Virus record (IMG/VR): IMGVR_UViG_3300026118_000019
Span: 4,261-68,260 of that record
Direction: 5' to 3' (one strand)
Source: a virus
Length of the DNA: 64,000 bases
How positions within the stretch are numbered: position 1 is the first letter of the stretch; each line of letters begins with the position of its first letter. This document shows positions 1 through 64,000 of the stretch, one piece after another. The notes under the pieces were generated by a model. That model did not search any database. It worked only from the letters and a program-made list of their open reading frames with translations, and had not been told where the DNA came from. Both the position numbers and the translations under genes were made by a program.

Positions 1-8
1 TCATTGGT

Positions 9-1325
9 ATGTCCACTAATGACGATATCCGCATCCAGCTGAATCAAGCCAAAGTCAACATTGACGCGGCCCTGGCCTTGCTGCCGAGCGGCGCTGCGCC
101 CATCACCATCGGTCCCAGCGACAATCTGCAATCCATTCTCAGCACCGCACCTGCGGGATCGATTGTGAAAATGGACCCGCTGTTCGTGCTCGAATCGGAT
201 CTAGTGTTAGTGAAGCCGGTCACACTCATAACCTCGATTGACCCAGGGTCAGCACGAGTTTCATCGTCTCTGAAAGGGGCCACACTACGTGGTGCACTCA
301 CTAGCACGGCGTCAGACGTCTCGTTGATTGGCCTGCGGCTCGAAGGCAAAGTGTCTGGTTCAACGATTGTGACCACGAGCCCGCGCATGGTGATTGACCG
401 ATGTGTGGTGTTGGGCAGCGCTCAGGGCCAACACCGAGGGATTCGTGCGGACAGCGACACCGTGAGCATCACACGCAGTTCGATTAGCAATATCTGGTAT
501 TCGGCCGATTCGCAGGCCATTGCCGGGTGGGATGGATGCAAGCACCTCACGGTTGACGACTGCTATCTCGAAGCGAGCGGGGAGAATGTGCTGTTCGGGG
601 GCGCGGACAGTGTGACCGCCGCAGGCATTCCACAGGACATTTCGATCAACAACTGCACGATGTTCAAACCGCTATCGTGGATTGGCAAAGCCGGGCTGAC
701 CGCGAAGAATCTCTTTGAGACCAAGAGTGTGCAGCGCTTGCATGTGACCAATTGTCGGATGGAAAACTCGTGGGTGAATGGCCAAACCGGTTACGCCATG
801 TTGATTAACGTGCGCAACCAAGATGGGAAAGCGCCCTGGTCGGTGGTAGAAGACGTCACGATTGAAGACTGCACGTTCAACAACACTACGAATGGCATCG
901 AAATCCTCGGGCGTGATTACACCAATCCGTCAGGCGTCATGGACCGCGTCACGATTCGCCGTTGCACATTCACGAACATCGGCACGACCTGGTCCGGTGG
1001 CGCGGCAGGCGGTCGGCAAATCTTTATTACCGGAGGCCCGCGCAACCTCACGCTGGACCACATTTCCTTCGCAGGCAAGATTGAGCCCGAAGGCACCGCC
1101 ATGAGCTTCGACACGCCAGAGTATCCGCTGGTGAATCTGCGCGTGAGCGATTGCCGCTTCCTCGAAGGCTTCTATGGCATCCACGGCACCGGAGCCCCGT
1201 CGTTAGGCAAAGCCGTGCTCGACCTGTATGCGCCTGGCTACATCTGGCAAGGCAACACCATTGTCAAGGGCACGAACACCGTGCAGTATCCAATCGCGTA
1301 TCCGACCGGCACAACTGTCATCTAA
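9..1325 (+). CDS. Right-handed beta-helix (pectate-lyase-like) protein, possible depolymerase
   Basis: 438-aa ORF with repeated parallel beta-helix strands (VxIxxCxF/N patterns) and a short helical N-terminus. Confidence 0.65.
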   Translation: MSTNDDIRIQLNQAKVNIDAALALLPSGAAPITIGPSDNLQSILSTAPAGSIVKMDPLFVLESDLVLVKPVTLITSIDPGSARVSSSLKGATLRGALTSTASDVSLIGLRLEGKVSGSTIVTTSPRMVIDRCVVLGSAQGQHRGIRADSDTVSITRSSISNIWYSADSQAIAGWDGCKHLTVDDCYLEASGENVLFGGADSVTAAGIPQDISINNCTMFKPLSWIGKAGLTAKNLFETKSVQRLHVTNCRMENSWVNGQTGYAMLINVRNQDGKAPWSVVEDVTIEDCTFNNTTNGIEILGRDYTNPSGVMDRVTIRRCTFTNIGTTWSGGAAGGRQIFITGGPRNLTLDHISFAGKIEPEGTAMSFDTPEYPLVNLRVSDCRFLEGFYGIHGTGAPSLGKAVLDLYAPGYIWQGNTIVKGTNTVQYPIAYPTGTTVI

Positions 1326-1449
1326 CGGACAGTTCTAATTATTTTCGTCCAACCGAGCGCAGTGCTTTACTACACGCGAATTTCGCGCTAGCGTTGCTCC
1401 TGACCTGACCCACAACAGGTAGACATGGGACGGCGTTAGGTCACCTAAC

Positions 1450-1956
1450 ATGCAGTGGCAAAATCGGATTGTCGGTGAAGGTGAGAAGCCTGCGGCGCAG
1501 TTTCTCGCCCATCCGTTGAATTGGCGCATCCACCCAACCGCGCAACAGGCCGTGCTCGAAGCGCTCCTGGCCCGGATTGGCTGGGTTCAGCGGGTGGTCG
1601 AGAACCGGCGCACCGGCTACGTGCTCGACGGGCACCTTCGCGTCCAATTGGCGCTCAAAGCGGGTGACAGCACACCAATTCCCTACCTGCTGGTCGACGT
1701 CAGTCCCGAAGAAGAGCAGACGCTGCTGGCCGTCCTGGACCCGGTGAGCGCGCTCGCCGAGGCGGACAAAGAACAGCTGGGCACGTTACTCAAAGCCATT
1801 CAAGCCGAAGACGCGGCGGTGGCCAACCTGCTCAAAGACCTGGCGCTGACCGCGATTCCTCCCCAAGACACCGTGAGTTTCACGATAGAAGATCGCCCCA
1901 CATGTCCGACGTGTGGCCAGAAGCTCAAGAAGGGCACCGCTGTGTCGCGTGACTGA
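1450..1956 (+). CDS. ParB/Srx N-terminal-like protein with C-terminal CxxC knuckle
   Basis: HPLNWRIH...GW...VLDGHLRV motif; CPTCG at C-terminus; lies upstream of terminase. Confidence 0.7.
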   Translation: MQWQNRIVGEGEKPAAQFLAHPLNWRIHPTAQQAVLEALLARIGWVQRVVENRRTGYVLDGHLRVQLALKAGDSTPIPYLLVDVSPEEEQTLLAVLDPVSALAEADKEQLGTLLKAIQAEDAAVANLLKDLALTAIPPQDTVSFTIEDRPTCPTCGQKLKKGTAVSRD

Positions 1957-2659
1957 CGAGCAGACGCCCAAAGACCCGCCTAACGCGCCGTCAGGTAACG
2001 GTGACGTTACCCCCACGATTGCGACCCCTAATTCGTCTACGCCCAGCAAAGGGATTCTCGTCGATTTTGCGAGTCGTGAGCGCAGCGATGGGGATGGGAA
2101 GTCGTCGCAACCAGTAGCGCACGCACCAGTTCCTACTGAGACCTCCACCAAACCGAAGCACACCAATCATGAATTACGTCATCTCCGGGAACAGCGGCGA
2201 CGCCAAGCGTATACCCTCTGGCTCCAAAATATCCCCCTCCGCGAAATCGGGCGGCATCTAGGAGTTAGCGCCAAAACCGTCTGGTATGACATTGAAGCCT
2301 ATCGCCTCAGCGAACACCGCACCCACGCCGTTCCCCTCGAACGCCGGAGAGACAAACTCGTCGAGCAACACGCCATTAACCAACGCGGCCTCTTCGAGCT
2401 GGCCACCAACGCCCCCAGCGCCACCGCCCGCGTGATGGCCCGATCCGAGCTGACCAAGTCCTTTGGCGAAGTCGCCAAACTTCTTGGGGCGCACGCCCCA
2501 GTAAAGATCACGAGCACCAATGCGGAAGGCACCGCCTGGGCACCGTTGGTCGTGACGATGCTGAGCGAGCGCTTCAGCGTCGAGGAGCTACGCGTGCTGG
2601 AACGTGCCGCCAAGTTGAAGCTGTTGCCCCAGGCGGAAGTGATTGAGCACAAAGACTAA
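1949..2659 (+). CDS. Putative terminase small subunit (HTH)
   Basis: HTH LREIGRHLGVSAKTVWYDI, helical core, AKLLG...P tail; upstream of TerL; GTG start chosen. Confidence 0.6.
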   Translation: MTDEQTPKDPPNAPSGNGDVTPTIATPNSSTPSKGILVDFASRERSDGDGKSSQPVAHAPVPTETSTKPKHTNHELRHLREQRRRQAYTLWLQNIPLREIGRHLGVSAKTVWYDIEAYRLSEHRTHAVPLERRRDKLVEQHAINQRGLFELATNAPSATARVMARSELTKSFGEVAKLLGAHAPVKITSTNAEGTAWAPLVVTMLSERFSVEELRVLERAAKLKLLPQAEVIEHKD

Positions 2660-2844
2660 TGCGCACACCTCTTTCTCCCAACGAAGCGCCACGTGAAGAC
2701 GACGGCCAGGTGCCCGAGGCGAAAGCGATTCAGCGTGCCGAGGCGCAGGCGGAGAACGCTGCCTCTTACGCGTATGAGCCGGAGCGGCGGGTCGGGGTAA
2801 AAGACCGCAGGGTCACTGGTAACAATCGCAAGCAGGGAACATAG
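2659..2844 (+). CDS. Hypothetical protein
   Basis: TAATG coupling to upstream gene. Confidence 0.4.
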   Translation: MRTPLSPNEAPREDDGQVPEAKAIQRAEAQAENAASYAYEPERRVGVKDRRVTGNNRKQGT

Positions 2845-2921
2845 CCCGCATTATCAGACACAAGATTTCAAGTTAGCTACGTTTTGCACAGCGTAAGTGC
2901 TTGACATAGGAAGGCGAAAGT

Positions 2922-3128
2922 GTGGACCAGCATCGGCCCCATGAGCAATTCTCGACAGATCGCGCGAGCGTGTGGCGGTCGGTCATGTTGGCGCTCGTGC
3001 TGATTGTCCTGGCGCTGTGCGTGACGTGCGTGATCAACACGAAGCGCTACGTCGAAGCCGGGTTCTGTGAGCAAGTCGACCCTGTCGATCACGTCGCGCG
3101 GTGGCTCAAGTGTCAGGAGGCCAAGTGA
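2922..3128 (+). CDS. Small single-TM membrane protein
   Basis: Hydrophobic VMLALVLIVLALCVTCVI; purine-rich RBS. Confidence 0.5.
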   Translation: MDQHRPHEQFSTDRASVWRSVMLALVLIVLALCVTCVINTKRYVEAGFCEQVDPVDHVARWLKCQEAK

Positions 3129-3349
3129 TTAGCAGCATTCAAAGCACGAGTGGTGGGTCGTTTGTGATTCAAGGCGACGAGTTTGGTGGGCTCTCTGGGA
3201 AGGTCACAGTGGGCGGAAAGCAAGCGAGCGTTGGGTCGTGGGCACCGAACCAAATCTCAGGGACCTGGCCAGAAACCACACCGAGTGGTGAGGTCGCCGT
3301 CTTCACCAGAGACGGGAAAATCTACACGCACCAATACGAGCAACCCTAG
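3125..3349 (+). CDS. Stand-alone IPT/TIG (Ig-like) domain protein
   Basis: IQGDEFGG..GKVTVGG...GSW...I pattern; AGGAGG RBS; GTGA overlap. Confidence 0.55.
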   Translation: MISSIQSTSGGSFVIQGDEFGGLSGKVTVGGKQASVGSWAPNQISGTWPETTPSGEVAVFTRDGKIYTHQYEQP

Positions 3350-3362
3350 CATGCAGCGTCAG

Positions 3363-3905
3363 TTAGCCAATGTAGCGTGCGCAGTTACAGAGCGCGAGTT
3401 GACACACCAATTGGTCAGGGTGTTTCGCGTGCGCGCGATGCAATGCCTTCGCGTGCTGGCAGCTGGCGCGGCGACACACATCAACGCTCGTGTTGAGCGG
3501 TGGGCCGAAGACCTGCGGGTTCGAGGGGAGGGGGACTCCCCCCGGCCTTTTCTCGACAGGGGGGGGTGGGGTGCGAGCGCGGCCTCCGCCAGAAAATCCT
3601 GTCACGGGCTGGGGGACGTCAAGTCCTTTCGGTGGAAGAGTGGAATCGTGCTGAGCGAGTTTCTCAAGGGATGTGCGGTGTTTCTGGAGGACGCGGGCAG
3701 TGGCCTGGTGGACGTCTGTCTGCGAGGCCACACGCGACGCCGCGAGCCGCGCGTCGTGGGGAAGGGCCGCAGGCGGGTCCAGCGGGGACGCGGCCAGGAA
3801 GCGGCGGAGGGCGGTTTCGACCAGCACCTGGACGGAGGTGTGGCGGTCGAAGGCCAGACGCTTGAGGTCGGCGTGGAGGGCGTCGGGGATTTTGAGGGTC
3901 TTCAC
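3363..3905 (-). CDS. Ribbon-helix-helix protein with C-terminal Cys/His cluster
   Basis: N-term MKTLKIPDALHADLKRLAFDRHTSVQVLVETALRRFL; C-term CRRASCQHAKALH...CQLALCNC. Confidence 0.6.
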   Translation of the reverse strand: MKTLKIPDALHADLKRLAFDRHTSVQVLVETALRRFLAASPLDPPAALPHDARLAASRVASQTDVHQATARVLQKHRTSLEKLAQHDSTLPPKGLDVPQPVTGFSGGGRARTPPPPVEKRPGGVPLPSNPQVFGPPLNTSVDVCRRASCQHAKALHRAHAKHPDQLVCQLALCNCARYIG

Positions 3906-3917
3906 GAGTCCCTTTTT

Positions 3918-4340
3918 CTACTTTTCCGTGACGAGTCGACGCAAGGCTTGGTCGACGAGGGCCTCAACAGTCGTTTGCCTGTGGGCTGCCAATCGTTTGA
4001 GGTCAGCATGAACCATGGGGTCGCACTTCAACGATTTACGCGGCGCGGGTCCCAACGGGCGGTTGCCCAAAGATCGGCGACGAATTTTGTTCATGAGGGG
4101 GTCCAACTTATCAATCAGTTGTTGTTCCAACGCCAGGGCTTGTTGGTGTGTGTCGACGGGCAACATCAACACCCTATCCCCAACTTCCGGCTTCACGATT
4201 TCGTGATTTCGCAGACGGCGGAGCCCGTATTTCGTTCCGCCCACATACAGCGTCTGTCGTCCACGTTGCCAGATATAAGCCATTGGGCCGGTAGCTTCTG
4301 GAAAGGCGTCCGTCAATTCTGGTTCGATGGCCACAGACAT
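3918..4340 (-). CDS. GIY-YIG-like domain fused to C-terminal ribbon-helix-helix
   Basis: AYIW...LYVGGT...RRLRNH...ALEQQLI..LDPLMN, then KSLKCDPMVHADLKRLAAHRQTTVEALVDQALRRL. Confidence 0.55.
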   Translation of the reverse strand: MSVAIEPELTDAFPEATGPMAYIWQRGRQTLYVGGTKYGLRRLRNHEIVKPEVGDRVLMLPVDTHQQALALEQQLIDKLDPLMNKIRRRSLGNRPLGPAPRKSLKCDPMVHADLKRLAAHRQTTVEALVDQALRRLVTEK

Positions 4341-4365
4341 CTTGAAATGTCTACAAGTCTACACC

Positions 4366-6063
4366 ATGCCGCGTAGGGTCCCCTATCCCCAAGCCCCGGA
4401 CGATTTCAGCAAGCTGCCGCTGGCGGTGATTCAGGACGCGTTACGGGCGCGGGGGGCGGAGCCGGAGCGGCTGCCGCTGATTGACTTCATTGCGCAGTCG
4501 TGGCCGACGGTGGAGGGGAAGCGGAAGTTTCTCCCGAACTGGCATATCGAGGCGAAGGCGGAAATGTTGACGGCGGTGGCGGACGGGCAGATAGCGAAGC
4601 TGGTGATTAATGAGCCGCCGGGGTTTGCGAAGTCGCTGGTGACGTCGGTCATGTTTCCGGCGTGGCAGTGGGGGCCGAACCTGAAGCCGCACACACGGTT
4701 TCTGTGTTTGAGCTACGGGGGGGACGACGCGAGTCCGGCGGGGCGCGACGCGGAGCGCTGCCGAGATTTGATTCAGTCGCCGTTCTACCAGTCGCAGTGG
4801 GGGACGGTGGTGCAGCTGTCGGATACCCAGAATGCGAAGAGCTACTTTGCGAACAAGCAGAAGGGCTATCGGGTGTCGACGGGCATGGACGGGACGCCCA
4901 GCGGCCAGCGCGCGGACATCGTGGTGATTGACGACCCGACGAAGCTGGACGCCGAGACGCTCGCGGAAATCCTGCACGCGTCGGAGGTCTACGAGCGGAC
5001 GTTGGTCCACCGCGCGCTCGACGAGGGGTCAGCCTTCGTGCTGATTATGCAGCGGCTGCACCCGGAGGATTTGAGCGGATATTTCCTGAAGCAGGACGGG
5101 TGGGTCCACCTGAACTTCCCGCACTTCTACGAGGCGGATCGGAAGTGCCGCGTGTTCCTGGGGCCGACGCTGCTCTATGAGGACCCGCGCACGATTGAGG
5201 GGCAACCGCTGCACCCGTTGATGACGACGGCGATTGAAGCCGCGCACACGCAGCAGAAAATGCGCCCGGATATTTACGACGGGCAGCAGCAGCAACGGCC
5301 GATTGCCAAACACGGCCAGGTGGTGACGCGCATTGATCGGTATGACGCGCTGCCCAACTGGATTGACGAAATCATCATCGTGGTGGACTGCGCGTTCAAA
5401 GCGGAGGAGGACAATTCATTTGTCGTCTTCCAGAAGTGGGCGCGGCGCGAGGCCAACGCCTATCTGCTCGACCAGGTGCGCGAGCATTTGGAATTACCCG
5501 CCACGTGTGAGGCGTTGGTCGCCTTCTGCGCCGTGGAGCCTCAAGCGACGGCCAAGTATGTCGAGGCGAAGGCGAACGGCATGGGGGTCGTGCAGATGTT
5601 GCGCAACCGCGTGGCCGGACTCATGACCACCGATGACGATACCGAAGTGTTGAAGGTGTTCTGCGCGGGGAGCAAAGAGTCGAAGCTGCAAGCGGTGTCG
5701 CCCTACTTCCTCGCGGGCAACGTGAAGATTCCCAGCAAGGCGTATCTCGAAGCCAACGGCCGTTTCGATTGGACGCCGACGTATGTGCAAGAGCTGACCA
5801 CGTTTCCCAAGAGCCGGTTCAACGACCAGGTGGACGCGAGTGCGATGGCCGTATGGCGGCTGCTGCACACGTTCGAGGCACACGTGTCGCAGGCGTCGCT
5901 CATGAAAGATGACCAAGGGAACGTCGGATTGGTGGCGGGGATTTTCGGGGCCGCGTATGCCGACCCCGATATCGCAGGCGAGCGGGTGCGGGTCGGCGGA
6001 TTGGAGAGCGGTGGCGGCGGCGCGCTGATGGGCTTTTGGGATAGCGCCTACGGAAAGGGATAG
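4366..6063 (+). CDS. terL: Terminase large subunit
   Basis: LVINEPPGFAKS Walker A, DIVVIDDP Walker B, IMQRLHPEDL, YVEAKANG and DQVDA nuclease motifs; start could be 4327. Confidence 0.92.
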   Translation: MPRRVPYPQAPDDFSKLPLAVIQDALRARGAEPERLPLIDFIAQSWPTVEGKRKFLPNWHIEAKAEMLTAVADGQIAKLVINEPPGFAKSLVTSVMFPAWQWGPNLKPHTRFLCLSYGGDDASPAGRDAERCRDLIQSPFYQSQWGTVVQLSDTQNAKSYFANKQKGYRVSTGMDGTPSGQRADIVVIDDPTKLDAETLAEILHASEVYERTLVHRALDEGSAFVLIMQRLHPEDLSGYFLKQDGWVHLNFPHFYEADRKCRVFLGPTLLYEDPRTIEGQPLHPLMTTAIEAAHTQQKMRPDIYDGQQQQRPIAKHGQVVTRIDRYDALPNWIDEIIIVVDCAFKAEEDNSFVVFQKWARREANAYLLDQVREHLELPATCEALVAFCAVEPQATAKYVEAKANGMGVVQMLRNRVAGLMTTDDDTEVLKVFCAGSKESKLQAVSPYFLAGNVKIPSKAYLEANGRFDWTPTYVQELTTFPKSRFNDQVDASAMAVWRLLHTFEAHVSQASLMKDDQGNVGLVAGIFGAAYADPDIAGERVRVGGLESGGGGALMGFWDSAYGKG

Positions 6064-6067
6064 CGAG

Positions 6068-6550
6068 ATGCCACAAGGGTATATCACGCGCATTGAAAAA
6101 GACCTGGGGTGGGTGCGCCCGGCCGGGGGGAGCAAGGAGCTGGTGTTCAAACACTGGGCCTTGGCCGCTGAACAGGGTGGTCGGTTCCCGGCCGTGGGGA
6201 GTTACGTGCAGTGGCGCGAAGTGAAGGACCCCGCGCATGGCACGTATCTCACCGAAATTCGTCAGCTCACGCCTCCGGCCGAACCAGCGGATGGGAAATT
6301 CAAGAACGTCTACGACAACGACCCGAAGGTCCCCACCGGGATTCAACGCGTCGTCGGACCCGAGGGTCGCGTGCCGTTAGAGCAGGCCCTGCGGGAAGAA
6401 GAGGCAGCGGCAGATGCCCACGAACCCCTTGCGCGCGTGACGCGCCCAACGGGACCGTTGCATCAACCGGTAGCGACCGAGTGGCAACTACCGTCGGACA
6501 CAGAACCGAGCGAGTCGACGACGACCGCACAGGAAGGCAAAACGACATGA
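6068..6550 (+). CDS. Divergent cold-shock/OB-fold domain protein with acidic tail
   Basis: MPQGYITRIEKDLGWVRPAGGSKELVFKH resembles the CSD RNP1/RNP2 layout. Confidence 0.5.
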   Translation: MPQGYITRIEKDLGWVRPAGGSKELVFKHWALAAEQGGRFPAVGSYVQWREVKDPAHGTYLTEIRQLTPPAEPADGKFKNVYDNDPKVPTGIQRVVGPEGRVPLEQALREEEAAADAHEPLARVTRPTGPLHQPVATEWQLPSDTEPSESTTTAQEGKTT

Positions 6551-6759
6551 CTGGGATGGTGAAGACGACCAATGCGGACAAGCGCTTTGGTTTCGTGCGC
6601 GGGGAAGATGGGCAAGACCGGTTCTTTCACGCGAGCGGGTGTCACCCGCTGTGCAACTTCGATGCGTTGGTGCGTGGCCAGACCGTCGAGTTCGAACATG
6701 AAGATGGGGCGAAGGGACCGCGTGCAAAAAACGTGCGGCTAATCAATGGGCAAAGCTAG
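6547..6759 (+). CDS. Cold-shock domain protein
   Basis: MTGMVK...KRFGFV...DRFFHAS...VEFEHEDGAKGPRAKNVR; ATGA overlap. Confidence 0.88.
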   Translation: MTGMVKTTNADKRFGFVRGEDGQDRFFHASGCHPLCNFDALVRGQTVEFEHEDGAKGPRAKNVRLINGQS

Positions 6760-6958
6760 GCTGCCCGGCTCACGACTCGCGGTGGCGGATGTGCAACGCC
6801 TGGTGACCTTACACGGGGAGGGCTATGGCGTCCCGGAGCTAGCGATTCGATTTGGGAAATGCGAACAGTGGGTGCGCACTCAAGTGGCGTCGGCGGCGGC
6901 GGCGAATAGCAGCACGCGTCCGACGACCGTTGCCATGATGGCTCCGGCGTCATTGTAA
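6746..6958 (+). CDS. Small HTH-like protein
   Basis: LHGEGYGVPELAIRFGKCEQWVR. Confidence 0.45.
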   Translation: MGKARLPGSRLAVADVQRLVTLHGEGYGVPELAIRFGKCEQWVRTQVASAAAANSSTRPTTVAMMAPASL

Positions 6959-6989
6959 AGATTTTTGACGTGATGACCTGGAGTCTGAC

Positions 6990-7724
6990 ATGTGGAATAT
7001 CGACAGTCTCGGCGTGCTCGCCATTATTGGCGCAATACAAATTCTCACCCTCACCATCGTGCAGGCGGTGATTGGTTATTTCAAAGATCAGCGCGACGCT
7101 GAGGCGCGGGCGAAAGAGAAAGCCGAAGACTACAAACGCCAGGATTTAGTGGCCGACCGGGTGGCCGCTGTCGCGCTGCAAGCGAAGGAGGCGGCACGGC
7201 TCGTGGCCGCGCGGGTGGAGACGGTGGCGACAAACAACATGACCGCTAATGCAGATTTGATTGCCCGCACGGATCTGGTGGCGCGGCTGGCATCCGAGGC
7301 CAATGTTCGCGTCGAGGCCCAGCTGATTGCCATCGATGAACAGGGCCGCAAGATTCACATCCTCGTCAACAGCGACATGACCACCGCCCGCACGAACGAG
7401 CGCGACCAGACGCGGCTGACGCTCCTGGCACTCCTGCATGTGAAGGCGCTGAGTCAGAAACTCGGCGTGCCCCTCACCCCCGGAGAGGAGCAGGCCATCG
7501 AGGACGCCAAGATCCGCATCGAAGAGCTGAACCAACTCCTGGCGGACCGCCTGGCGGCGCAACGGCGTGTCGACGACGAGCAGGACTTGCGGCAGAAGAT
7601 GGCCATTAAGCAAATCAAAGTGCTCACAGGCGACGTCGCGTCGCCGGACGAACACGACGCAGGAAAGGTCGTGCTGGGCGAGGTCGTCTCAGTCGACGAC
7701 GAGAAGCCGGAGAAGAAATCGTGA
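6990..7724 (+). CDS. Membrane-anchored coiled-coil protein
   Basis: N-terminal TM helix, long helical region, IHILVNS motif; GGAG RBS. Confidence 0.6.
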   Translation: MWNIDSLGVLAIIGAIQILTLTIVQAVIGYFKDQRDAEARAKEKAEDYKRQDLVADRVAAVALQAKEAARLVAARVETVATNNMTANADLIARTDLVARLASEANVRVEAQLIAIDEQGRKIHILVNSDMTTARTNERDQTRLTLLALLHVKALSQKLGVPLTPGEEQAIEDAKIRIEELNQLLADRLAAQRRVDDEQDLRQKMAIKQIKVLTGDVASPDEHDAGKVVLGEVVSVDDEKPEKKS

Positions 7725-7966
7725 AGCTCTGGCTCGCCACGTTGACGCGCATTGCCGATGCCGTGGAGCGATTAGTCATTGTGCAGGCGGCACTCTATCA
7801 GGACCGGCACGCGGAGCGGCAGGCCCTGACGGAGCTGTCGAGCAATGTGGCCGCGTTGCAGGAAGCGGTTCGGTGTCACGTGGTGGAGTGCACGCACTGG
7901 CAGCATTCGTTGACGCAAGAGGTGCGGCGCGTCGCGGGTGGGTCCGGGAAAGGGGTGACTCATTGA
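7721..7966 (+). CDS. Hypothetical helical protein
   Basis: GTGA overlap with upstream gene. Confidence 0.45.
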   Translation: MKLWLATLTRIADAVERLVIVQAALYQDRHAERQALTELSSNVAALQEAVRCHVVECTHWQHSLTQEVRRVAGGSGKGVTH

Positions 7967-8214
7967 CTTACGAAGAACGTCAGTCGTCGCGCGGGCAGTT
8001 GGCCGCTTGGATGACGATGCAGCGGCGACGCTGCGAAGCCTCAGCGGCCCGGCACACGGCGGTCTATCGGGCGCGCATGAAAGCGTTGGAGTCGCCCCAC
8101 GTGACGGTGAAAGTGCAGGGGTCGGGTGGGGGTGGCGCGAGCAAATACGGGCAGTCCGTCACCGAACGCGGATGGGCCGAGACCACCCAAGACATGGTCG
8201 AACGGGGACGATGA
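7963..8214 (+). CDS. Hypothetical protein
   Basis: TTGA/ATGA overlaps with both neighbours. Confidence 0.35.
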   Translation: MTYEERQSSRGQLAAWMTMQRRRCEASAARHTAVYRARMKALESPHVTVKVQGSGGGGASKYGQSVTERGWAETTQDMVERGR

Positions 8215-8921
8215 AACCACCGCTGGCGATTATCGGCTTCGGTCCGAGTCGGGTGGTGGCTCCCTGGCATGACGCCACCGTGCATATCTGGGGTCTGAAC
8301 GGCGGGCACATGTTGCCGCAGGCCCACGTGCGACCCGACGGGTTCCGCGCCGACGCGTGGTTTCAGATTCACCCGCCTGAAGCCTGCAACCTGGCGGAAC
8401 TGGATTGGATGGCGCAGCTCGAAGCGGGCGTGCTCAACGTGCCGACCTACGTGCGGGAGGCGGACCGCGCGTATTGGGAGCGCACGTATCCGCAAGCCGG
8501 GGCGCGGTTGTTGTTCCGCACCTTCCCCATGGACGTGCTCCGTCGGAAATTCCCTGGGGCGGTCGGCTACGCCAACACGTTCTGTCTCGAACTGGCGCTG
8601 GCGTTGTTGATGGGCTATACCGAAGTCGGGCTTTACGGCGTCGAGTGCACCGGGTGGGGCCGCGAGGTCGCGGTCGAACGGGTCGGCCTCGCTTATTGGA
8701 TTGGCGTGCTGCATGCGCACGACGTGAAGCTGAATCTCCCGACCGACACGACTCTCCTCTACCCGGAAATCTACGGACTTGACTACTGGGCGGAGGCGCG
8801 CAAGGCGGCAGACATTACCGAGCGCGTGCTGCCAATGGACCTGATGGAAGATCGGGAGAATCTCTCGACCATTGCAGCGGTGAATGCTGCGGAGGAGTCA
8901 ACTCATGCCGGAAACAATTAG
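8211..8921 (+). CDS. Rossmann-like putative glycosyltransferase (paralog 1 of 3)
   Basis: AIIGFGPS..APW.....WGLN...WFQIH...LALAL...VGLYGVE...ER....YWIG, shared with 12026 and 22558 genes. Confidence 0.5.
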   Translation: MKPPLAIIGFGPSRVVAPWHDATVHIWGLNGGHMLPQAHVRPDGFRADAWFQIHPPEACNLAELDWMAQLEAGVLNVPTYVREADRAYWERTYPQAGARLLFRTFPMDVLRRKFPGAVGYANTFCLELALALLMGYTEVGLYGVECTGWGREVAVERVGLAYWIGVLHAHDVKLNLPTDTTLLYPEIYGLDYWAEARKAADITERVLPMDLMEDRENLSTIAAVNAAEESTHAGNN

Positions 8922-9015
8922 CGCCCAGCTGCTGGGCATTTGGTTCTGCGTCGGGTTCTTTACGAGCCTGGGGTGGACCGTGGCCGCGTGGCTGGTGGGG
9001 CGGGTGCTGCGATGA
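8905..9015 (+). CDS. 36-aa membrane peptide
   Basis: GGAGGAG RBS; MPETISAQLLGIWFCVGFFTSLGWTVAAWLVGRVLR; below ORF-track cutoff. Confidence 0.5.
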   Translation: MPETISAQLLGIWFCVGFFTSLGWTVAAWLVGRVLR

Positions 9016-9626
9016 GCCGCTATCGTGAACTGATTCGTAAAGCGCGGCTCGCGTTGGCCCTGGACGATGACGACGGCACGCGCGGCGACGTTGCGCCCCC
9101 GGCCGCGCACATGCCGCGCGCCGACGGACACAGTGGCGTGCCGGGCGGGCTCTCGCCGGAGCCTCCGGAAGGCAAGACCGCGTGGGAAATCGAAGAGATG
9201 GAATCGCGCTGTGCGACGTGCGGCCAAGCGTTGAGCACCAACGACAAGGATCGTCTGGGGCTCTGCGAAGAATGCGACAAAAACAAGCCGGTCAAGAAAG
9301 CCTTCGACAAAGATGAGCATGGCTACGGGTCGTATCCGCGTGGCGAGTCGTCGGGCATCGTGGAAGCAAAGCGGAACCCCGGCAAAGAGACACCGGTCAC
9401 CTCACACCGGATCGATGACATCATGGCGAAGAAGGGCGCGCGGCCAGCGACCGTGACCTATCACCCAGGGAAAAACGCTTCGCCCGACGCGAAGCACAAC
9501 AAACCCACGAAACCCGTGGAGAGTCACAAGCCGAATGCGCCGACCGATTATCGTCCGACCTGGCAACAGGATGAGTATCCCTACGGCAAAGGCACGGCGT
9601 CTGGGAAACGCGACCCATGGGACTGA
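9012..9626 (+). CDS. Hypothetical charged protein with CxxC..CxxC
   Basis: ATGA overlap; CATCG...LCEEC. Confidence 0.5.
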   Translation: MSRYRELIRKARLALALDDDDGTRGDVAPPAAHMPRADGHSGVPGGLSPEPPEGKTAWEIEEMESRCATCGQALSTNDKDRLGLCEECDKNKPVKKAFDKDEHGYGSYPRGESSGIVEAKRNPGKETPVTSHRIDDIMAKKGARPATVTYHPGKNASPDAKHNKPTKPVESHKPNAPTDYRPTWQQDEYPYGKGTASGKRDPWD

Positions 9627-10480
9627 TAGCCAAGTGCACGTGCGGCAAATGCCTCGCGTTGCGTGAAAAAACGGACGCGGGATCGCGGCGGTTCGATTGG
9701 ACGCTCTGGAATCAGAAGCACCAGGGCCAACATCAGCCGACCCACGCGGCTCCGCCGAAAGCAGCTCCGGCCCCGAAGGTGAAAGCCTTCGTGCCCGCGC
9801 CGAAACCGATTGCGCCCAAAGTCATCGCGCCGAAACCGGTGGTGCCCAAGGTCGCCAAACCACCGAAGGCGCAGATGCCGAAGCCGGTGCCCAAGGTGCC
9901 GCCGAAGCCGGTGGTGAAACCTCCGGTGCCGAAACCGGTGCCGGTCGCAGCGAAGCCGTCGGCGAAGTCGTCGGCCCCGTCAGCTCCGGCCATGAAGCCC
10001 GAGGTGAAGCAGGCGAAACAGAATCTCGTGCTGAAGGCGATGCCCAAGGCCGAGCGCCAGGCGCTGGACCAGGGATTTGCGTCGGCTCAGAAGGAAGGGT
10101 TCCGAGGCACTCTGAACAACTTCCTCGAACAGCAAGTCGAGTTGTATAAGACGGCGCAGGAAGGGGACCCGCGCATCAAAACCTGGTTCGGCACCGGCAC
10201 GCATGAACTGTTGAAAGCCAACGGGCTGCCGGACCTGACGCCTGCGGGGGCTGCACATGCGGAGCGCGCGATGAGCGCGGTGTGCTACTGCCGCAAATGT
10301 GCCGAGCTGCGTGCGACGGTGGACAACCGCACGGCGAAGCGCACCAACCCGTTAGGCGTGAAAGCGCCGAAGGGCAGCGCTCAGGCTCCGTTGAAAAGCA
10401 TGGGAGCAATCAAGGTGTTGCCGAGTCAAACAGCTTCGGTCACGGGCGGAAATGTTGCGCCAGCAGCAACGTCAACGTAA
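9617..10480 (+). CDS. Pro/Lys-rich low-complexity protein
   Basis: PK repeats; CxCxxC motif near each end. Confidence 0.55.
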   Translation: MGLIAKCTCGKCLALREKTDAGSRRFDWTLWNQKHQGQHQPTHAAPPKAAPAPKVKAFVPAPKPIAPKVIAPKPVVPKVAKPPKAQMPKPVPKVPPKPVVKPPVPKPVPVAAKPSAKSSAPSAPAMKPEVKQAKQNLVLKAMPKAERQALDQGFASAQKEGFRGTLNNFLEQQVELYKTAQEGDPRIKTWFGTGTHELLKANGLPDLTPAGAAHAERAMSAVCYCRKCAELRATVDNRTAKRTNPLGVKAPKGSAQAPLKSMGAIKVLPSQTASVTGGNVAPAATST

Positions 10481-10494
10481 AAAGGTGGCGTATA

Positions 10495-10689
10495 ATGAGT
10501 CTCACACCTTTAGCCTATCTGGAAATGATGGCATCCGGTGGGGACAGCGTGATTGTGGTCACCCCGGAAGAAGCCGAAACCATGATACGCATGGATGGTG
10601 GCGTCTGCTTGGAAAACTGGATGTTCCTGCGGGGCCTCGATATCCAAGGCCATTGGTTGCCGCCGGTCGACGATAGCCGCCAGAACTGA
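10495..10689 (+). CDS. Hypothetical protein
   Basis: AAGGTGG RBS; fills gap. Confidence 0.4.
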   Translation: MSLTPLAYLEMMASGGDSVIVVTPEEAETMIRMDGGVCLENWMFLRGLDIQGHWLPPVDDSRQN

Positions 10690-10754
10690 CCCGCCCTGAG
10701 ACCTGACCCGACTCCCTTTGTTTTCTGCCGCTGTGAAGCGGCCAAGGAGTTGCG

Positions 10755-11216
10755 ATGGCTCGTTATGGTTTCAAGGCAATCCGTGTAGGGTCGTCCACCT
10801 TGGACGTGGCGTCGATTACGACCGCAGCGGCGAGCCCCCGGCGTTTTCAGATTTTCGATTTCACTCTCGGGTCGGATGCCTCCCCCGCTGACAACGCGTT
10901 CCTGTGGGAAATCAGCACGCACACCGCGAAAGACTCGTCCGGCGCGAGCTTCGGGTCAGTGGTGACGGGCGTCGCGCTCGATTCGTCCGACACGATTGCC
11001 TCGACGGTCATCTGCCTCCAGAGTGCGGTGACCAACCTGGGCGCGGGCAGCACCATCTTCGGTGTGCCGCTGAACCAGCGCGCGAGTTTTCGCTGGGTCG
11101 CCTCGCCAGGGTCAGAGTTTGTCGCTCCGGCGACGGCGTGCAATGGGTTCGCCATTGCGACGCCGACGGCCAGCGCGGTGAACATCGAAGCCTATACCCT
11201 GGTCAACGAACTGTAA
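10755..11216 (+). CDS. Beta-rich putative virion protein
   Basis: AAGGAG RBS; Ser/Thr/Ala-rich beta composition. Confidence 0.6.
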   Translation: MARYGFKAIRVGSSTLDVASITTAAASPRRFQIFDFTLGSDASPADNAFLWEISTHTAKDSSGASFGSVVTGVALDSSDTIASTVICLQSAVTNLGAGSTIFGVPLNQRASFRWVASPGSEFVAPATACNGFAIATPTASAVNIEAYTLVNEL

Positions 11217-11286
11217 GTGAACGCGCTCGAATGGATCTTTTCCACACTGGCGTTTGGCCAGTGTGGGCGCGACCGAAGGAGACCTG

Positions 11287-11709
11287 ATGCTGCGACAACT
11301 AGGCTCGACCAACGAACGGGGCGACCCGTCCCTCCGGAAGGCGGACGTCGACCCGTTCGATTCGATTTTTGTGGTCGAAATCTTCGGGCGCGGGCCGACG
11401 CAGGCGGCGGATGACGAAGCCTCGATGCCGGTGATTCACTCGATTTGGTGCAATCTCTCGGAAGCGCGGGTCGCCGCCGAACGGGCGCTCACCCAGGACT
11501 GGCCGTTCACCGCGTTGCGGAGCCGGGTCATGGAATATCAGACCAACGTGTTCCGGCCGCACATGGAACGGCACGGCTCGGACTATCAGCTACCGGTGGT
11601 GGTGTCTACCGAAGTGGAGAAGATGGCGCAGCTCACGTTGGAAATCAATCGGCTGCGGGCACAGCTGGGACAGATGGAAATTGCCGGAGCTGCAAGCGGT
11701 GTAGTTTGA
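11287..11709 (+). CDS. Hypothetical protein
   Basis: AAGGAG RBS before ATG 11287. Confidence 0.55.
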   Translation: MLRQLGSTNERGDPSLRKADVDPFDSIFVVEIFGRGPTQAADDEASMPVIHSIWCNLSEARVAAERALTQDWPFTALRSRVMEYQTNVFRPHMERHGSDYQLPVVVSTEVEKMAQLTLEINRLRAQLGQMEIAGAASGVV

Positions 11710-12029
11710 AACGCCAAGAGGGCTACGGCCGGTGGACAGATCGCCAAACCGGGAAAACCCAAGGCGAGATGGACACGGTCAAATGCCGTCATTGTCAAAC
11801 CACCGTGTTCGTGAAGCCCGGCACGGTGTGCACGACTTATCTGATTCCCGACCGTCGACAACCTCCCGGCCACTATCTCGAAGAGCCTGGCGCGTGGTGC
11901 CCCCAGTGTAACGGACCGATTTGCTTGGTCTGTCACGACCAAGGCATCTGCACCCCGTTCATGCGGCTGATTGAGTTACAGGAATCCAAGCAAGCCTTAG
12001 TCGACCAGATTGCGAGACTGCGCCTATGA
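11706..12029 (+). CDS. Zn-binding protein
   Basis: CRHC, CPQC, CLVC; overlapping stops/starts. Confidence 0.55.
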   Translation: MKRQEGYGRWTDRQTGKTQGEMDTVKCRHCQTTVFVKPGTVCTTYLIPDRRQPPGHYLEEPGAWCPQCNGPICLVCHDQGICTPFMRLIELQESKQALVDQIARLRL

Positions 12030-13045
12030 GCCCCTACGAGACTTATACCGACGAGGAAATCGTGGGCCACGCCCATGGCTTTACGGAGCCGGTGCTGCGC
12101 AGTCGGCGCATTGCGATTATCGGGCATGGGGCGTCGCATGTGGACGCCCCGTGGGACGACGCCACCGTTGAAAAGTGGACGCTGAACCATGGGCACGCCC
12201 TAAATCCCAAGTGGGATCGTCTCTTCGAATTGCACAACCGCTTTGTGGTGGCCAACGAAGACGCCCTGGCGACGAGCGACACGGCACCAATACCAGGACA
12301 GCCCGTGCGCAGCCTGCGTCACCTGGAGGTCTTGCGCGGAGAGAGCCACCGCCCGGTGTATGTCCGGGACGAAGGCATGGCGCTGCCGACGGCGGTGCGG
12401 TTTCCTATTAACGATCTGATTCAGCTCTACGGCGAACGATGCGCCAAGCTCGCCAGACAGCCCTACTTTACGTCTCAGGTCAGCCTCATGGTCGGCTACG
12501 CCACGATGCTGTTGCTGAAATCCCGCGCGAATGAATGGCAACCGGAGCACGAGGTGATTCTGTGCTACGGCGTGGACGTGCACCCGGACGACGCCTACTG
12601 GGACCAGCGGGCGTGCTTCGAGGCCATGTGCTATTTCGCCATGGGGCGCGGCATCACGGTAGTCATGCCGGATACCTCCGCCGCGTTCAACGCCACGGCG
12701 ATTTACGGCTACGAAGCGCCGGGGGAACAAGCCTTTGTCGCGCAGCTGCACCTGGTGCACGACGTCTACCGCCAGAAAAGCGAGAAATTAAAGCGGCGAT
12801 TCAGTGAGGCTCGGACTGAAGAGCAGGCGCTCGCCAAGCGGATCGCCTGGCTCGAAGGGGCCATCCGGTTTGCACTGGACCCTGCGCGACCCAACCTCGA
12901 CGCCGAGCTGACCCAGTTGCAAGACGAGCACGCGACGGTCGTGGCCAAGATGCAAACGCTGGCCGGTTGTCTCCAGCAATCCGACGAAGACCGGTCGATT
13001 CTCGGCCACGTGCTCAAAGGCGGTCGTTATCCGACGCATGTATGA
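12026..13045 (+). CDS. Rossmann-like putative glycosyltransferase with coiled-coil tail (paralog 2)
   Basis: IAIIGHGAS..APWDD...WTLN...LFELH...FTSQVSLMVGYA...YGVD...QRACFE. Confidence 0.5.
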   Translation: MSPYETYTDEEIVGHAHGFTEPVLRSRRIAIIGHGASHVDAPWDDATVEKWTLNHGHALNPKWDRLFELHNRFVVANEDALATSDTAPIPGQPVRSLRHLEVLRGESHRPVYVRDEGMALPTAVRFPINDLIQLYGERCAKLARQPYFTSQVSLMVGYATMLLLKSRANEWQPEHEVILCYGVDVHPDDAYWDQRACFEAMCYFAMGRGITVVMPDTSAAFNATAIYGYEAPGEQAFVAQLHLVHDVYRQKSEKLKRRFSEARTEEQALAKRIAWLEGAIRFALDPARPNLDAELTQLQDEHATVVAKMQTLAGCLQQSDEDRSILGHVLKGGRYPTHV

Positions 13046-13539
13046 GAGCTGCGACAGTGCCGAAATCTCGTGCAGGCCACGAGTGTCCAGCCGACCCGCT
13101 GCCAGCGTTGGAGACGTTGCTGGACCAGTATCAGTGGGTCATCGAGGACTTACAGCGGCAGCTGTCAGCCATGCGCATCGAGCGCGACCTGGCCAGGCGG
13201 GACGCTCTCGCTGATGGGAAACCGGTCCAAGCCTGCCGGTGTGGCAACGTGCGGGTGGGACTCGAACGGATCTGCGCAGCGTGTCGAATCGAACATCAGA
13301 GAAAGTGGGCTGCCGACTCGCGCAAGAAGCGCGATGCGGAGCGCGCCGAAGCGAAGCGACTACCAGAGCGCATCTGTCGAGATTGCCCGACCTCGTTCGT
13401 GCCCAACACCAATCACATGGTGCTGTGCGACGCGTGTCGACGGAATCATAAGTCGAAGTTGATTAAGGCAGGGAATCTTCGCGCGAGTGTGAAACGACAA
13501 CAGCTCAAGTTGGCCAGCGGCAATACCGCCGCGCAATAA
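13042..13539 (+). CDS. Zn-finger/coiled-coil hypothetical protein
   Basis: CRCG..CAAC, CRDC..CDAC. Confidence 0.5.
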   Translation: MRAATVPKSRAGHECPADPLPALETLLDQYQWVIEDLQRQLSAMRIERDLARRDALADGKPVQACRCGNVRVGLERICAACRIEHQRKWAADSRKKRDAERAEAKRLPERICRDCPTSFVPNTNHMVLCDACRRNHKSKLIKAGNLRASVKRQQLKLASGNTAAQ

Positions 13540-13549
13540 GAAAGACCCA

Positions 13550-15013
13550 ATGATTAAACACTCCGTGACTAGGACGGTTCTAGTCACCGTCATGGCGATG
13601 ATGCTGACGTCTGTGGCGCTCGCTCAGGTGCCTGCCCCGTGGACGGCGCAGGATATCGGATCGCCCGCGCTGGCGGGCACGACCTCGCTGACGGCCGGAG
13701 CGTGGACGGTCACCGCTGCTGGAACCGATATTTGGGCCGGGTCGGACCAATTCCGGTTTATCTCCCAGCCGCTGGTCGGCGATGGCGAAATCATTGCGCG
13801 GGTGGATGGCCTGGTCAACACCAGCACCTTTGCTAAAGCCGGGGTCATGGTGAGGGGAAGCACCGCTGTCGGGGCGCAGAACGTGTTGGCGTATCTGAGC
13901 GGTGGTCAGGGCTTGATTTCCTCCCGCCGGACGGCTGTCAACGGAGCTACCAGCAGCACCAGCAGCACTTTGGTCGCAGGCGTCGCCCCCCAGTGGGTGC
14001 GGATCACGCGCGTGGGCAATGTTTTCACGGCGTATTGGTCGACCAATGGAACGGCTTGGACGGTCCTGGCGGCGGCTCAGACGATTGCGATGCCCGCGAG
14101 TGCGTTAGCCGGGATGGCGGTGACGAGCCAAAACGCGAGCATGTTGACCACCGCGATGTTCAGCAACGTCAGTGTGACACCCACAGTGGTTGGACCTAAT
14201 CCGCCGACAGTGACGAGCCTGGCACCGACCAGTGGCGTGGTCGGGTCGTCGGTGGTGATTACCGGCACCAACTTCGGCACGACCAAGGGCACGAGCAGTG
14301 TGACGTTCAACGGGATACTGGCGAGCCCAACGGCCTGGAGCACGACCAGTATTGCGGTGGCGGTGCCTGTCGGGGCGCTGACGGGCAATGTGGTGGTCAC
14401 CGTCGGCGGCATCCCAACGACCGGGCGACTGTTCACCGTGGTCCCCACGGCCCCAACTGGCGTGGTGATCACGGCCAGTTCCCAGTTGTTGTGGGACGAA
14501 ATGGGTGCTGACATTACGACGTTGGGGAGCTACGTCTACACCGCGTATGTCGACAGCATCAAAGGGCCGACGTTGCCTTCGACGTGCGCTGTCGTGAGCC
14601 CGACGCAGTTCACCTGCACATCCCCAGTTCCCCTGGCCAGCCTGGTGGTGGGCACGCACAACATCTGGGTGACCGCCACGAACAACGGCATCGAATCGTC
14701 GCCGTCGAACACGGTTGTCGCTACGGTGAACCCCGTAGCAACCGTCACCACGGTCGTCATGACGGGCATTACCACGGCCGCCACCTTCACGGCGACGGTG
14801 ACGAGCGGGATGGGCACTCCGACCGGCAGTGTGGTGTTCCGGGACAACGGCGCACCCTTATTGGCCATTCCGTTGAGCCCGTCGGGCACGGTGGTGTGGA
14901 CGGTGATGAACGTCTCCCTCGGACCGCACGATTGGGACGCGGTGTATAGCGGCACCGGAGCATTTGCGGGCAGCACCGCGCCGGTGTTGCACACGGTTGT
15001 GACGATTCAGTAG
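13550..15013 (+). CDS. Secreted/surface protein: lectin-like domain + IPT/TIG + Ig-like domains
   Basis: Signal peptide; DIW..DQF.F...GDGEIIARV...KAGVMVR lectin-like domain; ITGTNFG IPT; TPTGSVVFRD Ig domain. Confidence 0.75.
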   Translation: MIKHSVTRTVLVTVMAMMLTSVALAQVPAPWTAQDIGSPALAGTTSLTAGAWTVTAAGTDIWAGSDQFRFISQPLVGDGEIIARVDGLVNTSTFAKAGVMVRGSTAVGAQNVLAYLSGGQGLISSRRTAVNGATSSTSSTLVAGVAPQWVRITRVGNVFTAYWSTNGTAWTVLAAAQTIAMPASALAGMAVTSQNASMLTTAMFSNVSVTPTVVGPNPPTVTSLAPTSGVVGSSVVITGTNFGTTKGTSSVTFNGILASPTAWSTTSIAVAVPVGALTGNVVVTVGGIPTTGRLFTVVPTAPTGVVITASSQLLWDEMGADITTLGSYVYTAYVDSIKGPTLPSTCAVVSPTQFTCTSPVPLASLVVGTHNIWVTATNNGIESSPSNTVVATVNPVATVTTVVMTGITTAATFTATVTSGMGTPTGSVVFRDNGAPLLAIPLSPSGTVVWTVMNVSLGPHDWDAVYSGTGAFAGSTAPVLHTVVTIQ

Positions 15014-15021
15014 GAGGCTCA

Positions 15022-15630
15022 ATGGCATTTCGCATTTACGTCGTGCCGATGATTGTCGATATCAAAGGCGCGCGACGTCCTAAATATTTTCAGGATGGCA
15101 CCATTCCGAGCCCGCCTAATGGGTTCGGCGTGATTTACTACGCGGCCGAGCCGTGGGCGCTTGTCGGCGCAGACCTCCCACCGGCCGATGACGCCACGAT
15201 TGCTGGGCAAGCTGACGTCGAGGCGCTGCCGGTCGATTTGTCGCCGCACCTGACGGGCGGACAAGTCACCGGGACGCGCGCATTTCTCGAAGCTGCGAGT
15301 ATCCCAGCCGGGTGGGTAACGACAGCCGACACGTGGGCGAGCGTCGTGCGCGGGGTAGCGGGCATGTTCCTATTCCTGCAACGCTACGAAGGCATCTACA
15401 GCATTGCGAATAACGGGGCTGCGCCATCCATCTTCTTGGGTGGCGTGACACTCGATTCCACGTTTGGATCGTTGCCAGCGTTAGTCCAGGCGTCGATGCT
15501 CGCCACCGCGACCGACCAAAACATTCCGACGTCTGGTCTCGCGGCCGGAACCACCTTACGTGTCATTTGGCGCTACGTAGCGGATTTTTACTCGTCGGTG
15601 CCGATTGTTATTGCCGGAGTTTCTATCTAA
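15022..15630 (+). CDS. Hypothetical protein
   Basis: AGGAGG RBS; 202 aa. Confidence 0.6.
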   Translation: MAFRIYVVPMIVDIKGARRPKYFQDGTIPSPPNGFGVIYYAAEPWALVGADLPPADDATIAGQADVEALPVDLSPHLTGGQVTGTRAFLEAASIPAGWVTTADTWASVVRGVAGMFLFLQRYEGIYSIANNGAAPSIFLGGVTLDSTFGSLPALVQASMLATATDQNIPTSGLAAGTTLRVIWRYVADFYSSVPIVIAGVSI

Positions 15631-16272
15631 ATGAGCGAAATCGTTACAGATAATTTCACCCGCGCCGACGCCGCGAACCTTGGTGCAAATTGGACGCTGG
15701 TTACGGGACTGACGAATTTCACCATTCTCACAAATAAGGGTGGCACGTCAGCTACCAACGCAACGTTCGGAGGCCGCTTCACGGGCGCGGGATGGACGGG
15801 CGGCAATGACCACTATGTGGAAGTCACGGTCACGGCCAACCTCTCCGGTAGTGACGGTGGCCCCGCATGTCGCATTCAATCCGGCGCAGATAGCGGCTAC
15901 ATGTTCGACATCAACTTCGCCGACACTGTGGCACTTGGCTCGTCGCAGACCATTGAGACTTACAGCGTATCCGGGGGCGTGCCCTCCCTCATTCTGGCAG
16001 GCACCAACATGGTCATCGCGGCGAACGACGTGTTGCGCCTGGAGGCGAATGGCAACCAGATCGGCGCATTGGTCAACGGCGTGCAGAAGGTCACGGCGAC
16101 CACGAACAGCGCCTTTAGTAGCGGGAGCCCTGGTATCCGGTGGTTTCAGGGTGCATCTGTCAATCACGGCACCGAGTTCTCGCTATTCGCAGCGGGCGAT
16201 TTTGCGGCAGCTGTCGTTGTCGTTATCCCACCTCCCGTTGGCTTCGACCTCGCACCGCAGCAGAGGGTCTAA
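15631..16272 (+). CDS. Beta-sandwich (lectin-like) putative virion protein
   Basis: DNFTRAD...LGANW start; GSPGI near C-term. Confidence 0.55.
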   Translation: MSEIVTDNFTRADAANLGANWTLVTGLTNFTILTNKGGTSATNATFGGRFTGAGWTGGNDHYVEVTVTANLSGSDGGPACRIQSGADSGYMFDINFADTVALGSSQTIETYSVSGGVPSLILAGTNMVIAANDVLRLEANGNQIGALVNGVQKVTATTNSAFSSGSPGIRWFQGASVNHGTEFSLFAAGDFAAAVVVVIPPPVGFDLAPQQRV

Positions 16273-16276
16273 AATC

Positions 16277-17662
16277 ATGCTCAATCTTGAATTGACCACC
16301 GATAAACTTCAGCTGACCACCTCATCGTCTGCGAACATCGACGTGCATGCGTCGTTTGCAGACGTGAATCAGTCGACGCTCGATACCAGTGGCGTGAAGA
16401 AACAGAACACGGCCATCACGACGGCGACGACCACAGATATCGTCGCCGTGCCTGGTGCCACCACGACGCGCAACGTCAAATTTCTGTCGATTCGCAATAA
16501 GCACGCCAGTCTCACGTGCGACGTTACGCCGATTTTCGATGCGAACGGCACGGACTACGAATTAATCAAAGTCTCGCTGCTCGCGGGCGAAGAGCTGACC
16601 TTTCGTGAAGGGATTTGGTTTCACTACTCGGCAACCGGTGGCGTGTATTCCTCGGTGCCGGTGCAGCCAGTCGACGTGCAAGTGTTCACCGCCAGTGGCT
16701 CGAACACCTGGACGAAGCCAACCTCGTTTACCCCAAAGGTCGTCGTCGCCAAGTTGTGGGGCGGTGGGGGCGGTGGCGGAGCCGGAGCCTCATTGGCAAC
16801 GGCGGTTGTCGCCAAAGGTGGTGGTGGCGGCGGGGGCGGTTGCTTCGTGCGCGAGAGTTACAACGCTGCTGATTTGGGCGGGACTGTTACTGTGACTATC
16901 GGCACGGCTGGCACGGCGGGTGCGGCCGGTGTGGCGGGCGCGGCAGGTGGTGATGGTGGCGTCGGTGGCACCACGTCATTCGGGGTCCATGCGATTGCCT
17001 TCGGCGGTGGTGGTGGGCGCGGTGGCGCAATTTCCGCGCTGGCGACCGGCGGCGGCGGTGGCGGTGGGAATGGTGCGGCCGGTGCTACGGCTGCTGCGGC
17101 CCTCGGCGGGGTGGGTGGTCAGCCGTGGCAGAACAATACCGCACCAACAGACGGCACGATGGGTGGGGGTGGCGCGATTGGCAGTATCGTGCAGCTCGCT
17201 GGAGCCATTGGTCGATTTTGTGGTGAATACGGTGGTGGCGGTGGTGGCGGTTCAGCCGCGACACCAAGCGCGACCCGAACAGATGGCGGCTCGTCGATTT
17301 TCGGCGGCGGTGGCGGCGGCTCAGGCGGCGGTCATACGGCGACTCCAACTTCGACGGTCGCTGGACAAGGCGGTGCGTCGAATAGCTACACAGGTGGTGG
17401 TGGTGGCACTGCTGGGACCGATGGTGGAGCCGGTGCGCCCGGTGGCCTTGGTGGCACAGGTGCGGCGGGTGATTCGACGAAAGGCGGAGCCGGGGGCGGT
17501 GGCGGCGGCGCGACGACGCAAGCAGCAGCGGCTGGTGGCGCTGGCGGGCCTGGTGGACGCGGCGGCGGCGGCGGTGGCGGCGGTGGTGTGGGACAAAACG
17601 CTGGGCTCGGCGGCGCAGGTGGCGTCGGTGGCTTGGGCTATGCCGTTGTGATGACCTGGTAA
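16277..17662 (+). CDS. Glycine-rich tail-fibre-like protein
   Basis: VFTASG..TWTKP...WGGGGGGG entry followed by long Gly-rich repeats. Confidence 0.7.
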   Translation: MLNLELTTDKLQLTTSSSANIDVHASFADVNQSTLDTSGVKKQNTAITTATTTDIVAVPGATTTRNVKFLSIRNKHASLTCDVTPIFDANGTDYELIKVSLLAGEELTFREGIWFHYSATGGVYSSVPVQPVDVQVFTASGSNTWTKPTSFTPKVVVAKLWGGGGGGGAGASLATAVVAKGGGGGGGGCFVRESYNAADLGGTVTVTIGTAGTAGAAGVAGAAGGDGGVGGTTSFGVHAIAFGGGGGRGGAISALATGGGGGGGNGAAGATAAAALGGVGGQPWQNNTAPTDGTMGGGGAIGSIVQLAGAIGRFCGEYGGGGGGGSAATPSATRTDGGSSIFGGGGGGSGGGHTATPTSTVAGQGGASNSYTGGGGGTAGTDGGAGAPGGLGGTGAAGDSTKGGAGGGGGGATTQAAAAGGAGGPGGRGGGGGGGGGVGQNAGLGGAGGVGGLGYAVVMTW

Positions 17663-17665
17663 TAG

Positions 17666-20600
17666 ATGGCGACTGACGGTCTCTTTGACCCGGAGATAGA
17701 TAAGCGCGGAGTCTTTGACCCCGAGCACAACCGTGGCGGTCTGTTCGATCCTGAACTGATCAAAACGAGCAGCGGAGTTGTGCTCACTCCGCTGACGTGG
17801 TTGGGCACGTATGCCGACCTGATTCCGACCCCGCGTCGTGTGGCCTGGTCCCAGGCGTTTGCGATGGGGCAACCATTCGCCGACGTCACCTCAAAGACCT
17901 TCTCCTGGAAAGCCGCGTATCCTGACACAGCGCCAGGCGCGCGGCGACCTCCTGAATTTCCTGCTTACACCTCTGGGTCTCGACTCGACATGCTGACGGC
18001 AAAAACGTTGGCCTGGCAAGCGAAGTATCCCGACCAGATGATGGTCCCACGCATTCCCGCCTGGTTCAAAGCGCTCGGGTCGTTCGGCGTGCCGTTCAAC
18101 GAAGTCACGGCGAAGACGTTATCGTGGCAGGCCGAGTATCCGGACGCGGTGCGTCTCCCCGCATTTCCACATCCGCCGTCTTACACAGCTCCGGTGACCA
18201 CACCGACCGCTGGATTCGACCCGAGTATCAGCACGTTTCAATGGGAATACCAAGACGTGCTCGCGGCCCGCGTGCCGACACAGTCGCCATCGATCTTCAG
18301 TCCGGTCACGGTCACGCAAATTCCCACGTGGTTTCAGCCGCTGTTCGTAGACCTGGCTCCTGGGCCACGTCCAGCGTTGCCCGGATGGTTGACGCAGGCG
18401 CTCGCGCCGAGTTATCCGATTCCGTCGCTGCCAGGATGGCTGGCAAACTATGTGGACACCGCACCAAAAGCGCGGACCCCTCTGGAGTCGTGGCCTGCAT
18501 TTGTTACGGGCTCCACGTCGTCTAGCTTGCCTGTGGCAGCGTTGGCGTGGGCAGCGAAATATCCTGATTCGGCACGGGCGGCGCGCACACCAGTGGAGGC
18601 ATGGCCCGCGTGGGTGACGGGTGCGACGTCGTCCACGTTCACCGTGCCTGCGGTGTCGTGGGCTGCCAAATACGCTGACAGTGCTCGCGCGGCGCGCACG
18701 CCGATTGAGTCGTGGCCGTCGTTTGCGGCACTCCATCCTCAGCCGATTTCCATTACGTTGGACCAGTTTGCGTGGCGCGGGAGTTATCCCGACAAGTTCA
18801 CGTATTTGCGTCCGCCAGATTTGCCCGCGTGGGCGACCGGTGCCACGTCTTCAACCTTCACCGTGCCGTCACGGTCGTGGGCCGGGGTGTATGCCGACAA
18901 GATCGACGCAGCTCCGCGTGTGTGGGTGCCACCGTTTACGGCGTTGGATGCGTTTCCTCGGACCGAAATGACTCCGCTGTCCTGGCGTGGACAGTATGCG
19001 GATTGGGTGGACCGGCTACGCGCGATGCCGTTGAGCGAAGCACGGGCTCCGTTCGCGCCCACCAACCCGGTGACGGCACTCTCATGGAAAGGGATCTACG
19101 CGGACCGCGCGCCAGGTGCGCGACCGTTGGCCGATTGGCAGACGCTCGCGTTCTATCCGGTGCCATTCGCCCAGCCGCTGAATACCTTCGGGTGGCGCGG
19201 CAGTTATCCGGACTGGTTCCAATATCTGCGGCCTGCGGAGTTCCCGGCATGGACGACCGGGGCGTTGTCTCCGGCGCTGCCGGTGCCACGTCCGTTGGCC
19301 TGGCAGCCGCTGTATCCCTCGCGCGTGGACGTGGCCAAGGGTGTGGTCGCCCCACCGTTCCTGGCGCTGGACGCCTTCCCACGGCCGGGGCTCATCCCGT
19401 TGTCCTGGCAGGGGGTCTACGCCGACAAGGTCGACAGACTGTCTCTGCCGATGTTTGGCTGGACGGCGAGCCCGAGCAGTCTGCTGCTGCCGTCGCCGAT
19501 GTTGGCTTGGCAGGGGGTCTACCCGGAACGGGTGTGGCCGAAGGCACGGTTGCTGGACGCCCTTCAGCGCTTCTGGCAGTCGAGCACGTCGGTGGTCAAC
19601 CCGGTGCCGTCGCGCGCGTGGGCTGGGGTCTATCCAGATCGCATCGTCTTGTCAAGGGCGCGGTTGCTCGACGGGAGCCAGAAATTCTGGACCTACTCGA
19701 CGAGCAGCATTTACCCAGTTCCGCTTGTCTCGTGGCGGGGATTCTATCCGTCGGGGTTCCCACATCCGGTGCTGGCGTCGATTCCGATGTTGTTCGCCGC
19801 ACCCTACATATCGGACCCTGGCGCGTCTATCGACTCGTTCCCGCCGACCGTCTTCTATGGGCCGGAACTGATTCGGTTCATGTCGCAGTTGGCCTTGCAG
19901 CCCAGGACGACTCTGGAAACGATTGCGTTCCCGTCGATCACGTCGGACACGACCACACAGCCATCGTTTGGCCCGCGCCTGCTATTGACGCTGCCGCCAG
20001 ACGCCCCGTCCTTCGAGGCTGTCGTGACAAATGGTGCAAGTTCCTTGTGGCGTCTTGATGAATCGGCCGGGCCAACCATACGGGATAGCATTGACACGCG
20101 TCCAGGCGTTGTGGCGGGCAACGTCATCTTTAATCAGCCTGGGCTGATTGGACCTCTCAGCCGGGCGATTTCCTTGGACGGATTAGATACCAGCGGACCG
20201 CCACGTATCCTTGTGTCCAATGGAACCATTGGGGGGCTAAGCGCACTCTCGCTTGAAGCATGGATTAAACCGTCGACTGTTAGTCCATCAGATTATCCAA
20301 ACACCAACAAGTTGATTATCGGTTATTGGTCCGATAGCTTCTTGAAGATCCAAGTGAACAGCGCGACCACCAGATTTTTTGTCGCTCGAATTGCGACAAC
20401 AGGGGGCGTCTTCGTCGCCGTGTCTGGCTCACCACAAGCGAACACGATTTATCACCTTGTGATGACATACGATGGCCAGAACCTCGTTCTATATATCGAT
20501 GGTGTTGAAACGGCTCGCACGCCAGCGACAGGACTCTTAATTGCAACGGGCGGACAGAGTTTCTCGCTCGGAGGCATCCCGACGTTTGGTTTTGCCGGTC

Positions 20601-21577
20601 TGTTGGGTCCGTGCGCGAGATATGAGACAGCACTGACCGCTGTTCAAGTGTTGAGCAACTACAACGCGGGGCATGCCGTATCTGTTCCACTGGGCAATAT
20701 CAAGGAAGACGCCACTGTGTGGCAGATGATGGTCAACCAGGATATGACCCATCCGTCGTTTGGTTCACGCGCGCACGTGTTGGGCCTCTCGACAACGTCG
20801 GTGGCGCATGAGTCAGTTGCTCGAAGTGCGGGGGCCATACACTACTGGCACCTCGACGAGCCGAACATCGTGGATCGGACGATTCTCTCTCGGGAGGTGC
20901 TGGATAGTATCGGGACAGCTGACGGCGGAGTCGTCACATCCGACGACGGCAGCGCTGTCTATCACGGTGGAATCATCGTGTATGGGCAACCCGGACTCAT
21001 GAACGATGGGAGAACGTCGTATCTAATTACCGGCGGGGAAATGCTGAATGGCGCGAATGACAGTTCTGGCACCGCGCACGTGCATGTGGAGGGAGCACTC
21101 GCTGAAGTAGACGGGACGGCCTCGGTCACGTGCGAAGTCTGGATACGACCGCAAGTGCTCGCAGCTGATTCGCTGTTTTTTGCTGGGGGCCTCAGTCTCA
21201 AGATTCATAGCGGGCAAGCCAACGTGCAGTTGAATACCTCAAATGGTTTGGTCGATGTAGTTGGCGGAAGTGTGGTCATTAACCAGACCTATCAGATTGT
21301 CGCCACTTACGACGGGGTCACCGCCCGGCTCTACGTGAATGGCATCCAGGTTGGGCAACAGAATTTCATTGGCGCAATTAATTGCGCTGGGGATACGCAT
21401 GTGACTATTGGCGGAACGGAGGGCGGAGGCACGGTGTATGACGGGTGGGTCGAGAAGACTGTCATCTATCCGACGGCCTTGACGCCGCAGCAGATAGCTG
21501 CTCTCTATGCGGCCAGAATCGTAACGGCCGTGCCGGTGCCACCGGCCACGAACAACAAGGAGGAAGCAGATGTCTGA
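17666..21577 (+). CDS. Large protein with WxxxYPD repeats and two LamG/ConA-like domains
   Basis: Many W-x-[GA]-x-Y-[PA]-D repeats; WRLDE...LEAWIKP...YHLVMTYDG..LYIDG LamG-type domain twice. Confidence 0.75.
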   Translation: MATDGLFDPEIDKRGVFDPEHNRGGLFDPELIKTSSGVVLTPLTWLGTYADLIPTPRRVAWSQAFAMGQPFADVTSKTFSWKAAYPDTAPGARRPPEFPAYTSGSRLDMLTAKTLAWQAKYPDQMMVPRIPAWFKALGSFGVPFNEVTAKTLSWQAEYPDAVRLPAFPHPPSYTAPVTTPTAGFDPSISTFQWEYQDVLAARVPTQSPSIFSPVTVTQIPTWFQPLFVDLAPGPRPALPGWLTQALAPSYPIPSLPGWLANYVDTAPKARTPLESWPAFVTGSTSSSLPVAALAWAAKYPDSARAARTPVEAWPAWVTGATSSTFTVPAVSWAAKYADSARAARTPIESWPSFAALHPQPISITLDQFAWRGSYPDKFTYLRPPDLPAWATGATSSTFTVPSRSWAGVYADKIDAAPRVWVPPFTALDAFPRTEMTPLSWRGQYADWVDRLRAMPLSEARAPFAPTNPVTALSWKGIYADRAPGARPLADWQTLAFYPVPFAQPLNTFGWRGSYPDWFQYLRPAEFPAWTTGALSPALPVPRPLAWQPLYPSRVDVAKGVVAPPFLALDAFPRPGLIPLSWQGVYADKVDRLSLPMFGWTASPSSLLLPSPMLAWQGVYPERVWPKARLLDALQRFWQSSTSVVNPVPSRAWAGVYPDRIVLSRARLLDGSQKFWTYSTSSIYPVPLVSWRGFYPSGFPHPVLASIPMLFAAPYISDPGASIDSFPPTVFYGPELIRFMSQLALQPRTTLETIAFPSITSDTTTQPSFGPRLLLTLPPDAPSFEAVVTNGASSLWRLDESAGPTIRDSIDTRPGVVAGNVIFNQPGLIGPLSRAISLDGLDTSGPPRILVSNGTIGGLSALSLEAWIKPSTVSPSDYPNTNKLIIGYWSDSFLKIQVNSATTRFFVARIATTGGVFVAVSGSPQANTIYHLVMTYDGQNLVLYIDGVETARTPATGLLIATGGQSFSLGGIPTFGFAGLLGPCARYETALTAVQVLSNYNAGHAVSVPLGNIKEDATVWQMMVNQDMTHPSFGSRAHVLGLSTTSVAHESVARSAGAIHYWHLDEPNIVDRTILSREVLDSIGTADGGVVTSDDGSAVYHGGIIVYGQPGLMNDGRTSYLITGGEMLNGANDSSGTAHVHVEGALAEVDGTASVTCEVWIRPQVLAADSLFFAGGLSLKIHSGQANVQLNTSNGLVDVVGGSVVINQTYQIVATYDGVTARLYVNGIQVGQQNFIGAINCAGDTHVTIGGTEGGGTVYDGWVEKTVIYPTALTPQQIAALYAARIVTAVPVPPATNNKEEADV

Positions 21578-21959
21578 CCCGGCGAAGTTTGTCGTGCCCA
21601 ACGCCGTCGAGCAACAGAGCGGTATCTATCGCGCCACGCTCCGCGACGAGAATGGGGCAGCGGTCGCCGCACAAGTGCTGACCACATTCACGCTCACGCT
21701 CTACAATCTGTCGTCCGGCACCGTCATCAATTCTCGGTCCGCCCAGAATGTGCTCAACGCGAATCAGGTCACAGTGGACGGGTCCGGCAACGTCGTGTGG
21801 AACTGGTTGCCAGCCGACATGACGATTATTAACCCTAATCTCAACTCGGAAGAGCATGTGGCTTTGTTCGAGGCGAAGTGGCTCGATAGTCAATTACGCA
21901 ACCGCCAAGGCAATCATGAGGTGCACTTCATCGTCAACCGCGTGGCACAACTGACATGA
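21570..21959 (+). CDS. Ig-like putative structural protein
   Basis: AGGAGG RBS; beta-rich. Confidence 0.55.
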   Translation: MSDPAKFVVPNAVEQQSGIYRATLRDENGAAVAAQVLTTFTLTLYNLSSGTVINSRSAQNVLNANQVTVDGSGNVVWNWLPADMTIINPNLNSEEHVALFEAKWLDSQLRNRQGNHEVHFIVNRVAQLT

Positions 21960-22558
21960 GACCAGCTGAAACGTTTTGGCGGAGTCACCACGGCGATTTC
22001 TGGTTGGCGCGGTATGCGGAAAGCACGTTCAATCCGTCGCGGCAACCGCTGGGTGCGGCCTTGCGCGCGGCTGCGCCCTATCACACGGCGTTGGACCTCG
22101 GGTGCAATTGTGGGGTGTTGGTGCCGTGGTTAGAGACGCACGGCACCGAGGTAGCGATTACGGGGGTCGACGTCAATCACCAGGCGGTGGCCTACGCGAA
22201 AAAAATTTGGACCAAACACGAATGGGTCGAAGCCTCGATTGTCGACTGGCTGCCTCTCCAGCTGGGGCAGTGGGACCTCGTGGTATCGAGTTCGTGTCTG
22301 GCCCACCTGGCTCCCAACGATGTCGCCGCCGCGTTGGTGGGCATTACTACGGTGGCGGCACACACCATCGTCCTTCAGGAAGTGACGGTGTCGCCGGAGT
22401 TTGAACGGGAAGGCCCTTCCTCGTCAGGGGTGTCGGAATGGCGCTACGACTACGTGCAGCGCCTCGCGCGTCTCGGGTGGGAGTGCTTGTCGCACTACCC
22501 GCAACAAAGCGAACCGGGCCGTCCGGCGGCGGTCATGACTTTCAGAAAGGCGAATTGA
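21956..22558 (+). CDS. Class I SAM-dependent methyltransferase
   Basis: ALDLGCNCG, ITGVDVN, WDLVVSSSCLAH. Confidence 0.85.
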   Translation: MRPAETFWRSHHGDFWLARYAESTFNPSRQPLGAALRAAAPYHTALDLGCNCGVLVPWLETHGTEVAITGVDVNHQAVAYAKKIWTKHEWVEASIVDWLPLQLGQWDLVVSSSCLAHLAPNDVAAALVGITTVAAHTIVLQEVTVSPEFEREGPSSSGVSEWRYDYVQRLARLGWECLSHYPQQSEPGRPAAVMTFRKAN

Positions 22559-23277
22559 TGGACCCGACGACCACGACCGAACCGACTCGCCAACGCAAGA
22601 TTGCCTTGATTGGCTATGCGCCCAACGTCCGCTTCGCCCCCTGGGGCGACACGAGCTACGAAATCTGGGGCTTGAACGACCAGATCGTGACCATGCCCCG
22701 GATTGACGTGCTGTTTGAGATTCACAGCCCGGAAGTAATCAAGGCCGAGGGGCACTGGGACCGGCTGAAGACCCTAACGATTCCGGTCTTTATGCAGCAG
22801 CATTACGATGAAATCCCGACCAGCGTCGCTTATCCGCTGGACCTTGTGCAAAAACGCTATACAATTCAAGGGTGTGATCGTGCGTTCCTGACCTGCTCCG
22901 CGAGCCTGATGTTAGCCGTGGCCCTGGAGTCAACCCCGGTGCCGAGCCGGATTGACGTGTTCGGCATTGACATGGCCCAGGACAGCGAGTTCAGCCACCA
23001 ACGACCGAGCTGCGAATTTTTCCTGGGCGTGGCTCACGGGAAAGGGATTCAGCTGTCGTTGCAGAACAGTAGCGACCTGCTCAAGGCCCCCTTCATCTAC
23101 GGCTTCGAAGACGAAAAGGCCAGCGTGTTCAAGGCGCAGGTCGTCGAGCGGCGCAAGTGGCTCACCGACATGATGAACAACGCGATTCAAAAAGAATCGC
23201 AAGCGAAAGAAGAACGGCTGCAATATCTCGGAGCCGTCTCAGATATCGAACACGTCCTTAAACGCTGGACCGCCTAG
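22558..23277 (+). CDS. Rossmann-like putative glycosyltransferase (paralog 3)
   Basis: KIALIGYAP..APWGD..YEIWGLN...LFEIH...SASLMLAVAL...VFGIDM...HQRPSCEFFLG. Confidence 0.5.
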   Translation: MDPTTTTEPTRQRKIALIGYAPNVRFAPWGDTSYEIWGLNDQIVTMPRIDVLFEIHSPEVIKAEGHWDRLKTLTIPVFMQQHYDEIPTSVAYPLDLVQKRYTIQGCDRAFLTCSASLMLAVALESTPVPSRIDVFGIDMAQDSEFSHQRPSCEFFLGVAHGKGIQLSLQNSSDLLKAPFIYGFEDEKASVFKAQVVERRKWLTDMMNNAIQKESQAKEERLQYLGAVSDIEHVLKRWTA

Positions 23278-23344
23278 TTCTTAGCTTACCTGACCTACCC
23301 GCCCCGACTCGACTTGCAAACCCACGACGCAAGTGGAGTATCAC

Positions 23345-23821
23345 ATGCCTTTGTTGCCTGCTAGCATCCTTGGGACAGCGGCGGCGAGTTCAGCGAGCCC
23401 CGTGTATGTCTCGCCGCTGTCGTCGTCTGCGCCGTCGATTGGGTCCACCATCACCCTCGCGCAGAATCCCAAGTCGGCGCTCTTTTATCTCAACTTCAAT
23501 CAGAGCCCGCCTAATTCCTCACAGACGATCAACGTCTATATCGAACACTCACCCGATGGTGGGGTGACGTTCGACGACTTTGTGTCGTTCCCTCTCGTAG
23601 CGGGCAAAGGCACCCCGGCGGACCAGATTGCTGTGTGGGTGCGTGACGTTGCGCCATCCAGCAGTGCGATTGTCCGCACGCCCACCACGCGCACGTTGGC
23701 GGCAGGCACGGTGCTGCAAGGTCCCGTGGCTCCGGTGTGGCGCTGTGAAGCGGTCCCGGCGACGAGCTGTTCGTCGAGCCAGGCGTGGCAGATCAACGTT
23801 ACCGCGCAGATTGGGCAATGA
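23345..23821 (+). CDS. Beta-rich putative virion protein
   Basis: GGAG RBS; VYIEHSPDGGVTF. Confidence 0.6.
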   Translation: MPLLPASILGTAAASSASPVYVSPLSSSAPSIGSTITLAQNPKSALFYLNFNQSPPNSSQTINVYIEHSPDGGVTFDDFVSFPLVAGKGTPADQIAVWVRDVAPSSSAIVRTPTTRTLAAGTVLQGPVAPVWRCEAVPATSCSSSQAWQINVTAQIGQ

Positions 23822-26800
23822 GCGTCCGGTCCTCAGTCGCATTGGCGGTGCGTGCCCTAGCCGACAGGCTGGGGAAACCTTCGTTTGCGGGCACCCCATT
23901 CCCAGACGGGGAAGTCAGCAAAGACATCCAACTCACCGGAGAGCTGGGTGGCACTGGCACATTCAACTTCGGCGGCTTCATTCGGGGAGAAGATTTCAAC
24001 CCCCAGATGGACGCCCAAACCGCCATCAAGAATCTCGACGAAATGCGGCGGTCGGATTCACAGGTGCACGCGGCGCTCGAAGTGGTCAAGCAACCTATCC
24101 GCACGGCGGATTATGAGTTAGACCCCTCAGACCCAGACGACCCCGAAGCCAAAGAAGTCGCCGACTTCGTCAAGTGGTGTCTCTTCGAAGGCATGACCAC
24201 CACCTGGGATGACGTCATTCGCCAAGCGCTGCTCGAACTAGACTTCGGCTTCATGCTGTTCGAGAAGGTGTGGACCGTCGCGGAAGACGGTCCTTACGCG
24301 GGTCACATCATTCTCTCTAAGCTGGCGGCACGGCCACCACGGACAATCTGGCAGTGGTTCACCGACGAAGACGGGGGGCTGATTAGTATCAAGCAGCTGG
24401 CTGTCAAAGCGGGCACCTATCAATTTCTCGATGTGCCGGTCAGCAAGTTGGTGCGCTTCACCTTCCAACAGGAGGGTGACAACTTCACGGGCATCAGCAT
24501 GCTGCGGTCCGCATATCCGCACTGGCTGATCAAGAAACAGCTCTATTTGATTGACGCGATTCGCGCGACGCGGTTCGGCGTGGGTATCCCGCGCGCGAAG
24601 TTGAAGGCTGGATATAAGCCAACCGAAGACGACCGCAATGCCATTGCGCTGATGTTGCAGGGGCTGAGCAGTCACCAGCACGCGTATCTGATTGAGCCGG
24701 AGCAAATGGAAGTCGACATTCTCATGCCGCAAGGTGTGCAGGGTGGCGCGCAGTTGCTGCCGTCGATTCAACACCAGAACGAACAGATTACGCGCAACAT
24801 CCTAGCGCAGTTTCTCGACATGGGCGGGCGGAGCCAGGGCGGAAGCCGCGCACTCGGCTCGTCAGCCATGGATTTCTTCCTCAACGCCATTGAAAGTATC
24901 GCCGACCAAATCTGCGACGTGCTGAACAAGCAGCTCATCAAAGACCTGGTCGACATGAATTTCGACGTCGCCAAGTATCCGACGTTGCGGCCGGTCGGGA
25001 TTCACGAGACCGACGTGTCGAGTCTCGCGGCAGCGGCCGGAGCGCTCGCGGGCGCAGGTCTGCTGACCCCCGACAAGAAGACCGAGAACACCTTCCGGCA
25101 AATGCTCAACCTGCCGGAAGTCTCGGAAGAATTGCTGGAGGGCGTGCAACCAGGAGCCCCAGGCCAGTCGGGCATGCAAATGCCGGTCGGGATACCGGGG
25201 ATTCCTGGGCAGCCTCCACGACCAGGCCAGACGACAGGCCAGCCTGGGAAGGCCGCGCCAGCGCCTCCAGCGCCTGCTACAGCGCTGAGGCCCGGCCAGG
25301 CCAACACCATGGTCACCGGCCCGACCAAAGCGGTCTCTACGGCTACTGGCCCGTCTCTGGCCGTGAAGGCGCAGAACGTCCAGCGGGCGGAATTAGCGGA
25401 CGGGGAGACGTTCCAGCCGTTGGCTCCGATGACCGTCCCTGCGGCCACCACCGTGCCGATTGCCGCGTCGACTCTGGCCATGAGCCCGGTCGACGTCGAC
25501 CAGACACCGAACGCACCGCGTTTCATTGCGCCCCAAAAACCGGAATACGTGACTCCAGCCGAAGGTGTCTCCGGACGCCCCATGGTTGTCGAGCCGCCGC
25601 AACATCAACCGCCGACGAGCCATGACCCACGCGGGCAGGATATGGCGTCGACCAATTGGACCAATGAACTTCCGGCCAGGTCGACGGTGTATCAGACCGA
25701 GCCCGCGCGCACGACTATCGCTACCGTGACTCCGGCAGTGAGCAACGTGCGTGCCCCCATGTCAGCGCGGAGTGCGATTAGTAACATCATCCCAGCGACG
25801 GCAACGATTACGACGCAGCCGCACCACCAGGCGCACATGGCGCGCTCGACGACCGTCTCTTCGGGAGACGGCGGCGAACTGGAGGGTCACTCGTGGAGCG
25901 AGGCGGCATTGCCGCCCAACTTCAAGCCGCACGCAGCAGCGTCGCCAGACCAGAGGATGGGCGGAACGCCGAGCATCAGGGGGACAGCGCCGCACACACA
26001 CCCGACCGGGCCAGTGGCCTTTACAAGCCGGGCCAAGTCGAACCTGGACAGCTCGACGTTGTGGAGGGACCCGAGCCCATTGGAACTGCGAGTGCTGGAG
26101 CTACGGGAAATCCCGCGCCGTCTCGATACCGAACGCAACGCCTTGAGAAATACGCTGCTCGCCGTCCGCGAGGAGCAGATTTTGCGTCTCGCGTCGGCAG
26201 TCGCTCACGCGCGATCCGGCGACCCGATTAAGCCACCCCTCGTGGGCAAGATGGCGTCCGATATCGAAAAGGTGATGAAGAGCACCTTCGAATACGGGCA
26301 TGCCCAAGTGCTCACCGAACTGCGCAAACAAGGGTTCCGGACGCGCGGGGCACGCGCCTTCGCGGATTGGAATGAAGACCTGCACCCGCGTGGGTCCGGG
26401 GGTCTGTTCACGACAGCGAATGGTGGTGACGGCGGGCACGTGACGACTGTCACAGCAACGATTGCCAACGAAGCTGGTTCACTAATTCAAAAATCAGAGT
26501 CTTCCCATAAAGAGATGGGAATTGTCATTGATCATACTGGTAACGTCATTGAACGGGCGTCCCAGCGGAGTGCCTACGGCAGCCGAGATATAGGATATCC
26601 AAAGAGCTATAGCGCTTTACATACTGCTGATGCCAATTTAACGGTGGTGCACACCCACCCGACACAAGTTGGGAACGACGAATACCACGCCACGACGTTC
26701 TCAGCCGGTGACTTAAAATTTGCCTTACAACCAGGCGTCGGACGCATGGTTGTATTGACTGGAAAAGGTGACCGATTCGAATTTGCCAAGGTGCGACCGA

Positions 26801-29745
26801 GCGCCATCCCACTAGCTCAAGCAATGGAGAAGACAGCTCGTAGCATGTTGACTGGTAGTCCAGCACATGATCAAGCTGTGACAAATATGCGTGGGCACGC
26901 GATGATGGCTAGGCTTGTTGACGGTGGGCACGTCGATGGCTATCGCGCGACGTTGACGTCGAAGACAAAAGAAGTGCTCGAACAACAGACTCGGCAATTT
27001 GCCAACGACTGGAAGAGGTTAATCCACAATTCTAACGAGACGTGGGAAACTCAACTTAGAGGCGAAATCAAATTCGCGGATTTTGACCCAGACCTGCACC
27101 CGCGCTCGGATGATGGTAAGTTTACGTCAGGAGGCCCAGATGCCGGAGCGCCCGCCGATTCGAAAACCAGTGGAGCTGTCGGAGGAGGAGGAGCTGAGGT
27201 ATCCGCCCCCGCGTCCAAAGCCGCCCGTCCCAAGCCCAACCACGTAACGGCGTCGGTTGCGAACGAATACAACTCGACGCACGGCATGCCGCCGATTGAA
27301 CACGGCTATGTCGACGTCGACCAGCACAAAGCTGGAACGATTGCGGACGCCTACGACAAGCTGCCGGTTGATGACAGCGCCAACCCCGCCGTCCGGATAG
27401 CCTACCAAGCGCTGGGCACTGAGATTCAAGCGCAGTGGGACTACGCCACCACGAAGGGGATGCACTTCGAGCCCTGGACGAAGGAGGGCCAACCCTATCA
27501 GACGTCGGTCGAAATGGCCGACGACGTCCGCGCGAACAAGCATCTCTACTTCTATACCGGTGGGGAACCGCACCCATTCCTGTCGGAGCCGGACAAGAAC
27601 GGCCTGTCGCTGAACGATAAGTTCCGCGCGATTCACGACTACTTCGGGCATACGGCTGGAGGCTACGGGTTCGGGCCACGCGGGGAAGAGAACGCCTGGC
27701 GCGCACACTCGCAGATGTTCTCGCGCGACGCGCGGAAAGCTATGACGACGGAGACCCGTGGGCAAAATTCCTGGGTCAACTTCGGTCGCCAGAACTACAA
27801 CCCGGACGGCAGCTACAAAAACATTCCACCGCCGGACCGGCCCTATGCGGTCCAGAAGGTAGCCATTCTCCCAGACGAGTTCGTCGAGATGCGTGAACGC
27901 ACTGGTGGCATTGCCTTCGCGTCTCCGAACACCCGTAAGACCGCGTTCCCGCACTTGACCGCCAGCGCCAAGCTGTCCGCCCAGTCGGCGGCAGATAAAC
28001 TCCTCGGCTCCGCGCAGGCTGAAGCGCTCCGCCTCCAGCGCGCAGGATGGGACGAAGACGAAGTCGAAGACGCCCTGAAAATTCACATGGGCGAGCTGAG
28101 CGACGCTGATATCACGCGCATTGCCAACACCGAAGTCAACGAGTCGTTTTCGATGGGCCGCGTCGCCGCTGGGAAAGAGTTCCAGGACGAAATCGAGTAT
28201 GCCGTCTACAGCGCCATCCTCGATAACTCGGTGTGCAAGGTGTGCGAGGACTTGGACGGTAAGGAGTTCGAAGTCGACAGCGACGACTACGAAGAGAACA
28301 TGCCGCCGAATCCGAACTGCGAAGGCGGGGACAATTGCCGGTGCGCGTATATCTACGTGCTGAAGACGCCAGACGAGGATGACGACGTTGAAGCTAGCGA
28401 CGCAGTGCGCATGGGGGATTGGGACGAAGACCTGCACCCGCGTGACGATGCAGGGAAGTTCACATTTGTCTCTGGCGGCGGCGCATCCAGCAGCAGTGGC
28501 AAAACCGACGCGGAAAAAGAAGCCGACAAGCAACGAGAAGAAGCGAAACAACAACACTACGCCAAGCAACACGAGGAGTTTGACCGCCTGAAGGGCAACT
28601 GGGCACGAATCAACAACGATTTGCTGGACAACATCCATGAGCCGGACTCGCCAGCGGCCCAAGAGAAGATGAGCCAGCTCCAGGATTTAGTGAAGCAAAT
28701 GGCGCGTCTCGATGCCGACCCTGGCGGGCTGGAAGGTATCGGCTTACCTGGTGGCGCGCGGGACGTGGTCATCGTCGGCACTGGGCCTGGGGGAATGGCA
28801 GCGGCAATCAACAGCAGCTACGACGGGCTCGATACCTTGGTGATTGACGCGGATGAACATCCCGGCGGGCAATCGAAGTATTCGAGCCGCGTGGAAAACT
28901 ACCCTGGGTTCCCGATTGGTGTCACCGGAGCCGACCTCGCTAAAAACATGCACGAGCAGGCGACGCGTCTCGGAGCCGAAAGCAAACTGGGCGTGAAAGT
29001 GGTGAGTCTGACCGTGGACCCGAAGACCCAGCTGAAGACGCTCACGTTGTCGAACGGCGAAAAGATCGAGGCCCGGTCAGTAGTGATTGCGGGTGGCGTG
29101 GAGGCGCGCGCGGTGGCCTTCCCTGGGCATGACGCCAAAGACATCTTCTATCTGGACCCCGTGAAGCTGAAGGCCGAAGCGGTCGGTGGCAAACCGACGG
29201 TCGTGGTGGGCGGCTCGAACGGCGCGGCGCAGGCCGCGCTAAGTGTGGCCAAAGAAGACGGCGACGTTTACGTGGTCAGCCGGTCGCCGATTGAAAAGAG
29301 CATGAGCGACAACCAAATCACGGCGCTGCGAAGCAATCCGAAGATTCATATTTTCCAGGACGAAATTCACTCGGTGGAAAAAGATTCGGATGGGAATACC
29401 CAGGCCGTCGTGCTGAAGAGCGGTAAACGGCTGGACGCGTCTGGCGTCGGCATGTTCATCGGCGGGGCTCCGAAAGTGGATTGGCTGCCGAAAGAAATTC
29501 AGCTCACCAATGGCAAGGTGCACACGACCAAGGATATGGAAACCAACATCCCTGGCGTGTTCGCGGTCGGTGACGTTCGTCACGAAGGTGGTGGCCGCAT
29601 CGGGGTCGCGGTCGGTGACGGTCAGATCGCCGCCCGCAACGTGTCGGGATATTTCAGTAAGTTGAAGGCTGAGCAAGGCGGCGGCAAGGGCACCAGTCAC
29701 ATTCAGCAGCACCACATGAAGCCGGGTGACCCTGATGCCAAGTAA
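23818..29745 (+). CDS. Portal (Mu gp29/DUF935-like) fused to MuF and three extra enzyme-like domains
   Basis: Portal: EMRRSDSQV, GF...EKVW, G.SMLR.AY..W..K, RFGVGIP, ILAQFL...GSRALG; MuF: RIANTE...AILDNSVCKVC..LDG...PP...NCRC; TrxB-like C-terminus. Confidence 0.85.
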   Translation: MSVRSSVALAVRALADRLGKPSFAGTPFPDGEVSKDIQLTGELGGTGTFNFGGFIRGEDFNPQMDAQTAIKNLDEMRRSDSQVHAALEVVKQPIRTADYELDPSDPDDPEAKEVADFVKWCLFEGMTTTWDDVIRQALLELDFGFMLFEKVWTVAEDGPYAGHIILSKLAARPPRTIWQWFTDEDGGLISIKQLAVKAGTYQFLDVPVSKLVRFTFQQEGDNFTGISMLRSAYPHWLIKKQLYLIDAIRATRFGVGIPRAKLKAGYKPTEDDRNAIALMLQGLSSHQHAYLIEPEQMEVDILMPQGVQGGAQLLPSIQHQNEQITRNILAQFLDMGGRSQGGSRALGSSAMDFFLNAIESIADQICDVLNKQLIKDLVDMNFDVAKYPTLRPVGIHETDVSSLAAAAGALAGAGLLTPDKKTENTFRQMLNLPEVSEELLEGVQPGAPGQSGMQMPVGIPGIPGQPPRPGQTTGQPGKAAPAPPAPATALRPGQANTMVTGPTKAVSTATGPSLAVKAQNVQRAELADGETFQPLAPMTVPAATTVPIAASTLAMSPVDVDQTPNAPRFIAPQKPEYVTPAEGVSGRPMVVEPPQHQPPTSHDPRGQDMASTNWTNELPARSTVYQTEPARTTIATVTPAVSNVRAPMSARSAISNIIPATATITTQPHHQAHMARSTTVSSGDGGELEGHSWSEAALPPNFKPHAAASPDQRMGGTPSIRGTAPHTHPTGPVAFTSRAKSNLDSSTLWRDPSPLELRVLELREIPRRLDTERNALRNTLLAVREEQILRLASAVAHARSGDPIKPPLVGKMASDIEKVMKSTFEYGHAQVLTELRKQGFRTRGARAFADWNEDLHPRGSGGLFTTANGGDGGHVTTVTATIANEAGSLIQKSESSHKEMGIVIDHTGNVIERASQRSAYGSRDIGYPKSYSALHTADANLTVVHTHPTQVGNDEYHATTFSAGDLKFALQPGVGRMVVLTGKGDRFEFAKVRPSAIPLAQAMEKTARSMLTGSPAHDQAVTNMRGHAMMARLVDGGHVDGYRATLTSKTKEVLEQQTRQFANDWKRLIHNSNETWETQLRGEIKFADFDPDLHPRSDDGKFTSGGPDAGAPADSKTSGAVGGGGAEVSAPASKAARPKPNHVTASVANEYNSTHGMPPIEHGYVDVDQHKAGTIADAYDKLPVDDSANPAVRIAYQALGTEIQAQWDYATTKGMHFEPWTKEGQPYQTSVEMADDVRANKHLYFYTGGEPHPFLSEPDKNGLSLNDKFRAIHDYFGHTAGGYGFGPRGEENAWRAHSQMFSRDARKAMTTETRGQNSWVNFGRQNYNPDGSYKNIPPPDRPYAVQKVAILPDEFVEMRERTGGIAFASPNTRKTAFPHLTASAKLSAQSAADKLLGSAQAEALRLQRAGWDEDEVEDALKIHMGELSDADITRIANTEVNESFSMGRVAAGKEFQDEIEYAVYSAILDNSVCKVCEDLDGKEFEVDSDDYEENMPPNPNCEGGDNCRCAYIYVLKTPDEDDDVEASDAVRMGDWDEDLHPRDDAGKFTFVSGGGASSSSGKTDAEKEADKQREEAKQQHYAKQHEEFDRLKGNWARINNDLLDNIHEPDSPAAQEKMSQLQDLVKQMARLDADPGGLEGIGLPGGARDVVIVGTGPGGMAAAINSSYDGLDTLVIDADEHPGGQSKYSSRVENYPGFPIGVTGADLAKNMHEQATRLGAESKLGVKVVSLTVDPKTQLKTLTLSNGEKIEARSVVIAGGVEARAVAFPGHDAKDIFYLDPVKLKAEAVGGKPTVVVGGSNGAAQAALSVAKEDGDVYVVSRSPIEKSMSDNQITALRSNPKIHIFQDEIHSVEKDSDGNTQAVVLKSGKRLDASGVGMFIGGAPKVDWLPKEIQLTNGKVHTTKDMETNIPGVFAVGDVRHEGGGRIGVAVGDGQIAARNVSGYFSKLKAEQGGGKGTSHIQQHHMKPGDPDAK

Positions 29746-38365: not shown

Positions 38366-38863
38366 ATGTCTGACCATTACTGCACGATTTCGGACGTCAA
38401 TAGCTACGTTCCCCAATCGGCATTCACGTCGACAACCGTGCCGACGCAGGCGATGGTGCAGAGCTTCATTTCTCAGGTGGCGAACCAGATTGACCTGACG
38501 CTCAAGAATCTGGGGTATACGACCCCGGTTGTGCAAGGGCCAATGTCGCTAATCGAGTTGCGCAAGGCCAACGCCTGGGGGGCGTTGGGCTTGGCGCAGC
38601 AGTCGCGTATCACGGCTATCGCGCCAGACCAGGCTATCGGCCTGAGTGTCTGGACGAAGATGTTCAACACCTGGTTCGACGCGTTGGGGGACCCCAGGAA
38701 TCCCTTCGAGTTGGCCGATGCCCCACGCACGGGCCAGGCGGTGATCAAGCCGGTCGGGGAAGTGATGGCCGACCCGACGACCATGAGCGTCGACATTGGG
38801 CTGTCGTCTGATCCGTCGGATTATCTGACCGCGCCGATTTTCTACATGGGTCAGAAGTTCTGA
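38366..38863 (+). CDS. Head-tail adaptor
   Basis: YCTISDV N-terminus, ID..L...GY..P; synteny. Confidence 0.65.
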   Translation: MSDHYCTISDVNSYVPQSAFTSTTVPTQAMVQSFISQVANQIDLTLKNLGYTTPVVQGPMSLIELRKANAWGALGLAQQSRITAIAPDQAIGLSVWTKMFNTWFDALGDPRNPFELADAPRTGQAVIKPVGEVMADPTTMSVDIGLSSDPSDYLTAPIFYMGQKF

Positions 38864-39414
38864 TGGCGCAGAAAGTGGCATTCCAGTATTCGGTGGCCCT
38901 GCCGGGGCAAGCCGAATATATCCGGGCCATTTCGCGGTTCGCGGACGAAATCGAAGACTGGAAGCCGTTCTGGGACGATTGGTTTCGAGATGCCTGGGTG
39001 CGGCACGTTCAGGTGCACTACGAGACCCAAGGCCGGTCGACGGGCGACACCTGGAAGCCGTTGTCGGAAGCCTACGGGACCTGGAAGCAAAAGCATTGGC
39101 CGGGCCTGCCGGTCGGCGTGTTGTCGGGCGCGTTACGCGAGTCGTTGACGTTCCCTGATGACACGAATGCGATCTGGGAATCGAAGAAGGACAGCCTGGA
39201 AGTCGGCACGGCGGTGCCGTATGCCATGTATCAGCAGTTGGGCACGGCGCGGTCTGGTGCGGCCAGCGGGCTGAAAGAGTATCGCGGTTATCGCTACGGC
39301 GCGGGCTTCGGAACGCCTGCGCGACCCCCGCTGCGAATCAACAACGAATTTTCCATGTTGATGGGGCGGATGCTTCAGGAATACGCGGTGAAGTTCATTC
39401 GCGGGCAGCTGTGA
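38863..39414 (+). CDS. Virion morphogenesis/neck protein (Mu gpG-like)
   Basis: WKPLS..Y...K...SGALRESL...VGT.VPYA.YQQ.G...PARP. Confidence 0.75.
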   Translation: MAQKVAFQYSVALPGQAEYIRAISRFADEIEDWKPFWDDWFRDAWVRHVQVHYETQGRSTGDTWKPLSEAYGTWKQKHWPGLPVGVLSGALRESLTFPDDTNAIWESKKDSLEVGTAVPYAMYQQLGTARSGAASGLKEYRGYRYGAGFGTPARPPLRINNEFSMLMGRMLQEYAVKFIRGQL

Positions 39415-39420
39415 CGTGCT

Positions 39421-39897
39421 ATGCCAGTGATTCTCGGCGACATGGACGACGTCAAGCGGGACCTCTCGGGGTTGCTGCGCAGTCCGGCGTTTCGACAACA
39501 GATGACCCGCGTGGTGAACAAGCAGCAGGACGGGTTTCTACCGTTACTGCCAGCGGCAATCTACCAGGAGGAGCGGTTGTCCCACCTGGTGTTCCCGATG
39601 GCGGAACTGATTGGGTATCACAGCACGTTTGTCGAGCAGGACATTGTGAAATACACCCAGCACGACGTCGGTGTGCGGTGGACGGCGGTCGCCAAAGACG
39701 AGCACACGGTTACACGGTTAATCGAGGTGCTGACCCGGACCACGGTGGATTTGCTCTGGGGCGCGATTCTGCCGCGCGTGCACTCGGGACCCATTCTGGT
39801 GAAGGAAGTGGACTATTCGCCGTTAGTCCCAGCGGTGGAACACCCGTATTTGAAGTCGTCGCTGGTGATGGTCACCGTGCAGACCTGGAGAGACTAG
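39421..39897 (+). CDS. Putative tail terminator
   Basis: Size and synteny. Confidence 0.5.
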   Translation: MPVILGDMDDVKRDLSGLLRSPAFRQQMTRVVNKQQDGFLPLLPAAIYQEERLSHLVFPMAELIGYHSTFVEQDIVKYTQHDVGVRWTAVAKDEHTVTRLIEVLTRTTVDLLWGAILPRVHSGPILVKEVDYSPLVPAVEHPYLKSSLVMVTVQTWRD

Positions 39898-39898
39898 C

Positions 39899-40666
39899 GT
39901 GGGGACGATACCAACCAACACGCTAATCACGATTCTCGACAGCCTGGCGTCGGGGAAGTTGATTTTCGACAACGCGGTTGGCGTGCTGGGCACCGAATCG
40001 AACACCGTGTCGAAAGCGGCGTTGAATGACACCGTGACCTTGGCGGCGATTGCGGATGCCGAAGTGCTCTCCGACCTGATGCCGTCGTTCAAAATGCGCG
40101 ACGACACGTTGTTGGCCTCGGGCCTCTATGCGGCGCTGGGGGCGGCAGATATCTGGTGGGCGCTCGATAAACACGTCGCTAATTCGAGTCAGGTCGGCGT
40201 CATCAATCTCGACACTTACATGCAAGTGAACAATATCCGGGCGAGCACGCACGTGCAGCAAATGGGGTTTCCCCTGGCTCCGGAACAAGTCATGTCTCCG
40301 GCGGTCGACCCGATGGCGACCTACACGGTGACGGGCAGCGGGTCGGGCACCTACGCGCACGTGGCGGACATTGACACGACGCAGTATGGGCGGGCCTGGT
40401 TGCAAGCCGTGGTGACCGCCACGATTGGCACGATTCCGATTACCGCGACGATCAACGGGCTGCAATTCGACGCGACGTCGCCGACGATTAAGCAAATCAC
40501 GATTTCGGCGAACAGCTCAGTGGGCACCACGGTGAACATTGGCGTGATGGGCGTGCAAGGGGATAGCTACGGGCAAGTGACCAGTATCCAAATCTCCGGC
40601 GGCACGAGTGGCGACGCGTTCAAAGTGCGCAGCCGCGTGGAGCGCACGATTTCCGCAGTTTCTTAA
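39899..40666 (+). CDS. Structural protein
   Basis: Beta-rich C-half; within structural operon. Confidence 0.55.
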   Translation: MGTIPTNTLITILDSLASGKLIFDNAVGVLGTESNTVSKAALNDTVTLAAIADAEVLSDLMPSFKMRDDTLLASGLYAALGAADIWWALDKHVANSSQVGVINLDTYMQVNNIRASTHVQQMGFPLAPEQVMSPAVDPMATYTVTGSGSGTYAHVADIDTTQYGRAWLQAVVTATIGTIPITATINGLQFDATSPTIKQITISANSSVGTTVNIGVMGVQGDSYGQVTSIQISGGTSGDAFKVRSRVERTISAVS

Positions 40667-40679
40667 CAGAGGAGTAGAC

Positions 40680-41087
40680 ATGGCAACCCTGACCGTAACC
40701 CCAATCACGATGGCTCCAGCCTCAGTGGCAGGCTTCACGTTGACCACCGCCCCGTCGTCGAGCACGGGCGACAAGTGGCAGAACACGGGCCGTGAAATTC
40801 TCGTGATTCAGGCATCGACCAGCCAGACCGGCGTGGCCGTGAACACTCTCGTGACGGTCGTGGCCCAGGTCGTGGACAACTTCGGCGGCTTGGCGAGTAT
40901 CCACAACCTGTCGCTCATGATTCCGAGCAGCAGCTTCGGCCTGACGGCGGTCGGCCCGTTTCCGCCGAGCCTGTTCAACGACGCCAACGGGTTCTGCAAC
41001 GTGACCTACAGCAGCAGCAACGGCGGCACCCTGACCACGGGAGCCAACGTCAACGTCGGCGTCTTCAGCGTCTCGGCCCGGTCGTAA
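40680..41087 (+). CDS. Beta-rich structural protein
   Basis: GAGGAG RBS; NTGREIL...GPFP...FND..G...VTYS. Confidence 0.6.
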   Translation: MATLTVTPITMAPASVAGFTLTTAPSSSTGDKWQNTGREILVIQASTSQTGVAVNTLVTVVAQVVDNFGGLASIHNLSLMIPSSSFGLTAVGPFPPSLFNDANGFCNVTYSSSNGGTLTTGANVNVGVFSVSARS

Positions 41088-41115
41088 CACGTTTTCGTTC
41101 GGAGGAGATTTTCAG

Positions 41116-41370
41116 ATGGCAAAAACGCAACCCAAAGCAGCGCCAGCGGCGGCGAAGACGATCACCGTGCGCGTGCGCGAAGGCCAGGTGCTCGCGCGCC
41201 ACGGCGTAATTTACGCGAGCGGCACCACCGTCGAACTGGAACCTGCGATTGCCGACGAGCCTGCCGTGAAGGCGCTCGTGGAAGTCGTCGGTGGGGACGA
41301 CGCAGTGGAAGAACCGCAGACCCCGAAGGCGGATTCTTACTCCGACAACACCGTCGACCCGATCAAGTAA
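41116..41370 (+). CDS. Small hypothetical protein
   Basis: GGAGGAG RBS. Confidence 0.6.
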   Translation: MAKTQPKAAPAAAKTITVRVREGQVLARHGVIYASGTTVELEPAIADEPAVKALVEVVGGDDAVEEPQTPKADSYSDNTVDPIK

Positions 41371-41413
41371 CTGACCTGAGCGCCCAAACACTGGATTACA
41401 GGAGTAACGCATC

Positions 41414-42016
41414 ATGGCACAGGTCGCGTCCAACATTCTTGCCGGGCCAGCGCGCGTGTTCGTCGGCGCGTTCGGCACGGCCGTGGCACCGGTAAGCGGG
41501 GCACCTCCGGTGCTGTTCCAACACACGGCGGGAGTGCCGTCTGGTCTCCAGACCGGCTTCACCGAAGTCGGCTTCACCACCGGGCCGTCCACCTTCGACT
41601 ACAAAGCGACGAAGGAAGAGCTGATGCCCGAACAGTCGCTGATCGGGGTCGACGTCTTCACGACGGAAGAGATGGCCCAGATTGTCTTCACGGCGTATGA
41701 GCGCACGTTTATTGTGCTCAAGACGGCCTTCGACAACGTCGGCTCCCAGTCGGACGCCACCGGGGACCTCTACTACGGCGGCAACGGCACCAGCATTCTG
41801 GCTCCGTCATTCAAGCTGGTCTTCATGAGCAGCATTCACCGGGACAACACCGCGAAGTTCTCGTGGGTGTGCATCTACAAAGCCTACAGCATGGACGGCA
41901 TCAAGCTGCCGTTCGAGAAGACAAAGCCCACGACCTACCAGGTGACGATGAAGGCGTTGGCCGACACGTCACGCACCGTCGGCGACCAAGTATTCCAGGC
42001 CAAGAACGAAATCTAA
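41414..42016 (+). CDS. Major tail tube protein
   Basis: NI..GPARVFV...VGFTTG; 200 aa; upstream of chaperone and tape measure. Confidence 0.75.
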   Translation: MAQVASNILAGPARVFVGAFGTAVAPVSGAPPVLFQHTAGVPSGLQTGFTEVGFTTGPSTFDYKATKEELMPEQSLIGVDVFTTEEMAQIVFTAYERTFIVLKTAFDNVGSQSDATGDLYYGGNGTSILAPSFKLVFMSSIHRDNTAKFSWVCIYKAYSMDGIKLPFEKTKPTTYQVTMKALADTSRTVGDQVFQAKNEI

Positions 42017-42038
42017 CTGACCTGAGCGAGGTGAGAAT

Positions 42039-42527
42039 GTGGCGTTGATTACTGCCAAAGCGCTCAAAGCGCGCGAGCAACCGGAATTTACGATTGACCT
42101 CGGGGATGGGATTGAAGTCCGCGCACGACGGCCCGATATGCAGCTCATGTTGTTGCGTGGGCTCATCCCAACCCCACTCTTCAACGGCGTCATGAAAATG
42201 GTGGGGCAGTGGGCGGGCAAAGGCACCGAGGCGCTGACGGAAGAAGTGCTTCAGTCCAGTCTCGAACTGCTGTCCTTCGTCAACATCTTCGTCTGTGAAG
42301 CCATGGTCGAACCCCGTGTCGTCCCCGACGACGTGCCCATTGACGCCAACGAGAACTGCTTGCATGTGAGCGACCTGACCCTCGCCACCCGCAAGAATAT
42401 TCTCGTGACCGTGACGATGCGGTCAGCGGCCCCAGAGGTGGCCGCAGCGGCTGAGACCTTTCCTGAAGAGCGACCTGGCGAGGGAAGTAGATCGGATGTG
42501 CCGGAGGTATCGCCAGCGGCCGTCTGA
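42039..42527 (+). CDS. Tail assembly chaperone
   Basis: Synteny; A.VEPRV; ends shortly after a candidate TTT-CCT shift site. Confidence 0.7.
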   Translation: MALITAKALKAREQPEFTIDLGDGIEVRARRPDMQLMLLRGLIPTPLFNGVMKMVGQWAGKGTEALTEEVLQSSLELLSFVNIFVCEAMVEPRVVPDDVPIDANENCLHVSDLTLATRKNILVTVTMRSAAPEVAAAAETFPEERPGEGSRSDVPEVSPAAV

Positions 42528-42672
42528 AGTCTGTCACATCGTCGACCCAGAAATCGCCTTCGACTTCGACCTCGCCATGGCCACCGTGCACCACTTCGAA
42601 GAGCAGACGCGCGCCCAGGCCGTCGCCGAGTCAAATCCCATGCTCGGCCTCTTACTCCTGGCCATGGGCTAA
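42460..42672 (+). CDS. Frameshift extension of tail assembly chaperone (gpGT-like)
   Basis: +1 frame reads FLKSDLAREVDRMCRRYRQRPSE...AFDFDLA to TAA 42672. Confidence 0.55.
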   Translation, partial: FLKSDLAREVDRMCRRYRQRPSEVCHIVDPEIAFDFDLAMATVHHFEEQTRAQAVAESNPMLGLLLLAMG

Positions 42673-42692
42673 CTCACATTTCCAGGTCGTAG

Positions 42693-45600
42693 ATGGCTTC
42701 CACCAATCTCACACAATCACTATTACTCCAAATCATCGGTGATTCGAGTGGGGGCGTGGAGTCTCTGAATGAATTTTCAGATGCACTGCAAACCCTCTAC
42801 ACCGAAACCCAGGACAAAGGCGGTCAGCTCTCGCTGCCCTTCGAGCAGGTGCCCGAAGCCGTCAAGAAGGCAGGGGAAACTACCGGGCTGAACTGGCGCA
42901 CGGCGTGGGACGACGTCACCGCCAAAACTCACAACGCGGTGGCCGACCTGGGACTCACCGTCAAGACCTTCGGCGAGAAGGTGGGCGCGGATATCGTCTC
43001 GGGGATAGCCAACCCTGCCCAGTTCGGTCGTGAAGCGCTCAAGGGCGTCCTGGACCTCATGGGACCCATGGGCGTGGGGCTCAGCGTCATTGGCGGCGGT
43101 ATCTCGGCGGCAGGCGGGGCACTCGGGAAGCTCGCCATAGACGCGGCTGAGGCAGGCGAAGAAATCGAGACCTTCTCCCACATGACCGGCATGGCGGTGG
43201 AGAAGATTGGCGCGATCAAAGCGGCGGCGGAAATCGGCGGGTCCAGTCTCGGCGAAATGCAGAGCATTCTGCAACAGCTGACGCGCCGAATGGACGCCAC
43301 CGGGCCAGCGGCGGACAAATTCGACGCAGCCCTGCGCGACCTCAATATCAACGTCAACGACTTCCGCGCGGCCGACCCCACCGAACGAATCGCCATGATG
43401 AGTCGCGGCATGCACGATGCCGCCGGGTCGACCACCCTCATGTCCGACGCGATTGCCCTGATGGGCCGGTCGGGTGCGCAGAACCTGAAGTTCCTGACCA
43501 AAGATTTCGACGACTTGATGCAGAAGGGCAAAGACCTCGCGGTGGTCTGGACCGAGGAAGACCTGGCCGCAGGCGAAGAGCTTCAGCAATCCATGGCCAC
43601 GACCAAGGTCATGTTCGCCAACCTGGCTACGACCATCGGGAAAGAGTTGATTCCGGCGACGACGCTGGCCATCCAAACCTTCAACCGCTTCGTCCAAGCC
43701 GTCGTCAATACCGCCCCCGTTCTGGCCCTGGCCATTTCCACGATGTTCGGCCCGTTTGGAATTGCGCTCACGGTGCTCGGGGAGCTGACCATTGCCTTCA
43801 GCAAGTGGCGGCAATCGGTCAACAACGCCAAGCTCGAAGCCGAAACCGCCGGAGCCGTCCAGGAATCGTATAACCGCATTCTGGCCGACGCCAAGAAACA
43901 CCACACCGACCTCGGCGACGCGGTAAAAGAAGCCGCCGAGAAGATGCTGAACATGCGCTACAGCGAGGAGACTGTAGCGAAGCAGACGGGGCTCACCAAA
44001 GCCCAGGTCAACCAGCTCAAATCCGCCCTGGACGCGGCCAAAGATTCCGCCCAAGCCTTCGCCGACGTGTGGGATGACATTGTCGCGGCCGAAGCCGACT
44101 TCGGAAAGACCGCCAAAGACGTCGACAAATCGGTCAAGGGTCAGGTCGTCCACTATGACGAGCTGGGCATCTCGGTCGAGAAAATTGCCAAGGCCCTGGA
44201 CCTGACGACCTCCCAAGTCACCGAAATTATCGCCAACGATAAGAAAGCCTCGGACGCAGCCAAGCAGCACAAATCGGCGATTGACGGGCTCGTCGCCAGC
44301 TACGACCAACAGAACAAGAAATCCAAGGACACGATTGAAGCCCTGCGAATCGTCATCCAGTCGCAAGACCTCAGCACCGACGAAATCATCAAAGTCAGAG
44401 ACGAAATCAACAAGCTGGTCAAGCAGCACATTCTGCCGATGAACGACGCGCTGGCCAAGTGGGCAGCGGCGAATCGCAACGTCTTTACGACCCTCCAGCC
44501 GATATCGAACAACCTGCCCCAGCTCTCGGTGGCGATTGAAGACCTCCACTGGAACGCCGAAGGACTCACGACCCCCTTCGATGACGCGCGGGAAGCCTTA
44601 AAGAACCTGGCCTCGGAGAACCTCTACTTCAACGTCGTCGAGACGGAGACGGGCGCAATTATCGGCGGCACGGTGGTGCCAGTCATCGGCGAATTGGTCA
44701 AAGGTGTCGAGGACGCGCACGTGGCGATTAACGAGGCCGCGCGATCCGCGAAGACCTTCGGCGAAGAAATGGAGGCCAACTTCACGAGCGTGATCAAGGA
44801 AATCCCGTCCCTGCTGAAGAATGCCTTCACGGGTGGTGGCGGGCTCTCGGGCGCGGGGAAAGCGATTGGCATCAGCGTCGGCACCGCGATTGGGGATTCG
44901 ATTAGCAGTAAGTTCGGCGAGGCGATTACCGACACCGTCAGCAACGCCATGGGTAAGACGGTAGGCAACATTATCGGCAAGGTCGTGCCCATCATCGGTC
45001 CACTGATTGGACTCGGCGTCCAGGCGCTGATGGGTATTGGTAAAGCCAGTAAAGAGGAATTGGCCGGACGCAAAACAGAAGCCGACTTCGAAAAGAAATT
45101 CGGCGGCTTCGACAACATGCTCGGGGAAATTTCCAAAGCCTATGCGGACATGGGGCTCTCCGGGAAGAAGGCCGAAGCTGACATTCTGGCGATGTTCGCC
45201 GCCGAGAAAGAAGGCGCAGAGGCGACCGAGAAGGCCATCAAGAATATCACTGACGTCATGGATGCCGCCGCTGCCAAAGCCGCCGCTGTGGCAGACGCCC
45301 AGTCGCACCTGGCGGACGACGTCAACGCGCGCGTGGCCGCTGGAATTTCAACCCAAGAATCCTACAACATTGCCGCGCAGGGCACCCTCGCTACGTTTGG
45401 CATGCTCGTCGAAAAGAACGGCGACGTCATCGGAGCCATCAAGGCGCTCGGCGGTTCGATTGACGTGCTGAAGGAGCAGGAAGACCAGTTCGGTGGAGCC
45501 GCAAAAGCCGCCATTGACCAACTCGCTGACGTGAAGGACGCGGTGGTGGCCAACGAGGACATTTACAACGCGGCCTCGGCGAACGTGCAGATGATGAAAC

Positions 45601-46241
45601 ACCTGGAGACGGCTGGCCTCGAAACGGCGGAAATGTTCAACGCCTTTGGTGAAGACACGAGCAATCAATTTAACACGCTCGTCCAGCGTGGTGTGAGCGT
45701 GAAGACGGCGATGACGACCATGCAACCATCGTTGCAAAGGCTGTGGGAAGAACAACAGAAGTTTGGCGACTTCACGGATGAAGCCACGAATAATCTACTC
45801 AAGCAGGCGGAGGAGCAAGGTATCGTCGGCCCGCAAATGGAAGACATTAACAAGCAACTGTTGGATGTGCTCGAAGATATCCGCGACATGTTTGCGAACA
45901 TTACCGCGAACACGAAGGACTTCTCAGCCGCCATCAACAACATTCCGACCGAGAAACACGTGCGCATTAAGGTGGACACCGAAGGTGGCGTCCCGAGTTT
46001 TGCCAATCGTCCGCTGGAACGAGTCACGTCAGCAGGTTTTGCCATGTTACATCCTGGCGACGTGGTTGGTGTGCCAGGGCGCGGGCAACTAAGTGGTGTG
46101 GGGGGCGGCGGGAATGTCTACGTGACGGTGCAGGGCAACGTGTGGGCTGCGGACGAACTGGCCGACGTCATCTCACAGCAGATCGCCGACGATTGGATGC
46201 AAAGAGGTGGCAGCATGCCACTGGCTAGGACTGGGAACTAA
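42693..46241 (+). CDS. Tape measure protein
   Basis: 1182 aa, helical, Ala-rich, with hydrophobic segments; synteny. Confidence 0.88.
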   Translation: MASTNLTQSLLLQIIGDSSGGVESLNEFSDALQTLYTETQDKGGQLSLPFEQVPEAVKKAGETTGLNWRTAWDDVTAKTHNAVADLGLTVKTFGEKVGADIVSGIANPAQFGREALKGVLDLMGPMGVGLSVIGGGISAAGGALGKLAIDAAEAGEEIETFSHMTGMAVEKIGAIKAAAEIGGSSLGEMQSILQQLTRRMDATGPAADKFDAALRDLNINVNDFRAADPTERIAMMSRGMHDAAGSTTLMSDAIALMGRSGAQNLKFLTKDFDDLMQKGKDLAVVWTEEDLAAGEELQQSMATTKVMFANLATTIGKELIPATTLAIQTFNRFVQAVVNTAPVLALAISTMFGPFGIALTVLGELTIAFSKWRQSVNNAKLEAETAGAVQESYNRILADAKKHHTDLGDAVKEAAEKMLNMRYSEETVAKQTGLTKAQVNQLKSALDAAKDSAQAFADVWDDIVAAEADFGKTAKDVDKSVKGQVVHYDELGISVEKIAKALDLTTSQVTEIIANDKKASDAAKQHKSAIDGLVASYDQQNKKSKDTIEALRIVIQSQDLSTDEIIKVRDEINKLVKQHILPMNDALAKWAAANRNVFTTLQPISNNLPQLSVAIEDLHWNAEGLTTPFDDAREALKNLASENLYFNVVETETGAIIGGTVVPVIGELVKGVEDAHVAINEAARSAKTFGEEMEANFTSVIKEIPSLLKNAFTGGGGLSGAGKAIGISVGTAIGDSISSKFGEAITDTVSNAMGKTVGNIIGKVVPIIGPLIGLGVQALMGIGKASKEELAGRKTEADFEKKFGGFDNMLGEISKAYADMGLSGKKAEADILAMFAAEKEGAEATEKAIKNITDVMDAAAAKAAAVADAQSHLADDVNARVAAGISTQESYNIAAQGTLATFGMLVEKNGDVIGAIKALGGSIDVLKEQEDQFGGAAKAAIDQLADVKDAVVANEDIYNAASANVQMMKHLETAGLETAEMFNAFGEDTSNQFNTLVQRGVSVKTAMTTMQPSLQRLWEEQQKFGDFTDEATNNLLKQAEEQGIVGPQMEDINKQLLDVLEDIRDMFANITANTKDFSAAINNIPTEKHVRIKVDTEGGVPSFANRPLERVTSAGFAMLHPGDVVGVPGRGQLSGVGGGGNVYVTVQGNVWAADELADVISQQIADDWMQRGGSMPLARTGN

Positions 46242-46260
46242 ATGTCGGGACGCGTTGCCT

Positions 46261-46315
46261 GCTTCGCCTCGCCGAGCCACACCGCGCTAAACCCAGCTTT
46301 GCCAAGCCACGCCTG
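46261..46315 (+). repeat. Period-5 degenerate repeat (RCYNN x11)
   Basis: gcttc gcctc gccga gccac accgc gctaa accca gcttt gccaa gccac gcctg. Confidence 0.6.
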
Positions 46316-46347
46316 CTTTGCTTTGATGGCGTCCCGACTTCAATAGT

Positions 46348-49300
46348 ATGCCTTACGTTCAGAGTAGAAATCAACGCGTTGCAGCCGGGGCCAATGCCTT
46401 AGCCTACAGTTCTGCCAACATCGCTACGCATCTCCTTGTAGCGGCGGTCATGCTTGAAAGTGACACGGCGACAGTGACGACGTTGGTTGACAGCCAAGCC
46501 AACACCTGGGTCGCCGTCGCGTCGATTCGTCACAGCGCAGGGCAGGCGTTCAGCGTGCAAATGTATTACGCCAAAAATTGCAACGCTGGAGCGAACACTG
46601 TCACGATGACCCCGTCGGCGGGCGCGTCGACCTTGGTCATCATGGAATACAGTGGGTATTCCACCACCGCGCCGCTGGCGCAACACAACGAGACGTATCA
46701 AACCGGCGGCACGACGGCGACGTCTGCGAACGCCATCACCACAACGGATTCGGAATTACTCGTGGCGGTGGTGGTAGCGAACCGGGTCATTACACCGGGC
46801 GTGGGATATACCACCCGCGAAACCACCTTCTTCACCGACTGGGTGTTCGTCGAAGACCGGGTGCTGGGTGCGGCATCAGCTTACAACGCGACGGCCGGGC
46901 TCGGGTCGCCGAATCCCAGCTCGATTATCTGCATTGCGACGTTCAAGCTGCCGACCGGCTACACGGCGCTCACTAATCGGTGGCGCATGGCAGCCATGGT
47001 CCAGGAAACCCCAGACGCGTTCTGGCGACTTGGGGACCAGACGGGACTGGTGGCGACTGACGACACTCTGAACGGTTACGACGGGACGATCAACGGTGGG
47101 GTGACGCTGAAGGTCGACGGGTGGCCGTCGGACGGCGACGACGCCATGACGTTCAACGGGACCACGGGGTATATCGAGGTGCCGGACAACGCGGCGCTGA
47201 GCTACATCTCGCGGTTCACGATTATGGCGTCGTTCAAGACGACCTACAACGTGTTCCAGGTCATTGTGAACAAGACGGTGTCGACGTCTGGGTCCGGGTG
47301 GTCTCTGGGGCTCAATGCGGACGGCAGCATTCGCACCTGGATTTACAACGGCAACGTGCCGGTGGTGGATACCAATAGTGGGGCGTTCACTTACCGCGAT
47401 GGCGCGTGGCATCAGGTGATTGTGACCTGGGACGGCACCACCACGGCTAATGGGTTCAACATTTATGTGGACGGCGGGCTCGTAAAGCAGGCCACGGCCG
47501 CGAACCTCGTGCCGGGGCAGCCCGCCGTGCCGGTGCGCATCGGCCAATACAGCGACAACACGACGGCACCGTTCAACGGCACCTTAGACGAAATCGCGTT
47601 GTATTCCTACACGTTCACCGCTGCGCAGGTGACGCGTATGTATACGGCGCGCACCGCGACCACGAGTCGGCAAGGGCTTATGCAGTCAAAGGCCAGCGTG
47701 CTGCGGGCCGATGCGGGGCGGTCGTTCTTTTTCAGTTTTCGGCCCATCGTGATGCTCAACGGGATCGATATCATGGACAACATCCTGAAGCACACGTTGA
47801 GCGCCACCGATATTTTGAGTGACCAGCCAGACACCGTGCAGTGCACCGTATTTGTGACGTCCCCGTCGTGCCGGAACGGCTATGCCGACACGGTGTTGGC
47901 GGATGGATGTGTGGGGTATTGGCGCTTAGGCGAATTAGTGGGCGTGACCGCGAACGACTCGTGTGAGTTACAACACCCCGGCACCTACGTCGGCGGAGTC
48001 CAGCTCGCGCAGGTGAGTCCGTTGAGTGATAACAGCACGGGTGTGATCTTTGACGGCAGCACCGGCTATGTGACGATACCCAATACCACCGTGCTCAATC
48101 CGGTGACGGCCATCACGGTTGAAGTCTGGGTGAAATATACGCTGACCGGTTACATGTTTTTTCTATCGAAGACCGATAGCTTTGGTTACAACGGTTACGA
48201 GCTGTATGTCAACACGGGGACGGGTCAACTCCGGTGGTCGACCTACAGCTTCGTAGGGTCGCTCGGGTTCGACGTCGCCACCACGGCGAGCTACAACGAT
48301 GGGAACTGGCATCATGCGGTCGGCACCTTTGACGGAGTGACCCCCAAAATTTATGTGGACGGGGCCTTCGTGGCTCAGACCATCACCAAGAACGACGGCC
48401 CGTTGGTGGCCAGCACGTCGGCGCTCTCGTTGGGTGCACGGCTCACGGCCCTACTCCCGTTCGCGGGAAGCCTCGACGAAGTGGCGGTCTACCCGACGGC
48501 ACTCACGCTGACCCAAATCGCACGTCATTATGCGCTGCGCTTGTCCACCGACGCGCTGAGTGGCTGGATGCCGCAATACGGCAACACGCTGATTCTCGCC
48601 GACGGGGCGTCGAACAATCGCTTCTTCGGCGGCACGATTGTCAAAACGCGGAAGCAACCGATCAAAACGCCGGGTGGCGTGCAAGCCAACGTCTTCAAAT
48701 ATGACGTGTGGGCCACCGACTGGACGTGGTTGTTGAACCGGCGCACGGTCAGCAAAACCTACGAAGCGGGGCAGAGCAGCACTCTCGTTGTGCTAGACCT
48801 CGTGGCCTCGTATACCACCGGGTTCACGTCGCACGGTGTTCAACCGGGCGGGCCAGTGCTCGACGCGCCCCTCACCTTTCGTGGAGCGAAGGTGGGCACG
48901 GCGATTCAGAGCGTGGCGACGGCCACTGCGCCCAATTGGAACTGGTATGTGGACGTCGACATGGACGTGCACTACTTCCTCACCGAAACGTCGCAGCGGC
49001 CCGTGGCGCTGGCTCCTGGCGTCTACAACTACAACACCCTGGACTACACGCTGGACCTGACGCAGGTGCGGACCCGCATGATTGTCCTGGGAGGCGGCGG
49101 GCGATGCAGCTCACCGACGGCAGCGGGATCGTCGTCTATTCCTGTCGATGAAACCAGTTGGTATTCGGCAACCGGTGGCGAGCTGTTCTCGCCCAGTGAA
49201 GGCCAAGTTATCACCTATACGGGCCGGTCAGCCTCGTCTGGCCCTGGCAACATCACGGGCGTGCCGACCTCTGGCGTCGGGTCCATTCTCGATACCTGCC

Positions 49301-49710
49301 AACAAGGAGAACAACTCAACGTGCGGGTGGTAGTCGACGACGCTGCGGCGCAAGCGGCGTTGGGGTTGTTGGAGCTGGACCAGAACTTCGCGGCCACTGA
49401 CGGCATTCACGAACAATTTATCAATATCAACAACGGCACGATTGCGCAATGCACGCAGGCGGCGCTCGCGGAATTGTCGGCCTTCAAGACGGCGGTGGTG
49501 ACGGGTAGCTTGTGGTCGTTGGACCGGCAAATGCGGTCCGGCAAGATTCTCAGTATCAAGCTGCCGGTGCGGGGCATCGTCCTGGACGTCACGATTCAGC
49601 AGGTCACGCGCACGTTCTATACCGCCAGCACTTGGCAATTCCAAGTGCAGTTCGGCGCGTTGTGGCGGAACCTCATCCACGTGTTACGACGGTTGCAGCC
49701 GACGCAATAG
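46348..49710 (+). CDS. Tail tip/hub protein with two LamG domains
   Basis: Two WRLG...DG.WH...T.DG...YVDG...LDE.A.Y domains; C-terminal hub-like WYVD...VHYF. Confidence 0.75.
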   Translation: MPYVQSRNQRVAAGANALAYSSANIATHLLVAAVMLESDTATVTTLVDSQANTWVAVASIRHSAGQAFSVQMYYAKNCNAGANTVTMTPSAGASTLVIMEYSGYSTTAPLAQHNETYQTGGTTATSANAITTTDSELLVAVVVANRVITPGVGYTTRETTFFTDWVFVEDRVLGAASAYNATAGLGSPNPSSIICIATFKLPTGYTALTNRWRMAAMVQETPDAFWRLGDQTGLVATDDTLNGYDGTINGGVTLKVDGWPSDGDDAMTFNGTTGYIEVPDNAALSYISRFTIMASFKTTYNVFQVIVNKTVSTSGSGWSLGLNADGSIRTWIYNGNVPVVDTNSGAFTYRDGAWHQVIVTWDGTTTANGFNIYVDGGLVKQATAANLVPGQPAVPVRIGQYSDNTTAPFNGTLDEIALYSYTFTAAQVTRMYTARTATTSRQGLMQSKASVLRADAGRSFFFSFRPIVMLNGIDIMDNILKHTLSATDILSDQPDTVQCTVFVTSPSCRNGYADTVLADGCVGYWRLGELVGVTANDSCELQHPGTYVGGVQLAQVSPLSDNSTGVIFDGSTGYVTIPNTTVLNPVTAITVEVWVKYTLTGYMFFLSKTDSFGYNGYELYVNTGTGQLRWSTYSFVGSLGFDVATTASYNDGNWHHAVGTFDGVTPKIYVDGAFVAQTITKNDGPLVASTSALSLGARLTALLPFAGSLDEVAVYPTALTLTQIARHYALRLSTDALSGWMPQYGNTLILADGASNNRFFGGTIVKTRKQPIKTPGGVQANVFKYDVWATDWTWLLNRRTVSKTYEAGQSSTLVVLDLVASYTTGFTSHGVQPGGPVLDAPLTFRGAKVGTAIQSVATATAPNWNWYVDVDMDVHYFLTETSQRPVALAPGVYNYNTLDYTLDLTQVRTRMIVLGGGGRCSSPTAAGSSSIPVDETSWYSATGGELFSPSEGQVITYTGRSASSGPGNITGVPTSGVGSILDTCQQGEQLNVRVVVDDAAAQAALGLLELDQNFAATDGIHEQFININNGTIAQCTQAALAELSAFKTAVVTGSLWSLDRQMRSGKILSIKLPVRGIVLDVTIQQVTRTFYTASTWQFQVQFGALWRNLIHVLRRLQPTQ

Positions 49711-49719
49711 GAGAGAGCC

Positions 49720-49998
49720 ATGGGCACACTCGCACGATCACATTGGACCGACGACGATGGCAGCGGCACCACCGGGTCACTGATTGACGAAGCGGAGCTG
49801 CAAAAGATTTACGACAACGTGGACGCGGAAGTGAAGTCGGCGACCTACCCGTTGGTGCAGACCAAGACCGTGATTGACATGGTCATGGCTGCACAAGTGG
49901 GCGGGAGCGCAACAACCGGCATTGGCGGCGCGATTACGTCAGCCGGATTTAACAGCCCAGTGGTGATTTCCCGCTGGCGCGATGTAGTGAGGGTCTGA
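49720..49998 (+). CDS. Small tail-associated protein
   Basis: GGAG RBS; WTDDDGSGTTG. Confidence 0.55.
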   Translation: MGTLARSHWTDDDGSGTTGSLIDEAELQKIYDNVDAEVKSATYPLVQTKTVIDMVMAAQVGGSATTGIGGAITSAGFNSPVVISRWRDVVRV

Positions 49999-50409
49999 AT
50001 GGGTGCTCCAACAAGTCTGGTCAATCTCTTCGTGGCGGCTCCCGCGTCCAGTGGTGGAGGAATTACCACTATCTTCACGCACAGCACTAGCCTCAAGAAT
50101 CCGGATGGATCGTCTGGCTACGGTGGCGTTCTCGACCGATTCGTCATCAGTAACAACGATTCGGCCGCGCACACCATCAAGGTGTATCGCGTTCCGAGTA
50201 GTAGTTCCTTTAGCCAACAAAATCTGATTGAGTCGATTCAGTTGGCTGGGGCGTCCACGTCCACGTCGACGTTGGGGTCGACCATTACGACCTATATTTT
50301 TGAAGGGCCGCTGTATAGCAAGAGCAGCGACCTCTACCAGTTTCAAATGGTGGAAGCGGCGTCCAGTTCGGTGTGCTGGATTCAAGCCTATTACCACGAG
50401 ATGAGCTAA
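49999..50409 (+). CDS. Beta-rich tail-associated protein
   Basis: Directly follows upstream stop; Ser/Thr-rich. Confidence 0.55.
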   Translation: MGAPTSLVNLFVAAPASSGGGITTIFTHSTSLKNPDGSSGYGGVLDRFVISNNDSAAHTIKVYRVPSSSSFSQQNLIESIQLAGASTSTSTLGSTITTYIFEGPLYSKSSDLYQFQMVEAASSSVCWIQAYYHEMS

Positions 50410-51005
50410 TGAAATTCCCTCGGGTCTTTTCGGGGCGGCGCGTCAGCAACTTCATTAAATCGGTGCAGAATGGCACGATAACGATGCCGCAATCGGTCAC
50501 TTCGACGACCGTGACTATCGCTGCGGTGGACATGAATAATACGCTGCTGTTTCAAACGGGGCGACGTTATTCGGACAATGCCGGAGTGCCGTATTTTGCG
50601 GATGCCGGTCATTCTGAATTGTATCTGGTGCTAACAAACAGCGTGACGGTGACGCTCAAAACTGGCGGGGGGACGTTTGTCGGGGCCAACGCCTGGATTT
50701 ACGACTATTCCGTCATCGAGTTTTGGCCCGGCGTCTGGAGCAGTATTCAGCGGGGGGAGAGTGCCATTACAGGGAACGTCAATTCGGTGACGGTGACGCT
50801 TGACCATCCTGTCAATCCCAAGCGTGCCATCCTAATGTCGCTGGGAATGACGTCGGCACAGGTGTCTACGGAAGAAATCCGACGGACGATTATTGACGTG
50901 ACCCTAACGGACCAGAAGACGCTCACCGTTGCGCGCACAATGAACAACGACGGCAACGCGCCGACCTACGTCTCGACGATTAGTTGGCAGTTGGCGGACC
51001 CCTAA
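50409..51005 (+). CDS. Tail-associated protein with two SxQxG repeats
   Basis: IKSVQNG and WSSIQRG internal duplication; TAATG coupling. Confidence 0.6.
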   Translation: MKFPRVFSGRRVSNFIKSVQNGTITMPQSVTSTTVTIAAVDMNNTLLFQTGRRYSDNAGVPYFADAGHSELYLVLTNSVTVTLKTGGGTFVGANAWIYDYSVIEFWPGVWSSIQRGESAITGNVNSVTVTLDHPVNPKRAILMSLGMTSAQVSTEEIRRTIIDVTLTDQKTLTVARTMNNDGNAPTYVSTISWQLADP

Positions 51006-51018
51006 TGGAAGTCTGGGA

Positions 51019-51579
51019 GTGGATGTGACCGAAGACGAACTGGTCGACGCGACGTTCACCCGCGAAGGGTGGAGCTACGAAGAGCCACCGAAGATTGACC
51101 AACCCACAGGGCCGGGGGGCATCACGCTGCCGGTGCTCCAGGGCTATCGCCAGGGCAAGAGCGTGACCCTGGCCGACCTCAAGAAGCTGACGATTGTCGA
51201 AGCGCGGGCGGCGGTGAAATGGAAACTCGCGCAGATTTCCGTGCAGCACGGACTCGACCAGATTCTGTTCGCCCCGGTGCGCGTGCAAATGGTCGACTTC
51301 TGCTACAACAGTGGAGAGGGCCTGGCAATCCGGTGGCTCCAGCGTGTGCTGAACGTGCCCCGCACGAGCGTCATGGACGCGGCGACCGTCGAAGCGGTGA
51401 ACGACCCGGCGACCGGCCGGTTTCAAATCATGCTGAACCAAGCCTTGATTGCGGCGCGGCTCCAGATGATTGACCTGGCGACCGACGCGGCAAAGGCCGG
51501 GCGCAAAGGTATCGATGCGAAGTTCGAAGAAGGTTTGGAAAATCGCGCACTGACGTTCTCTCTACTTGTTGTGCCGTAA
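51019..51579 (+). CDS. Endolysin, GH108-like lysozyme
   Basis: REG...D.PT..GGIT; VDFCYNSG...AIRWLQ. Confidence 0.65.
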   Translation: MDVTEDELVDATFTREGWSYEEPPKIDQPTGPGGITLPVLQGYRQGKSVTLADLKKLTIVEARAAVKWKLAQISVQHGLDQILFAPVRVQMVDFCYNSGEGLAIRWLQRVLNVPRTSVMDAATVEAVNDPATGRFQIMLNQALIAARLQMIDLATDAAKAGRKGIDAKFEEGLENRALTFSLLVVP

Positions 51580-51591
51580 AGGAGATGACAC

Positions 51592-51795
51592 ATGGGTCTT
51601 ATGGATTGGTGGCAGCGACTGTTCTCGGCAACCGGCTATCGCACCTACACGGTGAAGCCCGGCGATACGCTCAGCAGCATTGCGACCAGCTACTACGGGT
51701 CGGCCACGGCCTACCCGAAAATCTTCGACGCGAATCGGGACCAGCTGAATGACCCGAACAAAATTCTGCCAGGCCAGGTGCTGAAAATTCCATGA
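51592..51795 (+). CDS. LysM-domain protein
   Basis: YTVKPGDTLSSIA..YYG...IFDAN...PNKI.PGQVLKIP. Confidence 0.9.
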   Translation: MGLMDWWQRLFSATGYRTYTVKPGDTLSSIATSYYGSATAYPKIFDANRDQLNDPNKILPGQVLKIP

Positions 51796-52144
51796 AGTGG
51801 GCAGCGCTCCTGGCGCTGACGACGGCGTGTTCGTTCGAATCGACGAGCACGCCGACTCCCCTTGGCCGGGCCATGTTTGGTTTACTCACGTGTAAGACCG
51901 TTGATAGCACCTTCAAATGCGAGGACGCGTCCATGGCGGCGGCGATGACGGTGGCCATTCCGATTGTCAAAGGCTCGGAAGTCTGGTTCTGGTCACGGCG
52001 GCGGCGCGACGTTGGGAAATCGACGCGGATTTGGGCGAAGGTCACCTTCGTCTCCGCTGACCGGCGCACGGCACGAGTGCGACTTCACCACCCGCGTTGT
52101 GTGCACATTCAAACTATCGACATGGAAAGGCTAGAGGCTGTGCA

Positions 52145-53392
52145 ATGAGTCTGATTCCCCGAGCCGACCTCATCCAGGCAGGCGAGTGGCTAGACCAGTT
52201 TTACAGAGCTGACGATGGGCTGCAACGACCGGACGGTTTGTGGATTGACGGGCACCCCGACTGGGAAGGCATCGGCGCGTGGCTGCTCGACGTCTACGTG
52301 ACGCTGCGCGCGAAAGGCGCATCGGACACTGAAGCGAAGCAGGCGATTCGCACTAGCATTCAGAACAGCGACGAATGGCGGACTAAGCACCCTTTTGAGC
52401 CCGGCCCGCTGGAACCACGCGGGCCGCTGCCGCCGTTCGACCGCGATACCGCCGACCCGGACACGGGCGCGTCACTCCCGGTGCACACGACGTTCAATGG
52501 GACCGCCCCGGCGCGCGAGGATGACGGCTACCACCGCGCGAACCTCTGGGCGGTGACAATTCCTGGCGCACCGTTCGTGGCCGGAGGCGCACGCGGTGAC
52601 GCGCAGAACCGGCTACTGACTTACCTGGTGGACCGCTATCCGCGCGACTGGCAGGACCGGTGGTTCGAAGCGTATGCGGCGCGTGGCTATCGGCACTTCT
52701 GGTTGTCGATTCCCGACTCGCGGGACGGCACGCGGTTGACGCTGTCGGACTACCTGGACCTCACGACGCGCGTGAAAGCCGCTGGCCTCATTCCCTGCCA
52801 CTTCCTACGCTCGAAGGACTACGACGGCCGCAACCCAGACCCGGAGCACGTGGCTCCGTGGGTCGACGCGCTGCTCAGTATCGATGGGATCACGATGGCC
52901 TCACACGCGTGGGAAGCCAGCTTGTGGTATGACCCAGCAGTGCTGCGCTCCACGATTGACCACGACGCGTTGCGATGGCCGTCGGTGCGGTGGGCGGTGC
53001 ACTTGCAACAGGGCTACGCCGACTTCGGCCCTGGTGGCGACGGGCACGGGCCGACGTTCTGGAAAGCCAATATCAAGGTCGGCGTGAAGACGCTGCTCTA
53101 CCAATACAAGACCGACCCGGCGTGGAGTGCAGGCATGATGCAGGCGCGCGGGAACGACGTCTCGGTGCGGCTACGTGCGGGTGGGCTCTGGGGCCTGCCG
53201 CAAACGGTCGACTGGATTGCGTTTGAAATCATCGCGCAGTGTCAGTTCAACAACCAGCTCGATGGTGACGGCCGATTTGCCAACGAAGATATCGGGGACC
53301 TCAAAGGTTACGAGTGTTTATGCACGCCCGGCCCGTTGGCTCCACGGGGCTTTGGCAACGGTGCAAGATATCCCAACGGGGACCCGATATAA
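52145..53392 (+). CDS. Hypothetical protein, possible glycoside-hydrolase-like C-terminus
   Basis: 415 aa, Trp-rich; helical N-domain ending SDEWR.KH. Confidence 0.5.
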   Translation: MSLIPRADLIQAGEWLDQFYRADDGLQRPDGLWIDGHPDWEGIGAWLLDVYVTLRAKGASDTEAKQAIRTSIQNSDEWRTKHPFEPGPLEPRGPLPPFDRDTADPDTGASLPVHTTFNGTAPAREDDGYHRANLWAVTIPGAPFVAGGARGDAQNRLLTYLVDRYPRDWQDRWFEAYAARGYRHFWLSIPDSRDGTRLTLSDYLDLTTRVKAAGLIPCHFLRSKDYDGRNPDPEHVAPWVDALLSIDGITMASHAWEASLWYDPAVLRSTIDHDALRWPSVRWAVHLQQGYADFGPGGDGHGPTFWKANIKVGVKTLLYQYKTDPAWSAGMMQARGNDVSVRLRAGGLWGLPQTVDWIAFEIIAQCQFNNQLDGDGRFANEDIGDLKGYECLCTPGPLAPRGFGNGARYPNGDPI

Positions 53393-53436
53393 GGCGTATA
53401 CTGAAGGCGGGTTCGAATCCTTCCAGGAGAGACACC

Positions 53437-53691
53437 GTGGTCATAACCGTTGCTCCTGATGGAGCTACCGCGATTCTGCGCGATGACTCGGTCGTCTCTC
53501 TCGGTCCCGCGTTTGCGTGGAGTCCCTCGGTGCAGGCCCGGACGCTCAGCTTAATCAACGGGCAAACGCTTCTCGTGCTCGACACAGCGGCTAACTATCG
53601 GGCGGTCAACCAAGCGCTCAATCCAGACGGGGCGTCGGTGCAGCCGGGTGAGATGATTACGCCCGAGGCCGGAGAAGCTAATGGCGAATGA
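53437..53691 (+). CDS. Hypothetical protein
   Basis: AGGAG RBS before GTG. Confidence 0.45.
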   Translation: MVITVAPDGATAILRDDSVVSLGPAFAWSPSVQARTLSLINGQTLLVLDTAANYRAVNQALNPDGASVQPGEMITPEAGEANGE

Positions 53692-54013
53692 CGCTTTCAC
53701 GCAGCAAGCCCTGGCGAATGACCCGCGTTTCCGCCTACGGATTCTCAATGCGTTGGTGACGGTGGCCTGGCAGGTGCTCAGCGAAGACGGCGGCACCGTG
53801 GGACATGCGCAGCGTGCGACCTACGCTCGACAAGTCCTGGGCATGCCGACGACCTTCGCCGCCCAGCTGGCGCTGTCGATTGTCATGCGCCCCAACGTCA
53901 ACAATTTCACGACCTCTTACGACTTCCACGAAGGGGCCGTCATTTCGTCCACCACCGACGCCGATATCCAGTCGCAGATTTCGACAGACTGGTCCCAGCT
54001 CGCAGGCGTCTGA
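53681..54013 (+). CDS. Hypothetical protein
   Basis: GGAG RBS; 110 aa. Confidence 0.6.
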   Translation: MANDAFTQQALANDPRFRLRILNALVTVAWQVLSEDGGTVGHAQRATYARQVLGMPTTFAAQLALSIVMRPNVNNFTTSYDFHEGAVISSTTDADIQSQISTDWSQLAGV

Positions 54014-54062
54014 CCCGACCCGCCTAACCACCACTCGCGCTTCACCCTAAAGGAGTGAACAC

Positions 54063-54449
54063 ATGCTGCATCGACTTCGGTCGTTGTGCGTGCTGGGCGT
54101 GTTGGTCGTGGGCCTTTCGGCTTGCGCCAATCACGCGCCCCCAACGTTGTCGCCTCAAGCGGCAGCGGCCTGGTATGGCACGCGCATCATTCAGAACCTC
54201 GACCTCCTCCGGGACGTGGTCCAGGATGCCAACAAACAGGTGCCACCGCTGGTCAGCGTCGAGACGGCCCGCAAGGTGACCCTCTACCACCAGTCGGCGA
54301 TCACTATCGTCCACGACGCCCCCAACGGCTGGAAAGCGGGCGTGCAATCGGGCCTCTCCGAGCTTCAGCACAACCTCCCGTCTAACGAATCGCGGCTGAT
54401 TGGGCCTTACGTCGCGTTGCTGCAAACCGTTCTCCAGGAGGTGCACTAA
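54063..54449 (+). CDS. Lipoprotein (possible spanin-like lysis accessory)
   Basis: Lipobox LSAC after hydrophobic signal; AAGGAG RBS. Confidence 0.6.
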   Translation: MLHRLRSLCVLGVLVVGLSACANHAPPTLSPQAAAAWYGTRIIQNLDLLRDVVQDANKQVPPLVSVETARKVTLYHQSAITIVHDAPNGWKAGVQSGLSELQHNLPSNESRLIGPYVALLQTVLQEVH

Positions 54450-54649
54450 TGAATCCAGCCATTCTCATGCTTGCGATTCAGGAGACACCGGCCCTGATTG
54501 CGGCGTTTCGAAAGTTGTTCGTGAAGGCGAACCCGACGTTGCCCGCGCCCACTGACGAAGAGGTGATTGCGGCGTTCCACTCGGCGTTCCTGTCGAGCCT
54601 GGCGAAGGACGCAGCCTGGCTGGCCGCGCACCCCGTCCCTTTGGGCTAA
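54449..54649 (+). CDS. Small amphipathic protein
   Basis: AGGAGG RBS; TAATG coupling. Confidence 0.55.
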   Translation: MNPAILMLAIQETPALIAAFRKLFVKANPTLPAPTDEEVIAAFHSAFLSSLAKDAAWLAAHPVPLG

Positions 54650-54708
54650 GTCCCAGCAGCGTCGACTACCTGGGCTATTTCTATCCGTCGTTTTGGCCGT
54701 AAGTGATT

Positions 54709-54754
54709 GAGCCCGGTCTGTTAGGTCGACTAACAGCCGGGCTCTTTGACTTTG
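54709..54754 (+). terminator. Hairpin terminator ending the late operon
   Basis: GAGCCCGG(T)CTGTTAG-gtcga-CTAACAG-CCGGGCTC followed by tttgacttt. Confidence 0.6.
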
Positions 54755-54774
54755 TCGGACCGCAGCGTTATGCT
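54746..54774 (+). promoter_or_regulatory. Sigma70-like promoter
   Basis: TTGACT-17-TATGCT. Confidence 0.5.
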
Positions 54775-54784
54775 ACGCCGTTCC

Positions 54785-54824
54785 AAAAAAAAAGCGCGTG
54801 ACCTCGGGCGAGGAAGTCACGCGC
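54785..54824 (-). terminator. Intrinsic terminator
   Basis: GCGCGTGAC...GTCACGCGC stem followed by T9 on the minus strand. Confidence 0.7.
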
Positions 54825-54881
54825 GGCTGAACAGGAGTTGGCGCGGCGGAACTTGGGGAACCCCGCAACCAATCCGGTGAC
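54785..54881 (-). ncRNA. Candidate ~95-nt antisense small RNA
   Basis: Lies between promoter 54887-54916(-) and terminator 54785-54824(-); no evident gene. Confidence 0.4.
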
Positions 54882-54886
54882 GGCGC

Positions 54887-54916
54887 AGTATAGCCTACCC
54901 CGGAAATCCTTTTCAA
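54887..54916 (-). promoter_or_regulatory. Sigma70-like promoter
   Basis: TTGAAA-18-TATACT. Confidence 0.5.
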
Positions 54917-55262
54917 GTCCCCCCCCTAACACCTCGCCCCAGGCGCGCGAGCGCGTCGAGGCGCTGAGCCGTCCAGCGCAGGAAATGTCGAGGTCGGCGG
55001 AAGCGTCACGCAGCTGGTGCGGCGCGGAGTGTGAGACGACAACCTCACGACACCGTGCTTGCCGACTTGGCCGCGTCGCTTTTGAGACTGCGTGAGGAGC
55101 CGACTCGCAGACGGATGTGTCGTGTTGGTGGCCGTGGCCACCGAACTGTGTTGCGTTCAAAGGAGACGACGCCAGCTTTATATTCCAGCATCGAGGGAAG
55201 GCTGACGAAGACCAATCCAACCTGACCTGTCCTACTTGATTTCCCCCGGCCGCTTATCAGCG

Positions 55263-55290
55263 ATTTTATGAGCGGGCAAAAAGTTGTCAA
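55263..55290 (-). promoter_or_regulatory. Sigma70-like promoter
   Basis: TTGACA-16-TAAAAT. Confidence 0.5.
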
Positions 55291-55362
55291 GTAGGAGCGC
55301 AACGGCGTCGTTGAAACGCGAGACGTGTCGGCTGGCCGACATTTTGGCGAGCGCCCGAAAAA

Positions 55363-55409
55363 AATTGATAATTGTCGGCGTTGCTTTTTTCGGCGGAGGG
55401 GTCTAGCAT
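55363..55409 (+). promoter_or_regulatory. Operator-like AATTGATAATT plus promoter
   Basis: Motif 55363-55373, then TTGCTT-17-TAGCAT (55381-55409). Confidence 0.45.
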
Positions 55410-55457
55410 ACGCGGCTGGTTGACACGTCGTTGACCCGAGCGAAGGAGGTGGTTCGT

Positions 55458-55793
55458 ATGAGTCTTCAAGATCGAGCCCAACGTCAGTTCAGTGGAAGCG
55501 GCCACTACATTCAAGGCGGGAGTGCGCAGAGCGCACAGCTCGACCCACAGAAGTCTCCGTCCCCGATTAGTCTGTCGCCGCGCGATCTATTCGCCATTGT
55601 CGATGGCGAGTTGGTAAACGTGCTGGGCACGACCGACATTCCGGGCATGTCCCCGGCCTATTGGTGCAGTGACAACAACACGGGCGCGAGCGCAGCGGTG
55701 TCAGCGCGCGAAGCGGCCGTCTTCACGACGGCGCAGCAGGCGTTGCAGTTCCTGGAGCAGCAGCGACGGCAGCCCGGTCAGTCGATTCGGTAG
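55458..55793 (+). CDS. Hypothetical protein
   Basis: AAGGAGGT RBS. Confidence 0.6.
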   Translation: MSLQDRAQRQFSGSGHYIQGGSAQSAQLDPQKSPSPISLSPRDLFAIVDGELVNVLGTTDIPGMSPAYWCSDNNTGASAAVSAREAAVFTTAQQALQFLEQQRRQPGQSIR

Positions 55794-55864
55794 TATGATG
55801 CGATGCGTGGCGTCTGCTCACGGGGTGACAGCCGTGAGCAGACGCGGCGGGAGGAGTTGACCTG

Positions 55865-56014
55865 ATGTTTGAACGGACCACGAGTAAGGTGCAAGAAGAC
55901 CACTGTTTCGAATGCGGCAAGCCGTGGATGGCGATTACGTTCACCAGCTACGGGGCCGCGATCCGGCGGTGCTATCACTGCTGGCTGAAGGTCTACAAGC
56001 GACGCACGGCCTAA
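55865..56014 (+). CDS. Small Zn-ribbon protein
   Basis: GGAGGAG RBS; CFEC...CYHC; below ORF-track cutoff. Confidence 0.45.
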   Translation: MFERTTSKVQEDHCFECGKPWMAITFTSYGAAIRRCYHCWLKVYKRRTA

Positions 56015-56171
56015 CGTCGGAGGCGCTCCGTGATCGCCGACGCCGGTGAAGCAAGGACCAGACGCTGAAGAGGCATGGCGCGATGTTGGCCGAAGCTGCT
56101 TTGGACTTACCTACCCTTCGTGACGGTCAACGTGACGGTTTGCGTCATCGGCGTCTCTTCTCCCATAATTT

Positions 56172-56636
56172 CTATGCAGCCCAGTCGACGACGCGTGGGT
56201 CTCGGGCCATGGCCCGTTCCAGGCCCCGCTGATACGAGTCGAGCGCCGTGCGCTTCGCCTCGTCCATGGCGGGCGTCCATTCCAGGGCCTGATACCTGGC
56301 CCATGCCCACGCAGCCTCTTCCTCGATAATCGTGAGCCGCATCCACTGCGCCTCGCTGGTGGCGCGGTCCTTCTCTTGATACAGGTGGCCGTTCGGCGCG
56401 ACGATATGCCCCATTTCGTGCAGTGTGATGGCATAGGTCGCGTCGTCGGTCACCGGTTCGGTGAAGATCGTTCGCAACTTCGGGAGCGACGTGCCTCGTG
56501 AATGTTTCGACGCCTGCCACAGTTCATCGTGGCCGAAGGCGAGGGCCAGCAAGCGGAGCTGCGCCCTGGTGGCGAGGTGAATCTTGAATCCCTTCGCCAG
56601 GTCGTTGACGTGGGCGATCTTGTCTTGGATCGTCAT
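56172..56636 (-). CDS. HExxH zinc metallopeptidase-like protein
   Basis: TLHEMGH...EEEAAWAWA; TAATG coupling to upstream gene. Confidence 0.65.
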   Translation of the reverse strand: MTIQDKIAHVNDLAKGFKIHLATRAQLRLLALAFGHDELWQASKHSRGTSLPKLRTIFTEPVTDDATYAITLHEMGHIVAPNGHLYQEKDRATSEAQWMRLTIIEEEAAWAWARYQALEWTPAMDEAKRTALDSYQRGLERAMARDPRVVDWAA

Positions 56637-58450
56637 TACAGCTCCTTCGACAGCTGATATTCTGCTGCGCGCAGGATGACGCCGAACAGCAGGTCGCCAA
56701 TGCGGTGCAGCATGCCGGGAATCACCACGGCGTTGGGATTCCATTCGGACTCCAGCACCGCGCCGAGCCCGAAGTAGCCCTTCAGAATTTTTCGGTTCTC
56801 GCCGGAGCCGTGGAAAAATTCTCCGTCGTAGTCGTATTTCGGTCCGCCCTGCGCGTCCAGGTCGATCCCGAAAGATTTGAGCACGTCGGCGGAGTGCTCG
56901 TAGCCAATCAGCGTGTAGAGCTGCGCAATGTCAGCGACCTCGTGCGTCAGATTCCGGCGCGGCACCACCGACGTCGCCGCCAACACGCCTTTCTGATCGT
57001 GGTGTCCCCCGTTGATGACTTTCCACCCGTTGACCCCGCTAATGAGACGGCCACTGTGCAACGCGCGGAAGTAGTCCGCACGCGACGCAGCCAGGTCGCC
57101 CTGGTAGTCGACCAGGTTGGTGGTTGGGTCCCGGAACACGCGGTAGTCCTTCCCGTTGTTGAGCACCGTGGACGCCGGATTGCGCACGGCGTCTTCCGGG
57201 TAGTGCGTGAGCACGCGGTAGTCGGTGTCCACCCCTTGGTCGATGAACTTGTGCATTTGCGCCAGCATTTCCGCCGTCGAGTTGCCGAGCCCGACGAAGA
57301 GCAGTCGCTTCCGGCGCAGCTGCTCCGCCGTCAGAATCTGCTGCCAACGCACGCCCAGCTTGCTGCCGTTCGTGGTCTTCATACGTCGCGGGTCAACGTC
57401 CGCCGGTTTCCCCACGCCCATGCAGTTAATGACGATGGGGTAGGTGGACGGCGTTGCCCCTCCGGTGAACAAGATTTGATGGGCGAACGGTTTCGGCGTG
57501 ACCCCGTTGAGCGCCGCTTTGCTGGGAGTCTGGGCCATGCTGTCGACAAATGTGCGCACCGACGCGCCGTCCCCCGGCGCGGCCTTCAGCGTGGCCACGT
57601 TGAGAAAGGTCAGCTCGCGCGGGTTATTGCGGCTGCCTTTGTAGACGTTCTCTTGCGTCCAGATGCCCTTCGATGTGCCCTGCCGGTCGTAGAGGGTCAG
57701 GTTGTTGAAGCCCAGGACCCGCAAGCCGTAATGCACCATAGCCCCGGCCGGACCGTTGCCGATCACGCAAATCGGGGTCGAATGAATGTTGGGGATTCCC
57801 AACAACGGCGTGCCAGCGCCGACCAGGTTGGTGAGCGGCTTGAGCGTATCGCGTAGCCCGACGCCACTGAAGCGCGTCAGGTCCCCGCGTTGATACGTGG
57901 CTGCGTCAATCGCCAGGTTCTCGTCCGGTGTGCCACGATACGGGCGGCAGGTAGCCGTATGCGTCGTGCCGTTCGACGACGCGAGCAGGTAGCGCAACGC
58001 GTCGGTAATCGGCTCGTCGGAATGCAGCACCCATTGGTGCATGATGTTCCCCAGGTTGTGTGGGCCGAGTGCCCGCACCCCCGGTCGGAACCACTGCTTG
58101 TCGCGCAGCCATTGGTCAATGGTTTCGCGTGCGCTGGGCTGAGCAACGAGCGGTCGTCCCTTCAGTTGGGCCACGGCCGTGGTCGGCGCAGCGGTCGGCG
58201 GCACGAAAATCGATGAGAAGTCAGGGACTACCGTCAGGTCGTCCTTGTGTCGAATGATTGCGGTGTCATCGGCCACATTGACGTCCGAGAAGATGACGGT
58301 GTCACCAACCTTGAAGGCCAGACCTGGGTCACTGACGTAGCCACCTGTGGTGAAATATATACGTGACGGCCGTTCAATTCGGCGCTCGATCACTTCCTCC
58401 GCGCCATTCTTTTGCCGGAGGCCGTGGAGTATTACCCGTTCGGTTGCCAT
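56636..58450 (-). CDS. FAD/NAD(P)-binding oxidoreductase (class B monooxygenase-like)
   Basis: Two dinucleotide-binding motifs CVIGNGPAG (followed by YD...GIW) and FVGLGNSTAE; late LIGY. Confidence 0.7.
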   Translation of the reverse strand: MATERVILHGLRQKNGAEEVIERRIERPSRIYFTTGGYVSDPGLAFKVGDTVIFSDVNVADDTAIIRHKDDLTVVPDFSSIFVPPTAAPTTAVAQLKGRPLVAQPSARETIDQWLRDKQWFRPGVRALGPHNLGNIMHQWVLHSDEPITDALRYLLASSNGTTHTATCRPYRGTPDENLAIDAATYQRGDLTRFSGVGLRDTLKPLTNLVGAGTPLLGIPNIHSTPICVIGNGPAGAMVHYGLRVLGFNNLTLYDRQGTSKGIWTQENVYKGSRNNPRELTFLNVATLKAAPGDGASVRTFVDSMAQTPSKAALNGVTPKPFAHQILFTGGATPSTYPIVINCMGVGKPADVDPRRMKTTNGSKLGVRWQQILTAEQLRRKRLLFVGLGNSTAEMLAQMHKFIDQGVDTDYRVLTHYPEDAVRNPASTVLNNGKDYRVFRDPTTNLVDYQGDLAASRADYFRALHSGRLISGVNGWKVINGGHHDQKGVLAATSVVPRRNLTHEVADIAQLYTLIGYEHSADVLKSFGIDLDAQGGPKYDYDGEFFHGSGENRKILKGYFGLGAVLESEWNPNAVVIPGMLHRIGDLLFGVILRAAEYQLSKEL

Positions 58451-58905
58451 TGAAACTCGCTCCTTTCAGTGTGCCGTGTGTGGTGCTCAATCCAGAGCGC
58501 CCACAGCATGGGCACGGTGACGACGGTGTTGTAGAACAAGTGCAGTTCGATTCGCGGCCACCACAGTTGAATGATGCTCACCGGCACGGCGACGCCGAGC
58601 TGCGCTTGGACGAGCAGCAGCGAGTGTTCGAACAGGTGCCAGGTCTGCAACCAGCAGGCGAGCCGCCACCAGCCACTCGCGCGGCCGGTGATACCGTCCT
58701 GGTCGATCAGCGCCCACATGCCGAGATACATGGCGACGGCGAAGCCGTAGTGCAACCACTCCGAGTGCATGAGCCACGGAATCAGGAGCCCCACAAAGCC
58801 CATGGCGTGTGGGCGAGGCCAGCCCAGGACCCACACTTGATAGGCTTGCGTGAGGTGCTCCACCCAGTGGAAGACGACGATGGTCATGCACACGCGTCGA
58901 GTCAT
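58432..58905 (-). CDS. His-rich multi-pass membrane protein (DUF6008-like)
   Basis: HWVEH..Q..Q, EWLHY, WH.FEH, RIELH.FYN in TM helices. Confidence 0.65.
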   Translation of the reverse strand: MTRRVCMTIVVFHWVEHLTQAYQVWVLGWPRPHAMGFVGLLIPWLMHSEWLHYGFAVAMYLGMWALIDQDGITGRASGWWRLACWLQTWHLFEHSLLLVQAQLGVAVPVSIIQLWWPRIELHLFYNTVVTVPMLWALWIEHHTRHTERSEFQWQPNG

Positions 58906-58907
58906 GG

Positions 58908-59093
58908 TCAGTCGCTGTCCTTTCGCAGCGGGATATCCTTGAAATGCTCTGGGCGGTAGCCCCAGTGCCGGATCATGCGGTCCCGTTCCTTCTGGTCGTC
59001 GCACTTGCACGTGCCGTCAGGCCGGTAGTGCGTTGCCGCGAAGATGGTGAACGGGCAGTTTTTTATGTTGCTAAACAGCGCCAGACGCGGCAT
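58908..59093 (-). CDS. Small Cys/His protein
   Basis: AAGGAG RBS; CP...HYRPDGTCKCDD. Confidence 0.55.
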   Translation of the reverse strand: MPRLALFSNIKNCPFTIFAATHYRPDGTCKCDDQKERDRMIRHWGYRPEHFKDIPLRKDSD

Positions 59094-59107
59094 TTTTTCG
59101 CTCCTTT

Positions 59108-59314
59108 CTACTTGTGTCGAACACTCACGGTGTTGGTGTCGTCGGCGATACCGGGCGTGCCGTATTTGCCGCCCATGTTCAGGACCCAGCCTCCGGCGCT
59201 GCATGGCATCACGGCCCGGCCGGAATGCTGCTTCCCGAAGCGGTCCACAATCGTGACGCGGTCGCCCGCGCGCACGGTGTCGATCAATGTTTTGGCTGGG
59301 AACGGCTTCATCAT
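59108..59314 (-). CDS. Small SH3-like hypothetical protein
   Basis: GDRVTIVDRFG...GRAVM...WVLNMGG..GTPG. Confidence 0.55.
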   Translation of the reverse strand: MMKPFPAKTLIDTVRAGDRVTIVDRFGKQHSGRAVMPCSAGGWVLNMGGKYGTPGIADDTNTVSVRHK

Positions 59315-59523
59315 TAGCGGCCCCCTTCCTGGTAATACGCGTTCTGCTCGTCGCGCGTCAGTTCGTAGATAAACTCGCACTCGTTGCACGCGGCCACCAC
59401 GGTGTCGACCATTTTGGTCGGCAGCGGCAGGTCCGCGTTGTGATAGCCAGGGTGATACGGCCGTTCGGTCAGTGCCGACGTGACGGTCATCGTCCCTTGG
59501 CATTCCGGGCAAGTCAGGTTCAT
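59314..59523 (-). CDS. Zn-ribbon protein
   Basis: CPEC...CNEC; GGAGG RBS. Confidence 0.6.
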   Translation of the reverse strand: MNLTCPECQGTMTVTSALTERPYHPGYHNADLPLPTKMVDTVVAACNECEFIYELTRDEQNAYYQEGGR

Positions 59524-59582
59524 TTGGTGCCTCCCGTGTTGCGCTTGCGCGCTGTTCGAGTCTGTGTCTGAAGTGCGAAGAC

Positions 59583-59611
59583 AGTGTAGCCGAAACTATT
59601 AGTTATTGCAA
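59583..59611 (-). promoter_or_regulatory. Sigma70-like promoter with palindrome in spacer
   Basis: TTGCAA-17-TACACT; spacer contains AACTAATAGTT. Confidence 0.65.
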
Positions 59612-59632
59612 CCGCTAGTTTCGGCTCACCGC

Positions 59633-59926
59633 TTATTTCATCAAGTCCTTGAGCGCCGTGGGCTTGAAGTGCATGTCGCGTTCAACGCCCAGGCCGAAGC
59701 GACCCTTGAGCGCTTGCAGTTCCCCCAGGCTGAAGTAGCCCAGTTCCTTCTCGTGGCCGTCGACCAGGCCGAAGAAGGTGTCGACCCCGTCAAACTCGGT
59801 CGCATACCAGGTCCAGCTGCCGGTCGGGTCGAAAAACTTCACGACGGCGACCGCGTCCATGCCCTTCCCGTCCTGGCTGTAGAGCGCAGGCAGGGCCTTG
59901 CGGTTTTCTTTGGTCAAGAGCATCAT
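59633..59926 (-). CDS. DUF2958-like protein
   Basis: VKFF.P..SWTWYATE.D...FFGLV...ELGYFSL.EL...VERD.HF. Confidence 0.8.
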   Translation of the reverse strand: MMLLTKENRKALPALYSQDGKGMDAVAVVKFFDPTGSWTWYATEFDGVDTFFGLVDGHEKELGYFSLGELQALKGRFGLGVERDMHFKPTALKDLMK

Positions 59927-60054
59927 GTGTGTGCCTCCAGGTTGCGCTCGCGCGCGGTTTGGGTTTCGAAGGTGGTCCGTTTACGTGGCCACCCGCGCCC
60001 ACGACCTTGGTCACTGGCGGCTTCCAACCGCTGTGCCTCGGTAACGACAGGGAC

Positions 60055-60083
60055 ATTGTCTCATAATTAATAATTCACGTCAA
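60055..60083 (-). promoter_or_regulatory. Sigma70-like promoter with palindrome in spacer
   Basis: TTGACG-17-GACAAT; spacer contains AATTATTAATT. Confidence 0.65.
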
Positions 60084-60097
60084 TCAGAAAATAGGGC

Positions 60098-60125
60098 TTG
60101 AAATCCTCGGAAAAAGGCGTATAGT
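60098..60125 (+). promoter_or_regulatory. Divergent sigma70-like promoter
   Basis: TTGAAA-16-TATAGT. Confidence 0.55.
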
Positions 60126-60177
60126 GGGGGCAGTTCGACGACAACCCAACGGCCTGGAAGGGCCACAGGAGGCGAGC

Positions 60178-60402
60178 ATGTATATCCTTTACGACGGCTC
60201 ACAAGACGGCACGAAGGCGCTGCGCGAGAAGGCCGAACAGGACGACCTGCGTTATCAGCAGGACGAACGCTCGACCGGTCGCTGCCGCTACTGCGGCAAT
60301 CCTCGCCCACCGGGTTACTCGGTCACCTGCGCGGGCTCGCACTGCCAGGAGGCGGCTTACAACGACCGCGAGATTCGCACACCGCGACGACGGAGGCGTT
60401 GA
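60178..60402 (+). CDS. Small Zn-finger protein
   Basis: AGGAGG RBS; CRYC...C...C. Confidence 0.55.
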   Translation: MYILYDGSQDGTKALREKAEQDDLRYQQDERSTGRCRYCGNPRPPGYSVTCAGSHCQEAAYNDREIRTPRRRRR

Positions 60403-60427
60403 CAACTAATAATTCGAGGTGTATAGT
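60399..60427 (+). promoter_or_regulatory. Near-consensus sigma70 promoter with palindrome
   Basis: TTGACA-17-TATAGT; AACTAATAATT at 60404. Confidence 0.75.
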
Positions 60428-60540
60428 GGTGGCAGGTGGACGGCGTTCGGAGGGCAGACCTCCTGGACGGTTGACCAGGGCGGACCCCGACACGAGCCAC
60501 CAAACCTTAACCGGTCGAAAGACCAACAGAGGAGGCAGCA

Positions 60541-61143
60541 ATGAACAAACCCAGGCGACAGAAGGACGTGACGCAGCTCGGGCTCTACGTGACGGAGCAG
60601 CGGGACGGGGACTACTACCACGTCCGGGCGAGCGTGGTCACGATTGGCTACGACGCTTACGAGCGGCGGCAGGTGGACCAGGGTGAGACCTTCAGCGGCG
60701 TGCGCTACGACTCCGTGCGGAACACGCGCGGTGTCGTCAACGGTCTCTGGCTCAAAGACCTGGTGGTGACCAGCCAGGGCGAGCGCAAGGGGAATCCTCG
60801 ACACCTTTACGGGTGGGAGGTGCGGTATCAGAACGTCTTCTCGGTCGATGCGCGCGAGGCCCAGCTGATGGCCCACACGCTGAAGACCATTGAGCGCCGC
60901 ATGGCGAAACTCGACGAGAAATACGGGCGCGCGGCGACGTTCGGGGCCTACCTCGCGCGAGTGGCCCAGGCAATCGGGGCCGAGAAGTTCGTGCACCAAC
61001 AGGGCGCGTCGGGCGGCTGGAGCTACTCGGACAGCGAACAGCGGAAGTTGTCGGTGGCCGACGGGATCAACTACGTCGACTGGCAGGTTCAGAAGTGGGT
61101 CGAGGAAACCACGCCGAAGGAAACGGCGGTGGTCCATGGCTAA
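60541..61143 (+). CDS. Hypothetical early protein
   Basis: GAGGAGG RBS; 200 aa. Confidence 0.7.
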   Translation: MNKPRRQKDVTQLGLYVTEQRDGDYYHVRASVVTIGYDAYERRQVDQGETFSGVRYDSVRNTRGVVNGLWLKDLVVTSQGERKGNPRHLYGWEVRYQNVFSVDAREAQLMAHTLKTIERRMAKLDEKYGRAATFGAYLARVAQAIGAEKFVHQQGASGGWSYSDSEQRKLSVADGINYVDWQVQKWVEETTPKETAVVHG

Positions 61144-61354
61144 CAGGCCACTCGGGAAAAATCAGGCGGCGGTGCTCAAGGTGTTGCGTGAGCGAGGGGG
61201 CTGGACCCAAAAGGGCTATGGCTCCGGGTGGTATTGGAATACCTACAGCGGCACCGCGCGCATTCTCGACAGCTTGGTGCAGCGGGGCCTCGTGGTGGTG
61301 GTCGACGGCCACTACACGGCCGTGGCTGAAGGGGAGGTGACCAATGGCACGTAA
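61136..61354 (+). CDS. Small winged-helix-like protein
   Basis: LGKNQ..VL..L...GW.W...S.T.RILDSLV.RGLV. Confidence 0.55.
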   Translation: MANRPLGKNQAAVLKVLRERGGWTQKGYGSGWYWNTYSGTARILDSLVQRGLVVVVDGHYTAVAEGEVTNGT

Positions 61355-61529
61355 GTCTGTGCAGCAAATGACGGACGCGGAGATTAACCGAGAAGTAACC
61401 GCACTCCGAAACGCGGAGCGCGCTGCTCGTAAATCTCGGAAGCCGTTCCCGTCTGAAAAGATGTTGCGGATCACGACTCTCGCGTTGGAGCAAGGCACGC
61501 GATGGGCACAAGCGCAAGGGTGGGAATAG
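61344..61529 (+). CDS. Hypothetical protein
   Basis: GGAGGT RBS. Confidence 0.5.
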   Translation: MARKSVQQMTDAEINREVTALRNAERAARKSRKPFPSEKMLRITTLALEQGTRWAQAQGWE

Positions 61530-61538
61530 GAGGGCTCG

Positions 61539-61796
61539 ATGAGGGTTGACGCTGACGACTTGGTCGACATGCTGCGGCACCAAATGGTCTACCGCGAGAC
61601 GCCCCTGGTCAAAGAGCTGATGGAGCACCTGGGCCAGGACGTCACGATGAAGGGCCAAGAGTGGATGTTTGTCGGCGTCGAAGGGGGCCGGGCCGTCTTC
61701 GAGAACGAAGACGAGCGGCTGGTGCACACGTCCTACAAGCGGGCACTCGCATTACTCGAAAAAAAGGAGGTGGAGGATGGCGACGAAGACTCTTGA
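61539..61796 (+). CDS. Hypothetical protein
   Basis: AGGAGG RBS. Confidence 0.55.
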   Translation: MRVDADDLVDMLRHQMVYRETPLVKELMEHLGQDVTMKGQEWMFVGVEGGRAVFENEDERLVHTSYKRALALLEKKEVEDGDEDS

Positions 61797-62145
61797 ATGG
61801 GACGCTGAAGCCGACACGGGCGGCACGTCCCTGCGCGGCTACTTGGACAACACGACGTGGAAGTTTGAGGAGCTGGTGGCCCGGCTCCTGACGGCCAGCG
61901 GCCAATCGATGGTCGTGAACGGCGACGACAAGGCGTCGTTCGATTTCGTGGGCCGGTTCGGCAACCAGCCGTTCACGCTCTACGACTACAAGGCCGACAT
62001 GACGGTGCATATCGGTGGTGGGCCGAAGCTGGACGTCGAGGGGCTGAAGCTGGCGCTGCGGTCGGCGCTCCTGGTGGTGGAGCCGAAGCCGTTCACGCAC
62101 GCGACGAGCTACGATGGGCACACCGACTACGGGTGGGGCGTATGA
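61777..62145 (+). CDS. Hypothetical protein
   Basis: GGAGG RBS; GTSLRGY...DK...FTLYDYK...HIGG. Confidence 0.6.
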   Translation: MATKTLEWDAEADTGGTSLRGYLDNTTWKFEELVARLLTASGQSMVVNGDDKASFDFVGRFGNQPFTLYDYKADMTVHIGGGPKLDVEGLKLALRSALLVVEPKPFTHATSYDGHTDYGWGV

Positions 62146-62411
62146 GCATGGGGAAGGCGTGCCGCGACCGGGCGCACCACGATCAGTGGGTCGTGGTGCA
62201 GCGGCACTCGAATCACTCGGCGTTCAACGGCAACCGGTGGACGTGGTCGCCCTACAGCGAAGTCAAATGTCTGACGTGCGGCCAGGTTTGGCGCACCAAT
62301 GCGCTTTATGTGGATGCGTTGCGGAATGCGACGGTAGAGGAGGTGTTGCGTGGACCAGGAGTTGGAGGAAGTGTGGGAGAAAATCGCGGAGGAGACCCTC
62401 AGCAAGGCTGA
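62142..62411 (+). CDS. Zn-binding hypothetical protein
   Basis: NHSAFNG...S.YS..KC..CG..WRT.A.YV. Confidence 0.55.
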   Translation: MSMGKACRDRAHHDQWVVVQRHSNHSAFNGNRWTWSPYSEVKCLTCGQVWRTNALYVDALRNATVEEVLRGPGVGGSVGENRGGDPQQG

Positions 62412-62523
62412 AGTCGTGGACTGTTCACTGGCGGACTTCGCCGAGGGGCTCAAGGATATCGAGTTGGCCGTTCGGCACCGCCGAGAAATGGCGGAGGATG
62501 AACTGGAAAAGAGTGGGGGGTGA
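62350..62523 (+). CDS. Small acidic protein
   Basis: GAGGAGG RBS before GTG; overlaps upstream ORF end. Confidence 0.45.
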   Translation: MDQELEEVWEKIAEETLSKAEVVDCSLADFAEGLKDIELAVRHRREMAEDELEKSGG

Positions 62524-62529
62524 CGCACC

Positions 62530-62871
62530 ATGTTTCGGATTGAACGGGTATTCCATAACAAGAACGACACGGTGCAGTTCGCGGTGCTGGTGAATGGCGA
62601 ATCGCAGCAGGTCGTGGTGACGAAGTGGACGCCGGAGGTGCATCCCGAGACCGACGTGTTCGACGACAAGATTGAGCGCGTGTTGACGTTGACGTATGCG
62701 GACCATACCGAGCGCGAAGCCACGACGGCGAACGCGGCCTCGGTTGCGCGTCGCCTGGCCCAGGACCCGACGCTGGACCCCGACGCGCTGTTGCAGGAAA
62801 CGGTGGTCGACCCGGTGCGCGCGAAGGCGGAAGCCAAGCAGGACCAGGCGATCAAACGGTGGTCGCGCTGA
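62530..62871 (+). CDS. Hypothetical protein
   Basis: 113-aa ORF in operon. Confidence 0.55.
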   Translation: MFRIERVFHNKNDTVQFAVLVNGESQQVVVTKWTPEVHPETDVFDDKIERVLTLTYADHTEREATTANAASVARRLAQDPTLDPDALLQETVVDPVRAKAEAKQDQAIKRWSR

Positions 62872-62881
62872 AAATGAGAAG

Positions 62882-62910
62882 TTGACTTATTATTAATTCC
62901 ATGATACCAT
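62882..62910 (+). promoter_or_regulatory. Sigma70-like promoter with palindrome in spacer
   Basis: TTGACT-17-TACCAT with TGn extension; TATTATTAATT in spacer. Confidence 0.65.
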
Positions 62911-62960
62911 CTATGTGTCTCTGGAAGTTCAACCGCCCGCGAGGGCCACAGGAGATGCAC

Positions 62961-63239
62961 ATGAAGATGAAGAAAGCGAGACGCGGCACGAGCAAGGTGG
63001 AGGTGACGGGCAAGGGAGTCGACGACTTCGCCGAACTGGGCGCACTGAAGCGCGAAGCGGAAGCGGCGAGCCAGGCGCGCGGCCACCGGATCACGACCTG
63101 GCACCAGCGCGGGTCGCACGACCCCTACGGACGGGAAGCGTTCTGCGACAAGTGCCACGCGGCGGTGGTGGTGAGCACCGAGCCGGACATGGGGCGCGGT
63201 CGGATTTACGGCTGGACCCTGAAGCGCGATTGCAACTGA
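62961..63239 (+). CDS. Hypothetical protein (His/Cys)
   Basis: AGGAG RBS; RGH...C.KC...C. Confidence 0.55.
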   Translation: MKMKKARRGTSKVEVTGKGVDDFAELGALKREAEAASQARGHRITTWHQRGSHDPYGREAFCDKCHAAVVVSTEPDMGRGRIYGWTLKRDCN

Positions 63240-63275
63240 CAGCTAACAGCCCGCGAGGGCAACACGGAGGAATCC

Positions 63276-63557
63276 ATGGCATTCAACAAGGCCCCGTTCT
63301 CAACAATCGTCACGAAGTATCCCGGCACCTGCAAGCGCTGCGGCGGCAAAGTGCCGGTGGGCACGAAGGTGCGGTTCGGGAAGGGGAAGGTCTACCACTT
63401 CGCCGACGAGTGCGGCCCGGTGGCGCGCGTCGCCCAGCACGACCCGGCGGTGGCCCTGGCCACCCTGGCGGAGCGCGAGCACCACGACCACGGGCGCAGC
63501 CTGCTCGACATTGCGTCGGAGCTGGAGCGCTACGCGGCCGAGACAGGAGGCTACTAG
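63276..63557 (+). CDS. Small Zn-binding protein
   Basis: GGAGG RBS; KYPGTCKRCG...YH...C. Confidence 0.6.
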   Translation: MAFNKAPFSTIVTKYPGTCKRCGGKVPVGTKVRFGKGKVYHFADECGPVARVAQHDPAVALATLAEREHHDHGRSLLDIASELERYAAETGGY

Positions 63558-63729
63558 GGTTTGAGCCAGCAGGTGACACATGCAACAAGTGACGGTTGGG
63601 AGACTCCTGGTGCTGGCTCATGAGTCGTAGTCCGGGAGTCTCCGATCTCAAGTCGAGGCGCTGTCATGTGGTCACTCACGATGGGCATGGAGATGACAGC
63701 AGGTCGGGTGAGGGTGGGGTTGTCCGACC

Positions 63730-63936
63730 ATGAGTTGTATCACGGTTGAATTGTTATGTGACTGGTGCGGCCGAGAATGGGTCGGCACCTATCACTGCTG
63801 TGAGCCGCAAGGCCACGGCCGATTGTGTGCCGGGTGCCAGGCGGCGCTCGACGCGAAGAGCAGCCCGGTCGACGGGCCGGGAAAGGGAGACCGAGCCGGA
63901 GGGGGAGGGCGTGAGCCCGTTGAACCTAGCCGGTGA
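63730..63936 (+). CDS. Possible Zn-finger protein
   Basis: CDWC...LCAGC. Confidence 0.3.
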   Translation: MSCITVELLCDWCGREWVGTYHCCEPQGHGRLCAGCQAALDAKSSPVDGPGKGDRAGGGGREPVEPSR

Positions 63937-64000
63937 TGGTTGGTGGCCAAACTCCTGACGCGGGCAAGCCGACGCCCGCCCAAGAAAGGTAAGAATCATG

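Follow-up and report, generated by a model that had tools for sequence, protein, structure and literature searches.

The head module of phage Mu consists of the portal gp29, the MuF protein gp30, protease I and the major head protein T. The C-terminus of the Mu portal (124 aa) is reported to be absent from the virion, probably removed by protease I, in the part of the source drawn on here (PMC11915804). MuF domains also occur in polymorphic toxins, where the variable domain is C-terminal and often comes with an immunity gene, as described in the parts of Jamet et al. 2017 used here (PMC5576092). A third group, the polyvalent proteins, includes fusions with portal and MuF domains, and zincin-like peptidases have been proposed for their processing, according to the relevant sections of Iyer et al. 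2017 (PMC5512222).

Here we analysed a 64,000-nt window of a 68-kb tailed phage from soil or rhizosphere metagenomes, in which one plus-strand gene (23818..29745) encodes a portal-linker-split MuF-cargo polyprotein of 1975 aa. The reading frame is open from a GTG at 23785 (23785..29745, +), and amino acid numbers here count from that GTG. The Met encoded at ATG 23818 is common to all 15 aligned relatives, and the database copy of the protein, P0002, is 1975 aa long. The order of modules is a Mu-type portal, a linker, a helical segment, a tag with a domain termed domB, a tag with a domain termed domC, the MuF core, and a tag with a putative coiled coil and a thioredoxin-reductase-fold domain. 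This is the domain order given in the original prediction across 23818-29745, and it is real, being confirmed by the single open reading frame and by Pfam and PHROG matches. The portal domain (aa 84-437; 24034..25095, +) matches Portal_Mu PF06074 over profile positions 4-334 of 336 (E 2.7e-52; 178.6 bits against a gathering cut-off of 23.9) and phrog_113 (E 3.7e-75). It is followed by a low-complexity, disordered linker of about 300 aa, rich in Pro, Thr, Ala and Gln by composition (aa ~455-755; 25147..26049, +), with no family match in Pfam or PHROG searches. Within the linker, a regular-expression search located a conserved island, HMARS..SSGD..E.EGHS (25834..25896, +); the expression ARS..SSG.A.EEGH is present in 10 of 15 family members, with variants in P0001 and P0126, and marks a candidate processing or docking site. 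Fusion of portal and MuF is itself common, occurring in 53 of 80 related IMG/VR loci, contrary to the premise that the two are usually separate neighbours. This protein departs from the uninterrupted fusions in that two tag-led modules break up its MuF domain.

The C-terminal half of MuF, or Cys core (aa 1386-1530; 27940..28374, +), matches MuF-type PHROGs and Phage_Mu_F PF04233. The Pfam match lies at aa 1421-1522 in the whole protein (E 5e-10; 40.5 bits against a cut-off of 29.6) and rises to 45.6 bits (E 1.4e-11; profile positions 14-111 of 112) on the core segment alone. The N-terminal half, segA (aa 756-852; 26050..26340, +), ends in FEYGHAQVLTELRKQG at nt 26287-26334. The 533-aa gap between the two is filled by an inserted block of two tag-led modules (aa 853-1385; 26341..27939, +), and a 9-nt repeat, GCCTTCGCG, stands at both edges of the block. 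In hmmscan, segA alone matches no MuF family in Pfam or PHROGs, and one relative, P0126, retains segA without a MuF core. Both points would suit a different reading of 26050-26340, as a portal C-terminal extension or unrelated domain in front of an N-terminally truncated MuF with no insertion. This reading is highly improbable given the company that segA keeps. A phmmer search of 1.84 billion representatives with segA returned 12 proteins, 11 of them portal fusions, and in the stand-alone MuF proteins L044 (327 aa) and L025 segA adjoins the core. In an alignment of 22 MuF sequences, G94 and E101 of segA are invariant. Among the 14 core-bearing family proteins, segA runs straight into the core in 7, P0001 included, with a gap of 16-30 aa; in the other 7 the gap is 116-533 aa. 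The junction between segA and core is an insertion hot spot, and 7 of the 14 relatives make use of it.

Predicted structures agree with this assignment. The AF2 model of the contiguous MuF from the relative L001 forms one unit (pLDDT 91.1, pTM 0.88), in which confidence drops only at residues ~101-120, the segA/core junction. Foldseek of this model against BFVD gave 77 matches at E<=1e-3; the named entries among the 50 matches listed are mostly MuF-type (minor capsid, head morphogenesis) or MuF-carrying fusions, and for stand-alone proteins of 248-313 aa the alignments span 254-306 columns, covering the full length of the model. When segA and core of the window's own protein were given as separate chains, their predicted packing score was 0.85, against 0.00 for the best of three controls. 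This mark is attained by 58 of 80 solved complexes and 2 of 110 mismatched pairs, a calibration that holds roughly here, the input being our own alignment. At least 90% of contacts agree between runs, partner pLDDT is at least 84, and the predicted contact places the conserved FEYG of segA (835-839) against SMGR of the core (1455-1459). Foldseek found no MuF structure in the PDB (0 matches at E<=1e-3), so the packing result probably owes nothing to a solved one. Relatives, alignment, fold model and packing are four independent lines of support for the original prediction that this segment is the MuF N-terminal half and that modules lie inside MuF; the segment aligns with the N-terminal halves of stand-alone MuF proteins. 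A full MuF fold, with the helical N-terminal half packed on the core, is supported by the models, and it is broken at the flexible surface loop between the halves by the 533-aa block. Since the two halves are predicted to pack as one domain, the inserts would loop out from the MuF surface.

An assembly chimera or frameshift artefact joining separate genes is barely credible, although the sequence comes from a metagenome assembly and short tag repeats could mislead an assembler (there is one 54-nt cross-match between two tags). The identical protein is present on 4 contigs. Contigs from other studies' runs span, without differences, segA/tag 1/domB and domB/tag 2/domC (X3 and X4), which are the insert junctions, and core/tag 3/TrxR (X4). 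An artefact, a possibility that had been raised against the fusion, is therefore unlikely at these junctions, core/tag 3 included. The portal/linker and domC/core junctions are bridged by no independent contig among those listed and rest on X1 and the relatives. The order portal-MuF-tag-coil-TrxR is identical in P0012, relatives share the arrangement, and the DNA copies of the tag are just 56-83% identical in pairs. The block gave no sign of being a self-splicing element: the Pfam matches of the whole protein and of the domB and domC segments include no intein, Hint or homing-endonuclease family.

Each of the three modules in the polyprotein begins with a copy of a 16-aa tag, followed by a flexible linker and a globular domain; two lie within MuF and the third follows the core. 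Tag 1 (aa 861-876; 26365..26412, +) is a variant, DWNEDLHPRGSGGLFT, and precedes domB (aa ~885-1095; 26437..27069, +). DomB carries an E..HxH..SxxD motif (E910, H956-x-H958, S973-x-x-D976) with a longer spacer than in JAB domains. It has no match in Pfam or PHROG at E up to 5 and none in the PDB by sequence, and no homologue was found; its structure model is unusable (pLDDT 25-50), and Atlas leads to JAB families are all below 0.9. The predicted JAB assignment thus keeps its motif residues and loses the family-level match, and JAB/MPN is at most a putative, motif-based label. Tag 2 (aa 1099-1114, DFDPDLHPRSDDGKFT; 27079..27126, +) precedes domC (aa ~1150-1375; 27232..27909, +), where the expected HDxxGH motif reads HDYFGH (aa 1284-1289) in a conserved domain matching phrog_3170 (E 3e-23). 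DomC is confidently modelled (pLDDT >90) without a PDB match. It occurs in 114 of 128 fetched polyvalent-type proteins and at 19 IMG/VR loci, and is widespread in phage polyvalent proteins. Tag 3 (aa 1545-1560, DWDEDLHPRDDAGKFT; 28417..28464, +) follows the core and leads into a charged, possibly helical spacer (aa ~1570-1650; 28492..28734, +) that is also carried by P0012 and L025. The domain behind it (28762..29622, +) is a thioredoxin-reductase-fold flavoprotein domain, matching Pyr_redox_2 PF07992 at aa 1660-1946 (E 2.6e-32) and 7aaw_A (E 3.6e-34). It retains the fold and the FAD motif and contains no Cys (aa 1656-1965), the C-A-V-C of 7aaw_A aligning to non-Cys residues. A true thioredoxin reductase is ruled out by the missing redox-active CxxC; the TrxB-like label is right as to fold and wrong as to the enzyme. 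A Pfam search of the whole protein found no toxin family in the C-terminal extension.

An array of eight or nine tag-led modules spans four ORFs upstream of a prohead protease. The portal-MuF gene comes first and is the largest of these ORFs, and five or six further modules are spread over the three that follow. Cargo ORF 2 (29726..31153, +) has a degenerate tag, an N-terminal domain also found fused to the portal-MuF protein P0003, a further tag at 30479-30526 and a second domain with an HxHP..SxxD motif. In L025, the ORF 2 N-terminus continues in frame after the TrxR-like domain. Cargo ORF 3 (31150..32832, +) contains a tag, an HGT domain with sub-threshold leads to the ART fold, a second tag and a zincin-like HEMGH domain with sub-threshold matches only (PF07737, 17.8 bits against 27.4, E 0.0029; PF10263). 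Cargo ORF 4 (32829..33770, +) joins a tag to a domain with a DGHHR motif like that of ParB/Srx. The Mu-like prohead protease I gene (34039..34854, +; PF10123 E 2.7e-23; phrog_328), a candidate processing enzyme, lies 4.3 kb downstream of the portal-MuF gene, followed by the major head protein (36583..37521, +; phrog_1005 E 2.7e-76). The array is a polyvalent head-cargo system: portal-MuF bears domB, domC and the TrxR-fold domain in one polypeptide, and domC also occurs in carriers of ART-PolyVal or LPD Pfam domains. Some relatives fuse domains that others encode as separate ORFs, and the modules may be exchangeable cassettes.

The tag consensus is (A/G)-D-(W/F)-D-E-x-x-H-P-R-x-x-x-G-(K/R)-F, and the corresponding expression occurs 7 times in the window; in 100 shuffles it averages 0.02 copies and never exceeds 1. 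Codons are identical at only 55% of identical tag residues, which suggests selection at the peptide level. The tag is carried by 80 IMG/VR loci. Of 55 ORFs whose 5' end is closed, 21 have it no more than 50 aa from the first possible start. It also occurs on portals of another family, on a prohead-protease ORF and at the N-terminus of Gordonia phage GodonK gp67, whose gene directly follows the GodonK portal gene. Among other polyvalent proteins, only 8 of 115 domC copies have a tag within the 120 aa upstream, and the tag thus does not delimit such proteins in general. From these patterns, it appears to be a short linear motif, acting at the protein level, that marks head-internal proteins. It accompanies different portal, protease and capsid families, a distribution that speaks against a partner specific to one family and against a role as the cutting site of one prohead protease. 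We favour a docking or loading signal over a cleavage site: the former falls somewhat short of an even chance, and the latter appears doubtful. Retention of tags in a portal-tied protein counts against a pure loading signal, which seems unnecessary there. More broadly, and tentatively, the tag could be a general, position-independent signal of tailed phages for capsid-interior residence or release, with the MuF inter-half loop as a permissive site for cassette swaps and portal-MuF as a programmable carrier. If so, portal-MuF would load a fixed dose, 12 copies of arbitrary effectors, per virion.

Taken as a whole, the locus is probably best explained as a portal-split MuF gene at the head of a polyvalent head-cargo array whose cargo is released by processing. 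Fusion to the portal would bring twelve copies of the cargo into each procapsid with no need for separate targeting. The Mu-like protease I would then cut the portal C-terminal extension, by analogy with phage Mu, possibly with help from the zincin-like domain of ORF 3. MuF and cargo, freed by the cut, would exit together with the DNA and take effect at an early stage in the host. Processing, packaging and ejection of the polyprotein are all inferred. Twelve cargo copies had been taken to imply processing, which is not forced: the ~2 MDa of extra protein (12 x ~165 kDa) would fill, on a rough estimate, <2% of the volume of a 68-kb capsid. Processing is better argued from the Mu precedent together with the Mu-like protease downstream.

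Two other accounts of the polyprotein have to be weighed against release from the portal. It may stay uncut, with 12 full-length copies remaining on the portal and acting there or in the capsid, for instance in DNA retention or as a plug, and never being delivered. Space would allow this, and the frequency of cargo-less portal-MuF fusions indicates that MuF works while tethered. We nevertheless regard this as quite improbable, as portal-tied proteins cannot exit through the portal, the long linker contains conserved islands, the Mu portal C-terminus is reported as removed (PMC11915804, in the part used), and the cargo domains resemble enzymes of polyvalent proteins thought to act in the host (sections of PMC5512222). 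Alternatively, the tags themselves could be the cleavage sites at which the zincin-like domain of ORF 3, or else the prohead protease, cuts the polyprotein and neighbouring ORFs into single-domain effectors. The tags do stand between modules in disordered Gly-rich stretches, the array contains its own zincin-like domain, and such processing is what Iyer et al. proposed (PMC5512222). Homologues of that domain occur in 2 of 20 tagged and 0 of 108 untagged fetched proteins, counts too small to carry weight. Many tags, though, lie at residues 2-20 of stand-alone ORFs (L141, L160, L174), where a cut would remove almost nothing, and tags co-occur with three different prohead-protease families. The domC/MuF core boundary has no tag, so cutting at tags alone would leave domC on the core. 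Cleavage at the tags is thus possible and, on this evidence, unlikely; release of cargo by cutting of the portal extension is the account that we prefer.

Compared with known systems, the protein resembles portal-MuF fusions of the phrog_2662 type, with a portal and then a full MuF (N-terminal half and Cys core) in one polypeptide; P0124 matches phrog_2662 over both MuF halves, and BFVD portal entries match the MuF model. Known fusions are uninterrupted and ~730-800 aa long, whereas here there is a 300-aa linker, a 533-aa insert in MuF and a 450-aa C-terminal extension. As in MuF polymorphic toxins, MuF is a head-located carrier of a variable domain, encoded beside or fused to the portal, but here two modules lie inside MuF and no toxin family is recognised; wording on insertion or cleavage ('inserted', 'cleav') is absent from the available text of Jamet et al. 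2017 (PMC5576092). Like the polyvalent proteins in the sections of Iyer et al. 2017 used here (PMC5512222), the polypeptide unites many unrelated enzyme-like domains in a head-gene context, and fetched domC-bearing proteins of this type reach 3416 aa. It differs from them in the array over four ORFs, the tag before each module and the interruption of MuF by two modules. The tag and domC were not found under these names in the available main text of that paper (PMC5512222), whose supplementary lists may hold domC as an LPD domain. The phage Mu head module has the same portal (PF06074), MuF (PF04233) and protease (PF10123) families in the same order. In Mu, unlike here, portal and MuF are separate genes and the extra domain of gp30 is C-terminal rather than an internal insert, and no similarity was seen between the gp29 C-terminus and the linker. 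T4 internal proteins and encapsulin cargo also use a short conserved peptide with a flexible linker, at a protein end and inside an HK97-fold shell. We know of no sequence likeness between those cargo-loading peptides and the tag, which, unlike them, is also found internally and on portal-fused proteins.

In the portal-MuF polyprotein, extra domains interrupt the MuF fold at a flexible loop; structure prediction suggests that the fold probably forms all the same and that the inserted domains loop out. The gene occupies 23785-29745 on the plus strand. Residues are numbered from the GTG at 23785; a Met at 23818 is common to all 15 of 15 aligned relatives, and the database copy of the protein has 1975 aa. 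From the N-terminus, the protein consists of Portal_Mu (aa 84-437, E 2.7e-52), a Pro/Thr/Ala/Gln-rich spacer (aa ~455-755), the helical segment segA (aa 756-852), a first 16-aa conserved tag (aa 861-876), domB (aa ~885-1095), a second tag (aa 1099-1114), domC (aa ~1150-1375; HDYFGH; phrog_3170, E 3e-23), the Phage_Mu_F core (family match at aa 1421-1522, E 5e-10; we take aa 1386-1530 as the core region), a third tag (aa 1545-1560), a charged spacer and Pyr_redox_2 (aa 1660-1946, window 28762-29622, E 2.6e-32). The portal, spacer, helical segment, tagged domains, MuF core and TrxB-like domain of the original prediction were all located where it had placed them. The phage genome is a single contig of 68,260 bases, 64,000 of which lie in the window; its genes include those for a large terminase, a tape measure and a head module of Mu type. 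The large terminase (4327-6063) is ~18 kb upstream of the portal (23818), with tail-fibre-like ORFs (Laminin_G_3, phrog_863) and a methyltransferase between the two, and the gene order of the head module is unusual. Only two distant portal relatives were found in the genome collection (Arthrobacter sp. and an Acidimicrobiaceae MAG), and we treat an actinobacterial host as a lead only.

The first helical segment had been predicted to be the N-terminal half of MuF. The Pfam MuF model spans the C-terminal core alone, and segA by itself had no MuF family match in Pfam and PHROG scans; since it matched no family, the N-half cannot be named from profiles, and homologues and structure were required. 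Searching all of 1.84 billion representative proteins with segA (phmmer, E≤1e-3) gave 12 proteins, 11 of them portal fusions; P0130, considered as a segA relative, was rejected as a repeat artefact. Together with the portal-bearing matches of the region search, the segA matches form a family of 15 proteins including the window protein, and 14 of these contain a MuF core (P0126 has segA and lacks the core). As proposed originally, uninterrupted homologues provide the comparison: segA runs into the core with a gap of 16-30 aa in 7 of the 14 (P0004, P0122, P0123, P0124, P0128, P0129 and P0131). In the remaining seven, segA and the core are 116-533 aa apart: 533 in the window protein (P0001), 256 in P0063, 187 in P0009, 137 in P0127, 125 in P0003, 118 in P0125 and 116 in P0012. 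In P0004, for example, "...ELRKQG" is followed by 19 residues and then by "...LPHLTASAQLSAQ...", and identical flanks lie 533 aa apart in the window protein. Portal and MuF core share one ORF at 53 of 80 related IMG/VR loci, mostly of 730-800 aa, and at two loci (L044 and L025) MuF is a separate gene with segA immediately ahead of the core. An alignment of the MuF part of 22 sequences includes segA throughout, with G94 and E101 invariant; both belong to a "YG...E" motif that reads FEYG..E in the window protein. Short relatives (30-413 aa) of the P0128 MuF part were not found at E≤0.001, and a tblastn search of GenBank phages with the MuF core returned three records only.

AlphaFold2 modeled the contiguous MuF of IMG/VR locus L001 (274 aa, 22 alignment rows) with a pLDDT of 91.1 and a pTM of 0.88, which indicates a single confident unit. 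The sole dip in confidence, at residues 101-120 (mean pLDDT 77 and 57), falls between the last segA helix and the first core helix, the exact position of the insert in the window protein. Foldseek found no solved relative of this model at E≤1e-3 and 77 BFVD matches at the same threshold. Among the 50 BFVD matches listed, most of the named ones are either head-morphogenesis or minor capsid proteins or fusions in which MuF is joined to a protease, a portal or an effector. Stand-alone BFVD proteins of 248-313 aa align over 254-306 columns, which is the entire MuF model with its N-half. We also predicted the complex of the two window halves as separate chains (aa 1380-1540 and 751-860). Using our own alignment, for which calibration is only rough, the halves scored 0.85 versus 0.00 for the best of three controls; in the benchmark, 58 of 80 solved complexes scored at least as high, as did 2 of 110 mismatched pairs. 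Contacts agreed by at least 90% between runs, partner pLDDT was at least 84, and the tightest predicted contacts join the conserved FEYG of segA (835-839) to SMGR of the core (1455-1459). This prediction is unlikely to lean on a solved MuF structure, because none is solved. Uninterrupted relatives, stand-alone MuFs, invariant residues, the one-unit fold and the predicted packing of the halves all support the reading of the first helical segment as the MuF N-half.

Assembly error was the alternative foreseen originally, and is unlikely at the most important junctions. Four contigs carry the identical protein, and the entire stretch lies within one contig of a run that is possibly the source run. 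Contigs from two runs of other studies span segA/tag 1/domB and domB/tag 2/domC with 0 differences, and one of them also spans core/tag 3/TrxR with 0 differences. The independent contigs listed do not bridge the portal/linker and domC/core junctions, which are supported by the possible source run and by relatives. In P0012, the order of portal, MuF, tag, coil and TrxR is that of the window.

The same site in MuF carries different inserts across the seven interrupted proteins, which make up 7 of the 14 core-bearing proteins and belong to one clade. Tagged, enzyme-like domains occupy it in the window (two modules) and in P0009 (a HELEH domain); P0125 and P0127 have untagged ParB-like domains (DGHHR or DGHKR), P0003 and P0012 untagged helical blocks, and P0063 a 256-aa block. 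Three distant long fusions (L067, L008 and L052) have their extra length in the portal-MuF linker and none inside MuF, so the hot spot is so far limited to the close clade. Each edge of the window insert carries the 9-nt sequence GCCTTCGCG (Ala-Phe-Ala), at 26356-26364 and 27913-27921; as weak evidence, this repeat may mark a recombination junction. The repeat may also be due to chance, from shared residues and codon bias; uninterrupted relatives have "FA(D)" in the MuF loop, and "FAD" or "xGD" stands ahead of tags. An intein-like origin was dropped, with no intein/Hint family among the Pfam matches.

The inserted domC was modeled with pLDDT above 90 and has invariant residues (N, R-A-x-H-D-x-F-G-H, G-E and E..G-Q) that look enzymatic. 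It is present in 114 of 128 fetched proteins, mainly large polyvalent ones (the longest has 3416 aa), and at 19 IMG/VR loci, where it lies within ORFs as long as 3641 aa or forms a small ORF of its own (208-235 aa). No PDB match was found by sequence, or by fold at E≤1e-3 with a search model of which half was low-confidence, and matches in the Atlas were to unnamed viral clusters only. In domB, originally labelled JAB, JAB motif residues are present. Its relatives were found neither among proteins of 119-380 aa, nor among the 128 fetched proteins, nor in PDB by sequence, and its AlphaFold2 model was unusable, so the putative JAB label stays motif-based. The C-terminal domain does have the thioredoxin-reductase fold implied by its TrxB-like label (7aaw_A, E 3.6e-34); with zero cysteine in its sequence, however, it cannot be a classical TrxB. 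A MuF-tag-coil-flavoprotein arrangement is also seen in P0012 and L025, and L130 has a TrxR-like and ParB-like ORF.

The tag, (A/G)D(W/F)DExxHPRxxxG(K/R)F, stands ahead of a Gly-rich stretch and heads modules of four successive ORFs, at 26365, 27079, 28417, 30479, 31228, 32026 and 32934 (span 26365-32996). These seven copies compare with a mean of 0.02 per shuffle. Identical residues share identical codons in only 55% of cases, so selection acts at the level of the tag peptide. The tag occurs in 21 of 129 fetched proteins (44 tags, 0 in shuffles), and within 120 aa upstream of only 8 of 115 domC copies. A strict DNA pattern matched 83 IMG/VR stretches, of which 80 loci were analysed, and the tag is present on at least 80 uncultured viral contigs. 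Of 69 IMG/VR tags (in 61 distinct ORFs), 47 precede G/S/A/P/T-rich sequence. Among the 55 ORFs whose 5' end is closed, 21 have their first tag at most 50 aa from the first possible start, sometimes at residue 2-3. At three IMG/VR loci, its place is the gene between MuF and the protease, a portal of another family upstream of an Alt-like ADP-ribosyltransferase (ART), or the N-terminus of a prohead-protease ORF. The unrelated contig L152 (1285-8899) shows both of the last two placements. In a cultured phage, Gordonia phage GodonK, gp67 (1479 aa) has an N-terminal tag at residues 22-37 and is encoded directly after the portal. A tblastn query of 23 aa gave matches at E = 5 only, yet traced this real tag. 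The tag accompanies putatively head-internal proteins. No model for it was found in Pfam or NCBIfam, literature searches returned no paper, and the available text of the account of polyvalent proteins (Iyer et al. 2017, PMC5512222) does not contain "hpr".

Three tagged cargo ORFs follow the portal-MuF gene: ORF 2 (29726-31153), whose ATG overlaps the stop codon of that gene, ORF 3 (31150-32832) and ORF 4 (32829-33770). Each of their tags precedes a Gly-rich stretch and then a domain. The array includes a domain that in P0003 is part of the portal-MuF protein; a second HxHP..SxxD domain (30623-31150; E..HxHP..SxxD, THNHPAGYGLSVDD) in ORF 2 with faint likeness to domB (BLAST E 0.28); an "HGT" domain whose leads to an ART fold are sub-threshold; a C-terminal HEMGH zincin-like domain in ORF 3 (32122-32829) with weak sub-threshold zincin-family matches; and a DGHHR ParB/Srx-like domain. 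The HEMGH domain, also present in P0126 and P0065, is a candidate processing peptidase of the array. In L025 (L025:11900-12286), the N-terminus of ORF 2 (…EWDALVDRLFALDREYPYLGQ; window 29726-29800) is in frame behind the TrxR-like domain. Parts of ORF 2 are fused in L025 and P0003 and separate in the window, so whether a module is fused varies between phages. Downstream of the array lie the Mu-like protease I gene, then a scaffold-like ORF, then the gene of the major head protein. The protease ORF (34039-34854) ends with a zinc-ribbon-like CxxC...CxxC stretch, and the scaffold-like ORF (34894-35898) opens with another CxxC stretch.

The N-terminal placement of the tag speaks for a docking or loading signal, whereas its placement between modules and the zincin-like domain nearby speak for a cleavage site; it may be either. 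The ORF 3 zincin is found in 2 of 20 tagged versus 0 of 108 untagged fetched proteins, counts too small to use here. The varied portal, protease and capsid families that bear the tag argue against recognition by one specific partner. The original prediction had also reasoned that 12 copies of each cargo would favor processing, but by our estimate 12 extensions of ~165 kDa (about 2 MDa) fill <2% of a 68-kb capsid, so cleavage is not required for reasons of space. Tethered cargo, the precedent of Mu and conserved linker islands together would make a stronger case for putative processing. Cargo tethered to the portal would be unable to leave the head, and cleavage would release it. In the virion, the phage Mu portal, as described in the available text of PMC11915804, is without its last 124 residues, probably cut by protease I. 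Two islands stand within the otherwise low-complexity portal-MuF linker, HDPR (25621-25632) and ARS..SSGDADEEGHS (25834-25896), the latter matched by a regex in 10 of 15 family proteins and present as a variant in two more. These islands may be processing or docking sites; no likeness was found between the Mu gp29 C-terminus and the linker island.

If the tag is a true loading or release signal, it would give a way to predict the phage proteins injected into hosts and to put chosen proteins inside capsids, and the old question of how phages dose and deliver early effectors would become testable. Fusion of the portal to MuF, carriage of C-terminal effectors by MuF, and polyvalent proteins are all known already. 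MuF is a known carrier of extra proteins into phage heads (Jamet et al. 2017, PMC5576092), and the available text of both that paper and PMC5512222 describes these extras as C-terminal. Our literature searches, within the text available to them, found no description of repeated domain insertion into the loop between the MuF halves or of a tag-led cassette organisation. Insertion of whole domains into a MuF surface loop is a second route for extras beside the C-terminal one. Compared with the polyvalent proteins, as the available text of PMC5512222 presents them, the repertoire of the array is alike, but in the window it is spread over four genes.

What the first reader, a model, noticed from the sequence alone, without database searches (positions are those of the whole stretch)
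59521..63278. Covarying GNRA-hairpin leader in front of six early genes on both strands
Seen: AACA-GCGC[GCAA]GCGC-AACACGGGAGG (before 59523-), AACC-GCGC[GCGA]GCGC-AACCTGGAGG (59926-), AAC-GGCCT[GGAA]GGGCC-ACAGGAGG (60178+), AACC-GGTC[GAAA]GACC-AACAGAGGAGG (60541+), AACC-GCCC[GCGA]GGGC-CACAGGAG (62961+), AACA-GCCC[GCGA]GGGC-AACACGGAGG (63276+). Stems differ but always pair, loops are always GNRA, and the position just before the SD is fixed. Five of six precede the first gene after a promoter. Inference: a cis RNA element (translational enhancer/operator, boxB-like site or processing signal).
Basis: partly seen in the sequence, partly recalled or inferred. Interest (0 to 1): 0.75.

Follow-up and report, generated by a model that had tools for sequence, protein, structure and literature searches.

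The report
Shared RNA hairpin before phage early genes
Six small early-type genes of an uncultured soil phage each begin with the same tiny folded RNA signal that partly covers the ribosome-binding site, most likely a shared switch on their translation, though nothing has yet been tested at the bench.

Summary
All six sites exist at the stated start codons. Each reads AAC-N, a 4-bp stem, a GNRA loop, the stem's other half, N-AC-N, then 0-2 nt, GGAG(G), 5-7 nt and ATG.

- **Not chance:** 6 copies against 0 in 200 shuffles. A covariance model scores the six at 39-49 bits and the next-best site at 13.7.
- **RNA-level:** all six lie on the sense strand, and 24 of 24 stem cells pair despite compensatory changes.
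- **New here:** the hairpin caps a longer stem-loop. The 3 nt before AAC pair with the 3 nt after the AC box, which are the first bases of the ribosome-binding site. This holds in 15 of 18 cells and also covaries.
- **Not a host feature:** the motif sits at chance level in 596 Gb of bacterial genomes and in viral and metagenome contigs.
- **Rfam:** no match.
- **Other phages:** three otherwise unrelated phages that share one early gene each carry their own, different repeated hairpin beside the ribosome-binding site.

Best reading (0.45): a class-specific translational operator. Rival readings are listed.

This scan has noted shared early-gene leaders on other DNA before.

The parts
59521..59559 (-). 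hp1 module. Outer helix 5' strand CUC(G), AACA, stem GCGC, loop GCAA, stem GCGC, AACA, then CGG of the SD region GGGAGG, spacer, ATG at 59523-59521. Leads a 69-aa zinc-ribbon-like ORF (59314-59523).
   Evidence: (49.4 bits)
59924..59962 (-). hp2 module. CCA, AACC, GCGC[GCGA]GCGC, AACC, UGG-AGG, ATG at 59926-59924. Leads the DUF2958 gene (59633-59926).
   Evidence: DUF2958, E 2.2e-20; 44.9 bits
60145..60180 (+). hp3 module. CC, (C)AAC, inner stem of 5 bp GGCCU[GGAA]GGGCC, ACA, GGAGG, ATG at 60178. Leads a 74-aa Cys-rich ORF with an Arg-rich tail (60178-60402).
   Evidence: (38.9 bits)
60506..60543 (+). hp4 module. CCUU, AACC, GGUC[GAAA]GACC, AACA, GAGG-AGG, ATG at 60541. Leads the 200-aa conserved ORF (60541-61143). 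It sits at the end of a leader of about 107 nt.
   Evidence: z -2.56; 47.1 bits
62928..62963 (+). hp5 module. UUC, AACC, GCCC[GCGA]GGGC, CACA, GGA-G, ATG at 62961. Leads a 92-aa ORF (62961-63239).
   Evidence: (44.0 bits)
63242..63278 (+). hp6 module. AACA, GCCC[GCGA]GGGC, AACA, C-GGAGG, ATG at 63276. It lies in the 36-nt gap after the stop of the previous cistron and has no promoter. The outer helix is not formed in this copy. Leads a 93-aa zinc-ribbon-like ORF (63276-63557).
   Evidence: (43.9 bits)
60098..60125 (+). Promoter-like site TTGAAA-16-TATAGT ahead of hp3. The module starts about 14 nt after the inferred transcript start.
   Evidence: 10 of 12. The transcript start is inferred, not measured.
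60399..60427 (+). Promoter-like site TTGACA-17-TATAGT ahead of hp4.
   Evidence: 11 of 12
60055..60083 (-). Promoter-like site TTGACG-17-GACAAT ahead of hp2. The leader is about 120 nt.
   Evidence: 9 of 12
62882..62910 (+). Promoter-like site TTGACT-17-TACCAT ahead of hp5.
   Evidence: 9 of 12
59583..59611 (-). Weaker promoter-like site TTGCAA-17-TACACT ahead of hp1.
   Evidence: Seen by eye. Not reported by the scan because it scores 8 of 12.

Best explanation
The six sites are copies of one RNA element that acts in the mRNA leader at the ribosome-binding site of the phage's putative early cistrons.

Its anatomy, from the outside in:
- a weak outer helix of 2-4 bp, whose 3' strand is the first 2-3 nt of the Shine-Dalgarno region;
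- a symmetric internal loop, 5'-AAC-N on one side and 5'-N-AC-N on the other, with AAC and AC invariant;
- a 4-bp (once 5-bp) G+C-rich inner helix;
- a GNRA tetraloop.

Proposed mechanism, which is inferred and not shown: the element is a shared translational operator. On its own the outer helix is too weak to stop a 30S subunit, so the genes are translated. A factor that recognises the invariant unpaired bases and the GNRA cap on the variable helix would lock the outer helix. That would shut off (or otherwise gate) translation of the whole early set together. The factor could be a phage protein made later or a host protein.

Shown here: sequence, strand, covariation of both helices, position relative to SD and ATG, restriction to this gene block, and absence from other genomes. 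Inferred: that the element is transcribed, that a factor exists, and the direction of the effect.
For: 1. RNA-level. All 6 of 6 copies are on the sense strand on both DNA strands. Loops are GNRA in 6 of 6. Inner-helix cells pair in 24 of 24, with double changes at two pairs.

2. Second helix. RNAalifold predicts columns 4-6 paired with columns 27-29. Of 18 cells, 15 pair, and all three pairs show changes on both sides (G-C, A-U, C-G, U-G at the pair next to the loop). For the whole structure 92.9% of cells pair, against 74.1% in shuffles (0 of 500 reach it) and at most 52.4% when the partner is slid by 1-3 columns. Runs of pairing next to the loop sum to 16, against 4.5 +/- 2.7 for random 8-mers of the genome, P about 0.0008. 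The local minimum-energy fold shows this architecture in 5 of 6 copies.

3. Tied to the ribosome-binding site, not to the transcript 5' end. The stem ends 4-6 nt before GGAG in all six. The distance from the inferred transcript start varies: about 11-18 nt in three copies, about 75-95 nt in two, and one copy is intercistronic.

4. Sequence-specific constraint on unpaired bases. AAC and AC are invariant in all six copies, while three of the four inner pairs have changed. That pattern fits a binding site presented on a helix.

5. Class-specific. Every ORF I called in 59.1-63.6 kb that has 36 nt or more of free leader carries the element (6 of 6). The tightly coupled genes there have gaps of 14 nt or less and lack it. 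Late-region genes with strong SDs lack it too.

6. The predicted SD is, if anything, less accessible in these six: 0.30 against 0.49, not significant.

7. The layout recurs with other sequences. Phages G003 (8 copies), G004 (2) and G005 (2, with the SD-like AGGA inside the 3' arm) each have their own repeated hairpin beside or over the SD, including in front of their homologue of the 200-aa gene.
Against: - No factor is known. Pfam named only DUF2958 among the 19 ORFs of the 55.4-64 kb region that I scanned.
- No RNA-binding family turned up, and no CsrA family match in four records.
- There is no expression data; no RNA run is listed.
- There are only six copies and four distinct stems, all within one genome, so the covariation rests on few independent events. 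Shuffle controls ignore relatedness.
- The outer helix is short and is absent in hp6. Swapping upstream and downstream strands between copies gives duplex energies no worse than the native pairs, -2.6 against -1.9 kcal/mol. Part of the signal could therefore be general pyrimidine-rich against purine-rich complementarity.
- In longer contexts the outer helix competes with other pairings, and the leaders are not more stable than shuffles.
- A GNRA-capped mini-hairpin with A+C flanks could also be explained without any factor.
- Only 56% of the genome is in the record.
Confidence: 0.45

Rival explanations
1. An autonomous cis element with no dedicated factor. A minimal, very stable hairpin with unstructured A+C flanks insulates the ribosome-binding site from variable upstream RNA. 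It serves as a standby or landing platform for the 30S subunit, and/or slows 5'-to-3' or 5'-end-dependent decay.
For: - GNRA loops are the usual way to make a 4-bp stem stable (established knowledge, recalled).
- The inner hairpin is in the minimum-energy fold in all 6 short contexts and all 5 longer contexts folded.
- In phage G003 the analogous hairpin starts 9-10 nt after the -10 box in 5 of 8 copies, that is at about +3 of the mRNA. This is the classic place for a protective 5' stem-loop.
- Phage L314 has an A+C-rich CAACC x3 leader without a hairpin before the same gene.
Against: - In this phage the element is anchored to the SD, not the 5' end (11-18, about 75-95 nt, or internal).
- Predicted SD accessibility is not raised: 0.30 against 0.49.
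- Invariance of AAC and AC, rather than any A/C mix, while the stems drift suggests sequence-specific reading.
- Strongly expressed late genes do not use it.
Confidence: 0.3
2. A recognition or cleavage signal for a structure-specific endoribonuclease, from phage or host, that cuts polycistronic early RNA next to each ribosome-binding site. The cut would either mature or inactivate early messages.
For: - hp6 lies between two cistrons.
- Conserved single-stranded AAC/ACA next to a small hairpin is a plausible nuclease site.
- Early-class restriction fits an early shut-off nuclease. The precedent recalled is T4 RegB, which cuts in early SDs.
Against: - No nuclease family was found in the ORFs scanned.
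- No RNA ends are available.
- The stems are far too short for RNase III.
Confidence: 0.1
3. An antitermination site of the nut/boxB kind. A small Arg-rich phage protein binds the GNRA hairpin on the nascent RNA and modifies RNA polymerase.
For: - GNRA-type hairpins just downstream of divergent early promoters on both strands.
- Several small basic ORFs lie nearby, for example the 74-aa ORF with an RRRRR tail and the 61-aa ORF at 61344.
Against: - The loops are true tetraloops on 4-bp stems.
- There is no conserved box in the 50 nt upstream: mean column identity 44%, one invariant column.
- There are six sites, two of them 300 nt apart in one operon and one without a promoter.
- The spacing is fixed to the SD rather than to the promoter.
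- Terminator-like sites number 7 against 7.3 in shuffles.
- No N-family hit in Pfam.
Confidence: 0.07
4. A DNA-level element: homology patches for cassette shuffling (PeSL-like) or a protein operator on double-stranded DNA.
For: - The same 200-aa gene sits behind four different phage-specific leaders in otherwise unrelated phages.
- G003's promoter-hairpin-SD cassettes are nearly identical over about 60 bp.
- The pairs hp1/hp2 and hp5/hp6 differ at only 2 positions over about 20 nt.
Against: - In this phage the shared block is only about 20 nt with differing stems, too short and too varied for efficient homologous exchange.
- Stem complementarity and GNRA loops on the sense strand in 6 of 6 are not needed for a duplex-DNA site.
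- The conserved flanks are direct repeats, not inverted ones.
Confidence: 0.05

Closest known systems
Start-Associated Sequences (SAS) and extended SAS of Cluster K mycobacteriophages (PMC3203893; passages read)
   Same: - A phage-specific short motif repeated 11-19 times, in one orientation.
- It sits only in the non-structural half, a few nt before start codons.
- It is absent from host genomes, and its function is unknown but thought to concern translation initiation.
- About half of the sites also have an inverted repeat just upstream.
   Different: - SAS is a fixed 13-nt sequence that contains the SD itself. Its consensus is not enriched here: 1 match with 2 mismatches against 1.27 expected.
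- The authors state that departures in the ESAS repeats do not support RNA pairing, and they favour DNA-binding proteins.
- Here the stems covary and the loops are GNRA.
PeSL cassettes (promoter-early stem-loop) of T4-type phages (PMC2839356, passages; PMC4122927, abstract and outline)
   Same: Repeated small regulatory cassettes in front of ORFan early genes. Each has a sigma-70-type promoter, a stem-loop, an SD and a start codon. The cassettes belong to the phage and not to the gene.
   Different: - In PeSLs the stem-loop lies between or over the -35 and -10 boxes and works as a terminator or attenuator for upstream transcription.
- PeSLs act as DNA homology for recombination.
- Here the hairpin is downstream of the promoter, in the leader and next to the SD. 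It is only 4 bp long and has no U tract.
- One copy here has no promoter.
nut boxB hairpins bound by N-type antiterminators of lambdoid phages (recalled knowledge, no call)
   Same: Small G+C stem capped by a GNRA-type fold, placed after divergent early promoters on both strands.
   Different: Loop size, the lack of a boxA-like partner, the copy number, the intercistronic copy and the fixed distance to the SD. See the membership test.
Phage translational operators, such as hairpins at or beside the ribosome-binding site bound by a phage protein: T4 gp43 and RegA targets, RNA-phage coat-protein operators (recalled knowledge, no call)
   Same: A small hairpin with conserved unpaired bases that overlaps or abuts the ribosome-binding site. 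This is the mechanism I propose.
   Different: Those operators mostly control one gene or are poorly conserved in sequence. Here one well-defined module heads six cistrons, and no binding protein is known.
CsrA/Rsm binding hairpins with GGA in the loop plus GGA in the SD (recalled knowledge, no call)
   Same: A hairpin just 5' of an SD. The hairpin of phage G003 has loop A-N-GGA followed by AAGGAG, which fits this motif.
   Different: In the window's phage only hp3 has GGA in or near the loop. No CsrA gene is present in four phage records. The host is unknown.

Membership tests
lambdoid nut site (boxA + boxB / N) | Hairpin whose loop adopts a GNRA-type fold on a short G+C stem | tested here: met
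   Six of six loops are GNRA on 4-5 bp stems. They are true tetraloops, not the pentaloops of known boxB (the latter is recalled).
lambdoid nut site (boxA + boxB / N) | Conserved boxA-like sequence a few nt upstream of the hairpin | tested here: not met
   The alignment of the 50 nt upstream of the six sites has mean column identity 44% and one invariant column. Only AAC directly at the stem is conserved.
lambdoid nut site (boxA + boxB / N) | One site per early operon, between promoter and terminators that must be read through | tested here: not met
   There are six sites. hp5 and hp6 are 300 nt apart in one operon, and hp6 has no promoter. Terminator-like sites number 7 against 7.3 in shuffles.
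lambdoid nut site (boxA + boxB / N) | N-type Arg-rich antiterminator encoded nearby | tested here: inconclusive
   No Pfam family hit of that kind in the ORFs scanned. Small basic ORFs exist, but such proteins are short and poorly conserved.
PeSL cassettes | Sigma-70-type early promoter inside the repeat | tested here: inconclusive
   Four of six have a promoter-like site by the scan, one by eye only, and one has none.
PeSL cassettes | Stem-loop placed between or over the -35/-10 boxes and able to terminate upstream transcription (PMC2839356) | tested here: not met
   The hairpins lie 18 nt or more downstream of the -10 box and next to the SD. They have 4-bp stems and no T run.
PeSL cassettes | Recombination breakpoints at the repeats between related phages | not testable with these tools
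   No close relative of this phage was found. Contigs laid from four runs were identical where they covered the region.
SAS/ESAS of Cluster K mycobacteriophages | 13-nt consensus containing the SD, 3-7 nt before the start codon | tested here: not met
   The consensus from the paper gives 1 match with 2 mismatches in the window against 1.27 expected, and the match is not at a leader.
SAS/ESAS of Cluster K mycobacteriophages | One orientation, non-structural genes only, absent from host genomes | tested here: met
   Six of six are on the sense strand, all within 59.5-63.3 kb. Pairing is at chance level in 83 genome hits over 596 Gb, and no genome has more than one hit.
CsrA/Rsm target | GGA in the hairpin loop | tested here: not met
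   The loops are GCAA, GCGA x3, GAAA and GGAA. Only hp3 has GGA.
5'-terminal stabiliser hairpin | Stem-loop within a few nt of the transcript 5' end | tested here: not met
   From the predicted -10 boxes, the modules start at about +11 to +18 (three copies) or about +75 to +95 (two), and one is internal. Transcript starts are inferred. In G003, 5 of 8 copies start at about +3.
any Rfam family | Score at or above the family's gathering threshold | tested here: not met
   There are 0 matches in the whole window at gathering thresholds. In E-value mode over 59400-64000 the only row is an irrelevant miRNA model at E = 1.

The most novel reading that the evidence does not exclude
High-G+C soil phages run a private post-transcriptional control layer on their early genes. 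Each phage would have its own small hairpin at the ribosome-binding site of every free-standing early cistron: a GNRA cap with an AAC/AC internal loop here, an A-N-GGA pentaloop in G003, other loops in G004 and G005. Each would also have a matching phage-encoded RNA-binding protein that has co-evolved with the hairpin. That protein would switch the whole early set off (or on) at once. The specificity pair would work like an RNA-level immunity determinant, and genes would move between phages by being plugged behind the resident leader.
Probability: 0.2. Interest if true: 0.75.

Novelty: new variant of a known kind. Interest (0 to 1): 0.55.

Why it matters
Shared motifs in front of phage early genes have been described before (SAS, PeSL), but their mode of action is mostly unknown or assigned to DNA. 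This case is small and clean enough to test. It is a 29-nt module with two covarying helices, invariant unpaired bases and a direct overlap with the ribosome-binding site, and it heads six genes.

If a binding factor exists, it would be a new regulator-operator pair for coordinate translational control of a temporal gene class. It would also be a compact, orthogonal translational switch for high-G+C hosts.

If no factor exists, the module is a natural, minimal ribosome-binding-site insulator.

Either way, the finding that unrelated phages carrying the same gene each put their own hairpin before it says that the leader belongs to the phage's regulatory system and not to the gene.

Tried and rejected
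- **Rfam:** nothing at gathering thresholds or in E-value mode.
- **Nucleotide relatives:** blastn of 59300-63600 against 50,697 phage records found no match.
- **Exact stem variant** AACMGCCCGCGAGGGCMACA in viral contigs: 0.
- **First own-genome pattern**: it had fixed spacing and missed the sites. It was poorly designed and I discarded it.
- **Terminase as bait:** no tblastn relative in viral contigs. The best phage-database hits are 30-34% identical from many hosts, so they give no host clue.
- **Model R1** on L307-L309 and on G001/G002: only the single L010 site.
- **The G003-type pattern** in viral contigs: only G003 itself.
I therefore could not read the 121,804-bp contig that carries the identical 200-aa protein, nor the contigs of P0002-P0004.
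- **Expression:** no RNA holder is listed among 14 runs. Contigs of four DNA runs laid on 59000-64000 were identical where they covered the region, with no variant in any hairpin, so there is no natural covariation data.
- **Anti-leader RNA** (a lead from earlier scan notes): the complement of the 3' flank plus SD occurs only at hp1 and hp4 themselves, 2 matches against 2.46 expected. The 172-nt gap after 63557 is not unusually stable, z -0.64.
- **CsrA gene:** 0 of 4 phage records.
- **'Hairpin exposes the SD':** not supported.
- **Mix-and-match of outer-helix strands:** native pairs are not better than swapped ones.
- **Whole-leader stability:** z-scores run from -0.14 to -0.8, except hp4 at -2.56.
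- **The 200-aa protein:** the model has mean pLDDT 82.7. Foldseek against the PDB gave no hit at E <= 0.001. VIA-align wide gave a best Z of 4.7. I tell this absence here only. It has no Pfam or PHROG family.
- **Caldilineaceae:** the cluster of hits in the genome scan is one conserved orthologous locus whose stem mostly does not pair, so it is not this motif.
- **Supplements:** supplementary files of the papers were not opened. The SAS and PeSL site lists in them could refine the comparison.

Full report
**What the DNA is.** The window is bases 4261-68260 of a 68,260-bp uncultured virus record with no end repeats, estimated 56% complete. It has about 61% G+C. A large terminase gene lies at 4327-6063 (phrog_38, E 3.7e-73), followed by a long plus-strand block of large genes. 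A block of small ORFs lies at 56.2-64 kb, arranged divergently around 59.9-60.2 kb.

Eight tRNA genes lie just upstream of the window. The identical 200-aa protein of 60541-61143 is on record on five contigs, the longest 121,804 bp. The record is therefore about half a genome.

The same DNA occurs in rhizosphere and soil metagenome runs of two campaigns. The host is unknown: the best terminase matches in the phage database are 30-34% identical and come from many hosts.

**The observation.** All six motifs are present as written. The consensus is AAC-N, a 4-bp stem beginning G-C, a GNRA loop, the 3' stem, N-AC-N, 0-2 nt, GGAG(G), 5-7 nt, ATG. hp3 differs in that the two N positions pair, giving a 5-bp stem.

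- All 24 of 24 stem cells pair. Two pairs show changes on both sides. The covariation score is 0.617 against 0.187 in shuffles, reached by 0 of 500.
- There are only four distinct stems, because hp1/hp2 and hp5/hp6 are near-duplicates.
- The record holds 113 GNRA hairpins of this size, which is not unusual (96 +/- 9 in shuffles). Seven are followed by an SD and a start codon (0.5 expected, maximum 3). Six have both flanks (0 in 200 shuffles).
- A covariance model built from the six scores them at 38.9-49.4 bits over the whole record with filters off. The next hit scores 13.7 bits.

**Promoters.** The consensus scan finds 8 promoter-like sites in 55-64 kb against 1.6 in shuffles. Four of them lie ahead of hp2, hp3, hp4 and hp5. 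The site ahead of hp1 is weaker and seen by eye only. hp6 has none.

The element is therefore not fixed to the transcript start. Inferred distances are about 11-18 nt (hp1, hp3, hp5), about 75-95 nt (hp2, hp4), or internal (hp6). It is fixed to the ribosome-binding site, with the stem ending 4-6 nt before GGAG and 14-17 nt before ATG.

In 59.1-63.6 kb, every ORF I called that has 36 nt or more of free leader carries it (6 of 6). The other genes there are coupled to their upstream neighbour, with gaps of 14 nt or less. Genes after the promoters near 55.3 kb, the ORF at 63730, and late genes with strong SDs do not carry it.

**A second helix.** RNAalifold on the six sequences adds a 3-bp outer helix. 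The 3 nt before AAC pair with the 3 nt after the AC box.

- Of 18 cells, 15 pair. The pair next to the loop is G-C, A-U, C-G, U-G, C-G and, in hp6, unpaired.
- The whole two-helix structure has 92.9% of cells paired. Shuffles give 74.1% (0 of 500 reach it), and sliding the partner by 1-3 columns gives at most 52.4%.
- Counting uninterrupted pairs outward from the loop gives 4, 3, 2, 4, 3 and 0, a sum of 16. Random 8-mers of the genome give 4.5 +/- 2.7, P about 0.0008.
- The local minimum-energy fold has this architecture in 5 of 6 copies.

The 3' strand of this helix is the start of the SD region (CGG, UGG, GGA, GAG, GGA). The two helices enclose a symmetric internal loop in which AAC on one side and AC on the other are invariant. 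Read antiparallel, the central positions are always A opposite C and C opposite A.

Caveats on the outer helix:
- Swapped upstream and downstream strands pair as well as native ones.
- The helix competes with other pairings in longer transcripts.
- hp6 lacks it.
- The predicted unpaired probability of GGAG is 0.30 in the six against 0.49 in 28 other ATG genes with GGAG, p = 0.16. This gives no support for an SD-exposing enhancer and only weak support for partial occlusion.

**Is it a host or general feature?** A strict pattern for the motif matches hp1, hp2, hp4 and hp6 in the window, 4 matches against 0 in 100 shuffles. Stem positions in the pattern were left free to pair or not.

| Collection | Stretches matched | Stems that pair |
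|---|---|---|
| Viral contigs, strict pattern | 1 | 1 |
| One genome per 185,579 species (596 Gb), strict pattern | 83 | 11 (13%) |
| Metagenome contigs, strict pattern | 99 | 15 (15%) |

My estimate for unconstrained positions, assuming uniform bases, is 14% pairing for the strict pattern and 5.3% for the looser one. No stretch in any collection held more than one match.

The motif is therefore at chance level everywhere except in this phage. A few single sites elsewhere are perfect look-alikes before start codons (L010/L114, L266, L050, L017/L064, L112, L166), but their number fits chance.

**Other phages.** No close relative exists in the collections. Five viral records carry a homologue of the 200-aa protein at 37-54% identity. 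A tblastn of all ORFs of 50 aa or more against the two complete ones, G003 and G004, shows that this is essentially the only shared gene. These are therefore unrelated phages sharing one early gene.

| Record | Leader feature | Copies |
|---|---|---|
| G003 | 6-bp G+C hairpin with loop A-[U/A/C]-GGA, directly followed by AAGGAG and ATG, all on the gene strand within 6 kb. Five copies start 9-10 nt after a TTGACA-17-TAGNNT promoter-like site. | 8 exact |
| G004 | Hairpin with a 6-nt loop, followed by AA and an SD | 2 exact |
| G005 (fragment) | 5-bp hairpin with AC-N-N loop. Its 3' arm contains the SD-like AGGA, and each copy follows a promoter-like box. | 2 |
| L314 | No hairpin. CAACC x3 before GGAGG. 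| none |
| L309 | A single, unrepeated hairpin about 20 nt before the SD | 1 |

In G003, G004 and G005 one of the copies heads the 200-aa homologue. So four of six phages, counting the window's, have their own repeated hairpin next to or over the ribosome-binding site. The same gene is found behind four different leaders. Model R1 finds none of them, and the G003 motif is unique to G003.

**Interpretation.** Strand specificity on both DNA strands, GNRA loops, compensated stem changes and a fixed distance to SD and ATG make an RNA element at the ribosome-binding site very likely. I put this at about 0.85.

The choice is then between an element read by a factor and an autonomous structural device. 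I favour the first, at 0.45 including the direction of action, for four reasons:
- The unpaired AAC and AC are invariant while three of four inner pairs have changed.
- A second covarying helix holds part of the SD.
- The element marks one gene class and is not used by late genes.
- Different phages have different but internally uniform versions, as expected if each matches its own reader.

Against this, no reader is known. Pfam named only DUF2958 among the 19 ORFs of the 55.4-64 kb region that I scanned. There is no CsrA gene in four records. No complementary RNA exists in the held half of the genome. The shared 200-aa protein has no recognisable fold.

The autonomous reading (0.3) is helped by G003, where the hairpin sits at the very 5' end of most messages. 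Processing (0.1), nut-like antitermination (0.07) and DNA-level roles (0.05) are less likely, for the reasons given under the rivals.

**Comparison with known systems.** The nearest described things are the SAS/ESAS repeats of Cluster K mycobacteriophages and the PeSL cassettes of T4-type phages.

- **SAS** shares the phage-specific, one-orientation, non-structural-gene, start-codon-proximal pattern and the absence from hosts. It is a fixed sequence containing the SD, and its authors found no support for RNA pairing in the accompanying repeats (PMC3203893, passages).
- **PeSLs** share the promoter, stem-loop and SD cassette before ORFans. Their stem-loop lies in or over the promoter and terminates upstream transcription, and they act as recombination homology (PMC2839356, passages; PMC4122927, abstract).
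- **The boxB comparison** fails on upstream box, copy number and placement.
- **In print:** a full-text search for 'GNRA tetraloop' with 'Shine-Dalgarno', 'bacteriophage' and 'early genes' found no paper. A search for 'conserved stem-loop' with 'upstream of the Shine-Dalgarno', 'phage' and 'early' found nothing relevant among the 15 listed of 82.
- **Earlier notes of this scan** describe shared early-gene leaders in other phages, some with candidate anti-leader RNAs. I tested that idea here and found none.

**Verdict.** The feature is real, non-random, RNA-level and repeated in the leaders of six early-type genes. It is absent from Rfam and specific to this phage. Its kind, a phage-private motif at early-gene starts, is known. 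Its form is new: a bipartite stem-loop with a GNRA cap, an invariant A/C internal loop and partial SD pairing, with covariation in both helices. Function is inferred only.

Noticed in passing
window 59592-59602, 60066-60076, 60405-60415, 62889-62900 (approximate): The spacer of the early promoter-like sites holds an A+T-rich, near-palindromic 11-mer of the type AAYTAWTARTT. It is likely a repressor operator.
   Followed up: partly
L307 (record G003) 2182, 3474, 4007, 5390, 5963, 6647, 7207, 8304: Eight near-identical promoter-hairpin-SD cassettes. The hairpin loop is A-N-GGA and the SD is AAGGAG, so there are two GGA motifs 11 nt apart. This fits the recalled CsrA/Rsm target layout. No CsrA gene is present in the phage.
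   Followed up: partly
record G005: 21455-21473 and 22762-22780 (L315 about 1647 and 2954): Two copies of a 5-bp hairpin whose 3' arm contains the SD-like AGGA. Each follows a CTTGACT box, and one heads the 200-aa homologue. The record ends just after, so more copies may be cut off.
   Followed up: partly
L314 about 2950-3000: The homologue of the 200-aa gene in this 70% G+C phage has no hairpin. Its leader has CAACC three times before GGAGG, and other leaders there are also A+C-rich.
   Followed up: no
window 55812-55843: A different 12-bp perfect hairpin with an 8-nt loop ends 5 nt before the SD (GGGAGGAG) of the small ORF at 55865. It could be a terminator for the gene before it, or another SD-adjacent structure.
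   Followed up: no
window 63557-63730: A 172-nt gap without a convincing ORF. It contains a 12-bp perfect hairpin at about 63599-63645 with CUCC in its 3' arm. Overall stability is not above shuffles, z -0.64.
   Followed up: partly
G000:C1:3076-4225 (just upstream of the window): A cluster of eight tRNA genes: Ser x2, Leu x4, Tyr and Gln.
   Followed up: no
window 60541-61143 and proteins P0001-P0004: A 200-aa protein conserved at 37-57% identity in at least eight sequences from otherwise unrelated phages. It has a confident model (pLDDT 82.7) but no Pfam, PHROG or PDB fold match. The identical protein lies on a 121,804-bp contig, so the record is about half a genome.
   Followed up: partly
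late region, e.g. window 10690, 23285, 34851, 41371, 42017, 54010: CTGAC/CYGAC repeats directly after stop codons ahead of late genes with strong SDs, seen in the leader listing.
   Followed up: no
L023, L024, L029, L052, L066, L068, L078, L081, L082, L085, L088, L089 (Caldilineaceae genomes): One conserved orthologous leader or gene start, TCTCAG-GTG-AACA-GGGC-GGAA-G(C/A)GC-AACCCTGGAGG-TTCT-GTG, recurs in twelve Caldilineaceae genomes. It matched my pattern by sequence, and its stem pairs in only two of them. It is not this motif.
   Followed up: no
L010 7914-7953 (same sequence in L114): A single perfect look-alike, AACC-GGGC[GCAA]GCCC-CACA...GGAGGAGG-ATG, in front of a probable structural gene of an unrelated viral contig. 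It scores 22.7 bits with R1. Its occurrence is compatible with chance.
   Followed up: partly
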